Of a stretch of DNA of 64,000 nucleotides, positions 1 to 64,000 are shown one piece after another; the first letter of the stretch is position 1, and each line of letters starts with the position of its first letter. The notes beneath the pieces are model-generated. The model made no database searches. It had not been told where the DNA came from and worked only from the letters and a program-made list of their open reading frames with translations. The position numbers and the translations under genes were made by a program. The stretch spans positions 15,301 through 79,300 of the forward strand of contig CAZQWS010000003.1 in assembly GCA_964597355.1 (NCBI GenBank), written 5' to 3'. This DNA is from an uncultured Bdellovibrionales bacterium (lineage in GTDB: Bacteria > Patescibacteriota > Minisyncoccia > Moranbacterales > UBA1568).

Positions 1-938
1 GTATGAGCCACTTCATAGGCGTTCAGGCGCTGTTCGTCGTTGGCCGCCGTAGGCAATGGGACGAGAATACTTGGCTTCTTGAGCGCGGCAAGCTCAGTTA
101 TACTCCCTGCTCCTGCGCGAGCGATCACTACATCCGCCGCAGCATAGGCCCGACCCATATCAGGCACGTCAAGAAAGGGTACCGGTCGATACTGTGCGTT
201 GTCTTCACTGACGCCTTTTTCGAGCGCGAGTTTTCGCACTTCTTCCATATGTGTTTCGCCCACTAGATGCAGCACCTGTATTCCCCGTTCGAGTAACTCA
301 GGCAAAGTCTTGATAATGAGATGGTTGAGCGCTCGTGCCCCAAGACTCCCACCCATCACCATGACGAGCGGCCGCGCTGGATCAAATCGAAAGTATGCGC
401 GTGACTCTGCCGGATCCGCTCCGAAAATTTCCGTCCGCACGGGATTACCCGTCAACATCACTTTAGCTGGAGGGAAATACTGACGCGCCCGTTCATAAGC
501 GATCGCAATCCGCCGAGCAAAGCGTGAAACGAAACGATTGGCTCGACCAGCCACCGCGTCGGAGTCATGCATCAGGATAGGAATACGGTAGACAAACGCT
601 GCAATAGCAATCGGTACCGAAGCCGCTCCTCCTTTGGAAAAGATTGCGTCTGGCATAAACCACAAGAGATGCCACAGCGCCTGGAGACAAGCCAACGGAA
701 ACTTGAAGAAATCAATAACATTCAACAACGAAAAATAGCGGCGCCACTTGGCCGTCAAAAGAAACTTCGCTCGAATCCCCTCTGTAGCCATCGCATCTTT
801 TTCAAACGGACCACGCGATCCCAGAAACAGAAATTCCACGTCCCCCTGAGTCAGGTTACGAATTTCGCGCGACACCGCCACAAGAGGAAAGGTATGCCCT
901 CCCGAAAGGCCGCCAGTAAGTACAATGCGTTTAGCCAT
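1..938 (-). CDS. murG: UDP-N-acetylglucosamine--N-acetylmuramyl-(pentapeptide) pyrophosphoryl-undecaprenol N-acetylglucosamine transferase MurG (5' part; 3' end runs off window)
   Basis: Reverse-complement of 900-938 reads ATG GCT AAA CGC ATT GTA CTT ACT GGC GGC = MAKRIVLTGG (MurG N-terminal G-rich loop). Minus-strand ORF is open to position 1 and is absent from the track only because it has no stop in the window. Sits next to ftsW. Confidence 0.75.
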   Translation of the reverse strand, partial: MAKRIVLTGGLSGGHTFPLVAVSREIRNLTQGDVEFLFLGSRGPFEKDAMATEGIRAKFLLTAKWRRYFSLLNVIDFFKFPLACLQALWHLLWFMPDAIFSKGGAASVPIAIAAFVYRIPILMHDSDAVAGRANRFVSRFARRIAIAYERARQYFPPAKVMLTGNPVRTEIFGADPAESRAYFRFDPARPLVMVMGGSLGARALNHLIIKTLPELLERGIQVLHLVGETHMEEVRKLALEKGVSEDNAQYRPVPFLDVPDMGRAYAAADVVIARAGAGSITELAALKKPSILVPLPTAANDEQRLNAYEVAH

Positions 939-1008
939 AGTTCAGTAAGCAATAAACAACAAACAGAGAATAAAAACTATCCACTTCTTCCTCCTTACTC
1001 CTACATTT

Positions 1009-2133
1009 TCACTTCTCTCTCAGTGTAGAGTGGCGGCTCACATTGAGCAAGATACCGATCGCCGCCATGAGAATGGCAAGAGAAGTCCCACCGAAACTGA
1101 TAAAGGGAAGTGGGATTCCGGTAAGCGGGATCAGTCCGGAAATAGCAGCAATATTGATAAACGCCTGACAGACCACCCAGGCAGTAATACCCGTCGCCAG
1201 AAGTTTGGCGAACATATCTGGCGCCTCTCTCGCGATAAGCATGCCTCGCCACAAGAAAGCCGTAAAGAGTGCCAAGACAAACGCTACGCCCAGTAATCCA
1301 GTTTCTTCTGACAGTACCGCGAAGATAGAGTCAGTGACTGGTTCGGGAAGATAGTTAAACTTCTGGCGACTATGACCCAGTCCTACCCCAAATAGTCCGC
1401 CCGAACCGATGGCGAGAAGTGCCTGCGTCATCTGATATCCAGCTCCCAATGGATCATGCTCTGGATTGAGAAAGACGAGAAACCGCTGCATTCGGTACGG
1501 AGCAATCCTGATAAGCACCGCAAGAAAAACGAGAGCTCCAAAAAACAGCGAAAAAAGATGCATGATACTCGCGCCAGAAGCGAAAAAAATAGTCATTGAA
1601 ACACAAAAAATAAGCCCAAGCGTTCCGGTATCGGGCTGTTTGATAATGAGAAATCCCACCACCATGAGAATCACCAGGAAGGGTAGGAACCCCTGGTAAA
1701 AGTCTTTGGCCTGTCGTTCGCCTTTGGTAGAAAGCCACGCTGCCAAATAAAGTACAATCGCAAGCTTCATCACTTCTGATGGTTGGAAAGAAATCGGGCC
1801 GAGATCTACCCAACGAGCCGCTCCATAAACAGTCGTCCCAAAGCCTGGAATAAATACCAGGATTAAGAGGCTCATGGCCGTCAGAAAAATTGGCATCACG
1901 AGCCGGCGCCACAGCATATAGGGAATACGCTCGCAGATGAGGAGAAGGATAGTACCCGCCCCAAGGCCAATCAGTTGCTGCTTGAAAAAATAATATGGAT
2001 CATCAAAGCGGACATTGCCGTAAGATACTCCGGCGCTCGCGATAGCCGTAAGCCCTGTACCAATCAAGAGAAAGAGAATGAGTTTAACGACCCGATCGCT
2101 TTCTCCCAGTTTTGTTTTAGTCGTGAGACGCAT
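1009..2133 (-). CDS. ftsW: SEDS-family peptidoglycan glycosyltransferase FtsW/RodA
   Basis: Polytopic membrane protein with the C-terminal SEDS signature '[20 protein letters not shown]'. Start moved to the ATG at 2131-2133 (MRLTTKTK), giving a 17-nt overlap with trmD. Context murG-ftsW. Confidence 0.75.
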
Positions 2134-2797
2134 GATCGTCTTGGTTTTGTTTTTGAGCTTTGGTCGTTCGCCACTTTTCAATTTCTGCGTGATGGCCGGA
2201 AAGCAGCACCGGTGGCACCGCCCAATCCCGATAAACCTCCGGCTTCGTATACTGAGGATACTCCAATGTCTCGCCGTCACTAAATGATTCGGTAAGCGCA
2301 CTAGTTTCATTGCCAAGTACTCCAGGAATAAGCCGCGCTACCGCATCGACGACTATCATGGCGGGAAGTTCTCCTCCGGTTAGCACGAAATCTCCGATAG
2401 ACAATTCTTCATCGGCAATACGCTCGGCTACCCGTTCATCCACCCCCTCGTACCGGCCACAAAGAAGTATCAGTCGATCGTATTCAGTGAGACGCTTGAC
2501 ATCTCCTTGGACAAAACGCTTGCCTTTGGCAGACAAGAGGATTACTCGCGTTTTCTTAGCTGGCTCTGCTTCTTTAAGAGCGGTCACCGCCAGATCAAAC
2601 GGCTCTACTTTCATCACCATCCCAGCCCCGCCGCCATAGGGTGTATCATCAGTGAGATGATGTTTATCAGTCGTCCAATTACGCAATTGATGTAAATAAA
2701 TACCTATTTTCCCATCCTTTTGGGCGCGTTTTAAAATCGAGGCTTGGGTATAACTCTCTAAGCTTTCTGGAAAAATGGAAATAATATCAAAACGCAT
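2117..2797 (-). CDS. trmD: tRNA (guanine37-N1)-methyltransferase TrmD
   Basis: N-terminus '[11 protein letters not shown]' and the '[14 protein letters not shown]' / '[13 protein letters not shown]' motifs are classic TrmD. ATG at 2795-2797; the track ORF began on an upstream TTG. Confidence 0.85.
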
Positions 2798-2929
2798 ACA
2801 CAAAATAAAGGCTCAACCACCCATAGTAAGCTCAGAGCTATTTTAGCATGTTTCCCGATAAAAAATTGGCCACGGAAGAGAAAGAAGGTTGGGCACACTC
2901 AACTCCTCTCTCGCTTCCGAGGCTAAAGT

Positions 2930-4309
2930 TTATTCTTCTGTTGTTATGTATTTGTCTCCTTTACTCAAAATGAACGGGCGATTGAGTTTGAGTTCGTATG
3001 TTTCTGTGCCGCTATCCCGAAGTACTGTGACTGTTATCGGCATATCATTCACACCTGGCTGCTTCTCGATTTTGAGATCATACTCATCAGCTTTCACCGT
3101 TTCCGGCAAGCGATATTCCCAGGTCACTTGTTTGGTTGTACCAAGTGGGACATGGACAAGGGCTCCAAAATATTTCTTGCCAAGTTCGCTACCAAAAACG
3201 GCCGGCTTGAAGTTTCCAGTAACTTTTTCCAACCAACTTCCTTCGGGTACATACAGCCGTGAAAAAGTCTGGTAATCACGCGTCATATAGTCTTTTTGCG
3301 TAGCGGTATGTTCGTACGTCACCACAACCTTGGCCTTCTTGGCATCACCACGAAGGTCAAGTGTATAATTAACTGAACGTCGCATCCGATAGTCGCTTTT
3401 CAAGGCATTCAGGTTGGAATCGACCAGCATGAGATAATCATCCTCCCATTTTGTATCAAGCTCCCCGCTCCAACCGGCCGTCTTCACTGTCTCCTGCAAG
3501 TCTTCGTCTTTAAAAAGTATTTGGATGTCCTTCTTATGGAGATCATCCAAAACCACCTTGAAGAGTTCGTACTTTTTCGGGATGGAGAGGTCTTTGACCT
3601 TATCGAGAATGATATTCCCTAACTCATGCATAACTTGTTTGCGATCCCCTCGACTAATCCCCTGCTTATAAAACGCCTGTTCTACCTGGTATTCAAGATC
3701 CAAAACACCCGTTTCAGCGTCATATTCCCCTGGATAACCTGGTACCACTACTGGCCCCGTAATCGAAAGAAATGAAGAAAGCACGTTGGTCGTAATACCG
3801 ATCACGCCATCAAACTCCTCTTTTCCTTCACCCATATGATAAAAATCTTCAGCCGCTTTGGCATTGACCGCCCAATCAGGCGAAACATTTGAGTCACGCA
3901 ACTTGAGCGTCCGCACGCCGAGCGTTTCAGACAATGGATACGGTGCCGGTACGGTATCCGGAATCCTCCCATCGAAGTTAATCACATCATGCGAACTAAA
4001 TTCCGTGACTTCGCCATCGTTCACTTTGAGAATACCAAAAGAACCGATGAAGCCACCACCGGGCCGGAGTTCCATATTATTTTGAAACAAGACCAGAAAT
4101 ACTTTTTCCTCGCCACGCGTATCGTAGAAATGTCCGGCTATTTTGGCGATCGTTTTGAGGTCACCCTGCATTTCTTCAGAAAAAGGCAGGATATTTGAAA
4201 TGTCCGTCAATGAATCCAGTCGGCTGGAGCGAGTTTCCCAGTAAAAATACCAAGCTCCCAAAAAGAGCGCGCTCACCAATATAAATCCGGTCCAGAATTT
4301 CCATGTCAT
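2930..4309 (-). CDS. DUF4012-like membrane-anchored protein (paralog of 60860..62956)
   Basis: N-terminal TM helix after the ATG at 4307-4309. Motif 'NNMELRPGGGFIGSFGIL' is shared with the second copy ('NNHELRPTGGFIGSYALL'). I recall this motif from DUF4012 proteins but cannot confirm it here. Confidence 0.55.
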   Translation of the reverse strand: MTWKFWTGFILVSALFLGAWYFYWETRSSRLDSLTDISNILPFSEEMQGDLKTIAKIAGHFYDTRGEEKVFLVLFQNNMELRPGGGFIGSFGILKVNDGEVTEFSSHDVINFDGRIPDTVPAPYPLSETLGVRTLKLRDSNVSPDWAVNAKAAEDFYHMGEGKEEFDGVIGITTNVLSSFLSITGPVVVPGYPGEYDAETGVLDLEYQVEQAFYKQGISRGDRKQVMHELGNIILDKVKDLSIPKKYELFKVVLDDLHKKDIQILFKDEDLQETVKTAGWSGELDTKWEDDYLMLVDSNLNALKSDYRMRRSVNYTLDLRGDAKKAKVVVTYEHTATQKDYMTRDYQTFSRLYVPEGSWLEKVTGNFKPAVFGSELGKKYFGALVHVPLGTTKQVTWEYRLPETVKADEYDLKIEKQPGVNDMPITVTVLRDSGTETYELKLNRPFILSKGDKYITTEE

Positions 4310-4380
4310 AAAAACAATCAACAGTAAACAATAAACAGGAGACCGTTATCTTCCTCACTCTAAAAACGTTGCAACCTCTC

Positions 4381-5490
4381 TTACAGTCTACCAGACAATA
4401 GCTCATTAAGACGGCGTTTGTATTCTGCTTGGGTTGGTTCAGCTGTTCTGAGTTCTTCCACGGCAGTCGGTGTACCAAGTACTGCTTCCGCCTGCGTCGC
4501 TTGGAATGCTGCCGTGGCATCGATATCAGCTTTGTAAAGCCGCGCGGTGGCTGCTTCGAGCGGCGACAAATCATCAGCGATCGGGAGATTGTCCGGCGCT
4601 GGACCCGTAGCCACGCCGTGCTGTGTGGGCATAGTCTCTGATGTTTCTTCTTCAAACACCTGAGTATCGGCCATTGTTTCCTTTTCGGTCGCGTCGGATT
4701 CTTCTGGCCAAGCCTCGATTACATCCACTGGATTGGGATCAGAAAAAGTTTCTTCATATGCGTAAGTCTCAGGCTGTTCACCTGTTGCTGGCGTTGGTTC
4801 AATCTCGAGTGGCGTATCGACTTGAGCGGCTGCTTCACGTTGCGACCAATACGGAGGGACTACTTTGGGACGAAATGTTTCAGGAGAAATGTGATATGGC
4901 TTCTGGAACGTCTGTCGAGTAGCTCGACGGGAAAAAATTCGCTCGAGCAAAGAGAGCACAAGGAAGAACGCAAGCGTCACGCCAAAGCCTGAACCGACAC
5001 TAGTTCCGATAAACCAGGTCCACGAGCTCACCCGCGTTTCAAACCATGGGCCATCAATCACGCGGAGATCAAGCTCTGATTCAAAACTGTAGAATTGACT
5101 CAGTTGATGTACAAGCTCTTTAGTGAGTAGTTCCAATACTTGCTTGGCCTCGTCTCGAGTTTCAAGCATCGCCGTGACCTCAAGCAAGCTGCTTCCAGAA
5201 ACGACTTCCGCCTCAATATGTTTGGCCCAGCCATTGCCCTCCAAAACCGTCCAATCAACCATCATTGCCCGCTCCGCTCCTTGGGCAAGGACGCGCTTTT
5301 CAAATGATTCAGTAAAGAGTACGTTTTTGGCATTTGCTGGAGCTACAATCGCTGTCTCCGTCTTTGGCAAGATAAGCAAGGAAATATGTCCTTGTGTATG
5401 ACGAAAACTCCCAAGCCAGAAAAGACCTGAAGCGATCGTAAGGGCGACGAATGTTACCCAGAAATATGTGGAGAGAAAGTTACGCAACAT
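4381..5490 (-). CDS. hypothetical bitopic membrane protein (Wzz/PCP-like topology) with acidic disordered C-terminus
   Basis: ATG at 5488-5490. TM near the N-terminus and a second TM around residue 165-185, with an exported domain between them. C-terminal region is rich in E/T/P/A. Flanked by DUF4012 and GT4 genes. Confidence 0.35.
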   Translation of the reverse strand: MLRNFLSTYFWVTFVALTIASGLFWLGSFRHTQGHISLLILPKTETAIVAPANAKNVLFTESFEKRVLAQGAERAMMVDWTVLEGNGWAKHIEAEVVSGSSLLEVTAMLETRDEAKQVLELLTKELVHQLSQFYSFESELDLRVIDGPWFETRVSSWTWFIGTSVGSGFGVTLAFFLVLSLLERIFSRRATRQTFQKPYHISPETFRPKVVPPYWSQREAAAQVDTPLEIEPTPATGEQPETYAYEETFSDPNPVDVIEAWPEESDATEKETMADTQVFEEETSETMPTQHGVATGPAPDNLPIADDLSPLEAATARLYKADIDATAAFQATQAEAVLGTPTAVEELRTAEPTQAEYKRRLNELLSGRL

Positions 5491-6658
5491 GTTTTGATTC
5501 AAAGTGATAGCGGGCTTCGTAGTCCTTCATTGTCTCACCGTAGAGCTCGACTGTTTTCGCGGCAATTGCTTCCCAGCTATAATGCTCGACCACTCGATCC
5601 TTGGCTTTGACTCCAAGTTTGACGGCCTCTTCTGGTCGATTGATATAGTAAGCCAGTTCTTGTTTCAATCCATCCACGTCTTTGGTAGGGAAGGTAACTC
5701 CTGCACCGCCACGAATCGCCTCGACATTGGCTGGAATGTCAGAAACGATAATCGGCAAGCCAAAGGCCATAGCTTCAAGCAACGCCACCGAAAGACCCTC
5801 ATCTTCAGATGGTTGAACAAACATCCCGGCCTCAGTAAAGAGTGTTGCTAGTGGCGTTCTAGTCAGTTCACCAGTAAAGATAATATTGGATCGGCCAGCA
5901 GCCATGAGCTTGAGATAGGCTTCGTATTCTTTGGTTTCTTTGGTACCCGTATGAGTTCCGACAATCACAAGTTTATAGTTGTTAGGCAGTTTGGTCGTAT
6001 CCTCAAGTTCCATAAACGCCTTGATGAGATACTGAATTCCTTTGTGCCCAACCAAACGGGAAACTGACAAGACATAGTTTCCTGGCCGCAAGCGATACTG
6101 GCTCAGGACAGTTTGATCGTGACAAGGTTCTACCTCGGCTCCATTAGGGATCGCAATTGCTTGAGAACCATAGAAAGACCGTGCATACTTTGCCAGGTGT
6201 TCGCTCACCGCGACGGTCCGCTCAGGAATATGGCAGGTAAAAAACTCCGCTGCCTTAAGACAGAGCTGAGCAAACCATCCCCACTTCTGGTGGAAATAAT
6301 CTCGACTATGAAACGTGGCGATCACCCGCGTGCGCGGGATAAAAATTCGAGGAATAAAAGATAGTATCGATGGCCCAATCGACTGAAAATGAATTACATC
6401 ATACCCCTGAAAAAGAGCGTGTAGCGTCGCGAACAAAGCATGCGAAATAGCATCCAAATGCTTGGTATGAATTGAAGGCAACGAAACAAGCTGCACTCCT
6501 TTGAAAGACTGTTTGTCTCGAGGGGTATAGTGAGGTCGAGTATACACCGTCACCTCATGTCCTAACCGGCGAAGCTCCACCGAGAGTTTCTCAACATGCT
6601 TCTCCACCCCACCAGAGAGCGCAGGGATCCCTTTTTGTCCGATGAAAGCAATTTTCAT
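5480..6658 (-). CDS. glycosyltransferase, GT4 family
   Basis: 'MKIAFIGQKGIPALSGGVEKHV...' N-terminal GT-B fold. C-terminal 'E..GLSVALLEAMAFGLPIIVSDIP' is the GT4 EX7E-type motif. Confidence 0.75.
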   Translation of the reverse strand: MKIAFIGQKGIPALSGGVEKHVEKLSVELRRLGHEVTVYTRPHYTPRDKQSFKGVQLVSLPSIHTKHLDAISHALFATLHALFQGYDVIHFQSIGPSILSFIPRIFIPRTRVIATFHSRDYFHQKWGWFAQLCLKAAEFFTCHIPERTVAVSEHLAKYARSFYGSQAIAIPNGAEVEPCHDQTVLSQYRLRPGNYVLSVSRLVGHKGIQYLIKAFMELEDTTKLPNNYKLVIVGTHTGTKETKEYEAYLKLMAAGRSNIIFTGELTRTPLATLFTEAGMFVQPSEDEGLSVALLEAMAFGLPIIVSDIPANVEAIRGGAGVTFPTKDVDGLKQELAYYINRPEEAVKLGVKAKDRVVEHYSWEAIAAKTVELYGETMKDYEARYHFESKHVA

Positions 6659-6739
6659 ACGTTTTGGGACAGGTAAAAGTTAACTGTGAATACTAGCAAG
6701 AAAAACGATTCTTGTCAACCCACCTGCGAACGCATAAAC

Positions 6740-6964
6740 TCATTCTCCCTTTAGTAAAGCCAAAACCTGGTAGCCTGAGAGAATCCGGAGGCAATGGAAG
6801 AAGTAACCAGGAACTGATCTTGGAAAAGAAGAGACGAGATGGAGATGCTCTTTGAGGTAATCAAAAACTGACTCGATCTTGGTTCGTGTTTTAAGCAACC
6901 AATACTGCCACTTGGTCATAAGATTCCTCTTCTGTTTGGGATGGGGTGGAGCAATGACGATCAT
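6740..6964 (-). pseudogene. C-terminal remnant of a DDE transposase (IS4/IS5-superfamily-like)
   Basis: 75-aa orphan ORF ending '...RTKIESVFDYLKEHLHL...GYQVLALL'. This resembles the conserved C-terminal 'R.KIE.VF..LK' block of IS5/IS1182/IS982-type transposases. No DDE core is present upstream. Confidence 0.4.
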
Positions 6965-7049
6965 CCTCAAGTGAAGAGTTTTAACAATAGAGCGATACGG
7001 GCAGTCTTTGAACCATCTTGGCTACCCCTATTATCCTTAATAGTAGCTT

Positions 7050-7078
7050 TTGTCAAGCCGCCCAACCTCCAGTACAAT
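7050..7078 (+). promoter_or_regulatory. sigma70-like promoter (TTGTCA-17-TACAAT)
   Basis: ttgtca at 7050-7055, a 17-nt spacer, tacaat at 7073-7078. Lies upstream of the 7110 ATG. Confidence 0.35.
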
Positions 7079-7109
7079 AGAGAAGCTGAACAAACACAAA
7101 AAATATTCC

Positions 7110-9215
7110 ATGTCACTCCATACTCTTTTTTCGCCCAAAAGCGTCGCTGTAATCGGAGCTTCCACTCGCCCAGGTTCTGTAGGTAACGACGTCGCAAAAA
7201 ATCTCGCCAAAAGCGATTTTCGTGGCGCAGTCTATTTCGTCAACCCTAAAGGCGGTGAACTCTTTGGCAAGGTTTGTTACCCTTCAATCAGTGCCCTGCC
7301 CGAACCAGTCGAGCTCGTCATTATCATTGTCCCAGCCACGATCGTCCCACACGTACTCAAAGAAGCGGGGGAAAAAATGACCCGGGCTGCCGTAATCATT
7401 TCCGCGGGCTTCCGTGAAACAGGTAGCACTGGCAAAGCTTTAGAAGAAGAGGTTATCGCCATCGCCAAAGAATATCGCATGGAGCTCCTCGGCCCAAACT
7501 GCCTTGGTTTCATTCGTCCTAAAGCTTTCCTCAATGCCTCCTTTGCGTCTACCCTCCCTGTCGACGGCCCTATCGCGTTCTTTTCCCAAAGCGGCGCTCT
7601 CACCAGCGCTTTCCTTGATCTCAGTCATGGTAATCTTGGATTTTCCACTTTCGCCTCAATCGGCAACAAAGCTCTTCTCGATGAAGCAGCTTTTCTCGCT
7701 CATTTCAAGGAGGACACAGCCACCAAAGTTATCGGCTTCTATACCGAAAGTCTCGTCAATGCCCCTCGCCTGATCAAACTCGGTCAAACACTGCTTGCTA
7801 AAAGTAAGCCTGTCATTGCGCTGAAATCAGGCACGACCGAAGCTGGCACCAGCGCCTCGAGTTCACATACGGGTGCCGTAGCCGGAAGCGATGCCGCTTA
7901 TACTGCGCTCTTTCGACAATCCCGCATCACTCGCGCCAAAAACTTTCAAGACCTCCTTGATCTCCTCTCAATCTTTGCGCATAACCCACTCCCAAAGAAC
8001 AATCGAGTCGCTATCGTCACCAACGCTGGTGGATTAGGAGTACTCGCTACCGATGCTTGCATCGAAAACGGACTAACATTGGCTACACTTGATGCAGCTA
8101 CCATTGCTAAACTTCAAAAAATTCTCCCACCGGCCGCCAATAGCCACAATCCAATCGATGTCTTGGGTGATGCTTTGGCCGAGCGCTACGCCCAAGCGCT
8201 CGACATCGTCGCCCAAGACAAACACATTGATCTACTCCTGGTTATCCTCACTCCTCAAACTATGACTGAGGATGAAAAAACAGCTGCGGCCGTTACCGCC
8301 ATTCATAAAAAATATCCCGAACTCCCTATCGCTACTGTGTTCTCGGGAAAAAAGTTAGTTGAAAAAGGTATTCAGGAACTCGAACATGTGGGCATCCCTA
8401 ACTTCCTCTCGCCGGAACGGGCGGCTCGAACCTTGGGCGCTTTGGCTCAAGTAGCGAAATGGCAAACGAGCCAAATAAACGAGGTTATGGCAACGTTTAC
8501 CGATATTGACCAAACACCAGTACAACAAGTACTAGAGACAGCGCGCAGGAACAACACCCTTCAACTCGGTGAGGCACCTGCGACTACTCTTCTTAAAGCC
8601 TATCAATTTCCTTTTCTTTCAAGCCAACTCGTCACTACTCGCGAGCAGGCCATAACTTTCGCCCAGACACTCGGGAAATCGATCGCACTCAAAATCGCTT
8701 CGCCGGATATTATCCATAAATCTGATGTCGGTGGCGTACTACTCGATATAAACCCAGATGAAGCTGATGTTGCCTTCGAGCACCTGATCGACACAGTGCG
8801 ACAGCATGTACCAGAAGCAAGGATCGATGGCGCGATGGCAGTGGAAATGGCTGAGTCAGATGGAATCGAGCTCCTTCTTGGTCTCAAGCAAGAAGCAGGC
8901 TTGGGCACGCTCGTCGTTCTTGGCCTCGGTGGCATCTATGTTGAAGTGTTCAATGACATCAGCATGCGCTTTGCTCCACTTTCGGAAAATGACATTGAAG
9001 AAATGATTGCTGAACTCAGGGCCTATCCACTCCTTGCTGGTACCCGTGGCAAACAACCTATCGACCTTGCAAAGTTAAAAGAATATCTAGCGCGACTGTC
9101 ACAACTTGCGATCGATCATCCAGATATCGCCGAACTTGATATCAATCCGCTCTTGGTTTTCCCCGAAGGCGACCGCTTTCGCATTCTCGATGCCCGCCTC
9201 CGGCTCAATCCATAA
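7110..9215 (+). CDS. acetate--CoA ligase (ADP-forming) / NDP-forming acyl-CoA synthetase, fused alpha+beta
   Basis: CoA-binding Rossmann N-terminus 'KSVAVIGASTRPGSVG', a succinyl-CoA-synthetase-like domain and a C-terminal ATP-grasp. The track ORF starts at a TTG at 7050 inside the promoter, so the start is set to the ATG at 7110 (MSLHTLFSPKS). Confidence 0.7.
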   Translation: MSLHTLFSPKSVAVIGASTRPGSVGNDVAKNLAKSDFRGAVYFVNPKGGELFGKVCYPSISALPEPVELVIIIVPATIVPHVLKEAGEKMTRAAVIISAGFRETGSTGKALEEEVIAIAKEYRMELLGPNCLGFIRPKAFLNASFASTLPVDGPIAFFSQSGALTSAFLDLSHGNLGFSTFASIGNKALLDEAAFLAHFKEDTATKVIGFYTESLVNAPRLIKLGQTLLAKSKPVIALKSGTTEAGTSASSSHTGAVAGSDAAYTALFRQSRITRAKNFQDLLDLLSIFAHNPLPKNNRVAIVTNAGGLGVLATDACIENGLTLATLDAATIAKLQKILPPAANSHNPIDVLGDALAERYAQALDIVAQDKHIDLLLVILTPQTMTEDEKTAAAVTAIHKKYPELPIATVFSGKKLVEKGIQELEHVGIPNFLSPERAARTLGALAQVAKWQTSQINEVMATFTDIDQTPVQQVLETARRNNTLQLGEAPATTLLKAYQFPFLSSQLVTTREQAITFAQTLGKSIALKIASPDIIHKSDVGGVLLDINPDEADVAFEHLIDTVRQHVPEARIDGAMAVEMAESDGIELLLGLKQEAGLGTLVVLGLGGIYVEVFNDISMRFAPLSENDIEEMIAELRAYPLLAGTRGKQPIDLAKLKEYLARLSQLAIDHPDIAELDINPLLVFPEGDRFRILDARLRLNP

Positions 9216-9228
9216 AAACGTTTTAAAA

Positions 9229-9272
9229 AAATTGAAGGGCGAGACCTGGTTTTCCGAGTCCGCCCTTTTTTG
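9229..9272. terminator. hairpin plus T-tract between convergent genes
   Basis: 'aagggcgagacctggttttccgagtccgcccttttttg': a GC stem (gggcg/cgccc) followed by T6. Sits between the end of 7110..9215(+) and the end of 9287..9580(-). Confidence 0.4.
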
Positions 9273-9286
9273 ATCGATTCACTTCC

Positions 9287-9511
9287 TTAGACGAGGCGTT
9301 TGAGAACATCCTCAGTAAGAGGCTCACGGAAAAGATGAGGGTTATCATACTGGAGCAGGGCATCGTAACCAACCACGACCATTAGTACTGCAAACAAGAG
9401 TAGTACAACGCTCCAGCCGATCCAATTGATTGAACGGTCATGTTGCCTTTGCCGCTTCTTATGCGACGTGGAACAAAAACGCTCACCTTGCGATTTTGAC
9501 TTCTGAAACAT
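9287..9511 (-). CDS. hypothetical small single-TM protein
   Basis: ORF 9287..9580. A plausible start is MFQKSK at 9511. One hydrophobic helix 'IGWSVVLLLFAVLMVVVGY'. No recognisable domain. Confidence 0.25.
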   Translation of the reverse strand: MFQKSKSQGERFCSTSHKKRQRQHDRSINWIGWSVVLLLFAVLMVVVGYDALLQYDNPHLFREPLTEDVLKRLV

Positions 9512-9563
9512 GCGACTCCCTTCAGATAAGCTAAAGTAAAAACACGCGCGTATTGTCGTACTT

Positions 9564-10784
9564 TTAGCGCGTATTGTCAACAGAAGTTATAGCTGAATGA
9601 TAGATAGTTTCTAGGGCAGCAAGATATTTATCCCGAGTCAGGTCCTGGATGCTTTTCCAGGCATTTTGACCCAACCCTGCTTGATCGAATTGATTAAACC
9701 GTTTGATGGCACTCCGAAGACTCTCAGCGTTGCCCGTTTCAAAAAGAAAACCATTGGATCCGTCTTGAACACGTTCGGGAATCCCACCAAGATTGGAGCC
9801 AATGACTGGTTTCCCAAACGAAAAAGCTTCAAGCATCACGTACGGCATATTCTCATACCACACCGAAGGCAAGATAAACGCTTTGGCGCCACGGAAAATA
9901 TCGTCCAACGTTTCACCGGTTTGAAAACCAAGAAAAACTACATTACTTAATCCTTGAGTTTCTTGATATTCCTTCAAGGCTACTTCTTCTGGTCCCGTAC
10001 CGACGATCACCAGCTTTTCATTGGGCAATTGTGCGAAGGCTTGGAGGAGTGTCTCTACACCCTTCTCCGGTGACAAACGTCCGACAAACAAGAAATATTC
10101 GCCCGTACCAAACTCAGTCGGCGGCAACGGAAACGGGTCCAATGGTTGAGGCACATGTTGGATGAGATATGGAAAACCCAGTTCTTTGTAGGTTTTGATA
10201 AGAAAACGACTCGGAGCAATAAACCGATCCACTTTGGCATAGCTCCGAATCAGTCGATGCAGCCAGGTTTCTACCGCACAAACAGCACTCTTCACAAGGG
10301 AGTCTTTAACCACCCGATCCACAAGACAACGCCAACCCGAAGTGGAAAACCAGATTTTGCCTTGCGCAAAAAGACTGTAGTTCGGCGACACCGCTTTATA
10401 ATCATGCAACGTCATCACTATTGGCACTCGATGTTTTTTGAGCGTCCAAAGAATTGAGGGCGAAAGCTGGTGATATGTATTGTGAAGATGAGCGACATCA
10501 GGCTTGAATTCTTGTATCAAGGCCTCCAGTTTCTGACTCGCCTCAAAATTCCATATGATGCGCAGCCCAGCTTTGGCTTTAGAGAAAAAAGATTGCTGAT
10601 CGTCAAGATAATCCACAGGACTCGCAAAAAATGACTCACAAGTACTTCCCTCATTGTTCGGATGTTCCATAGAGAAAAAAGCGACCTCGTTCCCGTTTTC
10701 TGCTAAAATACGAGCAGTATCAAAATAGGCTCGTTCCGCGCCGCCTTTTTTGTAGTGAAATTTGTTGATGATAAGTACTCGCAT
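9564..10784 (-). CDS. glycosyltransferase, GT4 family
   Basis: 'MRVLIINKFHYKKGGAERAYFD' N-terminus and the C-terminal 'PSVWYENMPYVMLEAFSFGKPVIGSNLGGIPE' GT4 motif. Confidence 0.75.
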   Translation of the reverse strand: MRVLIINKFHYKKGGAERAYFDTARILAENGNEVAFFSMEHPNNEGSTCESFFASPVDYLDDQQSFFSKAKAGLRIIWNFEASQKLEALIQEFKPDVAHLHNTYHQLSPSILWTLKKHRVPIVMTLHDYKAVSPNYSLFAQGKIWFSTSGWRCLVDRVVKDSLVKSAVCAVETWLHRLIRSYAKVDRFIAPSRFLIKTYKELGFPYLIQHVPQPLDPFPLPPTEFGTGEYFLFVGRLSPEKGVETLLQAFAQLPNEKLVIVGTGPEEVALKEYQETQGLSNVVFLGFQTGETLDDIFRGAKAFILPSVWYENMPYVMLEAFSFGKPVIGSNLGGIPERVQDGSNGFLFETGNAESLRSAIKRFNQFDQAGLGQNAWKSIQDLTRDKYLAALETIYHSAITSVDNTR

Positions 10785-10947
10785 GAGTTCGTGTTGAGTA
10801 TTGTGTATACAGTATAGCGTATATTAGAATCAACCCTCCTAAAACACTCTCATTTCAAACTAGGTGGCTACACCTTGTGAGTGACCGCGAACGTATCCTC
10901 GTTCAGGAAGCAAACAAGGTTAGACACCGCGTCATAATAGGCTAACT

Positions 10948-11604
10948 ATGCTATCATCTATCGTTGAGACCATCGCAAATTCAGTTTCGGCTAAAAACCG
11001 GACCAGAAAGTGGCTCCAGTTTTTGGAATGGGCCAAGACAACACCCGCAACTACTATTCTTGATATCGGGGTCAACACTATCGAATATTCCGAGAACGAT
11101 AACCTCCTTGAACGGCTCTATAGTTATCCGGCCAATATCACCGCCGTCGGTCTCGAAACAGATTGGGACGAATTCCGAACTCGGTATCCCGAAGTCAAAA
11201 CCCAAACAGCCGACGGGACTAAGCTTCCTTTCTCAGACAACAGTTTTGACATTGCGTACTCTAACGCTGTGATCGAACATGTGGGAAACCGAGAAAAGCA
11301 ACTCATCTTTCTCAAAGAAATGCACCGCGTAGGAAAGCATGGCTACTGTACCACACCCAATCGTTTTTTTCCTATCGAAGTCCATACCCGTATTCCTCTC
11401 TTGCATATTCTCCTCTCCAAATCTCTCTTCGATCGAATAGCCACTCTCATCGGGAAAAGCTGGGCTACCGGCGACTACATGCACCTCCTTTCTGAACGAG
11501 AGTTGCGTGCCCTCTTGGAACAAGCTGGCATTACCGAATATACGCTCATCAAAAACCGTTTCTTCAGCTTTCCCATGACCATTACCGTGTACTGGACCAA
11601 ATAA
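10948..11604 (+). CDS. class I SAM-dependent methyltransferase
   Basis: 'ILDIGVN' glycine-rich motif I and 'FDIAYSNAVIEHV' (Methyltransf_11/23-like). Divergent from the GT4 gene. Confidence 0.6.
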   Translation: MLSSIVETIANSVSAKNRTRKWLQFLEWAKTTPATTILDIGVNTIEYSENDNLLERLYSYPANITAVGLETDWDEFRTRYPEVKTQTADGTKLPFSDNSFDIAYSNAVIEHVGNREKQLIFLKEMHRVGKHGYCTTPNRFFPIEVHTRIPLLHILLSKSLFDRIATLIGKSWATGDYMHLLSERELRALLEQAGITEYTLIKNRFFSFPMTITVYWTK

Positions 11605-11607
11605 CCT

Positions 11608-12984
11608 ATGCTTCTCGATACTACTTTGACGCCTCACTGGAAGAATCCGCTCATTTGGATCGGAACAGCCGGCGTTTTTTGTTGCCTACTCCTCCTTTCA
11701 CTCATTCTTAACATTTCACTCCTCTTTCCTTTGGTCGTAGCCTTTGGGACGCTCTCGCTCATACTCCTCTTTCGGGCTCCCCTCTTGCTCCTGTCACTCC
11801 TCTTCATAGTGCGCATGTCACTCGACTACTCGTCGCAATACATCGGTCTCTCTCTGTGGACTATCACGCTTTCACTCTCGCAACTCCTTGGTCTCAGCAT
11901 CGCCCTTCTTGGAATCATTTCTATTGTTGTACATTTCCAGAAACTTCTCCGTTTTCCACTCCTTGCACCTTTCCTCGTTGTTACTCTCTGGGGACTGCTT
12001 ACCATTACCTACTCTATCAGCCCCAACGCTACGGCGTACGAACTCTTACGCTTCTTCAATCTCTTTGTAATCGGCTTTCTCGCTTTTGTTTCCATCACCC
12101 GATACCGCGACTTTCGTACCCTCCTCCATGCCATCTTTCTTTCCGGTATTTTGCCTGTCTTGTTCGGCCTCTACCAATTTATCTTCCATATCGGCCTCAA
12201 CGATGAAAATGTTTCCATCCCACGCATTTTTGGCACCTTCAGCCACCCTAATGTCTACAGTTTATTCCTATTCGCACTCATTGCCCTCGGTATTCTCTAT
12301 TTCCTCATCTATGCCAAAACTCGTGAGTCGCGATTCATGATCATGGGCTACCTCGCCCTCCTCACGGTAACCCTCCTCCTCACCTACGCTCGCATTGCCT
12401 GGATCGCGCTTTTTGTTTTTCTTTTTTTACTCTCGCTCTGGCGTTTCCGCCCCTTGCTGATCCCGCTTATGTTGTTTCCGATCATCCTCGTCACGTTTTC
12501 CGTGAGTATCCAAGATCGAGTCAATGAGGCATTCCATCCCACCCCAGACAGCTCCATCACCTGGCGCCAAAATCTCTGGCACGACATGGTACTCAAAACT
12601 GACTTCGAAAACCGTGAACTCTTGGGAAGTGGCATGGACACGTTTCGGATTTCCTCTGAACAGTTGCGTGGCCTACGTTTCGGTTCCAATGACCCTCACA
12701 ATGACTTTATTAAATTCTACGTCGAAGGTGGCGTGGTTGGAATCGCTGTTCTTGTGCTTTACATCAGCTTACTCCTCTTTTTCATTATCCGTATCTATTA
12801 CAAAACCCCGAGTCACAGCCTGCGCACCCTCGCTACGCTCTCTGGATTTGTGATTCTTACCCTCCTCCTAGCCAGTCTTTCTGACAATGTTTTCAAAAAC
12901 ACACCCGTCCAGTGGATACTCTGGACCATGCTCGGCGGCCTCCTCGCCCTCTATCGTGAATCAATAAAAAAATCATTAGAATAA
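11608..12984 (+). CDS. O-antigen ligase / Wzy-like polytopic membrane protein
   Basis: About 10-12 TM helices plus the Wzy_C-type loop 'HPHNDFIKFYVEGGVVGIAVLVLYI'. Confidence 0.6.
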   Translation: MLLDTTLTPHWKNPLIWIGTAGVFCCLLLLSLILNISLLFPLVVAFGTLSLILLFRAPLLLLSLLFIVRMSLDYSSQYIGLSLWTITLSLSQLLGLSIALLGIISIVVHFQKLLRFPLLAPFLVVTLWGLLTITYSISPNATAYELLRFFNLFVIGFLAFVSITRYRDFRTLLHAIFLSGILPVLFGLYQFIFHIGLNDENVSIPRIFGTFSHPNVYSLFLFALIALGILYFLIYAKTRESRFMIMGYLALLTVTLLLTYARIAWIALFVFLFLLSLWRFRPLLIPLMLFPIILVTFSVSIQDRVNEAFHPTPDSSITWRQNLWHDMVLKTDFENRELLGSGMDTFRISSEQLRGLRFGSNDPHNDFIKFYVEGGVVGIAVLVLYISLLLFFIIRIYYKTPSHSLRTLATLSGFVILTLLLASLSDNVFKNTPVQWILWTMLGGLLALYRESIKKSLE

Positions 12985-12990
12985 AGAAAA

Positions 12991-13040
12991 AAGAGGGTTT
13001 TGGATATGCTTTTGAGCATTTTTCCAAAACCCTCTTTGAA
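12991..13040. terminator. bidirectional hairpin terminator between convergent genes
   Basis: Perfect inverted repeat aagagggttttgga (12991-13004) / tccaaaaccctctt (13023-13036) in an A/T-rich context. Lies between the 12984 (+) gene end and the 13068 (-) gene end. Confidence 0.5.
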
Positions 13041-13067
13041 TTTCCCAACAACGCTCTCTCGTAATAC

Positions 13068-13811
13068 CTACGGACGGGACACGCCGAATACCCGCGGCAC
13101 AAGCACCGTTTGGTACTGACCCTTGGTGTCACCAATCCAGTCCGAGAGCCAGGCCTCGCAGTTGTTGGACGTAGCGCAGCCTTGGGACCATCCATTGTAG
13201 TCCATGTTGCCTCGCCAGTAATCCATACCAAACTGCAATCGCGCATCCCCCTCAACCTTCACCACAGCAAGGATGCCATAACGAGCGCCAGGCACTGCCT
13301 TGACCCGAGGCTCCGTCCACATGTGAACGATTGATTCCGGGATCGGCTTGAGGTTGATGGAGAGTACTCCTCCCGTCAGGCGGACCACCGGCTTTTGGAA
13401 TGCCGGCTTGCCCGAAATGAACCATTCGGGATTGCGCTTGAATTGCGCCCCTTCGAGCTTAAGGGAACTTGCCCCATCGAAGCGAAAGCTCGTCTCGGTG
13501 TCAAAGCCGCCTTCTGGCTTGAAACGAATGATCTCCATCTTCTGGATTTCAATCGTGGCCGGACGGTTGCGTTCACACGCATACACCGTGACGGCGTTCA
13601 ACATGCCAACGACATGGTCGAAACCCTTGGTCGCCATGAACTGCGGCGATTGGTACTCCTGCTTGATGACCTCATTCGGCCACATGGCAGTACCCCTTTC
13701 CCCTGCCTGCGGGATGAGCCGATCGGGAAGGTTAGGAGCGCACGGAGCTGCTTCACTCAAGCCCGAAAACATGAGCGAAACGAGGAAAAAGAGGATGCTG
13801 AGCCAAGTCAT
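13068..13811 (-). CDS. exported hypothetical protein with W/N-rich C-terminus (CLec-like?)
   Basis: Signal peptide 'MTWLSILFFLVSLMFSGLSEA'. C-terminus 'DYWRGNMDYNGWSQGCATSNNCEAWLSDWIGDTKGQYQTVLVP' resembles the DGR-target C-terminus (YW..N.D..W....W...G.Q.VL.P). GC is higher than in neighbouring genes. Confidence 0.5.
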   Translation of the reverse strand: MTWLSILFFLVSLMFSGLSEAAPCAPNLPDRLIPQAGERGTAMWPNEVIKQEYQSPQFMATKGFDHVVGMLNAVTVYACERNRPATIEIQKMEIIRFKPEGGFDTETSFRFDGASSLKLEGAQFKRNPEWFISGKPAFQKPVVRLTGGVLSINLKPIPESIVHMWTEPRVKAVPGARYGILAVVKVEGDARLQFGMDYWRGNMDYNGWSQGCATSNNCEAWLSDWIGDTKGQYQTVLVPRVFGVSRP

Positions 13812-14012
13812 GTGAGAGCTCCTTGGTTAAAGAACCATTGGATTAAAAAACTGCCAAAACCAAGATACACGATCCAGATTTTGACTATTCATCATGCTAC
13901 AAAGTATATATAAAGTCAAGAGAAAAATAAGCAAAAGAAAAGGGTCTCTCTTGAACTTGCGTTCTTGAGAGACCCGTGATTGGTCAGTTGACCAAGTGAG
14001 CCCGAGGAGAGC

Positions 14013-14756
14013 TCAGTCGTCCTTGCCGGCCGCAACTTCTTGCGGAGCCGGCTGGGTGCCACTCGGCGGCTGGATGATGCGCGCGAGTTCACGGCGAGAC
14101 TGAGGGGTCAGCCTGACCACCTTGCCGGAAGTGTCGTAGCCGACCACCGTCGCTGGGAAGCGCTTGTCATTGGCCGCAAGTACCATGAAGTCGCCGATGC
14201 CGACCGCATTGTTGTTCGGCTTCCAGCCAGCGTGGCCGAGCCATGCCTGCTTGCCGTCGGCCTTGACGAGGAGGAAGTTCATCGGCAGATAGCGAACCGA
14301 CGTCCCGTTCGCCTTGCGGGTCGGGAACCGGAGCACCACTTGGTTGTCGCCAACCTTGGCCGAAGCGATGACGCCGTCCTTGCACTTGTTGTCCAGCTTA
14401 ACGGACGCTGCGGTCTTGCCGCCGCACCAGTCGTTGCCGAGCTCGAGCGCGTAGACGGTGCCACCGCGGAAGTAGGCTGGGTTTTCGCCGTACCACGCTT
14501 CGCGTTTGGCATCCGCGCCGCCTTCCTTCTCGCTCGATTCGCCGTAGGCGTAGAGGTTGGTGAGGGTGAGCGTCGTGGTGCTGCCGTCGGAGTTGAAGTT
14601 GATGACGGAGTCGCCGCCCGGCAAGGGATGGCCCTTGTCGTCGGTATAGCCGTCGACCGCGATCTTCGCCGCGGGTGCAGAAGGCGTCTGCGCCAGCGCG
14701 AACACCGGCACGATGAGGGCGATGAGCGCCCAGAAGAAATTGCGCAGTTGCTTCAT
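14013..14756 (-). CDS. exported hypothetical protein (GC-rich)
   Basis: Start moved to the ATG at 14754-14756 (MKQLRNFFWALIALIVPVFALAQTP is a signal peptide), with 'aaggagg' 8 nt upstream. Local GC is about 70% in sampled 60-mers. The antisense 244-aa ORF is rejected. Confidence 0.5.
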   Translation of the reverse strand: MKQLRNFFWALIALIVPVFALAQTPSAPAAKIAVDGYTDDKGHPLPGGDSVINFNSDGSTTTLTLTNLYAYGESSEKEGGADAKREAWYGENPAYFRGGTVYALELGNDWCGGKTAASVKLDNKCKDGVIASAKVGDNQVVLRFPTRKANGTSVRYLPMNFLLVKADGKQAWLGHAGWKPNNNAVGIGDFMVLAANDKRFPATVVGYDTSGKVVRLTPQSRRELARIIQPPSGTQPAPQEVAAGKDD

Positions 14757-14780
14757 GATGTGGCCCCTCCTTGAGGCTGA

Positions 14781-14838
14781 GTGGGGAAATCCCCGATGGT
14801 AAAGAAGGTTCGCCATTTCCCTAGGGGAAAGGTTCCCC
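14781..14838 (-). promoter_or_regulatory. two GGGGA(A)-N2-3-(T)TCCCC inverted repeats in the 5'UTR of 14013..14756
   Basis: Plus strand 'tggggaaatccccga' (about 14781-14795) and 'ggggaaaggttcccc' (about 14824-14838). They sit between the predicted promoter and the RBS. Confidence 0.3.
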
Positions 14839-14856
14839 ACGGAATAATGACTTTTT

Positions 14857-14885
14857 ATGATAGCGCAAATAATGATTATTGTCAA
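14857..14885 (-). promoter_or_regulatory. sigma70-like promoter TTGACA-17-TATCAT for the 14013..14756 gene
   Basis: Minus strand reads gggTTGACAataatcattatttgcgcTATCATaaaaag. -35 at 14880-14885, -10 at 14857-14862. Preceded (in transcription order) by a hairpin at about 14948-14980. Confidence 0.4.
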
Positions 14886-15108
14886 CCCTAAATAATGTAA
14901 AAAAAAATGGCTATAATAAGCCAATAAATAAGTCTTAAAAAGAATAAAGGGCAGATATCACGAAGATACCCGCCCTTTCAAATTGCGAACGATGTCGCTT
15001 CACTGAATTTCATCTATATCAGTGCCTAAGTCGCATGCGAGGATTGCTCCCTACAGTGGCGCCAAGACCTATTTATGCATCAATAGATTTAGTTCAGTGA
15101 TATACAGC

Positions 15109-16941
15109 CTACTTCAATGGCGGCGGGCCAATATCGATCGACTTGATGAAGCCGTTCTTGGCCCGATCCATCGCGACCCCTCGCTCGGCGGCTTCGCTCA
15201 CGATTTGGTGCTGACGCACCTTGTCGCGGACAACGCGGCCACCCTTGACGGGATCAGCCCACCAGCCGAGAGCTGGGACGAGGTCTTTGCAGTCCTCTTT
15301 GAGGTCACAGTTGAACCCAACACCAAGGCCCGCGATGTGGTTCGGGTCGGCAATGCCGCCCCGCAGGCTCATCGAAGCACTGGTCGGATGCTGAACGAAG
15401 ACCCCTGCCTGGAAGTACGGGTGTACCAACGCGTCCGGAGACTCGTAGATCCACTGACGGAACCCCGCCTGGAGACCGAAGTCGAAACGCGAGAGATCAC
15501 CCGTATCGGCAATTGGCTTGCCGAAGTACGAGTGACTCACGTCCTTGCCCAGGGGGAAGGTCAGTGCGCCGAACACTTGCCATTCAGGGAACCATTCCTC
15601 GCCCTTCAGTCGGCGCCGATAGTCGTTGAGGCCAGCGGTTAGTCCCGCGAGGTCGAACTCACGCTTGGAAGCGTAGGCACCCTCCTGGTACTTTTCCACT
15701 TGCTTACCACCGACAATCGATACCTCCCAATCAATCCCCTTGTCGAGGATCTGCTTGTAGGAGGGGCCGAAGAGCACGTTCCAACCACGGAATTGCCCGC
15801 GGTCGCCACTCGTGTTGCCGTCCCACATGGAAGCGGTAATCTTGGCACCGACACCATGCGAGCCGTCGTCACTCGGCAGTCGCCGGAGACAGTACACGCT
15901 AGCGGTCGCGAACGTTGAGTCATCCTTCGCCCCATCATCGTGTGACAGGGTGTACTCCTGACCGAGAGACGCTGCAGGATCGATGTGATCACACATGGCC
16001 TTCGGCTTCGGAGCCTGCACAACTGGCACGACAGGTGTCGGCGGCGGTACAGCAGAAGGTTCGACTTTTACGAACGGAGCGCTAGCAGGTGGCTCAGGCG
16101 AAGTCACCGCCGGTAACGGTGGGACCGGCGGCAGTGTCATTGGGAAGAAGTTGCAGCAGAGTTCAAACTGCCCCACCCACTTGCCATCGATTTCACCAAC
16201 ATTGGCCCACATGTCCTGTTTGACGAGGACACGCCCCTTCCAGTACCCATGACCGAACGACAGACCATCGATGAATGTCCCAGCCTTGATGAGCTTGCGC
16301 TCCTTCACGAGAGTGGTCCACTTCATCGCCGTTTCCTTCGGGATTTCGAGATCCCGAGCGAGTACAGCAATTTGGTCCAACTTCTTGCACACAGGATCAC
16401 CACCAGGACGGCTGAACACACAGTAACCAAGCTTCGTCTTCGAGCAATCGACCAGTTGGTACCGGTTTTTCGGCACGAAGAAACGCTTGCCGACCTTGTT
16501 CATTCTGGCGAGAGTGGCATCGCTCACAACAAGGCTGAGCTTTTGGCCCGGCCGAATGTCATGGCAATCCTCGAGTTTATTCTCGAGGCAGAGTTCCTTC
16601 CAGTCGAGGTCGTACTGCTTCGCGATCTTGATGAGCATGTCGCCCTTCTTGATCATATATTCAGTCGCTTGTTTGTCCTCATTGACAACTTGTTCAGCTG
16701 TCAGTTCAGAGGCAATGCCCGCCGGAACACTCGCCACCGGAGCGGGAGTGCTAGCTGCCAAAACAGTGGGAACCGAAGCTTGCTGCCCCGGTGGATTTAC
16801 CACGTTTTTGGTAACCTGACCAACGTTGCCTTGCTTAGGCGTGTAGGTCGACCAGATTAACCCTGTAATACCAGTGAGCAGGATGACGAAAACCGCCCAT
16901 CCGGCCAACGGGTGACTCTTGGAAGAATATTGTTCACTCAT
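15109..16941 (-). CDS. membrane-anchored LysM-domain protein with Pro-rich linkers and large C-terminal domain of unknown function
   Basis: N-terminal TM 'LAGWAVFVILLTGITGLIWS'. LysM-like block 'YMIKKGDMLIKIAKQYDLDWKELCLENKL...IRPGQKL'. Pro-rich 'PPVPPLPAVTSPEPPASAP...PPPTPVVPVVQAPKP'. GC about 58-72%. Confidence 0.55.
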   Translation of the reverse strand: MSEQYSSKSHPLAGWAVFVILLTGITGLIWSTYTPKQGNVGQVTKNVVNPPGQQASVPTVLAASTPAPVASVPAGIASELTAEQVVNEDKQATEYMIKKGDMLIKIAKQYDLDWKELCLENKLEDCHDIRPGQKLSLVVSDATLARMNKVGKRFFVPKNRYQLVDCSKTKLGYCVFSRPGGDPVCKKLDQIAVLARDLEIPKETAMKWTTLVKERKLIKAGTFIDGLSFGHGYWKGRVLVKQDMWANVGEIDGKWVGQFELCCNFFPMTLPPVPPLPAVTSPEPPASAPFVKVEPSAVPPPTPVVPVVQAPKPKAMCDHIDPAASLGQEYTLSHDDGAKDDSTFATASVYCLRRLPSDDGSHGVGAKITASMWDGNTSGDRGQFRGWNVLFGPSYKQILDKGIDWEVSIVGGKQVEKYQEGAYASKREFDLAGLTAGLNDYRRRLKGEEWFPEWQVFGALTFPLGKDVSHSYFGKPIADTGDLSRFDFGLQAGFRQWIYESPDALVHPYFQAGVFVQHPTSASMSLRGGIADPNHIAGLGVGFNCDLKEDCKDLVPALGWWADPVKGGRVVRDKVRQHQIVSEAAERGVAMDRAKNGFIKSIDIGPPPLK

Positions 16942-17071
16942 AATTCCGGCCTCCTTCAGCCATGAATTCGTTGGAAGAACTCAGGAACAAAGGTGGGCAG
17001 CAAGGAGCGACCCACGCTTCATCCCGAATCGGTTTGAAGACAAGAGGGTCGCTCATCATGAGCCTCTCCTT

Positions 17072-17929
17072 CTATTTGAGACAATCTTCTTTGGCAAACG
17101 CACTCACGACTTGGTAGCCGTAAAGCGCACCTACGAGTGGCAATGCCGCTTCCATCCCGGGCGAGAGCTTGAGACTCGTGCACGAGAGGAGTCGGTCACT
17201 CACGCCATCAAGCGAAGTGAAAGCTATGACAGCCTCCACATCCTGACGGCTTTTCCCGAGGTAGCGTCCGTTTTGACCACGCAGCCCAAAGACATACGTG
17301 AACCCATGGAGCATACCGTCGAGAGCAAGCCGCGCATGTTCGTTGTTGATCGGATCGAGCCGGACCACTTGCATGACCGGTGAACGATTCGTTACAAAGA
17401 AATCAGCGCGGAGTTCCTGGGGATTGAAACCTTTGGGAAATTCCACTCGCTTGCTAAGCGTCGTCATCCCCCATTTCCCGTCCGAAGACAGGATGAGAAT
17501 GGACTTCCCGGCGAAACGCCGGGTGTCAACTGCAAGAGGGAAAAAGACATCAAAGCCTTTCACCTTCTGATCGACGCGTGCCTGATAGAGCTCGATTTTC
17601 CCATGCTCCAGAAACACGATCACTCGAAATGTCTCGCGAATAAGCGGTTGGCGAACCTTGCGGCCACCTTCCACCACTTCGTAACTCCGAGCCGTGTCCA
17701 CGAATTCCTGTTTCCAGTAATCGGGAAGCGGCTCCGGAAGCTTGAAGTACATGTACGCCACCCCTTCGGGTACGAACACATCTGCGTCGAGCACGCGATT
17801 CTGCCAAGGTTCTTGCCTTCCAATGGTCTCGACTGTACGAACTTCGAAACCGCTATCACGCGGAAGCGAAGAAGCACAACCAGTAAGCCAGACGACGACA
17901 AGAGCCAGAATGACACGAGCGAACCTCAT
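17072..17929 (-). CDS. putative lipoprotein, unknown function
   Basis: 'MRFARVILALVVVWLTGCASS' is a signal peptide with an LTGC lipobox. 'gaaggagg' RBS. Immediately upstream of the LysM gene. Confidence 0.45.
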   Translation of the reverse strand: MRFARVILALVVVWLTGCASSLPRDSGFEVRTVETIGRQEPWQNRVLDADVFVPEGVAYMYFKLPEPLPDYWKQEFVDTARSYEVVEGGRKVRQPLIRETFRVIVFLEHGKIELYQARVDQKVKGFDVFFPLAVDTRRFAGKSILILSSDGKWGMTTLSKRVEFPKGFNPQELRADFFVTNRSPVMQVVRLDPINNEHARLALDGMLHGFTYVFGLRGQNGRYLGKSRQDVEAVIAFTSLDGVSDRLLSCTSLKLSPGMEAALPLVGALYGYQVVSAFAKEDCLK

Positions 17930-17988
17930 GTTGAGACTCCTAGTTGAAGTTGAATTGAAGTAGGATGTTTAGGTACTTCTTCGAATCT

Positions 17989-18034
17989 TTCCTCTCGAGA
18001 TTCGCTGAGCATTCTCAGAAAACCTCGAGAGGAA
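17989..18034. terminator. strong hairpin downstream of the Wzz-like gene / upstream of the GC-rich block
   Basis: ttcctctcgag (17989-17999) pairs with ctcgagaggaa (18024-18034), a perfect 11-bp stem. The loop contains the nested ctgag....ctcag. No clear T-tract. Confidence 0.3.
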
Positions 18035-18060
18035 GGAGATGCTCCTTCTTCTCTATGAAC

Positions 18061-18681
18061 TTAGTAACCGCGACCAATGTCTCGGACAATCACTCGAAAA
18101 GCCATGAGCGATATTCCAACCAGAAATCCTAGGGCGATAATCGAAACGAGTTCCTTGGGAGCTGGATTGCGTTCCGTGATCGGCCCAGAGAGAATGCGGA
18201 TCTCGATAGCTTTTTCGTCACCGCCACGAAACTCCATATTCTTAGTAATCAACACATCCGAGAGAGCCTGCATTACTTTGCCTGCCTCTCGATCGGTATC
18301 TGCCTTGACGGTTACAGAAAGCATCCCGAGTTCGATGTTCTTCTCGACCGATACCATCGAGCGCCAAGCTTTGAGCCGCTCACTTTTGTCCATTGGCAAG
18401 AACTCCTTACCTACTTTGCCTGTTTCGATAACAGCGTTGATAAAACGTTCACTCCAAATAGACTCAGACAGCACTTTGCCCAAATACTCGGACGATTTGA
18501 ACAAGGTGTAAAAATCCTGATACTGCGTATTGGACTGCACCACCATAAAATCAGTCGTCACCTTGAAACGAGGCGAGAGGAGTGTCACGCCAAAAAAACT
18601 CACGGCCGCCACAAAGATACCAGCCAAGATCAAGCTGCCTTTTTTGTCGACTAATAGACGGAGAACCTGCGCAAATGACAT
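18061..18681 (-). CDS. Wzz/PCP-like polysaccharide chain-length-determinant family protein (short form)
   Basis: Bitopic, with an N-terminal TM 'LILAGIFVAAVSFFGVTLL' and a C-terminal TM 'IIALGFLVGISLMAF'. About 200 aa, as in CapA/YveK-type short PCPs. Confidence 0.5.
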   Translation of the reverse strand: MSFAQVLRLLVDKKGSLILAGIFVAAVSFFGVTLLSPRFKVTTDFMVVQSNTQYQDFYTLFKSSEYLGKVLSESIWSERFINAVIETGKVGKEFLPMDKSERLKAWRSMVSVEKNIELGMLSVTVKADTDREAGKVMQALSDVLITKNMEFRGGDEKAIEIRILSGPITERNPAPKELVSIIALGFLVGISLMAFRVIVRDIGRGY

Positions 18682-18827
18682 AGATTGATCTATTAAAGAC
18701 TAACGAACAATAATAGCAAAGTTTAATCAAAAAGTCAACCCCGTTAGAAGTTGCGGCTTAAGAGCCTACTTCTAACGGGGCGAGTCCCTTCTATTACTAA
18801 ATTTTAGGCTTTATTTAAGCCAAGAAA

Positions 18828-19970
18828 CTACCCTGTCAGCTTCCCCCATAAGTCAAAACGCAAGACATCGTAAAAAGTAACCCAAAGCATCAGGAAAAGT
18901 AGCACCAAAAATCCAATTTGATGCATATACCCCTCCACTTTCTGCGACACCGGCGAACCTTTGAGCTTCTCGATCAAGACAAAGAGAATACGCCCACCAT
19001 CGAGAGCTGGGATAGGCAGCGCGTTGATAATACCGAGATTGATCGAAAGAATCGCCGCAAAGTACAAGAGATATACTAATCCAAGCTCCGTCATTTGTTT
19101 GGTGAGATAGACAATACCCACTGGTCCAGCGATATCCACGTTGGTTTTCTCGCCCGTGAAAAGACTCCCGATCATCGTGACCAAGACCATCAGTATCTCC
19201 ATGGTTTTGAGATACGTCTGTTGGAGCCCTCTCCAAATAGCCTCAAAGAATCCGTATTTGACGATAGCCGTTTCCGAAAAGCTAATCCCGAGCGCCCCCT
19301 CACCAGCTGGAGCATTCATCCGAGGAGTACCCTTGAGCACCAGGGTTTTCTCTCCCCGTTCAACTGTAATCGCGATTTCCTTGCCCTTGTGGCTCGCAAT
19401 GTACTCCGTCACGATATCAAGATTCTTGACTGGGGCAGTATCAAGTTTTTTCAAAACATCCCCCGCCAACAGTCCCACTTCCTCCGCTGGTGTACCAGGC
19501 TGTACCTGGAGAATTTGTACTTTCGTTATATGGTACTTGGCTCGGTCCTCGGGATCAATCTGCTCTGGAAAACCAAGCATGAGAACAACCGCAAAAAGCA
19601 CCCAAGCCAAAAGGAAGTTCATCATCACTCCAGCCACGAGCACTTTGAAACGAACCCAGGCACTTTTCCCAGCAAAACTATCTGGCTCATGAACACTCTG
19701 TCGATCCTCCCCTTTGATCCGCACAAACCCCCCTAAAGGAATCCAGTTGAGGGAGTAGACTGTATGGGGACTATCTACATTTTCATTCCCCTTTACCAAA
19801 CGAAACTTCTTGGTGAAGTCATCAAACACAAAGCCAAAAATGCGTGGTGGGAAACCAAAACCAAACTCTTCGGCGGTGATACCATTGCGCCGAGCTGTGA
19901 GGAAATGCCCGAGTTCATGTACAAAAATAAGGATTCCAAGAACAAGAACGAAAATAAGGATAGTGAGCAT
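18828..19970 (-). CDS. rseP: RIP site-2 metalloprotease RseP
   Basis: 'HELGHFLTA' HExxH in the first TM, an internal PDZ-like region and a C-terminal 'LPIPALDGG' motif. Confidence 0.75.
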   Translation of the reverse strand: MLTILIFVLVLGILIFVHELGHFLTARRNGITAEEFGFGFPPRIFGFVFDDFTKKFRLVKGNENVDSPHTVYSLNWIPLGGFVRIKGEDRQSVHEPDSFAGKSAWVRFKVLVAGVMMNFLLAWVLFAVVLMLGFPEQIDPEDRAKYHITKVQILQVQPGTPAEEVGLLAGDVLKKLDTAPVKNLDIVTEYIASHKGKEIAITVERGEKTLVLKGTPRMNAPAGEGALGISFSETAIVKYGFFEAIWRGLQQTYLKTMEILMVLVTMIGSLFTGEKTNVDIAGPVGIVYLTKQMTELGLVYLLYFAAILSINLGIINALPIPALDGGRILFVLIEKLKGSPVSQKVEGYMHQIGFLVLLFLMLWVTFYDVLRFDLWGKLTG

Positions 19971-19974
19971 AAGT

Positions 19975-20532
19975 TTAAACCGTCATAATTTCTTTCTCTT
20001 TCTTCTCTCGAAGCATTTCTAGCTTTTGATTATACCCATCCACTACTTTCTGAAGATCGTCTTTGCCACGAAATTTGTCATCCTCACTAATGAGTCCTTT
20101 CTTCTCGACTTCCTGGATGTCTTTCCAGATGTCTTCACGCACCGAGCGAATCGCGATCTTCCCTTCTTCGGCTTTAGTATTCAAAACTTTGACTAATTCT
20201 TTACGACGTTCTTCAGTAAGAGCTGGCAACGTAATTCGAATGCCAATCCCATCATTCATAGGATTGAGGCCAAGATCTGACTCGCGGACAGCGGTTTCAA
20301 TACTAGCAAGAGTTCCCTTGTCCCAGGGGGAAATGAGAATCTGCCGTGGTTCTGGCACCGTCACGCTCGCCATCTGCTTCACGGGTGTCTGTGTGCCATA
20401 GTAGTCCACCAAGAGCCCCTCAACAAGCCCGGGATGAGCCCGTCCCGTACGAAGCTTGGTTAGTTCTCCTTCAAAGTGAGCGATAGCCTTTTCAAAACCA
20501 TCTTTTTTAGCATCAATCATGTCTTTCGTCAT
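19975..20532 (-). CDS. frr: ribosome recycling factor
   Basis: 185 aa with 'ISPWDKG...IRITLPALTEERRKELVK' typical of RRF. Confidence 0.85.
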   Translation of the reverse strand: MTKDMIDAKKDGFEKAIAHFEGELTKLRTGRAHPGLVEGLLVDYYGTQTPVKQMASVTVPEPRQILISPWDKGTLASIETAVRESDLGLNPMNDGIGIRITLPALTEERRKELVKVLNTKAEEGKIAIRSVREDIWKDIQEVEKKGLISEDDKFRGKDDLQKVVDGYNQKLEMLREKKEKEIMTV

Positions 20533-20555
20533 ATGTAGTAGGTAGGAGATAAAAA

Positions 20556-21686
20556 TTATTTGAATTTACGCAGCCCGAGATACAGTGTACCTGAATCGAA
20601 AGGATCATAAGCCACAACTGAGATGTCACGATCTACATTGAGCGGCACCACAGACCAAGTATCTCCGCTATTAGTTGATTTATAAAACGTACGTCCTGAA
20701 GCAAACACGATCTCACTCGAATTCTTTGGGTTTACAGCAAAGGCTCGAATAGGAAATTTCTCAGCACTTTCGATAATATTGAGTTTCTGCCAAGTAGCGC
20801 CAGCGTCAACGCTCCGAAAGATACCTGTCGCCTTGGTGCCAAGGTAGAGTGTCCCTGAAACCAAAGGATCAGCGATGAGCGCCACCATTCCACTCGGCGT
20901 CACTACAGAAACCCCTGTCCCTGTTTGTGATGTGATTGGGTCATTCCAAATAAGGCCATTGTCATCAGAACGGTAAACTTTCTTCTCGAAAGCAAGCGCG
21001 TAGAGACGATTCTGATCGGCAGCATCGAAAGCAATTTCAGTGATAGGGCCATTGATACTCGTACCGATATTCTTCCAAGTCTCTCCTCCATCCATACTAC
21101 GTACTACCGTACCCGTACTTGTCCCAGCGAAAATAGTCTCTGGTGAACGAGGCGCTTGGGCAAGGGAAGTAATCACTGTGCCAGTCCCTGGCTCCGTATA
21201 AACGTCCACCCAGGTATTACCGCCATCCTTGGTTCGGAAAATTTTGGCCCGATTGGCCACGACACCAGTCGCGAACATGCGCTCAGGATTCACCGAGTCG
21301 GCTGTAAATCGATAAACTTTCTGGGGAGGGAATTCGCGTGGCTCCCAGAGTTCTCCCGCGTCACTACTCTTGAAAATACCACTATCTACTGTCGCTACGA
21401 AAATACTTGGGGCCCGAGAAGGATTAGGATCCCCTTGCGGATCCCGCGTAACAAAGGAAATGTCCAAAACCTCGGCGGACGTAATTCTCCGTTTTTCATC
21501 TACGGTAACCTTGGGCTCAAAAGTCTTGCCACCGTCAGTCGAACGCCATATTGATCCCGGTAAAGCATTAGCCTGAAAAGCATTCGAACCGCCCGTCCCT
21601 CCACTACCTATTCTTGGAGGGGTTAGACTGCAGCCAGAAAGCACCAAAACTGATAGGAGTAATCCTCCAAGTGAGAGTTTTTGCAT
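20556..21686 (-). CDS. lipoprotein with BNR/Asp-box (S-x-D-G-G-x-T-W) beta-propeller repeats (Ycf48/sialidase-like fold)
   Basis: Lipobox 'LVLSGCS'. Repeated 'RSTDGGKTF', 'RTKDGGNTW', 'RSMDGGETW', 'RSVDAGATW', 'KSTNSGDTW'. Confidence 0.5.
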   Translation of the reverse strand: MQKLSLGGLLLSVLVLSGCSLTPPRIGSGGTGGSNAFQANALPGSIWRSTDGGKTFEPKVTVDEKRRITSAEVLDISFVTRDPQGDPNPSRAPSIFVATVDSGIFKSSDAGELWEPREFPPQKVYRFTADSVNPERMFATGVVANRAKIFRTKDGGNTWVDVYTEPGTGTVITSLAQAPRSPETIFAGTSTGTVVRSMDGGETWKNIGTSINGPITEIAFDAADQNRLYALAFEKKVYRSDDNGLIWNDPITSQTGTGVSVVTPSGMVALIADPLVSGTLYLGTKATGIFRSVDAGATWQKLNIIESAEKFPIRAFAVNPKNSSEIVFASGRTFYKSTNSGDTWSVVPLNVDRDISVVAYDPFDSGTLYLGLRKFK

Positions 21687-21766
21687 AGTTTTCCTTTGTC
21701 CCTAGTATAGCATGAGAGTCTTAGGGTAAAAAACAGAAAAACTTCTCGTTTGAATTTTTTCATTTT

Positions 21767-21839
21767 GTGGGTGCGGGGGGAATCGAACCCTCGACCGTTG
21801 GCTTAAAAGGCCACTGCTCTACCGACTGAGCTACGCACC
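21767..21839 (-). tRNA. tRNA-Lys (anticodon UUU)
   Basis: Reverse-complement folds as GGGTGCG/CGCACCC acceptor, D-arm GCTC-AGTCGGTA-GAGC, anticodon loop CTTTTAA, T-loop TTCGATT. No encoded CCA. Confidence 0.75.
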
Positions 21840-21912
21840 CATAGAACACAACATATAACCTACAACAAAATAAGGAAGGCGACAAGCCTTGAAGGTTTAT
21901 CGCTTCCTGTCC

Positions 21913-23226
21913 CTATTTTTTCCAAATTTTGTCCTTGCCAACAAACGACCGCAAAACCTCCGGTATCACTACGCTACCATCTTCCTGTTGGTAGTTCTCA
22001 AGGATAGCAATGAGCGTGCGACCAATAGCAAAGGCCGTGCCATCATTCATGTGAACCATCTCCAGTCGGCCATCGATTCGTTTCACTTTGGTATTGAGCC
22101 GACGAGCCTGATAATCAGTCATGAGGTCAGCAGTATGGGTTTCTCGGTATTTATTCTGTCCAGGAATCCAGGCTTCGATATCAACTGCTCGAGCATTGGG
22201 CGTACCCATATCACCCGTACACTTGAGCACTACTTGGTACGGAATACCGAGAGAGCGCATCAAGTATTCTTGAATAGCGGTAAAGAAATCATGTTCGGAA
22301 CGGGAACGTTCAGAAACTTCAAATGATTCCATCTCAAGCTTTTCAAATTGATGCAGACGCAGGATACCCTTCATATCTTTGCCGTAGGAACCCGCTTCTC
22401 GGCGGAAAGCTGAAGAAAAACCAATGTACCGGATTGGAAGTTCTGACTCATCAAGCGTTTCATCCATGTACATCGAACCGATCGAGTGTTCGGCGCTCCC
22501 CACCAAGTATAAATCATCGCCCGGAACAGCGTAGCGCTCTTCTTTTGGCTCGAGCCGGGCCATCCGTGAGAGTGTCTCAGTTTTTACCAAGACTGGCGGG
22601 ACAATCGGGACAAAGGGTTTATCAGAAACCGTGAGTCCAGCTTCACTGGCAATTGTGCGAAGCGTTTCCGTATTGGTCAGTACCGAGAAAACATACTGAA
22701 TCAAGGCAAACTGAAGCAAGGCCGCATCGCCTTTAAGGTATGCAAAACGACTCCCGCTAATTTTTACGGCTCGTTCGGTATCGATGATGTCGAGCGCCGC
22801 CCCCAATTCCCAATGTTCCTTGGGCTGAAAGGCAAACTGAGGGATATCGCCGACTGTTCGTAAAACTTTGTTTTCACTTTCATCTTTACCAATAGGAGTA
22901 TCATCACTCGGTACATTGGGCACCTCAGCCATCAATTCATCGTACTTAGCCTGAGCAGCAGCGAGCAATGGTTCCTTCTCCTCAAGTTTCGCTTTAATCT
23001 CCTTCCCCTTAGCAATCACCTCAGTGCGTTCCTCAGGGGTTTTGGCCTGGTGGATGAGATCGTTAATATCGTTTTTGAGCGACTGCAATTCCTCTACCTC
23101 ACGAAGGAGAGATCGACGGTCCTGATCAGCTGCCAAGAGTGCATCCACGTCCAAAGTAAGCCTCTTATTGAGCACGGCTTGCCTGATAGTTTCAACATGG
23201 TCGCGGATGTACTGGATATCGAGCAT
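21913..23226 (-). CDS. serS: serine--tRNA ligase
   Basis: N-terminal coiled-coil 'MLDIQYIRDHVETIRQAVLNKR' and class-II core motifs ('FRREAGSYGKDMKGILRLHQF'). Confidence 0.85.
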   Translation of the reverse strand: MLDIQYIRDHVETIRQAVLNKRLTLDVDALLAADQDRRSLLREVEELQSLKNDINDLIHQAKTPEERTEVIAKGKEIKAKLEEKEPLLAAAQAKYDELMAEVPNVPSDDTPIGKDESENKVLRTVGDIPQFAFQPKEHWELGAALDIIDTERAVKISGSRFAYLKGDAALLQFALIQYVFSVLTNTETLRTIASEAGLTVSDKPFVPIVPPVLVKTETLSRMARLEPKEERYAVPGDDLYLVGSAEHSIGSMYMDETLDESELPIRYIGFSSAFRREAGSYGKDMKGILRLHQFEKLEMESFEVSERSRSEHDFFTAIQEYLMRSLGIPYQVVLKCTGDMGTPNARAVDIEAWIPGQNKYRETHTADLMTDYQARRLNTKVKRIDGRLEMVHMNDGTAFAIGRTLIAILENYQQEDGSVVIPEVLRSFVGKDKIWKK

Positions 23227-23808
23227 AGGAAAACAGGTTTTAGGTAATAGGTTTTAGCGTGGAGAAAAGAAAAACATGACATGTATAGCATACGGAATTC
23301 CCCTATAAAAAGCAAAGCCCCGTCCATGCATTGCACGGTTAGGGTTTCGAAAGAGCACTAAAGTTCTCATGCTTGAGGTCGAAGAAGCCCCATGGTTCAT
23401 GACCCCGACTAGAACCGATCCAGTCTAAGCTGCGGTTCAGGCTGTTGTTCCAAAGAAAGTCGTTGGGGAAGTGCCATGACAGACCTCCTCTATAGCTGCG
23501 GGTTGATGATCGGGATTGAAGATTCTTACAAGAATCTTTTATTGTTAAAGAGAGTCTTCTCTCTATGTCACAATAACCTCCTCCCCGAATTGCCCTACGG
23601 TTGTCCGGGGGTTCCTTGTGTGTCATGAGGATCCTTGTTTTCTTGAGGGTGGGAGGTAAAAGAGACGACTCGTCTGGGGCTGCTCTTGTTTTCCTTGGTA
23701 AGCGATATAGCGTTTGATTTGATCTTCATTCAGTCCAATGCTTGAGACGAAGTATCCGACACTCCAGATGCTGTCTTTCTCAAGGTACATGTGCCCAACA
23801 GGAAGAAT

Positions 23809-25908
23809 TTAGAGACCAGGCTCTTCAATACGCAGGCCAACATTCGATATTGCTGAAGGTGTCTTAGAAACAATACGTTTTACCAATTTAAATGTGTTTG
23901 CGTCGTATACTTCAACCTCATTTGCTGACTGTGATACCACGTAGACAAATTTCCCATCATAGGTAAATTCTGGATGCCATGAGCTCTCACCTTTAACTGG
24001 GATAATTGTTTCAACTATTTCGTTCACACGCGCATCGATAACATAGATCTCATCTTTATGGTCACCGAACGCTGTGTCAGCCCACACATACGGGTATGAA
24101 GGGTCTTTGCTATAACTCCGCACAAAGAGTCCTGGTCCTCCTGTTTTAATATATTTTACCGGCTTCCAAGTTATTGTATCGATAACAGTTATAAGACCTT
24201 CACCAAGTGCCGGCACATAGATATAATTCCCCCATGCAGCGCCGGGGCCAGTATGTGGCGTCTCTCCAGTCTCAATCTCAGCAACTGACTTCATCGTAGC
24301 AAGGTCAAGAACCCAGGCGGTTTTTGATCCCTGTGAAGCAACAACATAATACTCTCCACCAGGAGTAAGGAATGCGTCGTGAAGCGCAGGGACATTTCCG
24401 CCGATATCCGAAAATTTATGCGTAACTGGAAAGTCAGGTTTGTCCGTATCTATAGCCCATACACTCATTGTATCCTTAAGAGCCACAATAATACGATTAC
24501 CATCTTCAACAACCGCTCCTGCTCTTGATTCGACCATTTCTCCATTCACCTCCATCGTAAGCGATATTGTTTTCTGTATTTCCATGGTGACAGCATCAAG
24601 AATCACCAGATTACCAGGCGCGTAGTTTCCGACTGCAACGTATTTTCCATTGTCAGTGATGGCAGTACCACGCGAGTTTTCTCCGACATTTATACTTTTT
24701 ACTGGCTGAAGTGTTTTGAGATCGATTTTTGTAAGCCATCCATCACGAGAAATGATAAACATATGCGCAGCCTCAGGCGAGAAAACAGAGGTATGGGGCT
24801 GGAAGCCAACATCATGAATGCGCCCAATGATCTCGTGAGTCAATCCATCAATAACCAAAAGTTTCTCATCATCCTTCTCAACAACAATCATGAGATTCTG
24901 TGGATTCCATGAATTTTCTTTCGCATAAAGTTCACGGTATGGCTTCAATTCTGTATTTTTTTGAAATGGAATATCCACATTCGTAACTCCAGTTCCATTT
25001 CCAAGATCACCGATATAATACTTCATCATCTTATCGCGTATCCCATCACCATGATTCTTGTGATAGTTAGCGCTAACATCTGTGCCACATTTGAACATCG
25101 CTGGATGCAATCTTGATGATTCAGTAGCATTGAATACTTTTCCGTCAATAATAAGCCAACAATCTTCCGAATTATTATGAAGAGTGACATCATCAACTGT
25201 ATATTTTACACCGGAAGCTTTCTGAACTATTTCCTTTCCGATAATCGCTGGGTTAACTACCCGATCAGCATCAAAAAACCACGCAGCGCTAAAACCTATA
25301 CCAAATATAAATGCCGCAAACAAAGAGCGCTTCAATATCATTGCATCGTTCGATCGAACAAATCTATGATGGACGATCCACGTAATGAGTACGCCGACAA
25401 CGAGCGTCATCGCGTAGAGTGCCATGAATGCAAAATAGCCAATGTCAGTCCTGTAAATCACGTGGTGAAACATGAGAAACACCCAGGAAACTACAGACAG
25501 CACGCCACTCTCAAGAAGAAAAGCGTCGAGTGCGATACCTCCATTATGCATATTCCGAACACGTGGCAGGTGCCGAAAACTGAATACAAATTCATTCGTG
25601 ACGAGAATCACCGCGACAGTCATGCTGGCGTAGAAAATACCCAGAGTCAACATCGACTCATACGCCAGCGTAAAAAGTCCAATGCCACTCATACTGTATA
25701 AAAGTAGCGCAGCCCACACCACCCTGCGTGACAACTTCAATAATGAAAATTCGTCTTTTGAGATCATCCCATCTCGTGCAGCAAAAAGAAACAAGGCATG
25801 ACTAAGTATAGCTGCCCCAAGGCCAAGTCCGAGAGCAATCGAGAAAATAAACAAATACGCAGTGTGCAGTCCAATATATGAAAAAAATTCCATTGCTTGA
25901 TTATACAT
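23809..25908 (-). CDS. fusion protein: N-terminal polytopic membrane domain, cytochrome b5-like heme/steroid-binding domain, C-terminal YVTN-type beta-propeller
   Basis: About 6 TM helices (residues 1-210). 'YTVDDVTLHNNSEDCWLIIDGKVFNATESSRLHPAMFKCGTD' is b5-like. The propeller repeats include 'GKYVAVGNYAPGNLVILDA' and 'GEYYVVASQGSKTAWVLDL'. Confidence 0.5.
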   Translation of the reverse strand: MYNQAMEFFSYIGLHTAYLFIFSIALGLGLGAAILSHALFLFAARDGMISKDEFSLLKLSRRVVWAALLLYSMSGIGLFTLAYESMLTLGIFYASMTVAVILVTNEFVFSFRHLPRVRNMHNGGIALDAFLLESGVLSVVSWVFLMFHHVIYRTDIGYFAFMALYAMTLVVGVLITWIVHHRFVRSNDAMILKRSLFAAFIFGIGFSAAWFFDADRVVNPAIIGKEIVQKASGVKYTVDDVTLHNNSEDCWLIIDGKVFNATESSRLHPAMFKCGTDVSANYHKNHGDGIRDKMMKYYIGDLGNGTGVTNVDIPFQKNTELKPYRELYAKENSWNPQNLMIVVEKDDEKLLVIDGLTHEIIGRIHDVGFQPHTSVFSPEAAHMFIISRDGWLTKIDLKTLQPVKSINVGENSRGTAITDNGKYVAVGNYAPGNLVILDAVTMEIQKTISLTMEVNGEMVESRAGAVVEDGNRIIVALKDTMSVWAIDTDKPDFPVTHKFSDIGGNVPALHDAFLTPGGEYYVVASQGSKTAWVLDLATMKSVAEIETGETPHTGPGAAWGNYIYVPALGEGLITVIDTITWKPVKYIKTGGPGLFVRSYSKDPSYPYVWADTAFGDHKDEIYVIDARVNEIVETIIPVKGESSWHPEFTYDGKFVYVVSQSANEVEVYDANTFKLVKRIVSKTPSAISNVGLRIEEPGL

Positions 25909-26069
25909 AGAAATATCTCTAGATGGAAATAGTGACCAATATCTCTCCTTGTCGAACTATCCAAGCAAAACTTATAATGTCAGATCTTGTACGTGTCACA
26001 GTATGGATCCGAACAGAAAAATTGGCTATACGAAAAGATAAATGAGCAGTCATTGCAGTTGCTCACCGT

Positions 26070-26262
26070 CTAGCTATCAAAAACTGGCAAGAGTGGTTGT
26101 ACTTGCCTGGCCGTCCGAAGCTTTCCTAAGCGAAGGAGGCTACTCAGGGACCTTTTTCACCCTGTTACACCTGTGGACAATGGTGGATTCCCCACCCGTA
26201 CCGAACGGTACGTTCGGGCGGGGAACTACCGACCCCAGCAATGCTTACCCGTTAGACCATTG
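26070..26262 (-). ncRNA. candidate structured non-coding RNA / 3' trailer co-transcribed with tRNA-Val, ending in an intrinsic terminator
   Basis: No coding potential. Minus-sense ...GGCAAGTACAACCACTCTTGCCAGTTTTTG is a stem plus T-run at about 26075-26110. Upstream are several perfect hairpins (GGTGG-GGAAT-CCACC; overlapping palindromes CCGAACGGTACGTTCGG / GTACCGAACGGTAC). Family unassigned. Confidence 0.2.
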
Positions 26263-26337
26263 TGGTCGCACCTGGACTCGAACCAGGGACCTTTCGAATG
26301 TGAATCGAACGTTCTAACCAACTGAACTATGCGACCA
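26263..26337 (-). tRNA. tRNA-Val (anticodon CAC)
   Basis: Reverse-complement is GGTCGCATAGTTCAGTTGGTTAGAACGTTCGATTCACATTCGAAAGGTCCCTGGTTCGAGTCCAGGTGCGACCA. Canonical cloverleaf with anticodon loop TTCACAT. Confidence 0.8.
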
Positions 26338-26448
26338 AGTAAACACTATCATGGTTAGTCTAACGGAGTGAAAATGCTGCTGCTCCCCGTCCACAACACT
26401 GTCGCGTAGCATTGCGAGCAGGTATGCGACCAGCTTTCTTGTTGTACC

Positions 26449-27921
26449 TTATTTTTCTTCCTTCGGCAAACTTTTGACCGGTGGGAAGATAACCGTTTCA
26501 CGGATGGAACGATTCATGAGAATAGCGAAGAAGCGTTCACTCATACCAAAACCAAACGCTGGTGGCATCCCGTATTCCAGCGCTTCAAGAAAATCTTCAT
26601 CAATCATCTGAGCTTCATTGTCCCCTGCTTCACGAAGTTTCATCTGAGCTTCAAATCGTGTTCTTTGATCGATAGGATCATTGAGCTCAGCAAAGCCGTT
26701 CCCGAGCTCGCTTTTCCCAGCGATAGGCTGCATCCGGAGCGTCCGACGAGGATTCTCAGGATCAAGCTTGGCAAGAGGTGAAACTTCTACCGGATGACCC
26801 ACGAGAATGCAAGGTTGGATGAGTTTTTGGCGGACTGTTTTTTTGTAAATGGTATCGATAAGGCGCCCCTTGCCAGCAGTTGAGTCATATTTAATCCCCA
26901 GCTCATCAGCTTGAGCCTGAAGCATCTCTACACTCACTTCATCAGAAAGATCGATACCAGTTTCTCGTTTGAACTCTGTAAAATAATCAATTCTGGGAAA
27001 CGGCTTACTCCAATCAATTTCCTCTCCATCAAAAGCGCTCTTCTCTGATTCCCCGATCACACTCCGAACAATTTGCCGATAGAGATCCTCTACCATGGCA
27101 CAACCCGTTTCAAAATCGGTATAAGCGCTATAGAATTCCATGTGATCAAACTCCTGGAGATGTTCTCGGTCAATACCTTCATTACGAAAGACTCGGCCAA
27201 TTTCAAACACGCGTTCATATCCACCAACAAGCAGTCGTTTCAAGGGAAGCTCGAGAGAGATACGCAGATAAAAATCCTGATCCAAAGCATTATGATGGGT
27301 AATAAACGGTTCCGCTTCCGCTCCGCCAGGAGTGTGTTCAAGTACCGGGGTCTGCACTTCCAAGAAATCTTTGCCCGCCAAAAACTGACGGGTGGTCTGC
27401 CAAAAAATATTTTTCTTCTTGAAGAGTGCGCGAGTTTCTGGATTCATAACGAGATCCAAATAACGTTTGCGGAGAAGCTGTTCCTCATCTTTCAAGCCAT
27501 AGAATTCAGCCGGAAGCGGCAAGAGTGATTTCGAAAGGATATTCCATTGTTCTACCCGAACACTTTTTTCATTTTGTTTAGTGAGAAAGACCGTCCCAGT
27601 AATGGAAACAAAGTCGCCCATTTCGACGGTATCTTTAAACAAGCGGAAGTTATCTTCTCCCAAAGTTTCGAGAGAAAGAAATCCCTGGAGTTTGGCAGTA
27701 CCGTCTTCAATATGAGTAAAGGCAATTTTGCCCATCACACGAAGCGAGCGGACTCGACCCACCACTGAAACTTTTTCCTCATCTTTAACCAGGGTATCAA
27801 AATCCCGAAGGACGATTTCATTCGTATGGCTTCGTGGAGTTTTTTCAGGGTACGCTGAACCAAACTGTTCTGTCAGTTTAGTAAGTTTCTCATGTTTGGT
27901 TTGCAAAATGTCTTCACGCAT
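26449..27921 (-). CDS. lysS: lysine--tRNA ligase (class II)
   Basis: OB-fold N-terminus plus class-II motifs ('FRNEGIDREHLQEFDHMEFY', 'GFGMSERF'). Confidence 0.85.
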   Translation of the reverse strand: MREDILQTKHEKLTKLTEQFGSAYPEKTPRSHTNEIVLRDFDTLVKDEEKVSVVGRVRSLRVMGKIAFTHIEDGTAKLQGFLSLETLGEDNFRLFKDTVEMGDFVSITGTVFLTKQNEKSVRVEQWNILSKSLLPLPAEFYGLKDEEQLLRKRYLDLVMNPETRALFKKKNIFWQTTRQFLAGKDFLEVQTPVLEHTPGGAEAEPFITHHNALDQDFYLRISLELPLKRLLVGGYERVFEIGRVFRNEGIDREHLQEFDHMEFYSAYTDFETGCAMVEDLYRQIVRSVIGESEKSAFDGEEIDWSKPFPRIDYFTEFKRETGIDLSDEVSVEMLQAQADELGIKYDSTAGKGRLIDTIYKKTVRQKLIQPCILVGHPVEVSPLAKLDPENPRRTLRMQPIAGKSELGNGFAELNDPIDQRTRFEAQMKLREAGDNEAQMIDEDFLEALEYGMPPAFGFGMSERFFAILMNRSIRETVIFPPVKSLPKEEK

Positions 27922-28013
27922 ATGACATTACTCTATCGGTTTTTTGGCTTATCGGCAAGCAAAACCCCGCCAAGGAGGCGGGGCATTGAAACGATCACAA
28001 TCAGTGCAACAGG

Positions 28014-28469
28014 CTACTTCACTGAGAGAATCTCGTACTTGATGGTGCCCGCGGGAGCAGCTACCGAAACCGTATCACCTTTGCTCTTGCCCATAAATTC
28101 CTTGCCAAGCGGTGACTCGCTCGAAATAAGTCCACGACTTGGATCCACCTCATTCGAACCAACGATTTCAAAACTCATTTCCTTGCCATGCAGTTTCACA
28201 GTGAGCTTGGAACCAACCTGGACGGTTGATGACTTTTTCACTGGTGCGGCTACGACAGATTCTTTGAGTTCGGCTTCGAGCTCTGCAATACGCATTTCGT
28301 TTTCATTCTGACGACGCTTGGCTTCACTGTATTCCGCGTTCTCAGAAAGATCGCCTTGCTCTTTGGCTTCTTTGATTGATTCCGCGATTTCCTGACGCAC
28401 AGTGCTCTTGCGCTCTTCAAGTTCGGCAATAAGTTTTTTCAAACCCTCTTCGGTAAAAACTTTGGACAT
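28014..28469 (-). CDS. greA: transcription elongation factor GreA
   Basis: 151 aa with an N-terminal coiled coil and a C-terminal FKBP-like domain ('GLISSESPLGKEFMGKSKGDTVSV'). Confidence 0.8.
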   Translation of the reverse strand: MSKVFTEEGLKKLIAELEERKSTVRQEIAESIKEAKEQGDLSENAEYSEAKRRQNENEMRIAELEAELKESVVAAPVKKSSTVQVGSKLTVKLHGKEMSFEIVGSNEVDPSRGLISSESPLGKEFMGKSKGDTVSVAAPAGTIKYEILSVK

Positions 28470-28597
28470 GGGACGGGTATTAACAATTTACGAGTATTGT
28501 GTTTTTGAATACAGTTCGAGACACGATGCCACCCATCATACAAGCCTGCCAAAAGAGTGTCAACCCCACACAAGTTTTGGCTCTACCATGGGATTTA

Positions 28598-30487
28598 CTA
28601 GTGTTTTCTTTCGGGATTGAAGTACCAATTATAGAGCGCCTGCGTAATCGGAACAGCGTGATAAGTCTCATTTTCACTCTGATCTTCCACTAGGATAATC
28701 ATAACTAGCTCTGGATTATCATACGGGGCAAAAGAGGCAAACCATCCATGAGTTTTTTTATCAGCCCCAAACTGGGCTGTCCCCGTCTTGCCAGCTACGG
28801 CCACAGGTAACGCCTGAAGTGATTGGGCCGTCCCATCGGTTACCGTTTCACGCATTCCTTCGCGAACTACCGATAAAATACCAGGAGAGAGAATACCGTT
28901 ATTTAATGGCTCTGGCGTTAACATTTCCTTTTTACCATTTCCTTTTTGGACACTCTCCACTACGTGCGGCCTAGGAAGCGTTCCGCCATTGGCAACGGCT
29001 GCCATAGCCAATGCGATTTGGAGCGGTGTCGCCAGGATATACCCTTGGCCAATAGAGGAATTATAGTCATCTCCAATATACCAACGTTCACCAAAGCGTT
29101 CTTGTTTCCAGGTTGGTGTCGGGAGAAATCCATCTTGCTCTCCTGGAAGATCAATACCTGTCCTTTTCCCCCAACCAAAACGTTCCTCATAGGCCTTCAT
29201 GCGTTCTATACCAAGTCCTTGAATACCTCCATACCCACCGCCGATAGAGTAAAAATATACATCACTTGACACCGCAATGGCCCGTCGTAAATCAGTCAAC
29301 CCATGGGCCTTCCAGTCACCAAAGAATGATCGACCCACCTGGATACCTCCCCGGCTTTCAATCGTAGTTTCAGGCGTGATCAACCCCTCGGCCAAGGCTG
29401 CTCCTGCGAGGATTGGCTTAATTGTAGAGCCTGGTGGATATTCACCAGCAATAGCCCGATTGAACAATGGTTTCCGTGAATCATTGGCTAGAGCGCTATA
29501 CTCCTTCTGACTAATGCCCCGAGCAAACAGGTTATTGTCGTACCCAGGAAAACTTACCAAGGCGCGCACCGCTCCAGTTTTTGGATCAAGGGCAACCAAA
29601 GCTCCTTTCTCAAGCTTAGCTTCGCCCAGGATGCGTTCCATAACACGGTATGCTTCTCGTTGAAGACCAGCATCAATAGTCAGTGTTAGATCACTCCCCT
29701 TTTGGGGTGCGATAATGCCGAGCGCTTTCTTCACTTGTCCCAAGGCATCCACTTCCACCAATTCCCCCCCATGCACTCCACGGAGTTCCTTTTCATAGCT
29801 TTTTTCAATACCTTGTTTCCCGATAGAATCCGTCATGGTATATCCTGCATCTTTACGCTCAGCTAATTCATCCGCGCGAATTTTCCCCTCATATCCGATG
29901 ATGTGCGAAAAAACAGTCCCGTCAATATACTTACGCTCGGCTGTCTTAAGAAGAACAATCCCTGGAAACTTCTGTCGTTCCGCTAAAAAATGAATGATAA
30001 CACTTTGCTCCAAATGGTCTTTGAGGAGTATCGGTTGGAAACTGCCTCCGTCCAAACGAGTCATGATTGATGCCCACGTTTCCTCGTCAGGACCAAAAAA
30101 GCTTTTGATATTTTCGAGGACTTGTGTTCGTCCGGTCTGGTCTCCTGGTAAATCACCTGGCACGATCGCCGCGCCGAGGCTCGGCTCATTTTCAACCAGC
30201 GGCACACCAAAACGATCAGTGATAATCCCACGTGGGGCTGAAAGCACAATAGAACGAAGACTATTGCGCTCAGCCATAGCCTGGTACTCACCTCCACGAA
30301 CAATATTGAGATAACCAAAACGACCAAAGAAAATGACTAGCACCAAAAGACTACAGCCAAACAGCCACGCACTTCCCTGTCTTTCGATCGGCCACTCCAA
30401 GCGAGCCGCGTCTTTCTGGGTCAATGTCAACACAGCATCATCGATTTCGTACGGTGGTTTGGGTGAACGAGAAGAAAACCAACTCAT
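28598..30487 (-). CDS. mrdA: penicillin-binding protein 2 / class-B transpeptidase
   Basis: TM anchor, a dimerisation domain, and the transpeptidase motifs 'STIKP' (SxxK), 'SSD' and 'KTGTA'. Directly upstream of mreD-mreC-mreB. Confidence 0.8.
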   Translation of the reverse strand: MSWFSSRSPKPPYEIDDAVLTLTQKDAARLEWPIERQGSAWLFGCSLLVLVIFFGRFGYLNIVRGGEYQAMAERNSLRSIVLSAPRGIITDRFGVPLVENEPSLGAAIVPGDLPGDQTGRTQVLENIKSFFGPDEETWASIMTRLDGGSFQPILLKDHLEQSVIIHFLAERQKFPGIVLLKTAERKYIDGTVFSHIIGYEGKIRADELAERKDAGYTMTDSIGKQGIEKSYEKELRGVHGGELVEVDALGQVKKALGIIAPQKGSDLTLTIDAGLQREAYRVMERILGEAKLEKGALVALDPKTGAVRALVSFPGYDNNLFARGISQKEYSALANDSRKPLFNRAIAGEYPPGSTIKPILAGAALAEGLITPETTIESRGGIQVGRSFFGDWKAHGLTDLRRAIAVSSDVYFYSIGGGYGGIQGLGIERMKAYEERFGWGKRTGIDLPGEQDGFLPTPTWKQERFGERWYIGDDYNSSIGQGYILATPLQIALAMAAVANGGTLPRPHVVESVQKGNGKKEMLTPEPLNNGILSPGILSVVREGMRETVTDGTAQSLQALPVAVAGKTGTAQFGADKKTHGWFASFAPYDNPELVMIILVEDQSENETYHAVPITQALYNWYFNPERKH

Positions 30488-30493
30488 AGGTAA

Positions 30494-30994
30494 TTACTTT
30501 GAACTTTGACGCAAGCCACGAAACTCTAAGAGCGAACTCGAAACAAGCCACTCTTCCAAGCGATACACAGAAAAAAATACTACAGGAAACATCCCCAACC
30601 CTAGGAGCATATCCCATCCCGAGGGCCAAGAAAAAGCAGGGGTGAAAACTTCATACACGATCAAGCTTACCAAAAAGAAAAGTATGGCCTGCGGATGAAT
30701 CAATGAATGACTCTCGGGAAAAAAGCGCTCTCTCACAAATCCAGTAATAAGCACCAATGGCAGAGCAAAGAAAAAGAAGGTGGTCAATGTACCTGCCCGC
30801 GAAAGATCAAAAAGCAAAACAGTTAGAAACGCCAATCCAAAGGCACGATCCAACGAAAAGACAATACCCATAGCAACTACAAGTGCGAGTATCGCTAGGG
30901 GTGCCTTTCCATTAGGAAAGACAATTTGCAAAAAAGAAACCTCAAAAATAACCCAGAAGAGAATAAGGAGAAAGTGCCAGCGAAAGAAACGCAT
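30494..30994 (-). CDS. mreD: rod shape-determining protein MreD (putative)
   Basis: 166-aa polytopic membrane protein immediately downstream of mreC. Assigned by size, topology and position only. Confidence 0.45.
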   Translation of the reverse strand: MRFFRWHFLLILFWVIFEVSFLQIVFPNGKAPLAILALVVAMGIVFSLDRAFGLAFLTVLLFDLSRAGTLTTFFFFALPLVLITGFVRERFFPESHSLIHPQAILFFLVSLIVYEVFTPAFSWPSGWDMLLGLGMFPVVFFSVYRLEEWLVSSSLLEFRGLRQSSK

Positions 30995-31010
30995 AAGCTA
31001 TTCAGTGCAT

Positions 31011-31826
31011 TTAGAATGAAATCATCACACTCACGAAGCGGAGGCTGTCAGCCCGTACCGGAGGAACGATAGTGGCCTGCTGAAACAACTGGTCTGCAGA
31101 AGGCCTTACTGTTTGAATAGTTCCAATCAAGAGGCCCGCTGGCAACCCATCACTTAACCCTGAAGTCATAATCATCGTCCCAGGCGAGAGAGTATCGGTT
31201 GGTCGAGCCAAGTCAAGCAGTAACCCTACTCCATGGTCGCCACGTACAATCATCTGTCCAGCAATTTCTTCTGCCATAGCAGCAATAAGACTCTCGTGAT
31301 GAGACAAAAGGCGCACTTCAGCGGAAAAGGGGGCAGTACTCAAAACTCGACCAATCAAAATGTTGCCTGCCGTTACCACCGGCATCCCTGGTCGTACCCC
31401 TTGGCTTTCACCTCGATTGATACGAATGGTCGTGGAAAGCCCTCCCGTGCCTCTTGCTATTACCTCGCCCGCCAAAAGCGTCGCTCCCGGGTGTGGTTCC
31501 AACCCTACCTGTCGTCGTAGTTCAGCGTTTTCCTGTTGCAAGGCCTTAAGTTGCGCCCGACTTCCAGTAAGTGACAAGACTTCACGATGAAGACGTTCAT
31601 TATCTTCTTTGAGTATTCGGATCGAACCAAGAAAACTTCCGCTTTCCCTCAATTCAAAACCCAACCAAGAAAACATATTCTCAAAGGGAGTAGTTGCTGT
31701 CACAAACACTGCCTGCAGTGGCCGAAAAAAATCTGGTGGCGCCAAAACGAACACTAGAAATCCGAGACCAAACACTCCCGCCAAAAGCGGCCATCGTCTC
31801 TTGATCCATGTGGTTTCTGGCTGCAT
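31011..31826 (-). CDS. mreC: rod shape-determining protein MreC
   Basis: N-terminal TM, a coiled-coil 'LKALQQENAELRRQV', and a C-terminal beta domain. Context mreB-mreC-mreD. Confidence 0.7.
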   Translation of the reverse strand: MQPETTWIKRRWPLLAGVFGLGFLVFVLAPPDFFRPLQAVFVTATTPFENMFSWLGFELRESGSFLGSIRILKEDNERLHREVLSLTGSRAQLKALQQENAELRRQVGLEPHPGATLLAGEVIARGTGGLSTTIRINRGESQGVRPGMPVVTAGNILIGRVLSTAPFSAEVRLLSHHESLIAAMAEEIAGQMIVRGDHGVGLLLDLARPTDTLSPGTMIMTSGLSDGLPAGLLIGTIQTVRPSADQLFQQATIVPPVRADSLRFVSVMISF

Positions 31827-31848
31827 ATATTCAAGTAGTAAAATCAGT

Positions 31849-32934
31849 TTACATGAGTGGTTTGCCTTGTTCGTCTTCGATTAGAACCTCTTTTAGAGTT
31901 TCCATATCATCAAGTACAATACCTGTACCCCGCACTACCGCGGTCAATGGATCATCGATGGTGCGCACTGGAATCCCCGTTTGATTCGCCAAAAGCTTGT
32001 CGAGTCCTCGGATAAGACTCCCTCCACCAGAAAGCACGATTCCTCGTTGCATCACGTCTGAGAGCAACTCTGGTGGCGTTTCCTCAATTACTGTTTTGAC
32101 ATTATTCACGATGATACGGATCGAACGCGACAAGGCCTCCCGCACGTGTGTATCAGTCAGCATCACCTCCTTGGGAAGGCCCGAAACAAGATCGCGCCCA
32201 CGAACAGCATAACGCAGATCTTCTTTCAAAGGATACGCACTACCAATTGAAATCTTTACATCTTCAGCTGTCCGTTCTCCCACGAGTAAATTAAATTCGT
32301 CTCGACAGTACCGCACAATGTCTTCATTCATTTCGTCTCCCGCGATTCGAAGACTGCGCGCGATGACAACACCCCCGAGAGAGATGACGGCAATCTCGGT
32401 CGTCCCGCCACCAATGTCTACCACCATATTGCCGGCCGCATCAATAACTGGCAAGCGGCCACCGATAGCCGCTGCCATTGGCTCATCGATAAGAAACGCT
32501 TGGCGTGCACCAGCATTCATCGCCGCCTCAATTACAGCCCGCTTCTCCACCTCGGTCACTCCTGACGGGATACCGATGAGTATTCTGGGCCGACGAAGAA
32601 ATTTGAAGTTTCCTTCCGTTACCTTGCTAATAAAATAGCGAAGCATCTGCTGGGTGATTTCAAAATCTGATACCACCCCATCAACCAATGGACGGATAGC
32701 TACGATATGCCCTGGTGTTTTTCCCACCATTTTCTTGGCCTCGCGACCAATAGCGAGAATCTGTCCTGTACGATTGTTGATAGCTACTACCGATGGCTCA
32801 TTGATGATGATACCGCGGCCACGCACATACACCAGGGTATTAGCGGTACCGAGATCAATGCCAATATCTTGGGTCACATGCCCAAAAAGCCGACTTTCAA
32901 GTTGTTTCCAAAAAGACTGAGAAGAGAATGCCAT
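31849..32934 (-). CDS. mreB: rod shape-determining protein MreB (actin-like ATPase)
   Basis: 'DIGIDLGTANTLVYV' phosphate-1 motif and 'DIGGGTTEIAVISLGG'. Start set to the ATG at 32932-32934 (MAFSSQ). Confidence 0.85.
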   Translation of the reverse strand: MAFSSQSFWKQLESRLFGHVTQDIGIDLGTANTLVYVRGRGIIINEPSVVAINNRTGQILAIGREAKKMVGKTPGHIVAIRPLVDGVVSDFEITQQMLRYFISKVTEGNFKFLRRPRILIGIPSGVTEVEKRAVIEAAMNAGARQAFLIDEPMAAAIGGRLPVIDAAGNMVVDIGGGTTEIAVISLGGVVIARSLRIAGDEMNEDIVRYCRDEFNLLVGERTAEDVKISIGSAYPLKEDLRYAVRGRDLVSGLPKEVMLTDTHVREALSRSIRIIVNNVKTVIEETPPELLSDVMQRGIVLSGGGSLIRGLDKLLANQTGIPVRTIDDPLTAVVRGTGIVLDDMETLKEVLIEDEQGKPLM

Positions 32935-33008
32935 ACGGGATAGGGTACACCTTATAGTATCCCAAAGTGAAACTCCTCTCAAGTATGGCAAAAATGGCAA
33001 AAAAGTAG

Positions 33009-34697
33009 CTATTTCAGCCGACGAAGCTTCTGTCGAGCGAGACGAATGGCCTTGTCTTTGTAGAGTGTGAAATCCGCCAGTGGTTTCACTGTCCCAGTTT
33101 CGACCAAAAAATACTCATCTACCGTCAAACGAGAAAGAAATGTCTCATCATGAGTAACTAAGAGTAGTGTGCCGTGATATTCAGCTAAAGCTTCTTCGAG
33201 AGCCTCGATCGCTTCGACATCAAGATGATTGGTTGGTTCATCAAGGATGAGTACATTGGCACCGCTGGCCGCCAAAGTGGCCAACAAGAAACGCACCCGC
33301 TCCCCCGGACTTAAATGAACGATTTTTTCACGAGCCACTTCCGGTGAAAACTGAAAACGTGATAACAACAGAAGAACGGCTTGTTCATCAAAAATATGTA
33401 ATTGTTTCGCAAAGTACTGTAGAGGTGTTTGATTCAGCGGCAGTACGTGATGCTCTTGCATAAGATCACCAAAGAGCACGCTTTTACTGCGCGTCACTTG
33501 ACCAGTCAACTGCGGTAACTCACCAGTGATCACTTTCAAAAGCGTCGACTTGCCGCTCCCATTCATACCAAGAAACATCACCCGTTTCCCGTACGGAATA
33601 CGAAGATTCACCCTCTTGGCGATTGGATTTTTCTTATCATAGCCAATAGCAACGCCCTTTAAGACAATGGTCGGCGGTTTCAACTGGGCAGATTTTGAAA
33701 GCGAAAATGCAAGTGGGGTCCGCTCAAACGGTTTTTCATACCGAGTAAGGCGTTTCCGTCGTCCTTCGAGAGCTTTCGATGCTCCAGTAAATTTCTTAAT
33801 AGCACGTTCTTTTTTGTAGTTAGAAGTAAGTTTGTCGCGATCTGGCCCACGTTTCTTTTTGGTATGTTCTACCCAATCCAATTTTTCCACTGAAGAAGCC
33901 TCTAGACGCTCTTTTTCTGCCTCTTGCTCACGATAATCTTCTTTAGCTCGGCGTAAAACATGTGCCCGTACTTCGGCCGCAGTAGACCAATTTCCCTTAC
34001 TGAGCGTGAGGGCATGCTTCTCGGTATTAACTTCGAGTACTTTTTCTACTACTCGGTCAAGAAACGCTCGGTCATGCGATGCCACGATGAGCGTTCCCTT
34101 AAAAAGACGGGCATACTGCTCAAGCCAAAGTAGAGCTTGGAGATCAAGATTATTGGTTGGTTCATCAAGAAGCAGTAAATCTACTCCACGAAGAATTACT
34201 CCGGCGAGAGCGATCTTGCGCTTCTCTCCGCCTGAAAGCGTCTTAAGAGAACGTTCGAGTAAATCTGCTGGAAGCGCAAGACCAGAGAGCACCGATGAGG
34301 CTCGATCAAGAAAAGCGAAGCCTCCAAGTTTTCGGTATGTTTCCTGGAGTGCTTCGTAGCGAAGCAAAACTTCTTCACTGCTAAGCCGTGACTCCAATGA
34401 TTTCATTTCATCCTCAAGCTCTCCAAGGCCAGCAGCCTGCCGCAAAAAAACGATAGTGGTCACATCGCCCTCAGCAATGGTTTCCTGGGGAAGATAACCG
34501 ACAAGAGTATTTTTAGCGAGTTGAATCTCTCCCCGATCCGTCGGTTCGAGCCCCGAAAGCATCTTGAGCAAAGTCGATTTGCCACTGCCATTGGGGCCGA
34601 TAAGCGCCACCCGCTGCCCGGCACCCACCGAAAAACCAGCATTCCAAAAAAGGCGCTTGGTCCCAAAAGTTTTTCTCAGTCCGGTAACGGTTAACAT
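33009..34697 (-). CDS. ABC-F family ATPase (two tandem ABC domains, no TMD)
   Basis: Two Walker A sites ('GPNGSGKST', 'GMNGSGKST'), two signatures ('LSGGEKRKIALA', 'LSPGERVRF') and a charged inter-domain linker. The ORF track begins at a GTG at 34715; the first ATG is 34697. Confidence 0.75.
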   Translation of the reverse strand: MLTVTGLRKTFGTKRLFWNAGFSVGAGQRVALIGPNGSGKSTLLKMLSGLEPTDRGEIQLAKNTLVGYLPQETIAEGDVTTIVFLRQAAGLGELEDEMKSLESRLSSEEVLLRYEALQETYRKLGGFAFLDRASSVLSGLALPADLLERSLKTLSGGEKRKIALAGVILRGVDLLLLDEPTNNLDLQALLWLEQYARLFKGTLIVASHDRAFLDRVVEKVLEVNTEKHALTLSKGNWSTAAEVRAHVLRRAKEDYREQEAEKERLEASSVEKLDWVEHTKKKRGPDRDKLTSNYKKERAIKKFTGASKALEGRRKRLTRYEKPFERTPLAFSLSKSAQLKPPTIVLKGVAIGYDKKNPIAKRVNLRIPYGKRVMFLGMNGSGKSTLLKVITGELPQLTGQVTRSKSVLFGDLMQEHHVLPLNQTPLQYFAKQLHIFDEQAVLLLLSRFQFSPEVAREKIVHLSPGERVRFLLATLAASGANVLILDEPTNHLDVEAIEALEEALAEYHGTLLLVTHDETFLSRLTVDEYFLVETGTVKPLADFTLYKDKAIRLARQKLRRLK

Positions 34698-34763
34698 ACA
34701 AAAATAGCCCTCCACTTAAGAATGCTATTATGCTACAAAAACTTAATTTTGTACAGAGAAGTC

Positions 34764-35915
34764 TTAGATTTTGTTCAAAAGCTCTAAAAAATGTTTCGCA
34801 GATTTGTTCCAAGAGAAAAGCTGTTTCTGTATCAACGACCGCTCCGAAAGCATCAAATGTAAATCCTTATCACCCAGCACTTGACGGAGAGCCTGGAGGA
34901 TTTCATCCGGTCTATATGGATCAATGAGAATACCGGCATTACCCACGACTTCCGGCAGTGAAGCCGAGTGAGAGGCTATAACTGGGATACCGCAGGTGAG
35001 CGCTTCAAGCGGAGGGAAACCAAAGCCTTCGTAGAAAGATGGGTATACAAAAACACTCGACAGCGTATAGAGTGCTGCTTTGTCCCGCTCATCCACAAAG
35101 CCAAGAAGGTGTATATGGTGCCGGACCGGCGAACGGCGTACTGCTTCGAGGAGTTCCTCACACTTCCAGCCTGGAGTCCCTGCAATGACGAGTTCATACT
35201 TCACACTTTCCCCTACTGCCGTTTGATGAAACACTTCGTAGGCTCTGACGAGCGAAAGAAGATTCTTGCGTGGTTCAAGCGTACCCAAAGAAAGAATGAA
35301 ACGGTAAGGAAGCCTGTATTTTTTTTGTACCTCGATAAGACGGATATCATTGCGGTCAACGGGATAAAATTTCTCACTCACTCCACTCATGATAGTGTGT
35401 ACTTTACCTTGTGAAATTCGATAGCGAGTCCGCACATCATCGGCCGTAGACTGCGAAACTGCTACAACCTTGTCAGACCGACGAAGGAGTCCTGGTAGAT
35501 TGACCATATAATGCCACAAACGTTGCTTTTTTGAGAACGTTTCTGGGAACCACTCAAACGAAAGATCGTGTACCGTTACGATCAGCTGCACCTGTTTCGA
35601 GAAAGCAGCAAAATTCATATTGGGCATAAAAAAAACATCAACCCCACCAATAAGCTGATCAAGCTTAGGATACCGCAGGTACCAGAGCGCAAAATTCAAG
35701 AGTTTGTTGGGGATACGAAAACGTTTGATCGTCACATATGGGAAGTCCTGCGCAAAGGAAAGGTCTGGCTCGCCCTTGCCCCAGGCGTTAAAAAAGAGTA
35801 TAAATTCATGCTCTTTACCCAAAACAAACACCTCGCGGAGTAGCCCGCGCACGTATTCCTCTACCCCACTCTGTTTTCCTCCAGCGAGAGACCGGATGTC
35901 TATTCCTATCCTCAT
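34764..35915 (-). CDS. glycosyltransferase, GT4 family
   Basis: 'MRIGIDIRSLAGGKQSGVEEYV' and a C-terminal 'PSFYEGFGFPPLEALTCGIPVIASHSASLPEV'. Confidence 0.7.
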   Translation of the reverse strand: MRIGIDIRSLAGGKQSGVEEYVRGLLREVFVLGKEHEFILFFNAWGKGEPDLSFAQDFPYVTIKRFRIPNKLLNFALWYLRYPKLDQLIGGVDVFFMPNMNFAAFSKQVQLIVTVHDLSFEWFPETFSKKQRLWHYMVNLPGLLRRSDKVVAVSQSTADDVRTRYRISQGKVHTIMSGVSEKFYPVDRNDIRLIEVQKKYRLPYRFILSLGTLEPRKNLLSLVRAYEVFHQTAVGESVKYELVIAGTPGWKCEELLEAVRRSPVRHHIHLLGFVDERDKAALYTLSSVFVYPSFYEGFGFPPLEALTCGIPVIASHSASLPEVVGNAGILIDPYRPDEILQALRQVLGDKDLHLMLSERSLIQKQLFSWNKSAKHFLELLNKI

Positions 35916-35944
35916 AGCCGTTCAATCATGAATCATGCCCTCTC

Positions 35945-36595
35945 CTATCCGACAGTCTCTCTTTTGTATTTTTGATAGTTCCGCCAAAAGTAATTGATGA
36001 GTACGGCCCAAAAAGCTACAAAGATTCCAACGCCCGTCACAATGGGCACTACCCGTGACAAACTCCAGAGAGCTGACTTGGTTACTGGCTTTTCACCAAT
36101 CACGGTAAACCACTCTTTTTGTCGGGCATCTTCGTTGAGTGAAAAAAGGTATTCATTGGCCCCAGCCACTATCGCCTCACCAAGAAGAACTCCTTCGGAT
36201 ACATCTCGTGTTTTATACTGCAGCTTAATGATATTTGTTCCCAGACGTACTACTTTTGGCCGAGCATTCGTGTAAGTTCGGTATGCTTCAGTCGAGAGTT
36301 TTGCCCGCTCAGCCACTGTTCGCTTCCCAGTCTCACTGCCGAGATACTGACTGAGACTCTCTGCTATACGTTCATCAGCCTGGAGACGATAAAAATGGTC
36401 ATAGCTGTATTCTTGTGCAGAAGTCACACTAGTACGAGTTACCGAAAGAATCAATTCATTGGTATAAAAGACGGGCTGAAACTGGTACGCCCCAATACCT
36501 ACAAGTATCGTCACAAACATCGTCCCCAAAAAAAGAAACCGGCTTCGATCAAAGATGGCTACTAATTCAGTAAATGTCATAGGCTTTAGACTCAT
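35945..36595 (-). CDS. Wzz/PCP-like bitopic membrane protein (second copy)
   Basis: N-terminal TM 'FLGTMFVTILVGIGAY' and C-terminal TM 'VPIVTGVGIFVAFWAVLI'. About 215 aa. Sandwiched between two GT4 genes. Confidence 0.45.
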   Translation of the reverse strand: MSLKPMTFTELVAIFDRSRFLFLGTMFVTILVGIGAYQFQPVFYTNELILSVTRTSVTSAQEYSYDHFYRLQADERIAESLSQYLGSETGKRTVAERAKLSTEAYRTYTNARPKVVRLGTNIIKLQYKTRDVSEGVLLGEAIVAGANEYLFSLNEDARQKEWFTVIGEKPVTKSALWSLSRVVPIVTGVGIFVAFWAVLINYFWRNYQKYKRETVG

Positions 36596-37698
36596 CGCGA
36601 GAGATGCTCGAATAACTTCTTTTCTACCAAGTACTTTATTTTAGCCTTAAACTGAGCTTTGTCAAAAACCTGCACTCCAGCCCGAATAACGTCTGAATCA
36701 TATCGATCAGCCTCAAAGTTCTTCAGGGTTGCCACAAGCGAGTCCGTCGTCTGAGCATCAAATAATTCCCCCATTACCCCGACCTTCAAGTGTTCGACGA
36801 TATCCCCACCCCGATAGGCAATCACTGGACGGCCCGAGGCAAAGGCTTCCTGGGCCACAATACCGAAATCTTCTTCTTGCGGGAAGATAAAAGCTTGACA
36901 CTCGGCATAATACTTCGGTAAATCTTCATCCGGTACACGATCAAGAAACTCAATTGTTGGCCCCGCAAGTTTCCGCAATCGAGCATGTTCTGGCCCACGC
37001 CCAATGATTTTGAGCGGTAGCTTGAGTCGATTAAAAGCTTCGATTGCAATGTCATGACGTTTATAAGCGATGAGACGGCCAACCATGAGAAAATATGGCT
37101 TACGTTCTTCTGGCCGAGCAATGTAAAAACGTTCGATCTCAACTGGTGGATGAATCACTTCTGCCTCTTTGTGGTAATACTTTTTGATGCGCTTCCGGAC
37201 GAATTCTGAGTTAGCGATGTAGTAATCAACCCGATCAGCCGTCGCCTTGTCCCACACTCGAATCGGGTTCATGAAAAAGGGTACCAGTTTTTTCACCAAG
37301 CGCGGAAAACCGAAATCTTCGGTGTACTTCTGGCAATCATCCCAGGCATAACGCATCGGTGTATGCACATAGGAGATATGGAGTGTCTCAGGCCTGGTGA
37401 TAATTCCCTTGGCATAACTCGACGAATCTGAAAGTACCACATCGTAATCCCGAAAATCAAATTGCTCAATAGCAAGGGGCATAAGGGGTGGAAAAAGCCG
37501 ATGATGCCTCCTCGCTATCGGCCACTTCTGGAGAAACGACGTATAAATTTGCTTCTCGACGAACTTCCCCCGCATTGCTTCTGGATCGTAGAGAATTGTA
37601 TAAATAGAAGCATAGGGCCAGAGCTCGGTAAAAGCCTCCAGAACGCGTTCGGCACCGCCATACTGCACCAAATAATCATGAACGAGAGCTATCTTCAT
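36592..37698 (-). CDS. glycosyltransferase, GT4 family
   Basis: 'MKIALVHDYLVQYGGAERV' and a C-terminal 'FPQEEDFGIVAQEAFASGRPVIAYRGGDIVE'. Confidence 0.75.
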   Translation of the reverse strand: MKIALVHDYLVQYGGAERVLEAFTELWPYASIYTILYDPEAMRGKFVEKQIYTSFLQKWPIARRHHRLFPPLMPLAIEQFDFRDYDVVLSDSSSYAKGIITRPETLHISYVHTPMRYAWDDCQKYTEDFGFPRLVKKLVPFFMNPIRVWDKATADRVDYYIANSEFVRKRIKKYYHKEAEVIHPPVEIERFYIARPEERKPYFLMVGRLIAYKRHDIAIEAFNRLKLPLKIIGRGPEHARLRKLAGPTIEFLDRVPDEDLPKYYAECQAFIFPQEEDFGIVAQEAFASGRPVIAYRGGDIVEHLKVGVMGELFDAQTTDSLVATLKNFEADRYDSDVIRAGVQVFDKAQFKAKIKYLVEKKLFEHLSR

Positions 37699-37721
37699 TC
37701 CAATAAATCTTAGTAAAATAC

Positions 37722-37937
37722 TTATCGTGATTTTAAAATCAGATCTCGAAAAACAAAAGGTTCCAACTCCTCTTTGATAAGCAGTCTTGATTCAGTAGCA
37801 TACTTTTGAAGTCCTAATGTTGGTTTATGGGAGAAACCAACATAGTGGTAAAGATTACTCCCATCAATGCAGATAGCAACTCGTTTTTGGGTATTTGCTT
37901 TTAACATAGGATTTTTAGGTGTAGAGACTGCGATCAT
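37722..37937 (-). pseudogene. truncated NYN/LabA-like (PIN-fold) domain ORF
   Basis: 71 aa containing 'KRVAICIDGSNLYHY', the N-terminal DGxNL motif of NYN/LabA-like nucleases. The ORF is less than half the usual domain length and lies in a 400-nt gap between two genes. Confidence 0.3.
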
Positions 37938-38104
37938 TGTACAACTATTTCTCTGAAATCTAAAAAACCACCATGTGCCATTGCTGGCCCAGGGTGGGTG
38001 ATTTTAGGAAAAAGATTCGATAGATTCAAACCCTTGTCAATGCCACCGAAATTGAGCCTGGTCTTGCCCTAGAGAACTCTGGTCGCCTTTATCGTTTTCT
38101 TGGG

Positions 38105-39061
38105 CTACATTTTGAAATAATCGCGGTACCAATCGACAAAGTTTTTAATACCAACATCAATACGGGTCGTTGGTTTCCAACCAAGTTTCCGGAGACGTCG
38201 GATGTCAGCTACGGTCGATGGCACGTCGCCCGGCTGCATTGGCATCATTTTTTTCTTGGCTATTTTGCCAACATTTTTCTCGATTACCTCAATAAACCGT
38301 GTCAGTTTTTCTTCCTTGTCACCACCAATATTCATAACTGCGCAATCCAAATTGGCATCGAGACAAGTCAGAATGCCAGAAACAATGTCGTCGACATACG
38401 TGAAGTTTCGAGTCATGTTACCGAAGTTGTAGACTTTAATCGTTTCTCCAGCAAATATGGCCCGGGTAAAATCAAACAGTGCCATATCGGGCCGTCCCCA
38501 CGGACCATACACGGTAAAGAAACGGAGTCCTGTCGTCGGTAGCCCGTGAATGTGACTATACACGTGTGCCATAAGCTCGGTGGCTTTTTTGGTCGCAGCA
38601 TACGGTGAGATCGGTGTGTCTACTGGATCCGTTTCCGAAAATGGGAGTTTCTTGTTGTTACCATACACACTCGAAGACGAAGCGTAGAGGAAATTCTGCA
38701 CCTTGTACTTCGCGGCAAGATCCAGAAGGTACGCCGTCCCCATCACATTGACATCAGCATAGAGTGCAGGGTTCTTGAGTGAATTGCGTACCCCAGCCAT
38801 CGCAGCGAGATGAACCACTTTTTCTGGACGTTCTTTTTTAAATACCTTTTCCAAGAACTTTGGGTCACGAATATCTCCCCGATAGAGCTTGAATTGTCCC
38901 TTATAGGGCTTCAAAAACTTTTTGATCCGATCTTCTTTGATCTTGGGATCGTAGTAATCATTGAAGTTGTCGATGAGGATCGGAGTATCACCACGGTCCA
39001 TTAGAGCCTTTGCAGTCGTACTACCTATGAAACCGGCACCTCCCGTAATAAGAATTTTCAT
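38105..39061 (-). CDS. NAD-dependent nucleotide-sugar epimerase (UDP-glucuronate/UDP-glucose 4-epimerase family, SDR)
   Basis: 'MKILITGGAGFIGS' Rossmann fold, 'YASSSSVYG' and 'YAATK' catalytic motifs. Confidence 0.8.
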   Translation of the reverse strand: MKILITGGAGFIGSTTAKALMDRGDTPILIDNFNDYYDPKIKEDRIKKFLKPYKGQFKLYRGDIRDPKFLEKVFKKERPEKVVHLAAMAGVRNSLKNPALYADVNVMGTAYLLDLAAKYKVQNFLYASSSSVYGNNKKLPFSETDPVDTPISPYAATKKATELMAHVYSHIHGLPTTGLRFFTVYGPWGRPDMALFDFTRAIFAGETIKVYNFGNMTRNFTYVDDIVSGILTCLDANLDCAVMNIGGDKEEKLTRFIEVIEKNVGKIAKKKMMPMQPGDVPSTVADIRRLRKLGWKPTTRIDVGIKNFVDWYRDYFKM

Positions 39062-39078
39062 GGTTATATGGCTAATAG

Positions 39079-40269
39079 TTACATGACTGATGAAATTCTA
39101 CTCCTCAAATATTGATAATACTTTCCATTTTTTGCATTTACCGTCGTGTACCGATCAAGAGCTGTTTGTCGTGCCTTGTTCCCCATTTCCGCTCGTAGGT
39201 CTTTATTTTTAATCAATAAGCCAATTTTGTCTACCCATGTTTCCGTCGTATCTGCTACAAAACCGTCCACGCCGTCGGTAATGGCATCACGGAAAGTCCC
39301 CGTAGCCGCAGCTATCGTCGGTACCTTCACTATACCCGCTTCAAAAAACTTTAACTCTGACTTGGCCTCACAGAACGGGTTACCGATCTCGAGTGGCGCC
39401 ACGTTGATATCAAGTGAGGCGATGTTTCCAAACAGTTCTTTGCGTGGGACAAAAGGAATACGCTCGATACGGTCGTTGTACTGATTCAATTCACTCTCTG
39501 TATCAAGTGGTCCCGTCAACACTAAACGCATCTCAGGATAGGTTTCGAAAAGTTTCACCAAAGCCCCCGTAATCGTCGCAAAGTCTCTGTCATGACTCGG
39601 CGTCCCACTCAAATAGCCAATCCGAACAATTTGCTGATTGCTGATTGCTGATTGCTGATTGTGTAAAGCTTGCTCGGCCCACGCCACATCCTGTTTTGAT
39701 AGTTTGTTAGGTACTACAAACACCTGTTTCCCCTTGGCTTGAATTTTCTCCGCCAAGAAATTTGTGGTTGTGGTCGCTACCTCAACATATGGATCCATCA
39801 AAACTTCCCCACCAACGCCGTATTCATAGAGCTTCCGCTCAAGTACATTCATCTTTTGCCAATAGTCCATGTGGACCAAGAAAGCAGGATCATACACCAA
39901 GTCATCCGTCTCAAAGATAATGGTTTTTTTCAACGCTTTGGCGCGTTCGATAAACTGAGCCAGTTTGGGTGTTAAAAGAGTACGGTGAAGAATAAATATT
40001 TGAAACTGTTCAACAGCCAGAAGAAGTTTGGGATGATCTTGGTATGTAGCCGCAGCAGGAAGTCCATGAAAAGAGAGCTCCTCGGCCACATGTTTGGTAC
40101 GATACCGAGCACTATCGGCCATGCCTCCAGATATAAGCAGGATCTGACCAGTACCAATCGATTGGAAGAGTGCCGTGAAAATAGTCCATGCCCGACGCCC
40201 ACCACGAATAAGACCATCTTGTCGGATGATCGCCCAAACCTTACCGAGTTTTATGAACCACGTTTTCAT
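39079..40269 (-). CDS. glycosyltransferase (GT4-like C-terminal domain) containing an in-frame heptanucleotide tandem repeat
   Basis: C-terminal 'EAKSELKFFEAGIVKVPTIAAATGTFRDAITDGVDGFVAD...LRAEMGNKARQ' is GT4-like. Coding strand carries (CAATCAG)x4 at 39634-39661, encoding NQQSAISNQQ. Confidence 0.6.
   Translation of the reverse strand: MKTWFIKLGKVWAIIRQDGLIRGGRRAWTIFTALFQSIGTGQILLISGGMADSARYRTKHVAEELSFHGLPAAATYQDHPKLLLAVEQFQIFILHRTLLTPKLAQFIERAKALKKTIIFETDDLVYDPAFLVHMDYWQKMNVLERKLYEYGVGGEVLMDPYVEVATTTTNFLAEKIQAKGKQVFVVPNKLSKQDVAWAEQALHNQQSAISNQQIVRIGYLSGTPSHDRDFATITGALVKLFETYPEMRLVLTGPLDTESELNQYNDRIERIPFVPRKELFGNIASLDINVAPLEIGNPFCEAKSELKFFEAGIVKVPTIAAATGTFRDAITDGVDGFVADTTETWVDKIGLLIKNKDLRAEMGNKARQTALDRYTTVNAKNGKYYQYLRSRISSVM
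39634..39661 (-). repeat. 4 x 7-nt perfect tandem repeat (CAATCAG on coding strand; ctgattg on plus)
   Basis: Read directly: ttg ctgattg ctgattg ctgattg ctgattg tgtaaag. The 7-nt unit is not a multiple of 3, so copy-number change would frameshift the ORF. Confidence 0.9.
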
Positions 40270-40294
40270 TTGAGTATCGTATCAGTACTTACTT

Positions 40295-40798
40295 CTACAG
40301 CATTTCTTCCGTTTGGACAATAAGGTTTTTGGCATTTTCAAACGTGGCTCTGGCCACTGCTTCTTCGTAAGGAAGCCAAACAAAGTCTGTATGTTCATGA
40401 GAAAGGCGTACCGTCTGGCTCAGATTAACTTCGACTGGATAAAAGTGCACTTCCTTGAAAATCCACAGTCCTCGGTCAATTTCTTTGCGCTTCACAGCTT
40501 CATTTCCCTTGGCAATATAAAAGTAACGGATACTCATACGCCTTTCAAGAATCTGGAGATTGGTAAGACCCGTTTCTTCTTCTGTCTCGCGCCGAAGGGT
40601 CATCATTTCTGTTTCACCTTCTTCGACATGCCCCTTGGCAAAGTCAAAGTGCCCACTCGGATACTGGAGAAGTAGGTACTCTCGCTTCCCAGGAGCCACT
40701 TCACGAAACACAACTGCTCCAACCGAAATTTCCCATGCAGTAGGAAGACCGCAGAGAGTAAGGAGACGATAAAGAATTCGGTTTACTGGGAGTTGCAT
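40295..40798 (-). CDS. NUDIX hydrolase
   Basis: Nudix box 'GHVEEGETEMMTLRRETEEETGL' (GX5EX7REUXEEXGU). Confidence 0.7.
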   Translation of the reverse strand: MQLPVNRILYRLLTLCGLPTAWEISVGAVVFREVAPGKREYLLLQYPSGHFDFAKGHVEEGETEMMTLRRETEEETGLTNLQILERRMSIRYFYIAKGNEAVKRKEIDRGLWIFKEVHFYPVEVNLSQTVRLSHEHTDFVWLPYEEAVARATFENAKNLIVQTEEML

Positions 40799-40889
40799 AC
40801 TCCCTTAGCTTACACGGACTTTGGACCATTGACAAAACCAAAAAAACACGGGACTCTCAATAGTGCGCTTGATACGCTACACTACAGAT

Positions 40890-42998
40890 ATGACTCTCCT
40901 TTCCCCAATAAAATTTATCATCCGCCAGAGCGCATGGCTCGTGCTCATCCTCTCGCTTGGCTTCACGATCGGTGGGCTTTCGATCTACTATTTTGACGCA
41001 GCTGATTCACTTGATCTCGAAAAACATCCCCTCAAAGAGACAACTCTCATCTATGACCGAACTGGTGAGACCATCCTCTACCAAATCCACGGCGAAGAAA
41101 ACCGACGAGTCATCCAACACGAGGCCATGCCTGAGTCAGTGCGTTTTGCCACGGTTGCTGCCGAGGATGCCCACTTCTACTCTCACCCCGGTATTGATGT
41201 CATTGCTATCATCCGCGCTGGTATTGCCAATCTCCAGAAGGGCAAGATCGACCAAGGAGCTTCCACCATCACTCAACAGCTCGCCCGTGCCCTTTTTCTG
41301 ACACGCGAAAAAACATGGGTACGCAAAGCCCGAGAGGCGATACTCGCTATTAAAATTGAACGCCAGTTTTCCAAAGAAGAAATCCTCGATCTCTACCTCA
41401 ACGCCGTCCCATATGGCTCCAACGCCTATGGCATCGAAGCTGCCGCCCAAACGTTCTTTGGGAAAACCACGGGAGAACTCACGCTTGACGAAAGCACCTT
41501 ATTGGCCGCTCTCCCCAATGCTCCTACCCTGCTTTCTCCGTATGGCAAAAACCGAGAAGAGCTCATAGAGAAAAAGAATCATATTCTTGCCCGAATGCTC
41601 GAGCTCGATTTCATCACTCAATCAGAATATGATCAAGCGTTCGCTACAAAAACACTTGAAAAAGTTATTCCGCTCGAACGGCGAATTGTCGCGCCGCACT
41701 TTACCTTTTATGTGATCGAACGCCTTGAAGAACTCTATGGCCGCGAACGTCTGGAAGAAGAGGGTTTCCGAGTTATGACCACTATCAACCTTGAGTTCCA
41801 AAAGGAAGCTGAACGTGTTGTAGCTGAAGGGGTAACAAAGAACAAACAGGCTCATGCTAGTAACTCCGCTCTCGTTGCGGTTGATCCTACCAAGGGTGAA
41901 GTGCTCGCCATGGTCGGGAGCCGGGATTACTTTGACACCACCATCGATGGACAAGTCAATGTCGCAATTGAAAGCCGCCAACCAGGATCGACGTTTAAGC
42001 CGTTTGCCTACGCCACTGCCTTTGTCGAAGGTTTTGAACCAGAAACCCCGATTTATGATGTGCCTATCAACTTCGGACCCGACGGCTCTGGTAGTGACTA
42101 CAAGCCCAATAACTATGATGGGAAATTCCGCGGCCGAATGACGATGCGTGAAGCGTTGGCGCAGTCCTTGAATATTCCGGCGGTTTCTGCTCTCTACCTT
42201 GCCGGTATCCAGGATACGATTAACACAGCTACCAAACTTGGCATCACCACACTCACCGATCCGAATCGTTATGGCCTCGCCCTGGTCCTCGGCGGTGCTG
42301 AAGTTCGCCTCCTCGACATAACCAGTGCCTTTGGTGTTTTTGGCCAAGAAGGCAAACGTGTCCCAGTCGACGGTATCCAAAGCGTTACCGACCGCGACAG
42401 CAAATCCCTCTATTTCAAAGCTGAATCCGAACAAGTGCTCGATCCAGAAGTTGCCCGCAAAATTAACTCGATCCTTTCTGACAATGCTGCCCGTACACCA
42501 ACGTTCGGTCCGCGTAGTCCGCTCGCGTTCCCTGCAGGCGTGACGGTCGCCGCCAAAACCGGTACCACCCAGAACTTCCGTGACGCCTGGACGATTGGCT
42601 ACACCGGCAAAATCGCCGTTGGTGTGTGGACCGGCAATAACGACAATACTCCCATGAATATGGGTTCGGATGGTATTTATGTCGCTGCCCCAATCTGGCG
42701 AACCTATATGGACCTCATGCTTGAGCGTTTTCCTGAAACTGGTTTTACTGATTATACGCATCGCCCCGCCGATGTACAGCCACGCTTCGGATCACTGGAA
42801 CCAAAAACTATCTACATCAACAAAAATACCGGCAAAGAAATTTCCAAGAAAAAGGCGGGTAAAAAAGATTCAGAAGATGTCGAAATGCGTATCGTTGATG
42901 GTGGCACTACCTTTACCTACACCAAAGATAACGGCGATCTCAATTTCACACCAGCTACCCTTGAAGATTTGCGTCGCATCTACTATCCAACACAGTAA
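40890..42998 (+). CDS. class-A penicillin-binding protein (GT51 transglycosylase + transpeptidase), PBP1A-like
   Basis: GT51 motifs 'EDAHFYSHPGID', 'GASTITQQLAR', 'KRKAREAILAIKIE'. Transpeptidase motifs 'STFKP', 'SLN', 'KTGTT'. The track ORF starts at a GTG at 40863; the first ATG is at 40890. Confidence 0.8.
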   Translation: MTLLSPIKFIIRQSAWLVLILSLGFTIGGLSIYYFDAADSLDLEKHPLKETTLIYDRTGETILYQIHGEENRRVIQHEAMPESVRFATVAAEDAHFYSHPGIDVIAIIRAGIANLQKGKIDQGASTITQQLARALFLTREKTWVRKAREAILAIKIERQFSKEEILDLYLNAVPYGSNAYGIEAAAQTFFGKTTGELTLDESTLLAALPNAPTLLSPYGKNREELIEKKNHILARMLELDFITQSEYDQAFATKTLEKVIPLERRIVAPHFTFYVIERLEELYGRERLEEEGFRVMTTINLEFQKEAERVVAEGVTKNKQAHASNSALVAVDPTKGEVLAMVGSRDYFDTTIDGQVNVAIESRQPGSTFKPFAYATAFVEGFEPETPIYDVPINFGPDGSGSDYKPNNYDGKFRGRMTMREALAQSLNIPAVSALYLAGIQDTINTATKLGITTLTDPNRYGLALVLGGAEVRLLDITSAFGVFGQEGKRVPVDGIQSVTDRDSKSLYFKAESEQVLDPEVARKINSILSDNAARTPTFGPRSPLAFPAGVTVAAKTGTTQNFRDAWTIGYTGKIAVGVWTGNNDNTPMNMGSDGIYVAAPIWRTYMDLMLERFPETGFTDYTHRPADVQPRFGSLEPKTIYINKNTGKEISKKKAGKKDSEDVEMRIVDGGTTFTYTKDNGDLNFTPATLEDLRRIYYPTQ

Positions 42999-43014
42999 GT
43001 GGAATGAAATCTCA

Positions 43015-44283
43015 CTAATCTTTGCGTAGCGCTTCCATCGGTGTTAACTGCGAAGCCCGATAGGCTGGCGAGAGACCAAAGATGAGTCCCACCGCAACTG
43101 AAAACCCCACTCCCAAAAGAAATGACTGGAACGAAAAAGTAAGCGGGAGGTCAAAGCCGAGGACTGCAAAGAGTACACTGAGTCCCAAAGTGAGAAGTAC
43201 CCCGAGGAGGATCCCGATCACTCCTCCTAAAAGAGTGACCGTAAGTGCCTCAAACAGAAATTGTTTCAGGATACTGCGCGACGTGGCGCCTACGGCTTTT
43301 CGAAGACCGATCTCATTGGTACGCTCAGCCACCGACACATACATGACATTCATAATACCCACCCCGCCTACCACGAGCGAAATCGAGGTGAGTGCCAAAA
43401 GGAGAATAGAGAGGGATCCAAACACATCTCCCAATGTTGCCTGTGCCTCTTTGGTCGATGTCACGGAAAAATCGTCTTTACCAGGATTATCAATATCATG
43501 ACGCTTGCGAAGCAGTCCGACAATATCAGCGACGGTTTCTGTTTCCCGAGATGGATCCTCCATCTTTACCGAAATAAATTGTACATAGTCCACTCCTAAT
43601 ATTTTTTTCTGGAGAGTCTGTACTGGCACATACGTGAAAGCATCAAGATTGAAGAAGGCAGCCGCCCCTCGTGGCGCGAGCACGCCAATTACTCGGTATT
43701 TCTCCCCCTTGAGTGTAATAGATTCCCCGATAGCACCACTCTCGCCAAAAAATGTTTCCTTTGTTTCGCTACCAAGCACGACTACCCGAGCTAAGCTCTC
43801 ATCTTCCTCTTCGGTAAAAAAACGCCCGCTGGCCAACTTGGCATTAGTATCCACTTGTAGTGCCCCCGCCCCAGTACCAAACAGTGAAATGCGCTTGCCT
43901 ACTGATCCATAGGTAGCCCGCTCTTGGCCGATAGTACCTGCATAAATCGCCTCAATATTGGGGAGCTTCTTGATGGCCTCTGCATCTTCTACCACGAGCG
44001 TCGTTATCTGCGTCCCCTGAGCTCGACCGGTCGCATTATCACTCGACATTGCCGAAGTATTGGGAATCTTTACCTCTATTTGGATCACGTCCGTCCCAAA
44101 ACTTTCCACCTGGCCCAAAACAAAACCCTTTACCCCGTCACCAAGCGCCGTCACTACTACCACTGAGAACACCCCTATCACCACGCCGAGCAATGCCAAA
44201 GCAGTTCGCATTTTGTGCGTGCGAATCGTTCGCAAAGCGAAGAAGAGAGGGATCGAAAAATGTTTCAGCCAGGTATTATTCAT
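43015..44283 (-). CDS. ABC transporter permease, MacB/FtsX family
   Basis: N-terminal TM, a large extracytoplasmic MacB-PCD-like domain and a C-terminal FtsX 4-TM bundle. Paired with 44276..45517. Confidence 0.7.
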   Translation of the reverse strand: MNNTWLKHFSIPLFFALRTIRTHKMRTALALLGVVIGVFSVVVVTALGDGVKGFVLGQVESFGTDVIQIEVKIPNTSAMSSDNATGRAQGTQITTLVVEDAEAIKKLPNIEAIYAGTIGQERATYGSVGKRISLFGTGAGALQVDTNAKLASGRFFTEEEDESLARVVVLGSETKETFFGESGAIGESITLKGEKYRVIGVLAPRGAAAFFNLDAFTYVPVQTLQKKILGVDYVQFISVKMEDPSRETETVADIVGLLRKRHDIDNPGKDDFSVTSTKEAQATLGDVFGSLSILLLALTSISLVVGGVGIMNVMYVSVAERTNEIGLRKAVGATSRSILKQFLFEALTVTLLGGVIGILLGVLLTLGLSVLFAVLGFDLPLTFSFQSFLLGVGFSVAVGLIFGLSPAYRASQLTPMEALRKD

Positions 44284-45517
44284 AGCGTAGTGCTTCCATT
44301 GGACTTACCTTGGCTGCTTTGAAAGCTGGATACAAACCAAAAGTAATTCCAATAATGAGTGAGACTGAAAAACCAATTACAAGAGATGAGAGCGGCACCA
44401 GAAATTGCCAGTCATAACCAAGTGTCGGAATAATAATGGCAGCGAGATAAGCAATGGCAACTCCAAACACCATACCAATACAGCCACCGACAAGGGTAAT
44501 GAAAGACGACTCAATAAGAAACTGCGTAATGATATGTTGGGGCCGCGCCCCAACTGCTTTTCGGAGACCAATCTCTCGCACTCGCTGCGAAACCGAAATA
44601 AGCATGGAATTCATGATGCCGATTCCTCCCACTAAGAGCGAAATAGAGGAAATAGCGATCAGGAAATACTTGAGCACATTGGTGATATTGGTCAGGACGC
44701 CAAGTGCTGCTTTGGTGCTGCGTACCGAAAAGTCTGATTCTTCATCTTCCTCGAGATCGTGACGATCACGGAGGAGAAGGGTCATATCTGCCATCGTCCG
44801 TTCGATATTTTCTGGTGCATCAGCTTTCCCTCGAGCGAAATTAAGATAATCAATGCCGAGCAATATTTTCTGTGCGGTGACAAGGGGCACATAAATAAGC
44901 GTATCTGGATTAGAAAAAGCTGCCGATCCACGCTCTTCCAAAACTCCGATAACTTTGAAAGGGTTGTCATTAATTTTCAAGGTTTCACCAAGCGGATCAC
45001 GATTGGGAAAGAGCTCCTTAGCCCGAGTGGCCCCGAGTACCACCACTCGAGAGAGGTCACCTTCTTCTTCTGGAAAGAAAAAACGGCCGAGTGCTACCTC
45101 AATATTCTCTACCCCAATCATTTCCGGTGATACTCCCTGATAGGTAAGCTCAAAGGAATCTACTTCTGATTCGGCCGTAGCCGAGCCTGTAACATAGCCT
45201 GAAACAGCCGAAAGGTGCGGGACATTGCGCCGCTCACGAAGAGCTTTGAGATCATCATTTTTGAGAGTGGTAGTGACAATACCAAGTGCCTGAGCTGGTG
45301 GCCCGCTTTCTTCCGAAGCCCCAGGTAGTACCACAACGAGATTAGAGCCAACGTTTTCAACTTGGGACAGCACAAGCTTCTGTGCACTCGCTCCGATGGC
45401 CATGACCATAATAACTGCTGCCACTCCAATCACTACCCCTAACACGGTCAGCATAAACCGAAGCTTTGCAGTCAAAAGAGAACGATACGCAATTTTAATC
45501 GGATCTGAGAGTTTCAT
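44276..45517 (-). CDS. ABC transporter permease, MacB/FtsX family (second)
   Basis: Same architecture as 43015..44283. 8-nt overlap with the downstream paralog. Confidence 0.7.
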   Translation of the reverse strand: MKLSDPIKIAYRSLLTAKLRFMLTVLGVVIGVAAVIMVMAIGASAQKLVLSQVENVGSNLVVVLPGASEESGPPAQALGIVTTTLKNDDLKALRERRNVPHLSAVSGYVTGSATAESEVDSFELTYQGVSPEMIGVENIEVALGRFFFPEEEGDLSRVVVLGATRAKELFPNRDPLGETLKINDNPFKVIGVLEERGSAAFSNPDTLIYVPLVTAQKILLGIDYLNFARGKADAPENIERTMADMTLLLRDRHDLEEDEESDFSVRSTKAALGVLTNITNVLKYFLIAISSISLLVGGIGIMNSMLISVSQRVREIGLRKAVGARPQHIITQFLIESSFITLVGGCIGMVFGVAIAYLAAIIIPTLGYDWQFLVPLSSLVIGFSVSLIIGITFGLYPAFKAAKVSPMEALRYE

Positions 45518-45529
45518 TGAATCGTAAAA

Positions 45530-46264
45530 TTACTTCAGAAGCTCAGTCTCATTGGTAGCGAAGCGTCGATTCAAAACGGCTGCGTCCGCAACAATCTGCC
45601 CATCTTTCATGGTAAGAATACGCTTACCATGCTCTGCTGTAGAAGTCTCATGGGTTACCAAAATAATCGTATGGCCTGCATTATTGAGTTCCTGCAAAAT
45701 AGACATGACCTGGAGACCTGATTTGGAATCAAGATTCCCCGTAGGTTCATCTGCAAAAATAATTTCTGGATTATTGACGAGAGCCCGCGCAATGGCTACG
45801 CGCTGCTTCTCACCACCTGACAATTGATTGGAAAGGTAACCTTTCCGATGGAGCATACCTACTGCTCGAAGCGCCTCCTCAACTGCTTTCTCATTGGAGA
45901 AATCCATTTCCTCATCATAAAGTAAGGGGAGTTCTACATTTTCAGCCACGGTAGTTTTGGGCAGCAAATTGAAAGCTTGAAAGACAAAACCAATCTTCTT
46001 GTTGCGAAGCCCTGCCAATTGATCATCCGAAAATTCCGTGACATTTTTCCCCTCCAAAAAATACGTTCCCCCAGTAGCTCGATCCAAGAGACCAAGTACT
46101 TGCATGAGAGTAGATTTCCCTGATCCCGATGGACCCATGATCGCCACAAACTCGCCCCTCTCTATGACAAACGTAGCACGCGAAAGAGCTGAGGTCTTCA
46201 CCCCTTCATTGTCATAGATTTTGGCTAACTCCTCTACCTGAATCAAGGGTCTTCCGCCATTCAT
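45530..46264 (-). CDS. ABC transporter ATP-binding protein (MacB/LolD-type)
   Basis: Walker A 'GPSGSGKST', Q-loop, signature '[15 protein letters not shown]', Walker B '[12 protein letters not shown]'. Confidence 0.8.
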
Positions 46265-46266
46265 AG

Positions 46267-47268
46267 CTATTTCTTTTGAGTCGCTCCAATCGTCACCACA
46301 TCACCTTCTTTCAGACCAGACTTTACTTCAATAGTTCCGTCATCACCTTCGAGTCCAGTGATAACTTCTACTTTCTCAAAAGAATTTTCACCTCGTTTCA
46401 CTGAGGCATAGGTTATACCTTCCTCTTTCGTTAGCGCTCGATACGGCACCCAGAGCACACCAGTCCGCTTGGCTGTTTCGATATCGATATTGCCGGTCAT
46501 TCCTTCTTTCAATCGAGAATCCATGTGTTTCAAGCGAAACTTCACTTTATAAGAAACGACATCTTGCACAACGGTCGAAGCGGGATCGATCTCAATAACT
46601 TCCGCTATAAAAATTTCATCATTGGTAAAGGCGTCAAACGTCACCTCTGACTGCATACCGATAGCCACCTTGGCTATATCGGACTCTGGTACTCGTGACT
46701 CAAGTACGAGGCTTTCTGGCTTCATCACTCGAGCCAAAACTTTCCCTACCGTTGCCACTTCGCCCACTCTCCCCGAAAACTGCGAAATCTGGCCATCCAT
46801 TGGAGCGTAAAGAGTATTCTCTTGCATTTGCGCTTTGATGGTGCGGACTTTTTCCCTGGCTTGTTCCGCCAAGAGTTTCTTTGCGTTTAAATCTTCTGGC
46901 GTGTAAGCACCGGTACGATTACGCCGAACTTGTTTCTCATTTTCCTCAGCTATTGCTACTGCAAGTTGAGCCTCTTTATACTGTGAATAAATCACTTCTC
47001 GATCAAGTGAAAGTAGCTTCATGTCAGTCACTACCTGATCGCCATTTTTGACGAACACTTCATCAATCGTGCCAATGCCAGTAAAGGAAAGATCAGCGTA
47101 TATTTCAGGGAGCAACTCTCCCGTGACACTGACCGTCTCGACAATATCTCCCCGCTTCACAGTTTCCGTTTGTACGGTTTCTTCATCTCCTTTGCTCATG
47201 AAATACCAAACCATCCCTCCAATGGCGATAAGTATGAGCCCGATAATAATATTTCTTTTCTGAAACAT
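46267..47268 (-). CDS. efflux transporter periplasmic adaptor (HlyD/MacA family)
   Basis: N-terminal TM, a coiled-coil hairpin and beta-barrel/lipoyl-like segments. Heads the adaptor-ATPase-permease-permease operon. Confidence 0.6.
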   Translation of the reverse strand: MFQKRNIIIGLILIAIGGMVWYFMSKGDEETVQTETVKRGDIVETVSVTGELLPEIYADLSFTGIGTIDEVFVKNGDQVVTDMKLLSLDREVIYSQYKEAQLAVAIAEENEKQVRRNRTGAYTPEDLNAKKLLAEQAREKVRTIKAQMQENTLYAPMDGQISQFSGRVGEVATVGKVLARVMKPESLVLESRVPESDIAKVAIGMQSEVTFDAFTNDEIFIAEVIEIDPASTVVQDVVSYKVKFRLKHMDSRLKEGMTGNIDIETAKRTGVLWVPYRALTKEEGITYASVKRGENSFEKVEVITGLEGDDGTIEVKSGLKEGDVVTIGATQKK

Positions 47269-47273
47269 AGTGC

Positions 47274-47702
47274 TTAGAGTAAAGGCTTGTGTACTACTGC
47301 TGCATCCATGGCCTTATTAGCCTCCGCATCCGCAACTGTATTTTTCTCACGAAACACATGTACAAACGTCACCGATTTGAAATCAAGCATCAAATTCCAT
47401 ACTTGAAAGAAAAGTGGCTGGAGCTTTTCATTCTCAATCTTGTAAATATGATTGAGTTGGCGACAGGCAAGTTCCGAATCCATCCGGCACTCCACTTCAG
47501 TTTGTTTAGCTTTTTCTTTCCCTACCAATGCCTTAATCTTTTTGAGTCCCGCGACAATCGCCATATACTCGGCTTCATTGTTTGTTTTGGTCCCCAAAAA
47601 TTCGCCAAAGCGTTTGTCGAGCGTTTCGATATATACACCCAAAGCTGCCGGTCCAGGATTGCCACGCGATCCCCCGTCGCTGTACATGATAATTTTTTCC
47701 AT
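47274..47702 (-). CDS. rnhA: ribonuclease H (type 1-like)
   Basis: 'MYSDGGSRGNPGPAA...TNNEAEYMAIVAGL...D' gives the RNase H DEDD catalytic arrangement. Start set to the ATG at 47700-47702 (MEKIIMYSDGGS). Confidence 0.6.
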   Translation of the reverse strand: MEKIIMYSDGGSRGNPGPAALGVYIETLDKRFGEFLGTKTNNEAEYMAIVAGLKKIKALVGKEKAKQTEVECRMDSELACRQLNHIYKIENEKLQPLFFQVWNLMLDFKSVTFVHVFREKNTVADAEANKAMDAAVVHKPLL

Positions 47703-47902
47703 GTCTTTATTATACAAGAGAAAAAGAAAAAGCCCGAGAGCGATGCCCCCGAGCTTGCGATCCGAAACGATTCATACAACTGAATGTCCATCCACCTCCT
47801 TAACGGCAAGTCGCATGACTGACTCCTTGTTGGTTAGAGCCAAAAGCCCGGAAGAACTGGCTCTACCGTAGCGAGAAAGAAAAGCTCTTTCAAACCAGCG
47901 CT

Positions 47903-49597
47903 TTATGAAGAAGTTTGAATATCCTGGAGCACCATTTGGACTCGACTGCGGCCATTCCAACTGTTTTCAGCGAGAGTACCAGCGAGGTTCACCCGCATCC
48001 CCGGTCGGAGATCCGGATAACTGGTGACAAGCGACCAGCCAACGACATCAAGTGGCCCGCCTACTTCCCGATCAATCGTGAGTTTCCAATGCCTGCCATC
48101 TTTCCCAACCGTTCGCGTACTCGAGAGCAACACCTCCTCGAGAGCAAAGACTGGCTCTGGATTACCCTCTCCAAACGGCTGGAGGGTTTCCAAACCATGA
48201 ATGAGTTCTACAGAACAGTCATGTGGGTGGAGAGCAAGGTCAATCATGAGTTCCGGAACGGTTTCTACCCCAATCAAAGCTTGTTCTATCAAACCATTGA
48301 AGCGATCATAGAAATCCTCCAATCGATCATTCCGGATCGTCATTCCCGCCGCTTGCTCATGGCCGCCAAATTTTTCAAGCATATCACCGCACTGTTCCAG
48401 TGCCTCAATAATATTAAGGCCTGGGATACTTCGAAACGATCCTCGGCTCATCTCCCCGTCAGTTTGCAAAATACAAGTCGGTTTCCCAAACTCATGCGCC
48501 ACTCGGCCCGCCACAAGCCCAACAATCCCGAGCGGATATTCCGGTCCAACGGCAAAAATAAACTTCTTATCTTGATATTTTGTTTCAGCAAGAGCCTTTA
48601 CCAATGTCGTTACTTCTTGACTCTGTTTCTGTCTAGCAATGTTATACGCTTCGAGCTCGAGCGCAAGGCCTCGTGCCTTGACCCGATCCCGCTCCATGAG
48701 AAGATCATGAGCAAGCTTGCCATGAGCCATCCGGGACGCCGCATTGATCCGAGGAGCAATGTGAAAAGCGATGAGCCGCGCTGTGGGGGGCATTTCCTCA
48801 TTCATCGGGATCCGACCAACCGCAATAAGCTCTTGAAGTCCGATACGTCTCGTTTTCGCAAGCACCAAGAGACCATACTTCACGATAGCCCGATTCTCCC
48901 CAATGAGAGGCATGACGTCCGCTACTGTCCCAATGGCCGCTACATCGAGCAACCACTTTAATTCCCCCATACGCTCTGGGAGAAAACGTTGGAAAAGCGC
49001 AGTTACCACCTTAAACGTCGTACCCGCACCACACAGATCCCTGAAGGGGTACGTTTCGTTGGGAAGCTTGGGATTAATGATAGCGAAGGCTTGGGGCAAT
49101 ACCTCCGGCACATGGTGATGGTCAATAATAATCGTCTCCATCCCTTTTTCGAGGGCCGCTTTAATCTCCGCATGGTTCATCATGCCGCAATCAAGTGTGA
49201 CGACAAGTTTCACTCCCTGGTCTTTAAAATGTTTGATCGCTTCAATGTTGAGACCATGCCCTTCACGCACCTTGTGGGGAATATATACCTCGTATTCGAT
49301 ACCAAGCGCTGTCATCGCTTCTCGAAAGAGCACTGAAGAAGTAATACCATCCGCGTCAAAATCACCAAAAATCCCCACTTTTTCTCCGGCCTGTTTCGCC
49401 TCACTCAGCCGCACTACTACTCTTTCCATGGCACGAAAGAGATAGGGGTCATGAAGATCTCGTTCATAGTCTGGAGAGAGAAAACGCCATTGATCAGCCT
49501 CATTTTCTACTCGTGCTTGAAGTAATGCCTGAACAACCCTCTCGACACCAAGCGGTTCAGACGGTAAAAGTGAATGGCGAAACCTCCAACGGGGCAT
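47903..49597 (-). CDS. recJ: single-stranded-DNA-specific exonuclease RecJ
   Basis: DHH motifs 'VGIFGDFDADGITSS', 'IIIDHHH', the DHHA1 'GGGH' region and a C-terminal OB-like domain. Confidence 0.8.
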   Translation of the reverse strand: MPRWRFRHSLLPSEPLGVERVVQALLQARVENEADQWRFLSPDYERDLHDPYLFRAMERVVVRLSEAKQAGEKVGIFGDFDADGITSSVLFREAMTALGIEYEVYIPHKVREGHGLNIEAIKHFKDQGVKLVVTLDCGMMNHAEIKAALEKGMETIIIDHHHVPEVLPQAFAIINPKLPNETYPFRDLCGAGTTFKVVTALFQRFLPERMGELKWLLDVAAIGTVADVMPLIGENRAIVKYGLLVLAKTRRIGLQELIAVGRIPMNEEMPPTARLIAFHIAPRINAASRMAHGKLAHDLLMERDRVKARGLALELEAYNIARQKQSQEVTTLVKALAETKYQDKKFIFAVGPEYPLGIVGLVAGRVAHEFGKPTCILQTDGEMSRGSFRSIPGLNIIEALEQCGDMLEKFGGHEQAAGMTIRNDRLEDFYDRFNGLIEQALIGVETVPELMIDLALHPHDCSVELIHGLETLQPFGEGNPEPVFALEEVLLSSTRTVGKDGRHWKLTIDREVGGPLDVVGWSLVTSYPDLRPGMRVNLAGTLAENSWNGRSRVQMVLQDIQTSS

Positions 49598-49618
49598 ACG
49601 AGGAAAGTCCGTTGGGAA

Positions 49619-50170
49619 TTAGGCACAAATAATTTCAGCTGAGAGCTGTTTGCGAGGAGCATCCAATACCTTAACACGTAAAACATAGCGCTCCCCCTCT
49701 CCAGTCATACACATGAAATTCTCAGGCAGTCCCATGTCGCGAGCAAACCGCTTACCATCATACGTCGTAGGATCAATCGAAACCAAATATTCAGTCGTAG
49801 ACAAGAGCATCTTGGCCCGAGAAAGTACTTCCGTCAAAGGCGTAATGCCTCGAACAATAAAATCATTCACACCCATCTCACGCGAACGCTCTTCGTCTTC
49901 TTGGCGACCAAGGTGGGAAAGAAAAATCACTGGAATAGAAGCTGTCATCACATTTTTGCGAAGCGCTTCGACGAGCATAAAGCCATCCATCTGCGGCATG
50001 ATAATACCCGTCAGAATGATGTCTGGTTTTTTCTCGTTGATTTTTTCCATCGCTTCCAAGCCATTACTGGCTTCTTCCACATCAAACCCTGCATTACGAA
50101 AAAGTTCCACATATACTTCGCGAGTTTCATTGTCATCATCAACCAGAAGAATGCGTTGTGGTACTGTCAT
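49619..50170 (-). CDS. response regulator (REC domain) with C-terminal domain of unknown function
   Basis: 'ILLVDDDNETREV...DIILTGIIMPQMDG...' is REC with the phospho-acceptor Asp. The roughly 60-aa C-terminus has no DNA-binding HTH that I can recognise. Confidence 0.6.
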   Translation of the reverse strand: MTVPQRILLVDDDNETREVYVELFRNAGFDVEEASNGLEAMEKINEKKPDIILTGIIMPQMDGFMLVEALRKNVMTASIPVIFLSHLGRQEDEERSREMGVNDFIVRGITPLTEVLSRAKMLLSTTEYLVSIDPTTYDGKRFARDMGLPENFMCMTGEGERYVLRVKVLDAPRKQLSAEIICA

Positions 50171-50242
50171 AAGAGGTATCCTAAAAAGTTACAAAAGATA
50201 CTTTGAGTATACCGCAAAACAATCTCCTTGCCCAACCAGTAT

Positions 50243-51325
50243 TTAATCAACAGTCTTAAGTTCTTCGAGCAGCTTCTTCATAGCGAGCGAAGGGTGTTTG
50301 GGTATAGCAAGTTCTACTTTAACCAGATGATCCCCCTTACCAAAACGAGAAAGTCGCGGAATCCCTCCGCCTTTAATACGAAAAGTTTCTCCAGGAACCG
50401 TCCCGGCTGGAATTTTCATGGAAATGTTCCCCTCAAGCGTCACTACTTCAACCTTATCTCCCAAAACCAACTGAGGATAGGAAACCTGGATCGCAGAAAC
50501 AACATCATCTCCTCGTCGAACCAACACCTCATGTGGCTGCACGTGCACCACCACAAAAAGATCTCCTGCCTTCACACCGCCTTCGCCCGCTTCGCCTTCT
50601 CCAGTGAGCGACAAAGCCTGCCCATCCTCGATACCAGCTGGAATACTAACAGTCAGTTTTCGTTCTTCCCGTACTCGTCCGCTGCCTTTACAAACACCAC
50701 AGTGTTCAGCAAATATCTTTCCTCTGCCATGGCAGGTATCGCAGCGGCTCATTTGGGCAAACACCCCAAGAATCGTACGCATCTCTTTACGAAGTTGCCC
50801 CTGACCCTGACAAGCAGCACAGGTTGTTTCTTTACTTTCCGGCTTTCCTCCTGTACCGCGGCAGGTTGCACAACTCACAAAAGTTCGAACCGAAATGTCT
50901 TTCTTCACTCCCCGTACCATTTCCTCAAAACTAATTTCTACGTCTACTTGTACATCAGATCCTCTGGGTTCCTGTGAACGACCACGCCCACCAGTAAAAA
51001 TATCAGTAAACAGATCCTCAAAATTAGATCCTCCAAAGTCGAAGCCTTGGCCACCGAACTGTGAAAAGTCAAAACCTCCAAACCCTTGGCCACTACCATG
51101 TGCTCCTCCGCCATGGCTAAAAGCCTGGCCAAATTGGTCATATTGGTTTCGTTTCTTTGGATCGCTTAACACGTTGTAAGCCTCATTAATCTCCTTAAAT
51201 TTAGCCTCATTCCCACCCTGTTTGTCAGGGTGATGAGTATGAGCTAGCTTACGGTAAGCTTTTTTAATTTCGTCTTGAGAAGCGGTTTTATCCACCCCCA
51301 GTAACGTGTAGTAATCTTTTGCCAT
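50243..51325 (-). CDS. dnaJ: molecular chaperone DnaJ
   Basis: J-domain 'DYYTLLGV...HPDK', a G/F-rich linker, and four CxxCxG zinc-finger repeats. Confidence 0.85.
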
Positions 51326-51379
51326 ACAGTATTAGCACTCTCTATTATCGAGTGCTAAGAAAAGTCTGTCAACCCCACA

Positions 51380-52345
51380 CTAAACCTCAATAATTTCTTG
51401 TTCTGCTGAGACTACTGAGAGTTTGACCCAGCCAAAAGTGAGGAACATTCGGAAAAGACCATGAGCCAAGATACCAATAAATGGCACGAGGAAAGCAAGC
51501 AATGGATACAGTGTCAAAAAAAGGAGGAAAGAAAGGAAAAAAGGAAGGATCGGGATCGGTAACTTCGTACTCCCATTAGAGAAAAGAGCTATTGTTTTTT
51601 TGCGTAAAACTTCAGCGAGAATCACCTGCATATTTTCCGTTCCTATAACCTCACGGCCAAGGAGGCGTCCCAGTTCTTTCTTTGTCCGAGCCAATTCTTG
51701 CTCCCAAAACATATTCTGTACCTCTAGAGGGGCATCCACCATAGCGACATCATTATTTATTTGGACCTCATGCAAAAAGTTATCCACTGTTACCGTCTTA
51801 TCTTGGAGTGTGTCGATACCCGGATACAAAGACTTCATCATCCGTAGGAGAAGTGGGCCGGTTCCCTCAGCTAAATCAAAACTTGGCACCAGCCGTTCCC
51901 AAGAAAGTGTCTCAGCGTGAACAAAATACTGACTAGACAACGTTACGCTTACCCCCAGAACAAGTAGTGTCATGCCTGAAAGTAAGCTGCGTCGCACCGA
52001 AACATGCAGTCGTTCGCCAAGCTCCTGTTGAACTTGACGCAATCCGCAAAAAACAAGGGCTCCTGAAATTATCACTAGAAGAGCGTGCCAAAGTGAAAGC
52101 GCTTGTAACAAGCTTGGCGCCACCGCCACCAAAGCCGCTAGAGCAGAGAATAATTTTTCTTGCCAAAGGATTGCTCCAGTTAGAAGAAAGAGGAAAAACA
52201 AAGCAAACCAGAGTGATGGTACCAAAAAACTACTTGCCTCTTCTACCAAAACTGCTCGAGTAAGAGCGTCCCAGGCTCCAAAACTAAAAACACCTAAACC
52301 GACCAGAAGCCCGAGAGCTGTTTTTTTACGCACTGACCATATCAT
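51380..52345 (-). CDS. hypothetical polytopic membrane protein
   Basis: Multiple TM helices at both ends. No recognisable motif. Confidence 0.35.
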   Translation of the reverse strand: MIWSVRKKTALGLLVGLGVFSFGAWDALTRAVLVEEASSFLVPSLWFALFFLFLLTGAILWQEKLFSALAALVAVAPSLLQALSLWHALLVIISGALVFCGLRQVQQELGERLHVSVRRSLLSGMTLLVLGVSVTLSSQYFVHAETLSWERLVPSFDLAEGTGPLLLRMMKSLYPGIDTLQDKTVTVDNFLHEVQINNDVAMVDAPLEVQNMFWEQELARTKKELGRLLGREVIGTENMQVILAEVLRKKTIALFSNGSTKLPIPILPFFLSFLLFLTLYPLLAFLVPFIGILAHGLFRMFLTFGWVKLSVVSAEQEIIEV

Positions 52346-52359
52346 AAGGGAAAGTATGA

Positions 52360-53403
52360 TTAGAGTCCGTGTTTTCCACGATTGGCGACATGTTCCTCAA
52401 AGGTTTTTGAAAACACTGTTTCTCCTGTCTCGAGGTTATTCAAGAAATAATAGTACTCATTAGGAATAGGGTTGAGCGCAGCGGTAAGTGACTCGATCCC
52501 TGGGTTAGCAATCGGGCCAGGTGGGAGACCAGGATACTGATATGTGTTATAAAGAGAATCATGTTCGATGTCTTTTAAGGTTGGCTGCATCTTACTTACA
52601 CCAAGTACATAGTTTACCGTTGCGTCACTCTGTAACGGTTGATTGATAGCGAGACGTTTAAGGAAAATATCACTAATAATGCGCCGCTCTTCAGCATTCT
52701 TCCCCTCTTCTTCGATGATACTTGCCAAAATTAAACTTTCGTAAGCAGTCAGTTTGGTTTTTCCTACATAGGTTCCAAATAAAGGGAGCGCCTTCTTCTC
52801 AAAAGTTTTAAGGAGTTCATTCACTATCAGTTCACCAGTAGCCTCCTTTGGGAAAAGATACGTATCAGGAAAGAGGTAGCCTTCGAAACTTGCACTAGTT
52901 GGTAGTGTAGTTAGAAAGGAAAATCGTTCTTTCCACTTTGGGTAGGGTTCCATAACAATCGAAAGGAAGTCATCGCCCGGAAGACCCAGAGCCGTCAAAC
53001 GCTCAGCCATCATACGTGCCGTAAATCCCTCAGGAAAAGTTACTTTGACCCCCGGAGGGATCACTTTGCCTTCGATAAGTCGTTCGACAATTTCTGGGAT
53101 AGAGAGATCTCCTGAAAGTTCATAATTCCCAAACTGAATTTTATCTTGGAGGTTGGAACGCATGACATAGTAAAGGAATGGGAGTTTGCTTTCAATGATT
53201 CCTTCTTGTTCCAAACGTTCAGCGATTGCCCTTGCTCCCTCACCTTTGACCACCACAAAAGTTGTCACTACTTTCTTACTTCCTCTCGCCTCTTCTACCT
53301 GTCCATCCCAATACCAAAACGCCGCTCCTCCTAAGAGAAGCGCGAGGCCAAGAATCCAAGCAAAAAGTTTTAAGAGGTTACGCCCAAGCGATGGAGTTTC
53401 CAT
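52360..53403 (-). CDS. mltG: endolytic murein transglycosylase MltG (YceG-like)
   Basis: N-terminal TM and a YceG-like fold with 'YYYFLNN...' near the C-terminus. Confidence 0.65.
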   Translation of the reverse strand: METPSLGRNLLKLFAWILGLALLLGGAAFWYWDGQVEEARGSKKVVTTFVVVKGEGARAIAERLEQEGIIESKLPFLYYVMRSNLQDKIQFGNYELSGDLSIPEIVERLIEGKVIPPGVKVTFPEGFTARMMAERLTALGLPGDDFLSIVMEPYPKWKERFSFLTTLPTSASFEGYLFPDTYLFPKEATGELIVNELLKTFEKKALPLFGTYVGKTKLTAYESLILASIIEEEGKNAEERRIISDIFLKRLAINQPLQSDATVNYVLGVSKMQPTLKDIEHDSLYNTYQYPGLPPGPIANPGIESLTAALNPIPNEYYYFLNNLETGETVFSKTFEEHVANRGKHGL

Positions 53404-53411
53404 GGAAAAAT

Positions 53412-53852
53412 CTAATAACCGCTAACCTGAATCACAACGTCTCGTTTCCGCGAACCATCAAATTCTACCGCAAAGACATTTTGTCGTTCGGTAAGGAGCA
53501 GCTTTCCCTTTTCCACTGGAATAGTCTCGCTATTTCCGAGAAGAATGGCCTTGCAATGTGAATGCCCATTGGAACGACCATCAGAAGCCGATTCTCGACG
53601 CAGCTCAAATAAATCATGGCTGTACTGGTCATCCACCGGAACAATTCGGTAGAGAATCCGCATAAAATCCTGAAGCAGCATAGTTTCGTTGTGGTTGATA
53701 GCGATACCCATGGTGGTATGCGGAACATAGACAAGCACCTGTCCCTCACGAATACCCGAGTGGTCAATCACTTCCTGCACTTTTTCGGTAATATCGATAA
53801 ACTCTATTTGAGATTTACTCTCGATATCGATCCGCTCCTTATGGATTTTCAT
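53412..53852 (-). CDS. YjbQ/UPF0047 family protein (secondary thiamine-phosphate synthase-like)
   Basis: 'VYVPHTTMGIAINHNE' and 'NGHSHCKAILLGNSETIPV...LGT.Q.VF..EFDG.R.R' fit the YjbQ family. Start set to the ATG for MKIHKERIDIE. Confidence 0.55.
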   Translation of the reverse strand: MKIHKERIDIESKSQIEFIDITEKVQEVIDHSGIREGQVLVYVPHTTMGIAINHNETMLLQDFMRILYRIVPVDDQYSHDLFELRRESASDGRSNGHSHCKAILLGNSETIPVEKGKLLLTERQNVFAVEFDGSRKRDVVIQVSGY

Positions 53853-53894
53853 ATTATTTTTATTTGAAACTTGCCCAGTGCCCAGCACTTCCTT

Positions 53895-54206
53895 TTAGAA
53901 ACTCGCAAGCTCTGTTTTGAGACTTTCCTTGGATTGTGTCCCAACAAATTCCTTCACCACCTGACCATTCTTAAACACCTTCATAGTAGGAATCGACATC
54001 ACGCCTTGGTCTTGGGCAATGGCTGGGTGAGCATCCACATTGAGTTTACCGATCTTCACATTGGTAAGTTCATCGGAAAGCTCATCAATAACCGGTCCCA
54101 TGATTTGGCAGGGCCCACACCAAGGCGCCCAAAAGTCCACCAAGACTGGCTTGTCGCTTTTCAACACTTCTGCATCAAAATTATCTTTCGTAAATTCCAA
54201 AGCCAT
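53895..54206 (-). CDS. trxA: thioredoxin
   Basis: 'VLVDFWAPWCGPCQ' active site. Start set to the ATG at 54204-54206 (MALEFTKDNF). Confidence 0.8.
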   Translation of the reverse strand: MALEFTKDNFDAEVLKSDKPVLVDFWAPWCGPCQIMGPVIDELSDELTNVKIGKLNVDAHPAIAQDQGVMSIPTMKVFKNGQVVKEFVGTQSKESLKTELASF

Positions 54207-54376
54207 ACACAAAACATTAACGGTCAATTACTCTCTCATTTTAGAATTTTCTCCCAAAAAAAGCAAAGGAGTTCGTAGGCATTTTCCCGCCAACTCCTCC
54301 CAAGACGCCTATTCCGATAGATCCCTTCCCTGATCCAACGCAATCGGGAAAGCGACGAGAGCGCGAGAGCGGCGAT

Positions 54377-56191
54377 TTATTTATTCTTCAAAATTTCCAA
54401 GAAAGCTTTTGGCGGAATAGTCATCCGACCTGTTGCTTGCATGCGTTTCTTACCAGCTTTCTGTTTTTCCAGAAGTTTCTTCTTACGAGAGAAATCACCG
54501 CCATACATATAACCAGTCACATCCTTCCGAAAAGCCGAGATGGTTTCACGTGCAATCACCTTAGCACCAATAGCCGCCTGGAGTGCCACTGCGAAGTTTT
54601 GGCGCGGTAACACTTCCTTTAATTTCGCCACAGTTTTCCTTCCCTCGCTCTGCGCCAGACGCTGAGGTACCATGCGCGAAAAAGCCTCGATTTTTTCATT
54701 GGCCACGAGAATATCAAGTCGTACCACGTCACTTTCTCGGTAACCGATTGGTTCATAGTTCATGGAAGCATACCCCGACGAGACACTTTTGAGGTCATCA
54801 TGGAAATTCACAATCACATCCATAAGCGGCGCATCAAACGTAAGGAGTACTCGCTCCGCATTGATGTACTCGGTGTTTTTGTAAATACTTCGAATAGACT
54901 GACCAAGCTCCATCACGTTCCCGAGATACTCGCTTGGCGTAATAATCGATAAGGCCACGTATGGTTCATACATCGTCTCGATTCCGGCTGGATCAGGCAT
55001 ATCGGTTGGTGAATACAAATCAACCAATTTTTCCTCACTAGCCAGTTTCATTTGATACACCACCGATGGCGTCGTAATGGTTGGCACCAGATTAAACTCA
55101 CGCTCGAGGCGAGCCTGGATAATTTCTAGATGAAGGAGTCCCAGGAAACCACACCGGAATCCTCGCCCCAACGCCTGATTACTCTCGGGCTCAAACACAA
55201 AGGCCGCATCATTCAACTTGAGCTTCTCCAAAGCATCACGCATGAAAGCATAGTCCTCCCCGTCAGTTGGGTACAAGCTCGCATACACCGCTGGTTTGAT
55301 TTCAGTATACCCAGGCAGTGGCTCTGCTTTAAGAGGGTCTCGTTCGCGTGGTTTCAGGGTAATGGTATCTCCCACTCGACATTCCGCAATCGTTTTGAGT
55401 CCGGTGGCAATGTAACCTATATCACCAGCCGTAAGTTTCTCCCCTGCTACCAGCTTGGGCCGGAAATGCCCCACCTCGACTGTCACCGTTTCTGCGGCCG
55501 TCGCCAGAAAATGGAGCGGCGTATCTCGTTCTACACTCCCATCCACGACTTTTACAAAAGCCACCACGCCTTTGTATGTGTCATAGACCGAATCAAAAAT
55601 AAGGGCGCGTAGCGGTTCGCCGAGTTTTCCTTGTGGTGCTGGCACGCTGGTAATCACTCTTTCCAATACCTGCTGAACCCCCACTCCCGTTTTTCCTGAT
55701 GCCAAAAGGATGTCGTCTTCAGCGCAACCAAGTACATGAATAATTTCTTTTTTTGCCTTATCAATTTCAGCATTCGGAAGGTCGATCTTATTAATTACCG
55801 GAATTACCTCAAGTCCCTGCTCGATAGCGAGGTAGAGATTGGCTAGGGTCTGAGCCTGCACTCCTTTGGTCGCATCTACGAGTAAAATAGCACCTTCTAC
55901 CGCCGCCAATGAACGAGATACTTCGTAATGAAAATCGACATGTCCCGGGGTATCAATAAGATTAAGTGTGTATTCCTGACCATTGAAAGCGTACTGCATT
56001 TTGACTGGCTGGAGTTTGATCGTAATCCCTCGCTCCCGTTCGAGATCCATTTGATCCAGGATCTGCTCCTTCATCTTACGTTTTTCGATCGTATGAGTAA
56101 GATCAAGCAGCCGATCCGCAAAGGTCGACTTGCCATGATCGATATGGGCAATAATACAAAAATTGCGAATATTCTCCTGTAACATAAGCAC
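54377..56191 (-). CDS. lepA: translation elongation factor 4 (LepA)
   Basis: 'NFCIIAHIDHGKST' G1, 'DTPGHVDF' G3, 'NKIDL' G4, and the LepA-specific C-terminal domain. Confidence 0.85.
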   Translation of the reverse strand: MLMLQENIRNFCIIAHIDHGKSTFADRLLDLTHTIEKRKMKEQILDQMDLERERGITIKLQPVKMQYAFNGQEYTLNLIDTPGHVDFHYEVSRSLAAVEGAILLVDATKGVQAQTLANLYLAIEQGLEVIPVINKIDLPNAEIDKAKKEIIHVLGCAEDDILLASGKTGVGVQQVLERVITSVPAPQGKLGEPLRALIFDSVYDTYKGVVAFVKVVDGSVERDTPLHFLATAAETVTVEVGHFRPKLVAGEKLTAGDIGYIATGLKTIAECRVGDTITLKPRERDPLKAEPLPGYTEIKPAVYASLYPTDGEDYAFMRDALEKLKLNDAAFVFEPESNQALGRGFRCGFLGLLHLEIIQARLEREFNLVPTITTPSVVYQMKLASEEKLVDLYSPTDMPDPAGIETMYEPYVALSIITPSEYLGNVMELGQSIRSIYKNTEYINAERVLLTFDAPLMDVIVNFHDDLKSVSSGYASMNYEPIGYRESDVVRLDILVANEKIEAFSRMVPQRLAQSEGRKTVAKLKEVLPRQNFAVALQAAIGAKVIARETISAFRKDVTGYMYGGDFSRKKKLLEKQKAGKKRMQATGRMTIPPKAFLEILKNK

Positions 56192-56230
56192 CTCACAGCG
56201 TAGAGGAAAAAGCTCACAAAAGCAAATAAC

Positions 56231-57370
56231 TTATTTCAGTCTGAATTTCAACGCCCGCATCACGTTCCACCCTCTCCCCCACTTCATCATCCCCTGGTAT
56301 GAAGTTAGTATTTCAAGCTCCCCTGACTTCGAGGCTATCTTTCGGAGCATCCTCCGCTTCGTCACCGTCCGTAACACTCGATGGCAGGGGAAATGCACCC
56401 AACCCAAGAAATCCACTCCACTCCCCAGGGTCTCAATCGAGACTTTGTTCGGATGGAGATCAAGACTGAGCCTCAGCTTGAGGAAAGCTTGGATTTTGGT
56501 GAGCAAGGTTTCAAGCTCTTGCTTGCTTTGTGACAACACTACAAAATCATCTGCATAGCGAATGTAATACTTCACTCTGAGTACATGTTTCACAAACTGG
56601 TCAAATTCATTCAGGTAGATATTCATCAGGAGTTGCGAAGTCAGATTGCCCAGAGGTAGTCCCTTCCCCTTGTCATCCCGAGCGCAGTCCCCGCCTGCCG
56701 GACGGGCAGGAAGAGATCCTGACTGGAAGCTGTACACGACTTGTCCAAGAAGCCATAAAATATCCGAGTCTTCAATCCATTCCTCAAGCATCCGTAAGAG
56801 AATCTCCTGATCAATACTGGCAAAGAACTTTCGGATATCACATTTCAAGACAAAGCATTGCTTAGTATAGTTCTTCGAGATTTTTCTTGAGAAGGTTTCA
56901 AATCTGAGTAAAGATTTATGGACTCCCTTGCCATCCTGACAAGAGTAAGAGTCCTGGATGAAACGTCTGAAAAAGGATGGCGAGAGGGCTCTATAGAGGA
57001 GGTGATGCAGCACCCTATCTCTCACGCTCGCTTTGTGAATGTCTCGTGGCTTGGGGTCATTGATCTTGAAAGCCTGATAGGGACCGTGAGTATATGTTTT
57101 CGTCTTGAGAGACTCATGGAGATCAATGAGATGATCCATGAGATGCAGCTCAAACTCCTGGACGTCTTTTTTCTGTTGCTTGCCTTTTCGGAAATTTTTC
57201 CAGGCCAAGAGGAGATTCTCGAGTGATATAATCTCTTGGTAACTGACGATAAATTTTGTTTTTCCCTTATGACCCAGACCCCCCCCGCAGGAATCTTGTC
57301 TTTGACCCAGAAGTTCAAGGCGCTCTACCGATCGTGGCAAGCTATCGTGCTCCATATTCCCAAAGTTCAT
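56231..57370 (-). CDS. DGR reverse transcriptase
   Basis: RT motifs in order: 1 'LENLLLAWKNFRKGK', 2 'PRDIHKASVRDRVLHHLLYRAL', 3 'VLKCDIRKFFASIDQ', 4 'GLPLGNLTSQLLMNIYLNEFD', 5 'YIRYADDFVV' (rc of atcatctgcata at about 56538-56549). Motif 4 has the DGR-specific [I/L]GxxxSQ in place of QGxxxSP. Confidence 0.85.
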   Translation of the reverse strand: MNFGNMEHDSLPRSVERLELLGQRQDSCGGGLGHKGKTKFIVSYQEIISLENLLLAWKNFRKGKQQKKDVQEFELHLMDHLIDLHESLKTKTYTHGPYQAFKINDPKPRDIHKASVRDRVLHHLLYRALSPSFFRRFIQDSYSCQDGKGVHKSLLRFETFSRKISKNYTKQCFVLKCDIRKFFASIDQEILLRMLEEWIEDSDILWLLGQVVYSFQSGSLPARPAGGDCARDDKGKGLPLGNLTSQLLMNIYLNEFDQFVKHVLRVKYYIRYADDFVVLSQSKQELETLLTKIQAFLKLRLSLDLHPNKVSIETLGSGVDFLGWVHFPCHRVLRTVTKRRMLRKIASKSGELEILTSYQGMMKWGRGWNVMRALKFRLK

Positions 57371-57658
57371 CGATATACATTTGGTAGTAAAATTGATACC
57401 CTCTTTCTCGAAATGCTTGAAATCCTGTTTCGAGCCCAGTATGCGAGGATGGAAACCAAATTACAGTACCTGGTAGCCGCCATCAGTAAACTCGATCTCC
57501 TCAAGTTCTTCCTCCAAATCGGTTGGGAAAACCAACTCATCGATACCAAACAATACACCAAACTCTCGGAAGATATGAGTGAGGTAGGGAGAATGCTTGG
57601 CGGCTGGAAAAAAGGCCTGGAAACAAAACTCTCACCGAAGGAGGTAAGAGAAACGTAA
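57269..57658 (+). CDS. avd: Avd-like accessory variability determinant (four-helix-bundle protein), opposite strand to RT/TR/target
   Basis: 129 aa, translated directly from the plus strand. '...HIPKVHRYTFGSKIDTLFLEMLEILFRAQ...LLKFFLQIGWENQLIDTKQYTKLSEDMSEVGRMLGGWKKGL' parallels Bordetella phage Avd as I recall it. Similar size to Avd. Its 5' end overlaps the RT ORF by about 100 nt. Confidence 0.65.
   Translation: MTQTPPAGILSLTQKFKALYRSWQAIVLHIPKVHRYTFGSKIDTLFLEMLEILFRAQYARMETKLQYLVAAISKLDLLKFFLQIGWENQLIDTKQYTKLSEDMSEVGRMLGGWKKGLETKLSPKEVRET
57279..57286. repeat. C8/G8 homopolymer inside the avd/RT overlap
   Basis: gacc cccccc gcagg: eight C on plus. It encodes T-P-P-A in avd and G-G-G in the RT N-terminus. 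Confidence 0.85.
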
Positions 57659-57667
57659 AGAAAGTAG

Positions 57668-57779
57668 CGGAGAAAGAACCTGGTCCCCGGCATTCCACTG
57701 GCCATTCTCGTCGAGCTTCCAATCGTTGACGTTCCACTTGTGGTTATCGGCGTTCCAGTAGAAGTTGACCGTGAAAATT
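57668..57779 (-). repeat. DGR template repeat (TR), 112 bp
   Basis: Aligns to 58151-58262 without gaps. All 16 mismatches are plus-strand T, i.e. minus-strand A, in this copy. In the target frame it would encode IFTVNFYWNADNHKWNVNDWKLDENGQWNAGDQVLSP, rich in AAC/AAT. Confidence 0.85.
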
Positions 57780-58129
57780 CTGTGTCTCGAGCCATCTATG
57801 CCACCACCCTTCGATAGCTCTTAAGGTTGCATCGTATCTGGGACCTCGAAGTCCACCAGCTCAAGACACCAACTCTCTTACTAAGATTTTTTGAAAATTG
57901 ACGACCCTCCTACGCGAGACTTGCCTACCACTCAGACAGGCGTATCCGGCGTAGCTCTCGCCAGTTCAATGCCCAATACGATGACTCCCAAGCCCATAGC
58001 CGGAGAGATTACGATCATATCGTTTAGATTGTATCAAAATAAAAGGCCCCGGGAAACTTTTTGCAAAGTGTCCAAGGGCCCACTGGTCCGCCTTTGGCGG
58101 AAGTGTCCAAGGGTCAGTTGACCCGATGA

Positions 58130-58764
58130 CTAGCGTGCCTGAGAGTTGGCCGGAGAAAGAACCTGGTCCCCGGCAGGCCACAGGCCACGCTCGCCGAGCT
58201 TCCAAGCGTCGACGTCCCACTCGTGGCTAACGGCGTCCCAGCAGAAGTTGACCGCGAAAACTTCGCCATTCACCCCCACCAAGTACATCAGGAAGTAACC
58301 CGGCATACCGTTGGGGTGGAGATCGATCAGGGAGATGATGTCCTCCCACTGGCCCAAGAAGGGCTTGATGAGTTCGGTCTGAATGACGCTATCGAACGCC
58401 GACCGCTGAAGCTCGTCGTTGTGGTAGACGCGCTCCGGTGCCGCTTCCACCGGCTTGAGGGCTGGCAGGATCCGCTCTCGGAAGGAGGGCGAGACCCAGA
58501 GACCCGGGCGTTCGGCAAAGGCTTGCGTCGGATCCGTCGACTGAGTGCGAGCCGGCAGCTTGATGGGAGATAGCTGCTTGAGAAGCGGTACGGGGACGAT
58601 TTGGGATCGGCCAGCGAGTAGCTCACCAAGCTGGAAGCAAAACTCTCTGTTTTGAGGGTTATCCTTGGCGAGGCGGCTCAGCAGCTTGGCTGCAGTTTCA
58701 CCGTGTTCGTCAGGAACAAACATAGCTGCTTTCGTGATCATCCCCACTGTTGCATTACTGGACA
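58130..58764 (-). CDS. DGR target (variable) protein with C-terminal C-type-lectin-like VR
   Basis: ORF open to 58822 (GTG). The best start is the ATG at 58762-58764, preceded by AGGAGA at -6 (MSSNATVGMITK...). C-terminal 37 aa are encoded by the VR. No signal peptide. GC about 62-68%. Confidence 0.7.
58151..58262 (-). repeat. DGR variable repeat (VR) at 3' end of target gene
   Basis: Encodes ...FAVNFCWDAVSHEWDVDAWKLGERGLWPAGDQVLSP. The 25 bp at the transcript-3' end (58151-58175) are identical to TR and GC-rich (tGCCGGGGACCAGGttctttctccg), which is IMH-like. Confidence 0.85.
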
Positions 58765-58981
58765 TGTCTTTCTCCTGTTTGGAGCGAGCTGTACGGCATT
58801 GACCAGACATTGGTTTCACCACAGCCCCTCACCTTTCTCTATGATTCTTGATCACCTCAAGAAATAACTACACAAATTCGTACGGTCGAGCAGAATTGTG
58901 CAGTATGCCTCTTACAAAGATTGATTGCGGAAGAGAAAAATAAGGGGCTATGGCAAAACTCTAGATTTTTAATGAACTAAT

Positions 58982-59010
58982 TATTATACACCTTTTTAGT
59001 GTTTTTTACA
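58982..59010 (-). promoter_or_regulatory. sigma70-like promoter TTGTAA-17-TATAAT upstream of DGR target gene
   Basis: Minus strand reads cTTGTAAaaaacactaaaaaggtgTATAATaattag. -35 at 59005-59010, -10 at 58982-58987, about 210 nt upstream of the start. Confidence 0.4.
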
Positions 59011-59072
59011 AGAGCAGGGAGATGCCAAAATAAGCCATTACACGGTTACTTGGAAGCCGAACTTCCAAGTAG

Positions 59073-60797
59073 TTACCAGTCCCCTTTTTCGGGATGGTCT
59101 TGGGTAAGTGCGACGGTTTCCGGTCGGCGAAATACTCGACAAAGGATGAAACGACGAATATCCTCGTACTCAGGCAAATGATACCAGGCTGAAAGAGCTA
59201 CATAGGTTCCCAGGCCAATGACAAGGCCAAGGCCGAGCTTCACCAAAACCTCAACAAATGTATCAAGACGATCAATAGTGAGCGCAAAAAGTCCCTTGGA
59301 AAGTTGGGCTACAAGTGCCGCTGCAAGAGCAATGAACAAAATCTTAAAGAGAGGCGCAAAAAACTTGAAGTCACTCCAACTCGCAAGTCGCTGCCGAAGA
59401 AAGACATACAGGAAGAGAAGTTGTACAGTAACACCAATCGAAAAAGCTAAACCTAGTCCAAAGACTTCAAAACGGGGGAGAAAAAACGGGACCAGTCCCA
59501 AATGTACTGTTTCACCCACCAGCGCAGCTATCAAAGGAAGTCTCGTATCTTGTAATGCGAAAAAGGCACGCACAAAAAGAGGGATCAGGCACTGAGCAAA
59601 AAGTGAGAGCGAGAGGATGCCTAATATCTGAAATGTCAGGATTGTATCTTCCCAGTTAAAGGCTCCTGTACCAAGGACTATACGGACAATTTCCGCTCGA
59701 AAGATAATCATAAAGAGCGAGAGCGGTATAACGAAGTAAAGAATACGTTGCACAGTACGATTAAAGATTTCAAAAAAGTCTTTAATCGCACCTTTTCCGG
59801 CAAATGAAGACAGGACTGGGAAAGCAGCTACCGCAAATGAAATACCGAAAAGACCAAGTGGCACACTTTGAATATTGGTGGCTAGAGTTACCACTGCGAG
59901 ACTTCCCGAAGCCAAGGTTGAAGCGAACACCGTAACGATAAGAAGGCTGATTTGATTGATAGCCATAGCTAGTGAGCGTGGAATCATCAGTCGTACCACT
60001 TGGCGAGTTGAAGCATCAAGTAAATGCTTCCAGTGGAACCTGCGATATTGGTAGCCAGCATGAGTCACAGCCGGATACTGAACTAAGACATGGAGAAATG
60101 CTCCGAGCACAACGCCCCAAGCCAAGCCAGCTATTCCAAAGTAGGGAACAAAACAAACAATCCCAATAATAATACCAACATTATAAAAAATGGGTGCTAG
60201 TGAGTATGCAAGAAAACGCTTCAAAGAAATAAGCACCCCACCAAACACTGCCGAGAGTGCGAGGAGAACAGGCGACAACAGCATAATGCGAGTGAGGGTA
60301 GCCACAAGGGCTTGTTTCTCCTCTGGAAAACCTGGAGCAATCCAGGTAGCTACCCACGGAGCAAAGAGAATACCAAGAAGCGCTGCACCGCCGAGAGTTA
60401 GGAGAAGAAGATAGAGGACGCTATGCATAAGCCGCCAGGCTTCATTTTCTTTATCCTTGCCCATAAGCTCGGTAAAGACTGGAACAAAAGCTGCCGAGAG
60501 CGCTCCGAGTACAAGAAAGCCGTAAATAAAATCCGGCAAACGAAAAGCGGCATAATAGGCATCAAGCGTGTCACCAGCACCAAAAGAAGAGGCGAGGAGA
60601 CGGTCACGGACGAAACCAAGCACTCGACTCATTACTCCGGCGAGTGCGATAATAAAAGCTGCTCCACCAAGAGAGGCCACAGGCAACCGACTCTGTCGCA
60701 ACCATTTCAGAAAGAAAAATTTCACAATAAGGAAAATTATATTTTGATCAATCCTGACACCAAGACTCAATACTCTTACTACCCCAACCCCTCTCAA
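59073..60797 (-). CDS. murJ: lipid II flippase MurJ (MviN)
   Basis: 14-TM protein with 'SRVLGFVRDRLLASSFGAGDTLDAYYAAFRLPD' near the N-terminus. Start uncertain: the track ORF begins at 60797 and alternative starts lie downstream. A hairpin (cttggaag-ccgaa-cttccaag, about 59049-59069) follows the stop. Confidence 0.7.
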   Translation of the reverse strand: MRGVGVVRVLSLGVRIDQNIIFLIVKFFFLKWLRQSRLPVASLGGAAFIIALAGVMSRVLGFVRDRLLASSFGAGDTLDAYYAAFRLPDFIYGFLVLGALSAAFVPVFTELMGKDKENEAWRLMHSVLYLLLLTLGGAALLGILFAPWVATWIAPGFPEEKQALVATLTRIMLLSPVLLALSAVFGGVLISLKRFLAYSLAPIFYNVGIIIGIVCFVPYFGIAGLAWGVVLGAFLHVLVQYPAVTHAGYQYRRFHWKHLLDASTRQVVRLMIPRSLAMAINQISLLIVTVFASTLASGSLAVVTLATNIQSVPLGLFGISFAVAAFPVLSSFAGKGAIKDFFEIFNRTVQRILYFVIPLSLFMIIFRAEIVRIVLGTGAFNWEDTILTFQILGILSLSLFAQCLIPLFVRAFFALQDTRLPLIAALVGETVHLGLVPFFLPRFEVFGLGLAFSIGVTVQLLFLYVFLRQRLASWSDFKFFAPLFKILFIALAAALVAQLSKGLFALTIDRLDTFVEVLVKLGLGLVIGLGTYVALSAWYHLPEYEDIRRFILCRVFRRPETVALTQDHPEKGDW

Positions 60798-60859
60798 TCT
60801 ATCAGAATCAACCTCTTTTCAGAGAGGATCACCGGTAGTAAGTTCGCATGGGAAGTTCT

Positions 60860-62956
60860 TCACTTTCTATTCGTGTCAAAAACAGTTCCAGCAAAGATCG
60901 TATGGTCCAATATTGTATTCAATTTGAGAGCTCGCCCGTACGGTACCAAATTTTCAGCGCTCTGCCAAATAGATTTCCAATACTCAGGGTATTCAATCTG
61001 GCTTGAAAGCTTTGCCCCAACTGTTCCCGCCTGCTTCTGATACAACACCGAAAAAGGTACCATCCCAGTTACCCCATCCTTCACTACCGCTAGTCGGAAT
61101 GGCAGACGGTATCGATACGTCACTGTCACATTTTCCCCCGGACTGACATATACCCAATTCCCAAACACCGTCTTCCCAAATTCCTCTCCGATGCGGGTAC
61201 CGCTCGCCTCATCAACCCTTATCAGACTTTCTTCTTTAACTACCTCCTCATCACGTCGAAAGTCGAGCGCATCATAATCCAACGGTGGTACTGGAAATTC
61301 GCGAGTCATCCCCTCAGCAGAGAGAAGCTCGGAACCGAGCGGTACATAGACCCGCATGTAATTGGCGTTAACCTTATTCCACCATTCGTACGGGGTATCT
61401 CCACCCCGATGTTCTCGAGTTACCGTCAATGTATCAATAATAGACCCATCTGCTTGAATGCTCATCGCATGACGAATAACGTCGTCGACCACACCATCTG
61501 TTTTATAGCCATTGATATTGGCGTGAATAACCGATAGATAGTCATACGGGGTAGAGAGCATCGTCCCAGACCAGCCTGAAGCATTAATAAGTTCTTGAGC
61601 CTTGGGCTCGCGAGCATAGAGCAAAATATGCCGTTCATTGAGCAGCGATACAAATGCATCAGCCAATTGAAGAAACGTTTCTTCTTTGGGCGCGCTTACT
61701 AATCGATCCAAAATGACTCCCGTAAGATCCCCCAATATCTTCTTAGGTGTATTCTCTTCTTTGTTATACTTTACTTCCACCTCTTCTTGGATCAGCGACA
61801 TGAAATTCTCTTTATCGACAGTTACTCCATACTCAGGAAGATTTATCGGCCCAATGATCTCGAGTAGGCGGGCAAGTACCACTGGCGTAAGCGCCACCAC
61901 TCCATCCGTCGTTGGTCCGCCAGTTTTCTCATAAAAAAACATGGCTTTTTCAGCGGACGTAGGAAAATCAGGAAACCAATTACTATCATGCAAACTCCAG
62001 CCAGCGCTAATCTTCTGAATAGGAGCTGGAGGCACGATATTCTCTTTGAGCTGCCCATCCGGATTAAAAATTCCATCTACGAAAAAACGTCGAATCTTCC
62101 CGTTATTAATATCAAGCAGCGCATAGCTCCCGATAAAACCTCCCGTCGGTCGTAATTCATGATTGTTCTGAAAAAGAAAGAGATACACTCTCGGACCGTT
62201 TTTACCAAGCAACTCTTGCAAGAGGTTAGTGTGTTCTCCAGAAAGTGTGAGTGTCTGAGCTAATACCGTAAGTAAGCGTTCTCCTCGCGAAAAGCTTTCA
62301 CGCTTTTCTTCAGGGATACTCTCCAAATCAACATACTGAAAAAGCCTCACCGCCTCTTGAAACTCTTTTCCTCCAGTCTCAAGCACTGGCTCCCCAGCCA
62401 CCAAAAGATCAAGTAACGATAATTCACTTTGGTGAAGCCGTTGTTTGGATTCAAAGAGTAGTACCGTCAAAGCCTGCGCCCCCTTGGTAAGATGCATCCC
62501 TGCTTGCATCAGCGCCACTCCACTCACTCCTTCTCCAAGGCCTGGAATAAGATTGAGCATCGGGAGGAGTTGCGCTGTCCCAAACAAGAGTTTCTGTCCG
62601 CGCTCAAAGTGTTCCTCAGCTCGACGCAACTCCATCTGACTTGCTTGCAAATCGTTGGTCCGAAGTAAACTTGCAGCCTTCTCCATGGCCTGATAACCTG
62701 CTTCCCCTTCGGCCATCACTCGTTCTTTCCAGTATGTCCCACCAAAAAACACCCCTACTCCTATCAAAGCTACTCCTCCCCAAAACCAGGGTGAACTCGC
62801 GTGCCAAGATGGTTTGGACCTAGTGTGCCCAAGTTGGACTGATACTTTTGGTACAGCCAACACAACCGATTTTTTAAAAATCGGAGACTCAGGCCGAGGA
62901 GAGATCGAACCGGTAGACTCCTCAAAAGATCGAGAGATCGGACGAATATCACGCAT
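60860..62956 (-). CDS. DUF4012-like membrane-anchored protein (second, longer paralog)
   Basis: N-terminal TM 'WFWGGVALIGVGVFFGG' and motif 'NNHELRPTGGFIGSYALLDINNGKIRRFFVDGIFNPDG', matching 2930..4309. Confidence 0.55.
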   Translation of the reverse strand: MRDIRPISRSFEESTGSISPRPESPIFKKSVVLAVPKVSVQLGHTRSKPSWHASSPWFWGGVALIGVGVFFGGTYWKERVMAEGEAGYQAMEKAASLLRTNDLQASQMELRRAEEHFERGQKLLFGTAQLLPMLNLIPGLGEGVSGVALMQAGMHLTKGAQALTVLLFESKQRLHQSELSLLDLLVAGEPVLETGGKEFQEAVRLFQYVDLESIPEEKRESFSRGERLLTVLAQTLTLSGEHTNLLQELLGKNGPRVYLFLFQNNHELRPTGGFIGSYALLDINNGKIRRFFVDGIFNPDGQLKENIVPPAPIQKISAGWSLHDSNWFPDFPTSAEKAMFFYEKTGGPTTDGVVALTPVVLARLLEIIGPINLPEYGVTVDKENFMSLIQEEVEVKYNKEENTPKKILGDLTGVILDRLVSAPKEETFLQLADAFVSLLNERHILLYAREPKAQELINASGWSGTMLSTPYDYLSVIHANINGYKTDGVVDDVIRHAMSIQADGSIIDTLTVTREHRGGDTPYEWWNKVNANYMRVYVPLGSELLSAEGMTREFPVPPLDYDALDFRRDEEVVKEESLIRVDEASGTRIGEEFGKTVFGNWVYVSPGENVTVTYRYRLPFRLAVVKDGVTGMVPFSVLYQKQAGTVGAKLSSQIEYPEYWKSIWQSAENLVPYGRALKLNTILDHTIFAGTVFDTNRK

Positions 62957-63085
62957 ACCAGGTACTTGACGTTCGATTTTTTGGTTTTATATACCCACAC
63001 TTTCAACCAGACCAAGACACCTAAGCTTTTGCTTTTGAGAAAATTGGTCTCTCTAGCCAAACTCTTAGTACCTAGCCTACCTACG

Positions 63086-64000
63086 TTATCTTGTTTCTCT
63101 ATGATACTGCCGAAGCGTAACAACTGCCATACTTGCCCATGAAAACTGTTTCACGCGTTTGTATCCGAGAGCGATCATTCGCTGGCGCAAGCCTTCATTT
63201 CTGCCAATCATTTCAAGCTTATCTCTCGTTTCCTTCAGGTTTTTTGGATTAAAAAAAATCCCCGCCTCCCCCACAACCTCCGGCAAAGCTCCAGCTCGAG
63301 CCGAGACTACTGGCGTACCAAAAGTAAGTGCCTCTAGAGCTGGCAATCCAAACCCCTCGTATAGTGATGGGAAAAAGTAGCTCTCCGCTTCTCGGTACAG
63401 CGTAGGTAACAGTCGGTCAGACACAAAGCCAACAAAGCGGACATTGTTGAGGTGTTCATTCTTCACTCTTTCTTTCAGACCGCGGTAGAAATAATCTTCA
63501 CGTCCAACACAAACAAAAAGTTTTTCCGGTAAACAAGAGGCTACCCGAAGCAAAAGCTCAAGGTTCTTATGCGGATAGGCATTCCCTACGTAGAGCACAT
63601 ATGGCTTACCTTCACCTCGAAAGTTCAACCCGAGCATTTGAAGCGCCACTTGTTCCTCTTCCTTGGAGACAAGTGGGCAAACAGCATCGGCTGCCTCGTA
63701 CGCTACACAGATTTTCCCTACTGCTTTGGGATAAACCGTAATCAAGTCTCTTCTGGTAAACTCTGAGACAGTAAAAATGGTACGTGCACGCTTAATAGCG
63801 CTCCCAATCACTATTCGATAGAGTAAATATTTGACCCAATACAAGAAAGGGGGGAGCTCCGATGCTTTCACTGTCGGGTAGTGAAGTAAAATCAAGTCAT
63901 GAATAGTCACCACGAAAGGACGCTTGTAGAAAAGCGGCACATTGAAATGAGGGAAGTGCATGAGGTCAACTCTGAAGCGCCGTAGGAGTCGCGGGAACAA
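63086..64000 (-). CDS. glycosyltransferase, GT4 family (C-terminal part; 5' end beyond window)
   Basis: 'PSLYEGFGLPALEALTFGTPVVSARAGALPEVVGE' GT4 motif. The ORF is open at the window edge. Confidence 0.7.
   Translation of the reverse strand: MFPRLLRRFRVDLMHFPHFNVPLFYKRPFVVTIHDLILLHYPTVKASELPPFLYWVKYLLYRIVIGSAIKRARTIFTVSEFTRRDLITVYPKAVGKICVAYEAADAVCPLVSKEEEQVALQMLGLNFRGEGKPYVLYVGNAYPHKNLELLLRVASCLPEKLFVCVGREDYFYRGLKERVKNEHLNNVRFVGFVSDRLLPTLYREAESYFFPSLYEGFGLPALEALTFGTPVVSARAGALPEVVGEAGIFFNPKNLKETRDKLEMIGRNEGLRQRMIALGYKRVKQFSWASMAVVTLRQYHRETR

Follow-up and report, generated by a model that had tools for sequence, protein, structure and literature searches.

A hypervariable simple-sequence tract at the avd/RT junction of Patescibacteria diversity-generating retroelements: a candidate phase-variation switch

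The natural control of diversity-generating retroelement (DGR) activity is, to our knowledge, largely unexplained, and CPR bacteria carry many DGRs. In the DGR of Bordetella phage BPP-1 we know of no homopolymer switch. Contingency loci, as found in Neisseria, Haemophilus and Campylobacter, carry repeats with units of one, two, four or seven nucleotides, placed close behind a start codon or in a promoter, and a change in the length of the repeat shifts either the reading frame or the promoter spacing. Examples of this are the poly-G tracts within ORFs of C. jejuni and, among promoters, the poly-G spacer in that of meningococcal porA and the (TA)n repeat where the divergent hifA and hifB promoters of H. 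influenzae overlap.

Among DGRs, the B3 gene order, TR-(avd)-RT with avd reversed, is reported for 90% of CPR DGRs and is nearly absent elsewhere (Wu et al., 2018, Nucleic Acids Res 46:11, PMC5758913). We saw no reference to a simple repeat between avd and RT in the gene-order account of that paper. Searching the DGR literature for phase variation, homopolymers, repeats and contingency did not bring up the tract either, and an earlier mention is possible in Paul et al. (2017, Nature Microbiology). We found no earlier description of a phase-variation switch on a DGR; the antisense avd of B3 elements is already published.

The DNA analysed here, referred to as the window, is a stretch of 64,000 nt from contig CAZQWS010000003.1. 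It contains an ordinary CPR-type (B3) DGR of Patescibacteria, with the following features.

58130–58822, minus strand: DGR target gene (230 aa), which holds the VR at its 3' end
58151–58260, minus strand: variable repeat (VR), at the 3' end of the target ORF
57668–57777, minus strand: template repeat (TR), a 110-nt direct repeat of the VR
57629–57650, minus strand: 8-bp hairpin, CUCUUACC-UCCUUC-GGUGAGAG followed by UUUUGUUU, a terminator-like match
57269–57658, plus strand: avd, 129 aa from ATG 57269, with a Pfam bAvd match
57279–57286, both strands: C8 (plus) / G8 (minus) homopolymer, the window copy of a clade-wide hypervariable simple-sequence tract
57275–57277, minus strand: CTG at RT residue 32, where the closest relatives have the RT start ATG (alignment with L093)
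57224–57232, plus strand: extended -10-like motif TGATATAAT, a candidate avd promoter read from the sequence
56231–57370, minus strand: maximal RT ORF (379 aa), with an RVT_1 match

Along the element the order is target/VR, TR, antisense avd and RT, with avd and RT head to head. The TR and VR differ at 15 positions, every one of them at an adenine of the TR (minus strand), as is characteristic of a DGR. The closest homologues of the RT (54–74% identical) adjoin Avd genes and TR/VR pairs in Patescibacteria, and on this basis, with its RVT_1 match, we assign it to the DGR RTs; the Avd accessory protein is present, its bAvd match being above the gathering cut-off. The end of the TR at 57668 (minus), avd at 57269–57658 (plus) and the RT running from 57370 or 57277 to 56231 (minus) give the B3 arrangement, and the order and strands are the same as those described for B3 DGRs (Wu et al., 2018). 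The preliminary description had presented the antisense avd as a departure from canonical DGRs; it is instead the published rule for CPR elements (PMC5758913, where B3 makes up 90% of them), and avd was antisense in essentially all of the loci that we compared, the sole exception seen being L075. The 230-aa target ORF had no match among Pfam or NCBIfam profiles.

The hairpin lies 18 nt 3' of the TR on the TR/RT strand, within the antisense of the avd 3' end, and its stem is also predicted in the fold of 57680–57560 (fold z-score -2.6). Stem-loops directly 3' of the TR have been described (Handa et al., bioRxiv 10.1101/2023.10.23.563531). The predicted structure may serve to terminate the TR RNA, or it may correspond to the stem-loop that Avd binds in the DGR RNA of the Bordetella phage.

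The identity of avd is well supported. Its product scores 60.4 bits (E=2.8e-16) against Pfam bAvd PF22296, for which the gathering cut-off is 40, and 71.5 bits against NCBIfam DivGenRetAVD, just below the model cut-off of 80. These matches exclude a chance antisense ORF and, with the coordinates, bear out the claim that an Avd gene lies on the opposite strand with the tract in its first codons. The family profile begins at residue 10, whereas the tract forms codons 4–6, and no stop codon interrupts the frame that runs from ATG 57269 across the tract and on to the conserved LxLTQKFKALY helix. The C8 of the window would thus place avd in frame, that is, in the ON state. The motif TGATATAAT, within the Ile-Ile-Ser codons of the RT and 36 nt 5' of the avd ATG, is put forward as an avd promoter from its sequence only; a two-hexamer -35/-10 promoter scan of the window returned no pair in the avd/RT junction region.

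The C8/G8 tract is not a chance feature. It is the sole G/C run of at least 8 nt in the 64-kb window, the remainder being one C7 and four 6-mers. On the plus strand it is read as ACC CCC CCC (Thr-Pro-Pro) and on the minus strand ORF as ggg ggg ggt (Gly-Gly-Gly), so that what had been said of its sequence, a C8 at 57279–57286 coding Pro-Pro in avd and Gly-Gly-Gly in the RT ORF, is accurate throughout. The one other assembly of the locus, made separately (L001, Logan SRR33452761), also has G8, and differs from the window by one substitution and one indel, both away from the tract. With the tract forming avd codons 4–6, a change in its length alters the Avd product: adding or removing 1 nt in silico cuts Avd to 11–39 aa, and cuts the RT read from ATG 57370 to 33–116 aa.

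The same junction position is occupied by a simple repeat in nearly all of the related Patescibacteria DGRs, about 70 of them. In 61 of 71 related loci this is poly-G (G6 in three, G7 in three, G8 in eight, G9 in 18, G10 in 17, G11 in nine, G13 in two and G14 in one), and the remaining loci carry (GGCT)n, (TGATTGC)n, (GA)n or (GT)n at the same place. No unit length is a multiple of 3, and all of the repeat types are G-rich on the RT strand. The repeat is kept beyond what mutation alone would produce: G/C runs of at least 7 nt number 58 in 9 kb of junction windows and 3 in 390 kb of flanks, an enrichment of about 800-fold, and five different units occur at the one site. Because four unrelated units replace the G-run, selection appears to act on repetitiveness rather than on a sequence motif. 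Units can differ even between loci whose RT genes are 76% identical in DNA (L019 and L022), and copy number differs between L026 and L039, which are 86% identical. A metagenome contig search with the tract flanks and a variable gap found no additional locus.

In 70 of 71 loci there is a register of the tract, usually just one, in which a frame begun at an ATG crosses the tract and continues into Avd. The assembled lengths are not enriched for that register: 32 of 71 loci are in frame with an ATG as they stand, compared with 26 and 27 after shifts of +1 and +2 units. That the tract is coding therefore cannot be shown from frame statistics, and the lack of enrichment is what one would expect of a tract outside the true coding sequence of avd. 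Where repeats are short or absent, 6/9 loci are in frame with an upstream ATG, as against 29/75 for long tracts, which is a trend only (p=0.15). Among the related loci no avd start codon was found to be conserved from the tract to the LLPVL helix. The Leu codon that precedes the Pro of this helix is, by our tally, a non-start codon in well over half of the loci, most often TTA or CTA.

Between near-identical genomes the assembled tract varies in length. In three of four populations with identical RT proteins it differs by 1 nt, as judged between consensus assemblies, some of them at 4–9x coverage, for which Illumina indel error at G9–G11 is possible. The P0036 population has G10 (L097, L098) and G11 (L099, L100), and in P0071, with G9 (L106, L109) and G10 (L107, L108), the tract is the sole difference between L106 and L108 over about 1.9 kb. 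In the Hainich population P0051, L103 has G10 and L101 has G11, L102 has a gap of Ns, and in L104 the tract is deleted; here the G10/G11 difference goes with different VR sequences and so fits two real haplotypes.

These single-nucleotide differences change the reading frame. In two populations G10 corresponds to a full-length Avd (133 aa, N-terminus MVTPPPQFSQANLIPVV, from an ATG 4 nt before the tract) and G11 to a truncated one, only a 118–120 aa ORF from an internal GTG being left. Out-of-frame tract states keep such 118–120 aa ORFs, starting at an internal GTG or TTG and matching bAvd, and judging from their sequence these might be functional. In P0071, as we read the data, neither G9 nor G10 brings avd into frame with the nearest ATG. 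The population of Vogelbacteria from Rifle showed no variation in tract length across its 10 assemblies: all tracts are of 10 nt, with G10 in eight, a G-to-T change inside the run in L087 and a T-to-A change just after the run in L086. With G10, avd is not in frame with the one ATG that lies upstream in this population, and 25 of the 36 variable sites of the population fall in the VR. As the VR differs between samples, the Rifle DGR appears to be active in a consensus-OFF state.

On the RT side of the tract, a promoter-like geometry recurs in the relatives, where the typical sequence 3' of the tract on the RT strand is TAnnnT-N7-ATG(RT). In 34 of 68 loci the tract is immediately followed by TAnnnT, compared with a background of 1.7% per position, and the RT ATG is at +14 in 28 of 68. 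The tract thus lies in avd codons 4–7 and, because this arrangement typically follows it, at the edge of a likely RT promoter, with TAnnnT as its putative -10 element. Upstream of the tract we found no convincing -35 element in the relatives, and none at a fixed distance; all that is conserved there is the A-rich antisense of Leu-Leu-Pro codons. The G-run was rejected as a Shine-Dalgarno sequence for the RT; 13 nt separate its end from the ATG, too great a distance, and the gap consists of the TAnnnT and 7 nt. Most genes in the window are without a Shine-Dalgarno sequence and several have TAnnnT 6–8 nt before the start codon, and for these reasons leaderless expression is plausible in the window organism. 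In L055 two further G10 tracts each precede a -10-like box and the ATG of another gene, and these genes have no antisense avd.

The start of the RT determines whether the tract is read on both strands. Sequence conservation in the RT begins near codons 40–44 (Tyr44 is at 57241), and the best 120 of 8000 homologues align only from about residue 35–40 onward. Among the poly-G relatives an RT ATG lies between the tract and the conserved N-terminal motif in 42 of 61, most commonly exactly 13 nt from the tract. In the window this interval contains no ATG, GTG or TTG; the homologous site is the CTG at 57277 (CTG GGT CAT AAG, aligned with ATG AGA CAT AGA in L093), and the 31 residues of the RT ORF before it are mere antisense of the avd N-terminus. 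Lacking the clade-typical -10 box and ATG, the RT of the window would start either at this CTG, in which case the overlap would be 9 nt and the RT coding sequence would not include the tract, or further upstream at an ATG or TTG, with the tract read as Gly-Gly-Gly.

The two ORFs do overlap at 57269–57370, the avd ATG being the reverse complement of RT codon 34 (cat). About 100 bp of dual coding had been proposed on this basis; that proposal presumes translation from ATG 57370 and is doubtful, because most relatives start the RT 13 nt downstream of the tract. The idea that a slip would break both genes at once likewise presumes an RT translated through the tract: a change of 1 nt in silico does truncate both ORFs, the RT being read from ATG 57370.

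On the comparative sequence evidence, we consider the tract to be, on balance, probably a phase-variation switch (heritable on/off or tuning) on the mutagenic DGR, and this is the most likely reading. With the length differences taken as biological rather than technical, replication slippage would alter the length of the tract, which would sit after the avd start codon and ahead of the first Avd helix, with Avd translated from upstream of it. A change by other than a multiple of 3 would move the Avd body out of the frame of its ATG. In most of the relatives, where the tract abuts a -10-like TAnnnT 7 nt before the RT ATG, its length may also set the geometry of the RT promoter. The outcome would be a heritable, reversible and stochastic gating or tuning of mutagenic retrohoming in subpopulations, so that switching would control DGR activity. 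The preliminary description had guessed at an on/off switch; that guess gains strong comparative support from the clade-wide repeat, the length differences and the change of frame, but not from an enrichment of in-frame states. A more elaborate form, which we hold tentatively and at somewhat below even chances, is a bidirectional switch that sets the avd frame and the leaderless RT promoter geometry together. It would let a shifting minority diversify the target as a form of bet-hedging, and it would have evolved repeatedly with different units.

The alternatives differ in what the tract would be part of. If the RT were translated from ATG 57370, ATG 57355 or TTG 57340 through the tract, one slip would kill both avd and RT. 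The absence of a canonical downstream start in the window speaks for this, as do the RT frame that is open across the tract up to the upstream ATGs, the truncation of both ORFs by 1-nt changes, and an upstream ATG in 5 of the 13 loci without a downstream start (the window counted). We nevertheless think it rather unlikely, given the downstream RT start in 42 of 61 poly-G relatives and the homology of CTG 57277 to their ATG; moreover, the N-terminal extension is unaligned with homologues except where it mirrors conserved avd codons, and by a rough estimate it is nothing out of the ordinary for some 35 antisense codons to be free of stops. Less probable again, and in our judgement unlikely, is that the tract is a promoter element only, forming the upstream or spacer part of an RT promoter (Gn-TAnnnT-N7-ATG, with a leaderless RT mRNA). 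On that account avd would start downstream at a TTG, GTG or other weak start, the Pro codons would be incidental, and tract length would at most tune RT transcription. Consistent with it are the fixed spacing after the tract (TAnnnT at +1 in 34/68 and ATG at +14 in 28/68), the two L055 tracts before boxes and ATGs without an antisense avd, the plausibility of leaderless expression, the seemingly random frame of avd relative to upstream ATGs, and a DGR that looks active where avd is out of frame with the upstream ATG. However, there is no conserved start codon from the tract to the first Avd helix and no -35-like element at a fixed upstream distance, repeats such as (GGCT)n and (TGATTGC)n, at 26–78 nt, are too long for a 17-nt promoter spacer, and the window itself is without the -10-like box and the ATG.

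It is very unlikely, in our view, that the tract has no switching role at all, being either a hotspot of neutral slippage or an element of non-B-DNA or RNA structure that is kept for another reason, with length differences that are sequencing or assembly noise. The locus had been flagged as a possible assembly-prone site, and this is correct, since the relatives show scaffold gaps, contig ends and one deletion at the tract; several contigs have low coverage, the modal length is 9–10 regardless of frame, and the G-rich RT strand of every repeat type could mean a strand-specific structural role. Against this stand the enrichment of about 800-fold at one position across lineages with RTs only 55–60% identical, in compact genomes otherwise nearly free of such runs, and the replacement of the G-run by four unrelated units at the same site. 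The Hainich G10/G11 pair also differs in its VR, as two real haplotypes would.

If the tract gates Avd, and perhaps the RT, in almost all of the dominant CPR DGR lineage, it would offer an ON/OFF proxy that can be read from sequence in metagenomes. The phase-variation reading would also account for the frequent truncated avd and N-terminally extended RT gene calls and for the assembly breaks at this position. Contingency loci and retroelement-driven diversification, two classic routes of localised hypermutation, would be joined in one cassette, and targeted hypermutation in Patescibacteria would itself be gated by a second hypermutable device.

The closest known systems resemble the locus in different ways. 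The BPP-1 DGR (mtd-avd-TR-brt, B1) shares with the window A-specific TR-to-VR mismatches, an Avd, an RT and a stem-loop after the TR, and the component types are the same: a four-helix-bundle Avd protein and a group-II-intron-like RT. It is unlike the window in that avd is co-directional and upstream of the TR, the last 20 nt of avd being within the DGR RNA. In the window avd lies antisense between TR and RT, and the RNA that follows the TR is therefore antisense to the 3' portion of avd. Frameshifted genes can be rescued by transcriptional slippage on long homopolymers, for example in insect endosymbionts, and by analogy a run of 8–14 C in the mRNA could yield some in-frame avd transcripts. 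This could explain the activity of the Rifle DGR with a consensus-OFF avd, in which case the tract would be an expression dimmer rather than a DNA-level switch. Contingency loci match the junction tract in position, repeat types, 1-nt polymorphism (for the tract, between consensus assemblies) and frame consequence; they differ in that they govern surface structures, whereas the tract described here would govern a hypermutation accessory factor in uncultivated Patescibacteria known from assemblies.

The element in the window is a bona fide diversity-generating retroelement (DGR) on the minus strand, and its template repeat (TR) and variable repeat (VR) differ at 15 positions, all 15 of them at TR adenines.

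57269-57658, plus strand: accessory gene (avd) ORF, with ATG at 57269 followed by ACC CAG ACC CCC CCC GCA
57370 to 56231, minus strand: reverse transcriptase (RT) ORF, read from the ATG at 57370, with an RVT_1 match
57777-57668, minus strand: TR, forming a repeat pair with the VR
58260-58151, minus strand: VR, at the 3' end of the target ORF
58822-58130, minus strand: target ORF of 230 aa, ending with the VR
57629-57650, minus strand: 8-bp hairpin with UUUUGUUU after it, in antisense within the 3' end of avd and 18 nt downstream of the TR
57224-57232, plus strand: candidate avd promoter TGATATAAT, predicted from the sequence, inside the Ile-Ile-Ser codons of the RT

Re-reading the sequence confirmed the preliminary description of an avd ORF antisense to the RT ORF, with a C8/G8 tract (57279-57286) in their overlap. 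The plus-strand ORF is indeed Avd: Pfam bAvd PF22296 matches it with 60.4 bits (E=2.8e-16), exceeding the gathering cut-off of 40, and the NCBIfam DivGenRetAVD equivalog with 71.5 bits, slightly under that model's cut-off of 80; the profile match starts at Avd residue 10. On the RT strand the complement of the C-run forms codons 29-31 (ggg ggg ggt) and that of the avd ATG forms codon 34 (cat). This C8 is the only G/C homopolymer of at least 8 nt in the 64-kb window. Changing its length in silico by 1 nt, in either direction, cuts Avd to 11-39 aa and the RT read from 57370 to 33-116 aa.

The tract is also G8 in L001, a separately assembled contig of the same locus that departs from the window at one substitution and one indel outside the tract. 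Near its position 1123 (window position about 56342) L001 has GAAG where the window has GAAAG, which frameshifts the RT C-terminus (344 aa vs 379 aa). The family consensus agrees with the RT frame of the window, not that of L001, which carries either a defective-RT variant or an assembly error. The 230-aa target protein has no match in Pfam or NCBIfam. The hairpin may be a terminator of the TR RNA, in which case a separate RT promoter would be implied, or it may instead match the Avd-binding stem-loop that follows the TR in Bordetella phage DGR RNA.

The antisense avd had been presented as non-canonical, but this arrangement is already published. As defined by Wu et al. (2018; PMC5758913), architecture B3 is TR-(avd)-RT, the parentheses marking the reverse strand; they report it in 90% of their CPR set and describe it as nearly absent elsewhere. 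We compared 80 Patescibacteria loci encoding relatives of the window's RT, together with several metagenome contigs. Among the loci whose sequence extends upstream of the RT, essentially all have avd as the immediate upstream neighbour, on the opposite strand (L075 is the sole exception seen), so an antisense avd is ordinary for this lineage rather than peculiar to the window. The window cassette is thus a member of the DGR family with the B3 architecture.

When junctions were aligned on the RT motif and tract lengths read on the RT strand, a poly-G run was found 30-60 nt upstream of the motif in almost every locus (G6 x3, G7 x3, G8 x8, G9 x18, G10 x17, G11 x9, G13 x2, G14 x1). Its place can be taken by (GGCT)n (L019, L026, L039), (TGATTGC)11 (L022), (GA)n (L047, L059, L078, L079) or (GT)16 (L073), and none of the junction repeat units has a length that is a multiple of three. 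G/C runs of at least 7 nt number 58 in the 120-nt junction windows (75 loci, 9 kb), compared with 3 in 390 kb of flanks. Repeats can differ between related loci: L019 and L022 have different units, L026 and L039 different copy numbers, and L054 (G9) and L064 (G13) different tract lengths. Scaffold gaps or contig ends fall exactly at the tract in L074, L080, L102 and L110. We regard it as almost certain that the tract is a repeat hotspot which is conserved and under selection. All junction repeat types (G, GA, GT, GGCT, TGATTGC) are G-rich on the RT strand and C-rich on the avd strand, which could be due to shared ancestry, a strand-specific function or slippage bias.

The assembled tract length also varies within populations. 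Population contigs were selected for encoding exactly the same RT protein, and because its called start is downstream of the tract this look-up is unbiased by tract length.

P0111 (Rifle Vogelbacteria): 10-nt tract in 10/10 assemblies
P0036 (JGI series): G10 in two contigs, G11 in two
P0051 (Hainich H43 replicates): G10, G11, a gap of Ns, and tract deleted
P0071 (Rifle): G9 in two contigs, G10 in two, and one contig beginning at the tract

Flanks are identical or nearly so between length variants. The tract is the sole difference between L106 and L108 over 741 + 1196 nt. Between L101 (G11) and L103 (G10) there are 13 further differing sites, about 890-970 nt upstream in the region of the VR. 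At G10, P0036 and P0051 encode an Avd of 133 aa starting MVTPPPQ or MATPPPQ, with the ATG 4 nt before the tract; at G11, gene callers give only an ORF of 118-120 aa with an internal GTG start. This pattern is as slipped-strand phase variation predicts, and also as expected from consensus error at a low-coverage G10-11 run. In L104, the Hainich H43 replicate with the deletion, the tract and a few flanking bases (about 16-17 nt) are absent relative to L101 and L103, joining gagagaac to cataaagg, with no other difference. Either the deletion is genuine and this variant lacks the putative switch, or the assembly collapsed here. Within P0111, L087 has a G-to-T change inside the tract and L086 a T-to-A change just past it. 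Across nine near-identical assemblies among L083-L092 of this population, the VR (locus positions 460-554) holds 25 of the 36 variable sites over 4 kb, and this concentration of differences in the VR is direct evidence of ongoing diversification between samples.

Several observations argue that the tract is coding in avd. In the Avd frame it always encodes Pro2-4, 1-8 codons ahead of the conserved LLPVLxKLK..Y helix, and no conserved start codon lies between tract and helix among the aligned loci. In 70 of 71 loci Avd can be linked to an upstream ATG by some tract register, short or degenerate tracts are in frame in 6/9 loci, and we read the heptamer repeat as lacking a stop codon in the avd sense while having one in the RT sense. 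Against this, 32/71 loci are in frame compared with 26-27 in frame-shifted controls, both lengths observed in P0071 are out of frame with the nearest ATG, and the constant 10-nt tract of the Rifle Vogelbacteria leaves the consensus avd out of register with the upstream ATG although the VR varies between samples. Fast switching with a mutational equilibrium near 9-10 could reconcile these facts, as could transcriptional slippage on the C-run or the use of an internal avd start.

The coding overlap of about 100 bp proposed for avd and the RT stands as a pair of ORFs, the frame in the window being open through the tract to an upstream ATG, but its translation on both strands is doubtful, as in 42/61 poly-G loci an RT-frame ATG occurs after the tract and ahead of the conserved Y..IIS.ENLL motif. 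Among the best 120 of 8000 RT homologues, alignment to the window's RT begins only at about residue 35-40, and many have a Met start four codons past a conserved Gly-Gly-Gly (in DNA, G-run, 13 nt, ATG). In 13/61 poly-G loci, the window included, there is no canonical start between tract and motif, and in five of these, again including the window, an upstream ATG can be reached in open frame across the tract. Closest to the window are L093, L094 and L096, which read G8-9 + TAnnnT + 7 nt + ATG, while the window reads G8 + T + CTG GGT CAT AAG, its CTG aligning with the ATG of L093 (ATG AGA CAT AGA). Given this alignment and the lack of a canonical start after the tract, the window's RT would start at CTG 57277 or upstream at 57370, 57355 or 57340. 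A start at the CTG would leave 9 nt shared with avd and place the tract outside the RT coding sequence; with an upstream start, the dual-coding picture holds. That the upstream extension resembles some homologues does not count as separate evidence, because its codons are aligned, in antisense, with those of conserved avd residues.

TAnnnT immediately follows the tract in 34/68 loci (background 1.7% per position); in 28/68 the RT ATG is at +14 from the tract, and 23 loci have both. Leaderless mRNAs have this geometry, with a -10 box 7 nt ahead of the start codon, and with this spacing the tract is probably the upstream edge or spacer of a candidate RT promoter. Since no convincing -35 element was found in the window or its relatives, a spacing-dependent transcriptional switch is something we can only infer. 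The promoter-like module of the window itself is degenerate, with TCTGGG in place of TAnnnT and no ATG.

Only about 7/51 window ORFs of at least 200 aa (starts uncurated) have a Shine-Dalgarno-like motif before the first start codon, and several long ones have TAnnnT 6-8 nt upstream instead, which hints that this genome relies heavily on SD-less or leaderless translation. Two of the three flank G/C runs of at least 7 nt are G10 tracts in L055 (3404-3413 and 5253-5262), outside the avd/RT junction. In both cases a -10-like box (TATAAT, TGATAT) comes next, with an ATG 6 nt further on. One tract stands before a small hydrophobic ORF that lies just downstream of the RT; the other, which follows a terminator-like hairpin, stands before the gene for an Avd-like four-helix bundle. 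Together they suggest that this organism has a reusable poly-G + -10 promoter module.

The preliminary idea of an on/off switch has gained from the clade-wide repeat site, the length polymorphism and the effect on frame, but in-frame states are not enriched. On balance, these comparisons lean slightly towards a role for the tract in switching DGR activity by phase variation or in tuning it. The tract is undescribed in the DGR literature searched in full text for phase variation, homopolymer, simple-sequence repeat and contingency, a coverage that leaves out the main CPR DGR paper (Paul et al., 2017). The locus thus pairs an established retroelement architecture with a putative hypermutable control element that appears not to have been described before. 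Simple-sequence contingency loci are defined by high-frequency reversible switching within a lineage, and it is those of Neisseria, Haemophilus and Campylobacter that the tract would appear to resemble in its behaviour.

Follow-up and report, generated by a model that had tools for sequence, protein, structure and literature searches.

The GC-rich target gene of a diversity-generating retroelement: a probably cytoplasmic protein on a module of probable foreign ancestry

Introduction

The locus described here raises two questions, namely why the target gene of a diversity-generating retroelement (DGR) should be so much richer in GC than the retroelement machinery beside it and the genome around it, and where in the cell the encoded protein acts. 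The original prediction, which concerned the same 64-kb stretch of DNA that is analysed here (the window), offered for the composition either a separate history of the target or VR scaffold, or a constraint imposed by a protein rich in Ala, Pro, Gly and Arg, and saw in the missing signal peptide a departure from surface-displayed targets. The second question bears on a wider picture, in that most cellular DGR targets are thought to face outward and that, to our knowledge, all DGR variable domains solved or confidently annotated to date have a C-type-lectin (C-Lec) fold. The reading that we favour, with a probability of roughly 0.6, is that the gene encodes a cytoplasmic, DGR-diversified binding protein and is carried on a module that descends from a GC-richer background, spreads horizontally and is now losing GC. 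In this report, we explore the locus, the composition of the gene and the family to which its product belongs.

Organisation of the locus

The region 56231-59069 contains a complete DGR together with its target, and the feature under study is the target gene of that retroelement. The coding parts are:

58130-58765, minus strand: target gene, 211 aa plus stop codon; GC 0.594, GC3 0.72
58586-58765, minus strand: codons 1-60, the N-terminal region, poorly conserved and predicted to form a three-helix bundle; GC 0.53, GC3 0.55
58133-58585, minus strand: codons 61-211, the conserved alpha/beta domain; GC 0.62, GC3 0.78
56231-57370, minus strand: RT, 379 aa, with LGNLTSQ and YADD; Pfam RVT_1 at 3e-22
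57269-57658, plus strand: bAvd gene; Pfam PF22296 bAvd at 2.8e-16 (60.4 bits; cutoff 40)

The RT is of DGR type, combining the RVT_1 domain with an [ILV]GxxxSQ-type motif and YxDD, and an NCBIfam search with it returned sub-threshold matches to other RT classes and nothing else. The avd gene runs on the plus strand, opposite to target, TR and RT; an alternative start for it is the TTG at 57296, as used in a sister locus (L001). There are no phage genes near the locus, and the phage and viral collections gave no match.

A 211-aa ORF from an ATG preceded by AGGAGA had been proposed, and this start is borne out with a shift of one nucleotide, position 58764 being the middle base of the codon: the ATG occupies 58765-58763 on the minus strand, and the AGGAGA SD lies at 58776-58771 with a spacer of 5 nt. 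The closest homologue (P0002) begins at the same Met, and the homologues support neither of the upstream starts, that is, the ATG of the NCBI record P0157 (226 aa) and the GTG at 58822 (230 aa). Long antisense ORFs in the GC-rich stretch (e.g. 58223-58573, plus strand) were set aside as by-products of the GC richness, given that conservation across about 500 clusters concerns the sense frame.

Template, variable repeat and diversification

About 350 nt separate the target from TR, and the repeats and their immediate surroundings are:

58151-58261, minus strand: VR, codons 169-205 of the target
57668-57778, minus strand: TR, 29 adenines in 20 codons; GC3 0.78 in the VR frame
57629-57650, minus strand (that of TR): hairpin and T-run just 3' of TR, within the 3' end of the oppositely oriented avd

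Aligned over 111 nt, TR and VR show 16 differences, every one of them at an adenine of TR, with no mismatch at any other base. None of the 29 TR adenines occupies a third codon position, AAY codons predominate at the variable positions, and the theoretical repertoire from these 20 codons is about 1e17 proteins. At the sister locus, likewise, 20 of the 22 differences between TR and VR are of the type A to N. The 90% cluster consists of three sequences, in all of which VR is identical, and no second VR was found within the 64-kb window. VR ends 18 nt upstream of the target stop codon, and its last 24 nt (58151-58174) are identical to TR despite containing two adenines; this stretch is a candidate IMH-like boundary.

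By the mechanism that we propose, RT and Avd would make from TR RNA a cDNA with errors specific to adenines, and this cDNA would then replace VR, the mark for retrohoming being provided by the 24-nt VR end identical to TR and by a conserved hairpin/terminator element downstream. On the last three predicted beta-strands of the protein the variable positions alternate with invariant F, V and W, such that the rewriting of up to 20 codons would generate one hypervariable face of a sheet for ligand or protein binding. The adenine-only pattern of TR and VR is an observation, while the binding function of this face is putative.

Promoter, leader and 3' element

The gene is flanked by these non-coding features:

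58983-59011, minus strand: sigma-70-type promoter, -35 TTGTAA at 59011-59006, 17 nt, -10 TATAAT at 58988-58983
59049-59069, minus strand: perfect hairpin CTTGGAAG-N5-CTTCCAAG, 3 nt past the murJ stop
58766-58982, minus strand: 5' leader of about 210 nt, with conserved blocks GTTCATTAAAAA and AGTTTTGCCATAGCC
58036-58129, minus strand: conserved 3' element, with two CCCTTGGACAC motifs, small hairpins, and a long hairpin with T-run
57779-58035, minus strand: spacer between target module and TR, 91.5% identical to that of L001

Related genes occur at other loci, for which neighbours, DGR context and composition are as follows:

Window: lepA / murJ; DGR adjacent; gene GC3 0.72, host GC3 0.46
L001: MGMT / uvrA; DGR adjacent, with a split RT ORF; gene GC3 0.74, host about 0.45
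L003: uvrC / uvrA; no DGR adjacent; gene GC3 0.74, host about 0.54
L011: ruvX / GT2; TR and RT absent within 8 kb; gene GC3 0.77, host 0.51-0.64 including ribosomal protein genes
L013: 34% identity; no nearby TR or RT; gene GC3 0.71, host 0.49
L015: gene GC3 0.56; GC of the rest of the contig 0.44
L016: 35% identity; target-TR-antisense-avd layout; gene GC3 0.66, host 0.65
L012: gene GC3 0.37; GC of the rest of the contig about 0.40
L006: gene GC3 0.47, host GC3 0.62-0.68
L006 to L009: 29% identity; directly upstream of uvrA, no nearby TR

The promoter matches the consensus at 10 of 12 positions, and from its end to the ATG there are 217 nt, close to the distance of about 210 nt at which TTGTAA-17-TATAAT had been predicted. 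A promoter scan taken by itself does not rise above chance (2 sites vs 0.7 +/- 0.8 in shuffles). The -10 box and the bases following it are, however, kept in four loci (the window, L001, L003 and L004/L011), each of which has a -35 box at 17 nt, with sequences that differ (TGGACA, TTGCAA and TTGACT elsewhere). The promoter is thus probably real, because the -10 box and the 17-nt spacing to the -35 box are conserved in orthologous modules, and the comparative evidence for it is good. Transcription from this conserved sigma-70 promoter would yield an mRNA that has about 210 nt of leader ahead of the reading frame for the 211-aa soluble protein. Among the conserved blocks of the leader is a CUGU...ACAG stem, 25-60 nt upstream of the RBS. 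The perfect hairpin further upstream is unique in the window, with 0.07 expected by chance, is found at the same place only in L001 and L003, and marks the 5' limit of similarity between target modules. Searched against Rfam with the gathering threshold and with E<=1, leader, spacer and TR region gave no match.

The 3' element contains its two motifs (CCCTTGGACAC, or CCCTTGGA in the locus comparison) at 58068-58078 and 58103-58113, small hairpins at 58111-58124 and 58088-58100, and a long GC-rich hairpin at 58045-58081 that is followed by a T-run at 58036-58044, the whole having a fold z of -3.4. It is kept at every locus that bears the module, even where protein identity is as low as 29%, its DNA being conserved more strongly than the protein, and by inspection its inner stem has changes on both sides. 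We infer that the element acts as a terminator and is also a candidate retrohoming recognition element. Since the same element follows related genes without a nearby DGR, it may also serve a DGR located elsewhere. The spacer beyond it is recognisably conserved in L016 in its TR-proximal part.

The high GC content is synonymous

A contrast between 62-68% GC in the target and 48-55% in RT, avd and the surroundings had been claimed, and the contrast is real, although the figures were overstated on both sides: the target ORF has 59.4% GC, its conserved domain 62% and its best 200-nt windows 62.5-65.5%, compared with 46.7% in RT, 46.4% in avd and 47.7% in the whole window. In 100-nt bins, GC is 0.34-0.53 in the promoter and leader and 0.43-0.51 past the 3' element. 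At third codon positions, GC3 is 0.72 in the target vs 0.38-0.58 in 41 host genes.

One explanation is that the gene merely encodes an Ala/Pro/Gly/Arg-rich protein with native codon preferences. Composition does contribute, in that it raises the expected GC from a host mean of 0.47 to 0.507, and GC1 is somewhat raised at 0.64. The amino acids in question are nevertheless present at ordinary levels (A 9.5, P 8.1, G 6.2 and R 5.2%), and from the amino acids and the codon preferences of the 41 host genes a GC3 of 0.463 is expected, as against an observed GC of 0.597 and GC3 of 0.714 (z 7.9 and 7.7; the GC3 z-scores of the host genes range from -4.0 to +4.9). Exclusion of VR barely changes the excess (z 6.4-6.6). 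Since the observed values lie far above this joint expectation, the excess is synonymous, and most of it falls in the conserved domain; amino acid composition as its cause is refuted to the extent that we regard it as extremely improbable.

Two other sources were considered and rejected. DGR adenine mutagenesis leaking beyond VR would affect A3, and T3 is depleted as much as A3: both are about halved and C3 is doubled relative to the host, with an A3/T3 of 0.62 in the target vs about 0.69 in the host. High expression with its codon bias is excluded by the much lower GC3 of frr, greA and dnaJ in the window and of the ribosomal protein genes that adjoin the L011 homologue.

Codon usage, compared with that of the neighbours as had been suggested, sets the target apart from every host gene. 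Its codons fit a second GC-rich island of the window (13.0-17.9 kb) better than they fit the host, by +0.17 log-likelihood per codon, whereas each of the 41 host genes fits host usage better (-0.22 +/- 0.07), as do RT (-0.13) and avd (-0.10), which are near the host.

Origin of the high GC content

In the reading that we favour, the promoter, coding sequence and terminator would form a self-contained module that came from a GC-richer background and was inserted in differing contexts, the composition of the gene now drifting slowly towards that of the host. The module as we define it (promoter, leader, CDS and 3' element) is GC-rich in the absence of TR, avd and RT at L003, L011 and L013. Family members span GC3 values of 0.37 to 0.77; one matches a host of 0.65 and another lies below its host, so that neither the fold nor the DGR requires high GC. 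The first of these, L016, has the same DGR architecture in a genome of 54-57% GC and a matching composition. The family is often compositionally foreign, and in either direction, which fits a horizontal movement of the module. Finally, outgroup polarisation of silent third-position changes gives 10 from GC to AT and 1 from AT to GC, a small count obtained by a parsimony that is biased towards common-to-rare changes; this excess suggests decay towards the composition of the host.

A different history of the target, as originally envisaged, is therefore favoured by foreign codon usage, by a module that occurs without a DGR and by a GC loss of 10:1, but not in the form of a simple split between target and machinery. 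Against such a split, TR has the same GC3 as VR (0.78), the target-TR-avd architecture recurs at 35% target identity in L016, and the cassette has diverged in a mosaic fashion. In a comparison of the window with L001, nucleotide identity is 62% in the leader and also in codons 1-60 of the target, where the fraction of silent differences among same-amino-acid codons is 0.62; it is 82% in the target core (codons 61-168; silent fraction 0.31), 91.5% in the spacer, 92% in TR, 93% in avd (silent fraction 0.14) and 75.5% in the N-terminal part of RT (silent fraction 0.46). Since the divergence is mosaic in this way, the parts of the cassette differ in history or in constraint.

Three observations count against GC-richer ancestry. 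Six loci at 34-73% protein identity, in hosts of 45-51% GC, keep a GC3 of 0.71-0.77, which would be a long time for foreign DNA to remain unameliorated; avd and RT are near host composition both in the window and in L001; and no GC-rich donor genome carrying the exact sub-clade was found. The first of these also speaks for an alternative in which high GC3 is no relic of ancestry and is actively maintained in the target CDS, candidate causes being selection acting on the structure of the mRNA or the DNA, or a GC bias of repair or conversion tied to the repeated integration of cDNA at VR. Consistent with maintenance, only the CDS shows the excess; in the window, L001 and L003 its GC3 climbs from 0.45 at the 5' end to 0.85 beside VR; and in most relatives GC3 is higher in the conserved domain than in the N-terminal part. 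Yet the same 3' element accompanies a GC3 of only 0.37 in L012 and of 0.47 in L006, whose host stands at 0.62-0.68; L011 has no 5'-3' gradient; L003, L011 and L013 are equally GC-rich with no DGR nearby; the depletion is not adenine-specific, as the A3/T3 ratio indicates; and the polarised silent changes amount to a net loss of GC. On balance we consider active maintenance unlikely, and retain descent from a GC-richer background as the preferred reading.

Localisation of the target protein

The absence of a signal peptide or TM segment had been noted from the sequence and is confirmed by a hydropathy heuristic, used here in place of SignalP: the maximal Kyte-Doolittle 19-residue mean among windows starting in the first 40 residues is 0.57 for both the 58765 and the 58822 start variants, vs 1.83-1.91 for two signal-peptide proteins of the same window that served as positive controls. 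No cryptic secretion signal was detected by this measure in either variant, and the target has no lipobox, Tat motif or hydrophobic N-terminus. The property is a family trait, since a TM-like segment is missing from 142 of 152 family representatives and a hydrophobic N-terminus occurs in a single one. On the basis of hydropathy, the target is most likely a soluble, cytoplasmic protein, and its diversification would then probably concern an intracellular recognition function.

The contrast drawn earlier with surface-displayed targets holds as regards the missing signal, but such a protein is not unusual among cellular DGR targets in general: most cyanobacterial DGR targets are predicted to be cytosolic (PMC7517822). 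Most cellular target clusters are reported to bear an N-terminal TM segment or signal peptide (Roux et al. 2021; PMC8144416).

Protein family and fold

Word-indexed protein searches yielded 4, later 9 relatives (three of them at 73, 68 and 46% identity), and the family became visible through an exhaustive profile (HMM) search, which returned 505 clusters at E<=1e-3 and 168 at E<=1e-10. Its members are small, about 150-260 aa, and share the C-terminal 150 residues, with the motif F.V.V.W....R.W.V..W.L...G.W.AG..VL.P in VR. A Pfam search of the target gave no match; among 62 members none matched the C-Lec Pfam families at E<=0.1, and there were six isolated single-member matches to Pfam (E 0.011-0.095). 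Similarly, PHROGs and NCBIfam gave no match for the target and two relatives, a PDB sequence search with the family profile none at E<=10, tblastn against phage and plasmid sequences none, and metagenome scans with two alignments together with a viral-contig scan no confirmed relative.

An AlphaFold model from 62 sequences, which replaced a run with only 4 (pLDDT 44), reaches a pLDDT of 88, and >95 for residues 61-205. It places an N-terminal three-helix bundle before an alpha/beta domain, in which VR spans the last three strands (169-177, 182-189 and 201-205). With the whole model, helical N-terminus included, the best Foldseek match in the PDB has E 0.41 and TM 0.15, and a BFVD fold search gave nothing.

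Is this domain a highly divergent C-type lectin or a new scaffold? In the predicted model the elements after residue 89 follow the order strand, helix, strand, helix, helix, four strands, which is compatible with the C-type-lectin order beta1-alpha1-beta1'-alpha2-beta2-5, and the presence of the helical N-terminus in the fold searches leaves room for a hidden similarity. The usual C-Lec VR pattern is GG.W...R...GFR, however, and the motif here (F.V.F.W....W.V..W.L...G.W.AG) does not contain it; the fold searches and the 62 members searched against Pfam likewise speak against a lectin. On the other hand, annotated VR regions are reported to be systematically C-Lec, and the authors of that study expect those that are uncharacterised to include new C-Lec variants (Roux et al. 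2021; PMC8144416). Taking these together, we would bet against a divergent C-type-lectin fold, while regarding it as a serious contender. That the conserved 150-residue domain is an undescribed, non-C-type-lectin DGR scaffold is proposed tentatively from the model, at a little short of even odds, and it is similarly somewhat doubtful that such a new scaffold travels as a promoter-gene-terminator module whose 3' DNA element lets distant DGRs retarget it.

Implications

We consider the family a candidate intracellular non-lectin DGR scaffold, and this is a more interesting result than the GC question from which the analysis set out. If it is correct, a widespread family of about 500 clusters of small, signal-less, non-lectin proteins would widen the range of architectures that tolerate massive programmed variation, and would suggest that the DGRs of small-genome bacteria serve recognition inside the cell. 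With about 20 programmable positions on its sheet, the compact domain could also be of use as a scaffold for engineered DGR-based evolution. The locus further provides a concrete example of one DGR cassette with parts of unlike base composition.

Comparison with known systems

The element resembles the DGR of Bordetella phage BPP-1 (Mtd, bRT and bAvd) in its SQ-motif RT, bAvd-family protein and TR of about 110 nt, in having VR in the last target codons with adenine-only substitutions and AAY codons at the variable positions, and in an unchanged GC-rich 3' boundary followed by a hairpin. The BPP-1 target is a phage tail-fibre tip, whereas the target here is a small, soluble cellular protein with no C-type-lectin match and no phage genes nearby. 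In addition, avd here is read from the other strand and runs antisense to the sequence downstream of TR, and the long hairpin follows VR by about 70-100 nt, unlike in BPP-1, where the hairpin comes directly after the IMH.

Legionella LdtA and Treponema TvpA are, like the protein described here, cellular DGR targets with a C-terminal VR. They are displayed on the cell surface and bear lipoprotein or Tat signals, in contrast to the present target, whose N-terminus is neither hydrophobic nor marked by a lipobox or Tat motif. The target differs likewise from most cellular target clusters in having no N-terminal TM segment or signal, and from annotated VR regions in having no C-Lec match (Roux et al. 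2021; PMC8144416). With the cytosolic DGR proteins of cyanobacteria (Vallota-Eastman et al. 2020; PMC7517822) it shares a predicted cytoplasmic location, but those are large, multidomain proteins that join kinase, protease or repeat domains to a C-terminal CLec, as opposed to 211 aa with a short helical N-terminus and a domain that does not match CLec.

A further parallel lies among the cellular DGRs of Patescibacteria/CPR (clade 2; Roux et al. 2021; Paul et al. 2017), with which the locus has in common a chromosomal, small-gene context dominated by one strand, a single small target without assigned function, and relatives of the target at other sites that have no adjacent DGR.

A conserved stretch, probably of the DGR RNA, and antisense avd at the template repeat

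The roughly 100 nt directly upstream of TR (window 57800-57900) are kept in L016 (1990-2097), where the target is only 35% identical, and this conserved stretch probably belongs to the DGR RNA. Within it are a hairpin, GGAC-TTCG-GTCC, and a stem of the form CCYY...RRGG in which both sides have changed. On the other flank, avd (57269-57658, plus strand) is antisense to the region directly downstream of TR, with both TR and RT on the minus strand, such that any transcript reaching from TR to RT would cross antisense avd. This layout is common to the window, L016 and L001, the sister cassette with its own DGR. Silent divergence between the window and L001 is unusually low in avd (0.14, compared with 0.31 in the target core and 0.46 in RT), and this low value may reflect a second constraint, exerted by an RNA element of the DGR on the opposite strand. 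Two further features lie within avd:

57629-57650, minus strand (that of TR): terminator-like hairpin and T-run, 18 nt past the TR 3' end, within the last avd codons
57279-57286: homopolymer run of eight C, which is G8 on the strand of RT, within the divergent avd/RT overlap

The counterpart of the homopolymer in L001 (about 7860) is G9 instead of G8, and in L001 the RT is read in the other frame, beginning at a TTG; the run could be a slippage switch or a sequencing-error hotspot. In this sister cassette the RT (7828-8856) is divided into two ORFs of 205 and 125 aa, the LGNLTSQ region being absent or frameshifted, and the TR/VR pair still has 20 A-specific differences; the locus either is a DGR in decay or was misassembled.

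Relatives of the target

Four loci share a leader stem, CUGU...ACAG enclosing ACCA...UGGU, located between 25 and 60 nt ahead of the RBS; its positions in the window and in L011, a related target module with no adjacent TR or RT, are as follows:

window 58790-58830: conserved leader stem
L011 7960-8000: conserved leader stem

No Rfam entry matches the stem, which may be an RNA regulatory element.

The family members of L001, L003 and L006-L009 (29-73% identity) immediately precede uvrA and share its orientation, and uvrB or uvrC is often close by; the L001 target is separated from uvrA by TR, avd and RT, and the window copy of the target is not adjacent to uvrA. The association could be one of conserved synteny or of a preferred insertion site. 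P0153 (L006 6001-6702) and its counterpart P0040 (L010 55-759) are two versions of one gene, near-identical over some 175 residues with a single substitution and then differing throughout the last 55. The exact P0153 sequence was found on 56 contigs, there is no TR within 6 kb of it, and the gene resembles a remote target, or one diversified in the past.

Among GTDB species representatives the only family relative found was a 169-aa protein with 36% identity (L005 7959-8468). Neither a TR nor an RT lies within 16 kb of it; it is carried by an uncultured Bdellovibrionales MAG, and the family therefore extends beyond one phylum.

Codon usage and a second GC-rich island

The window holds a second GC-rich island:

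13000-17930, minus strand: four genes, with 250-nt windows reaching a GC of 0.66

GC3 in these genes is 0.58-0.77, and their products include one signal-peptide protein, one TM/LysM protein and one lipoprotein, a LysM domain being the sole match in a Pfam search of the island proteins. In codon usage, this island is the nearest match to the DGR target.
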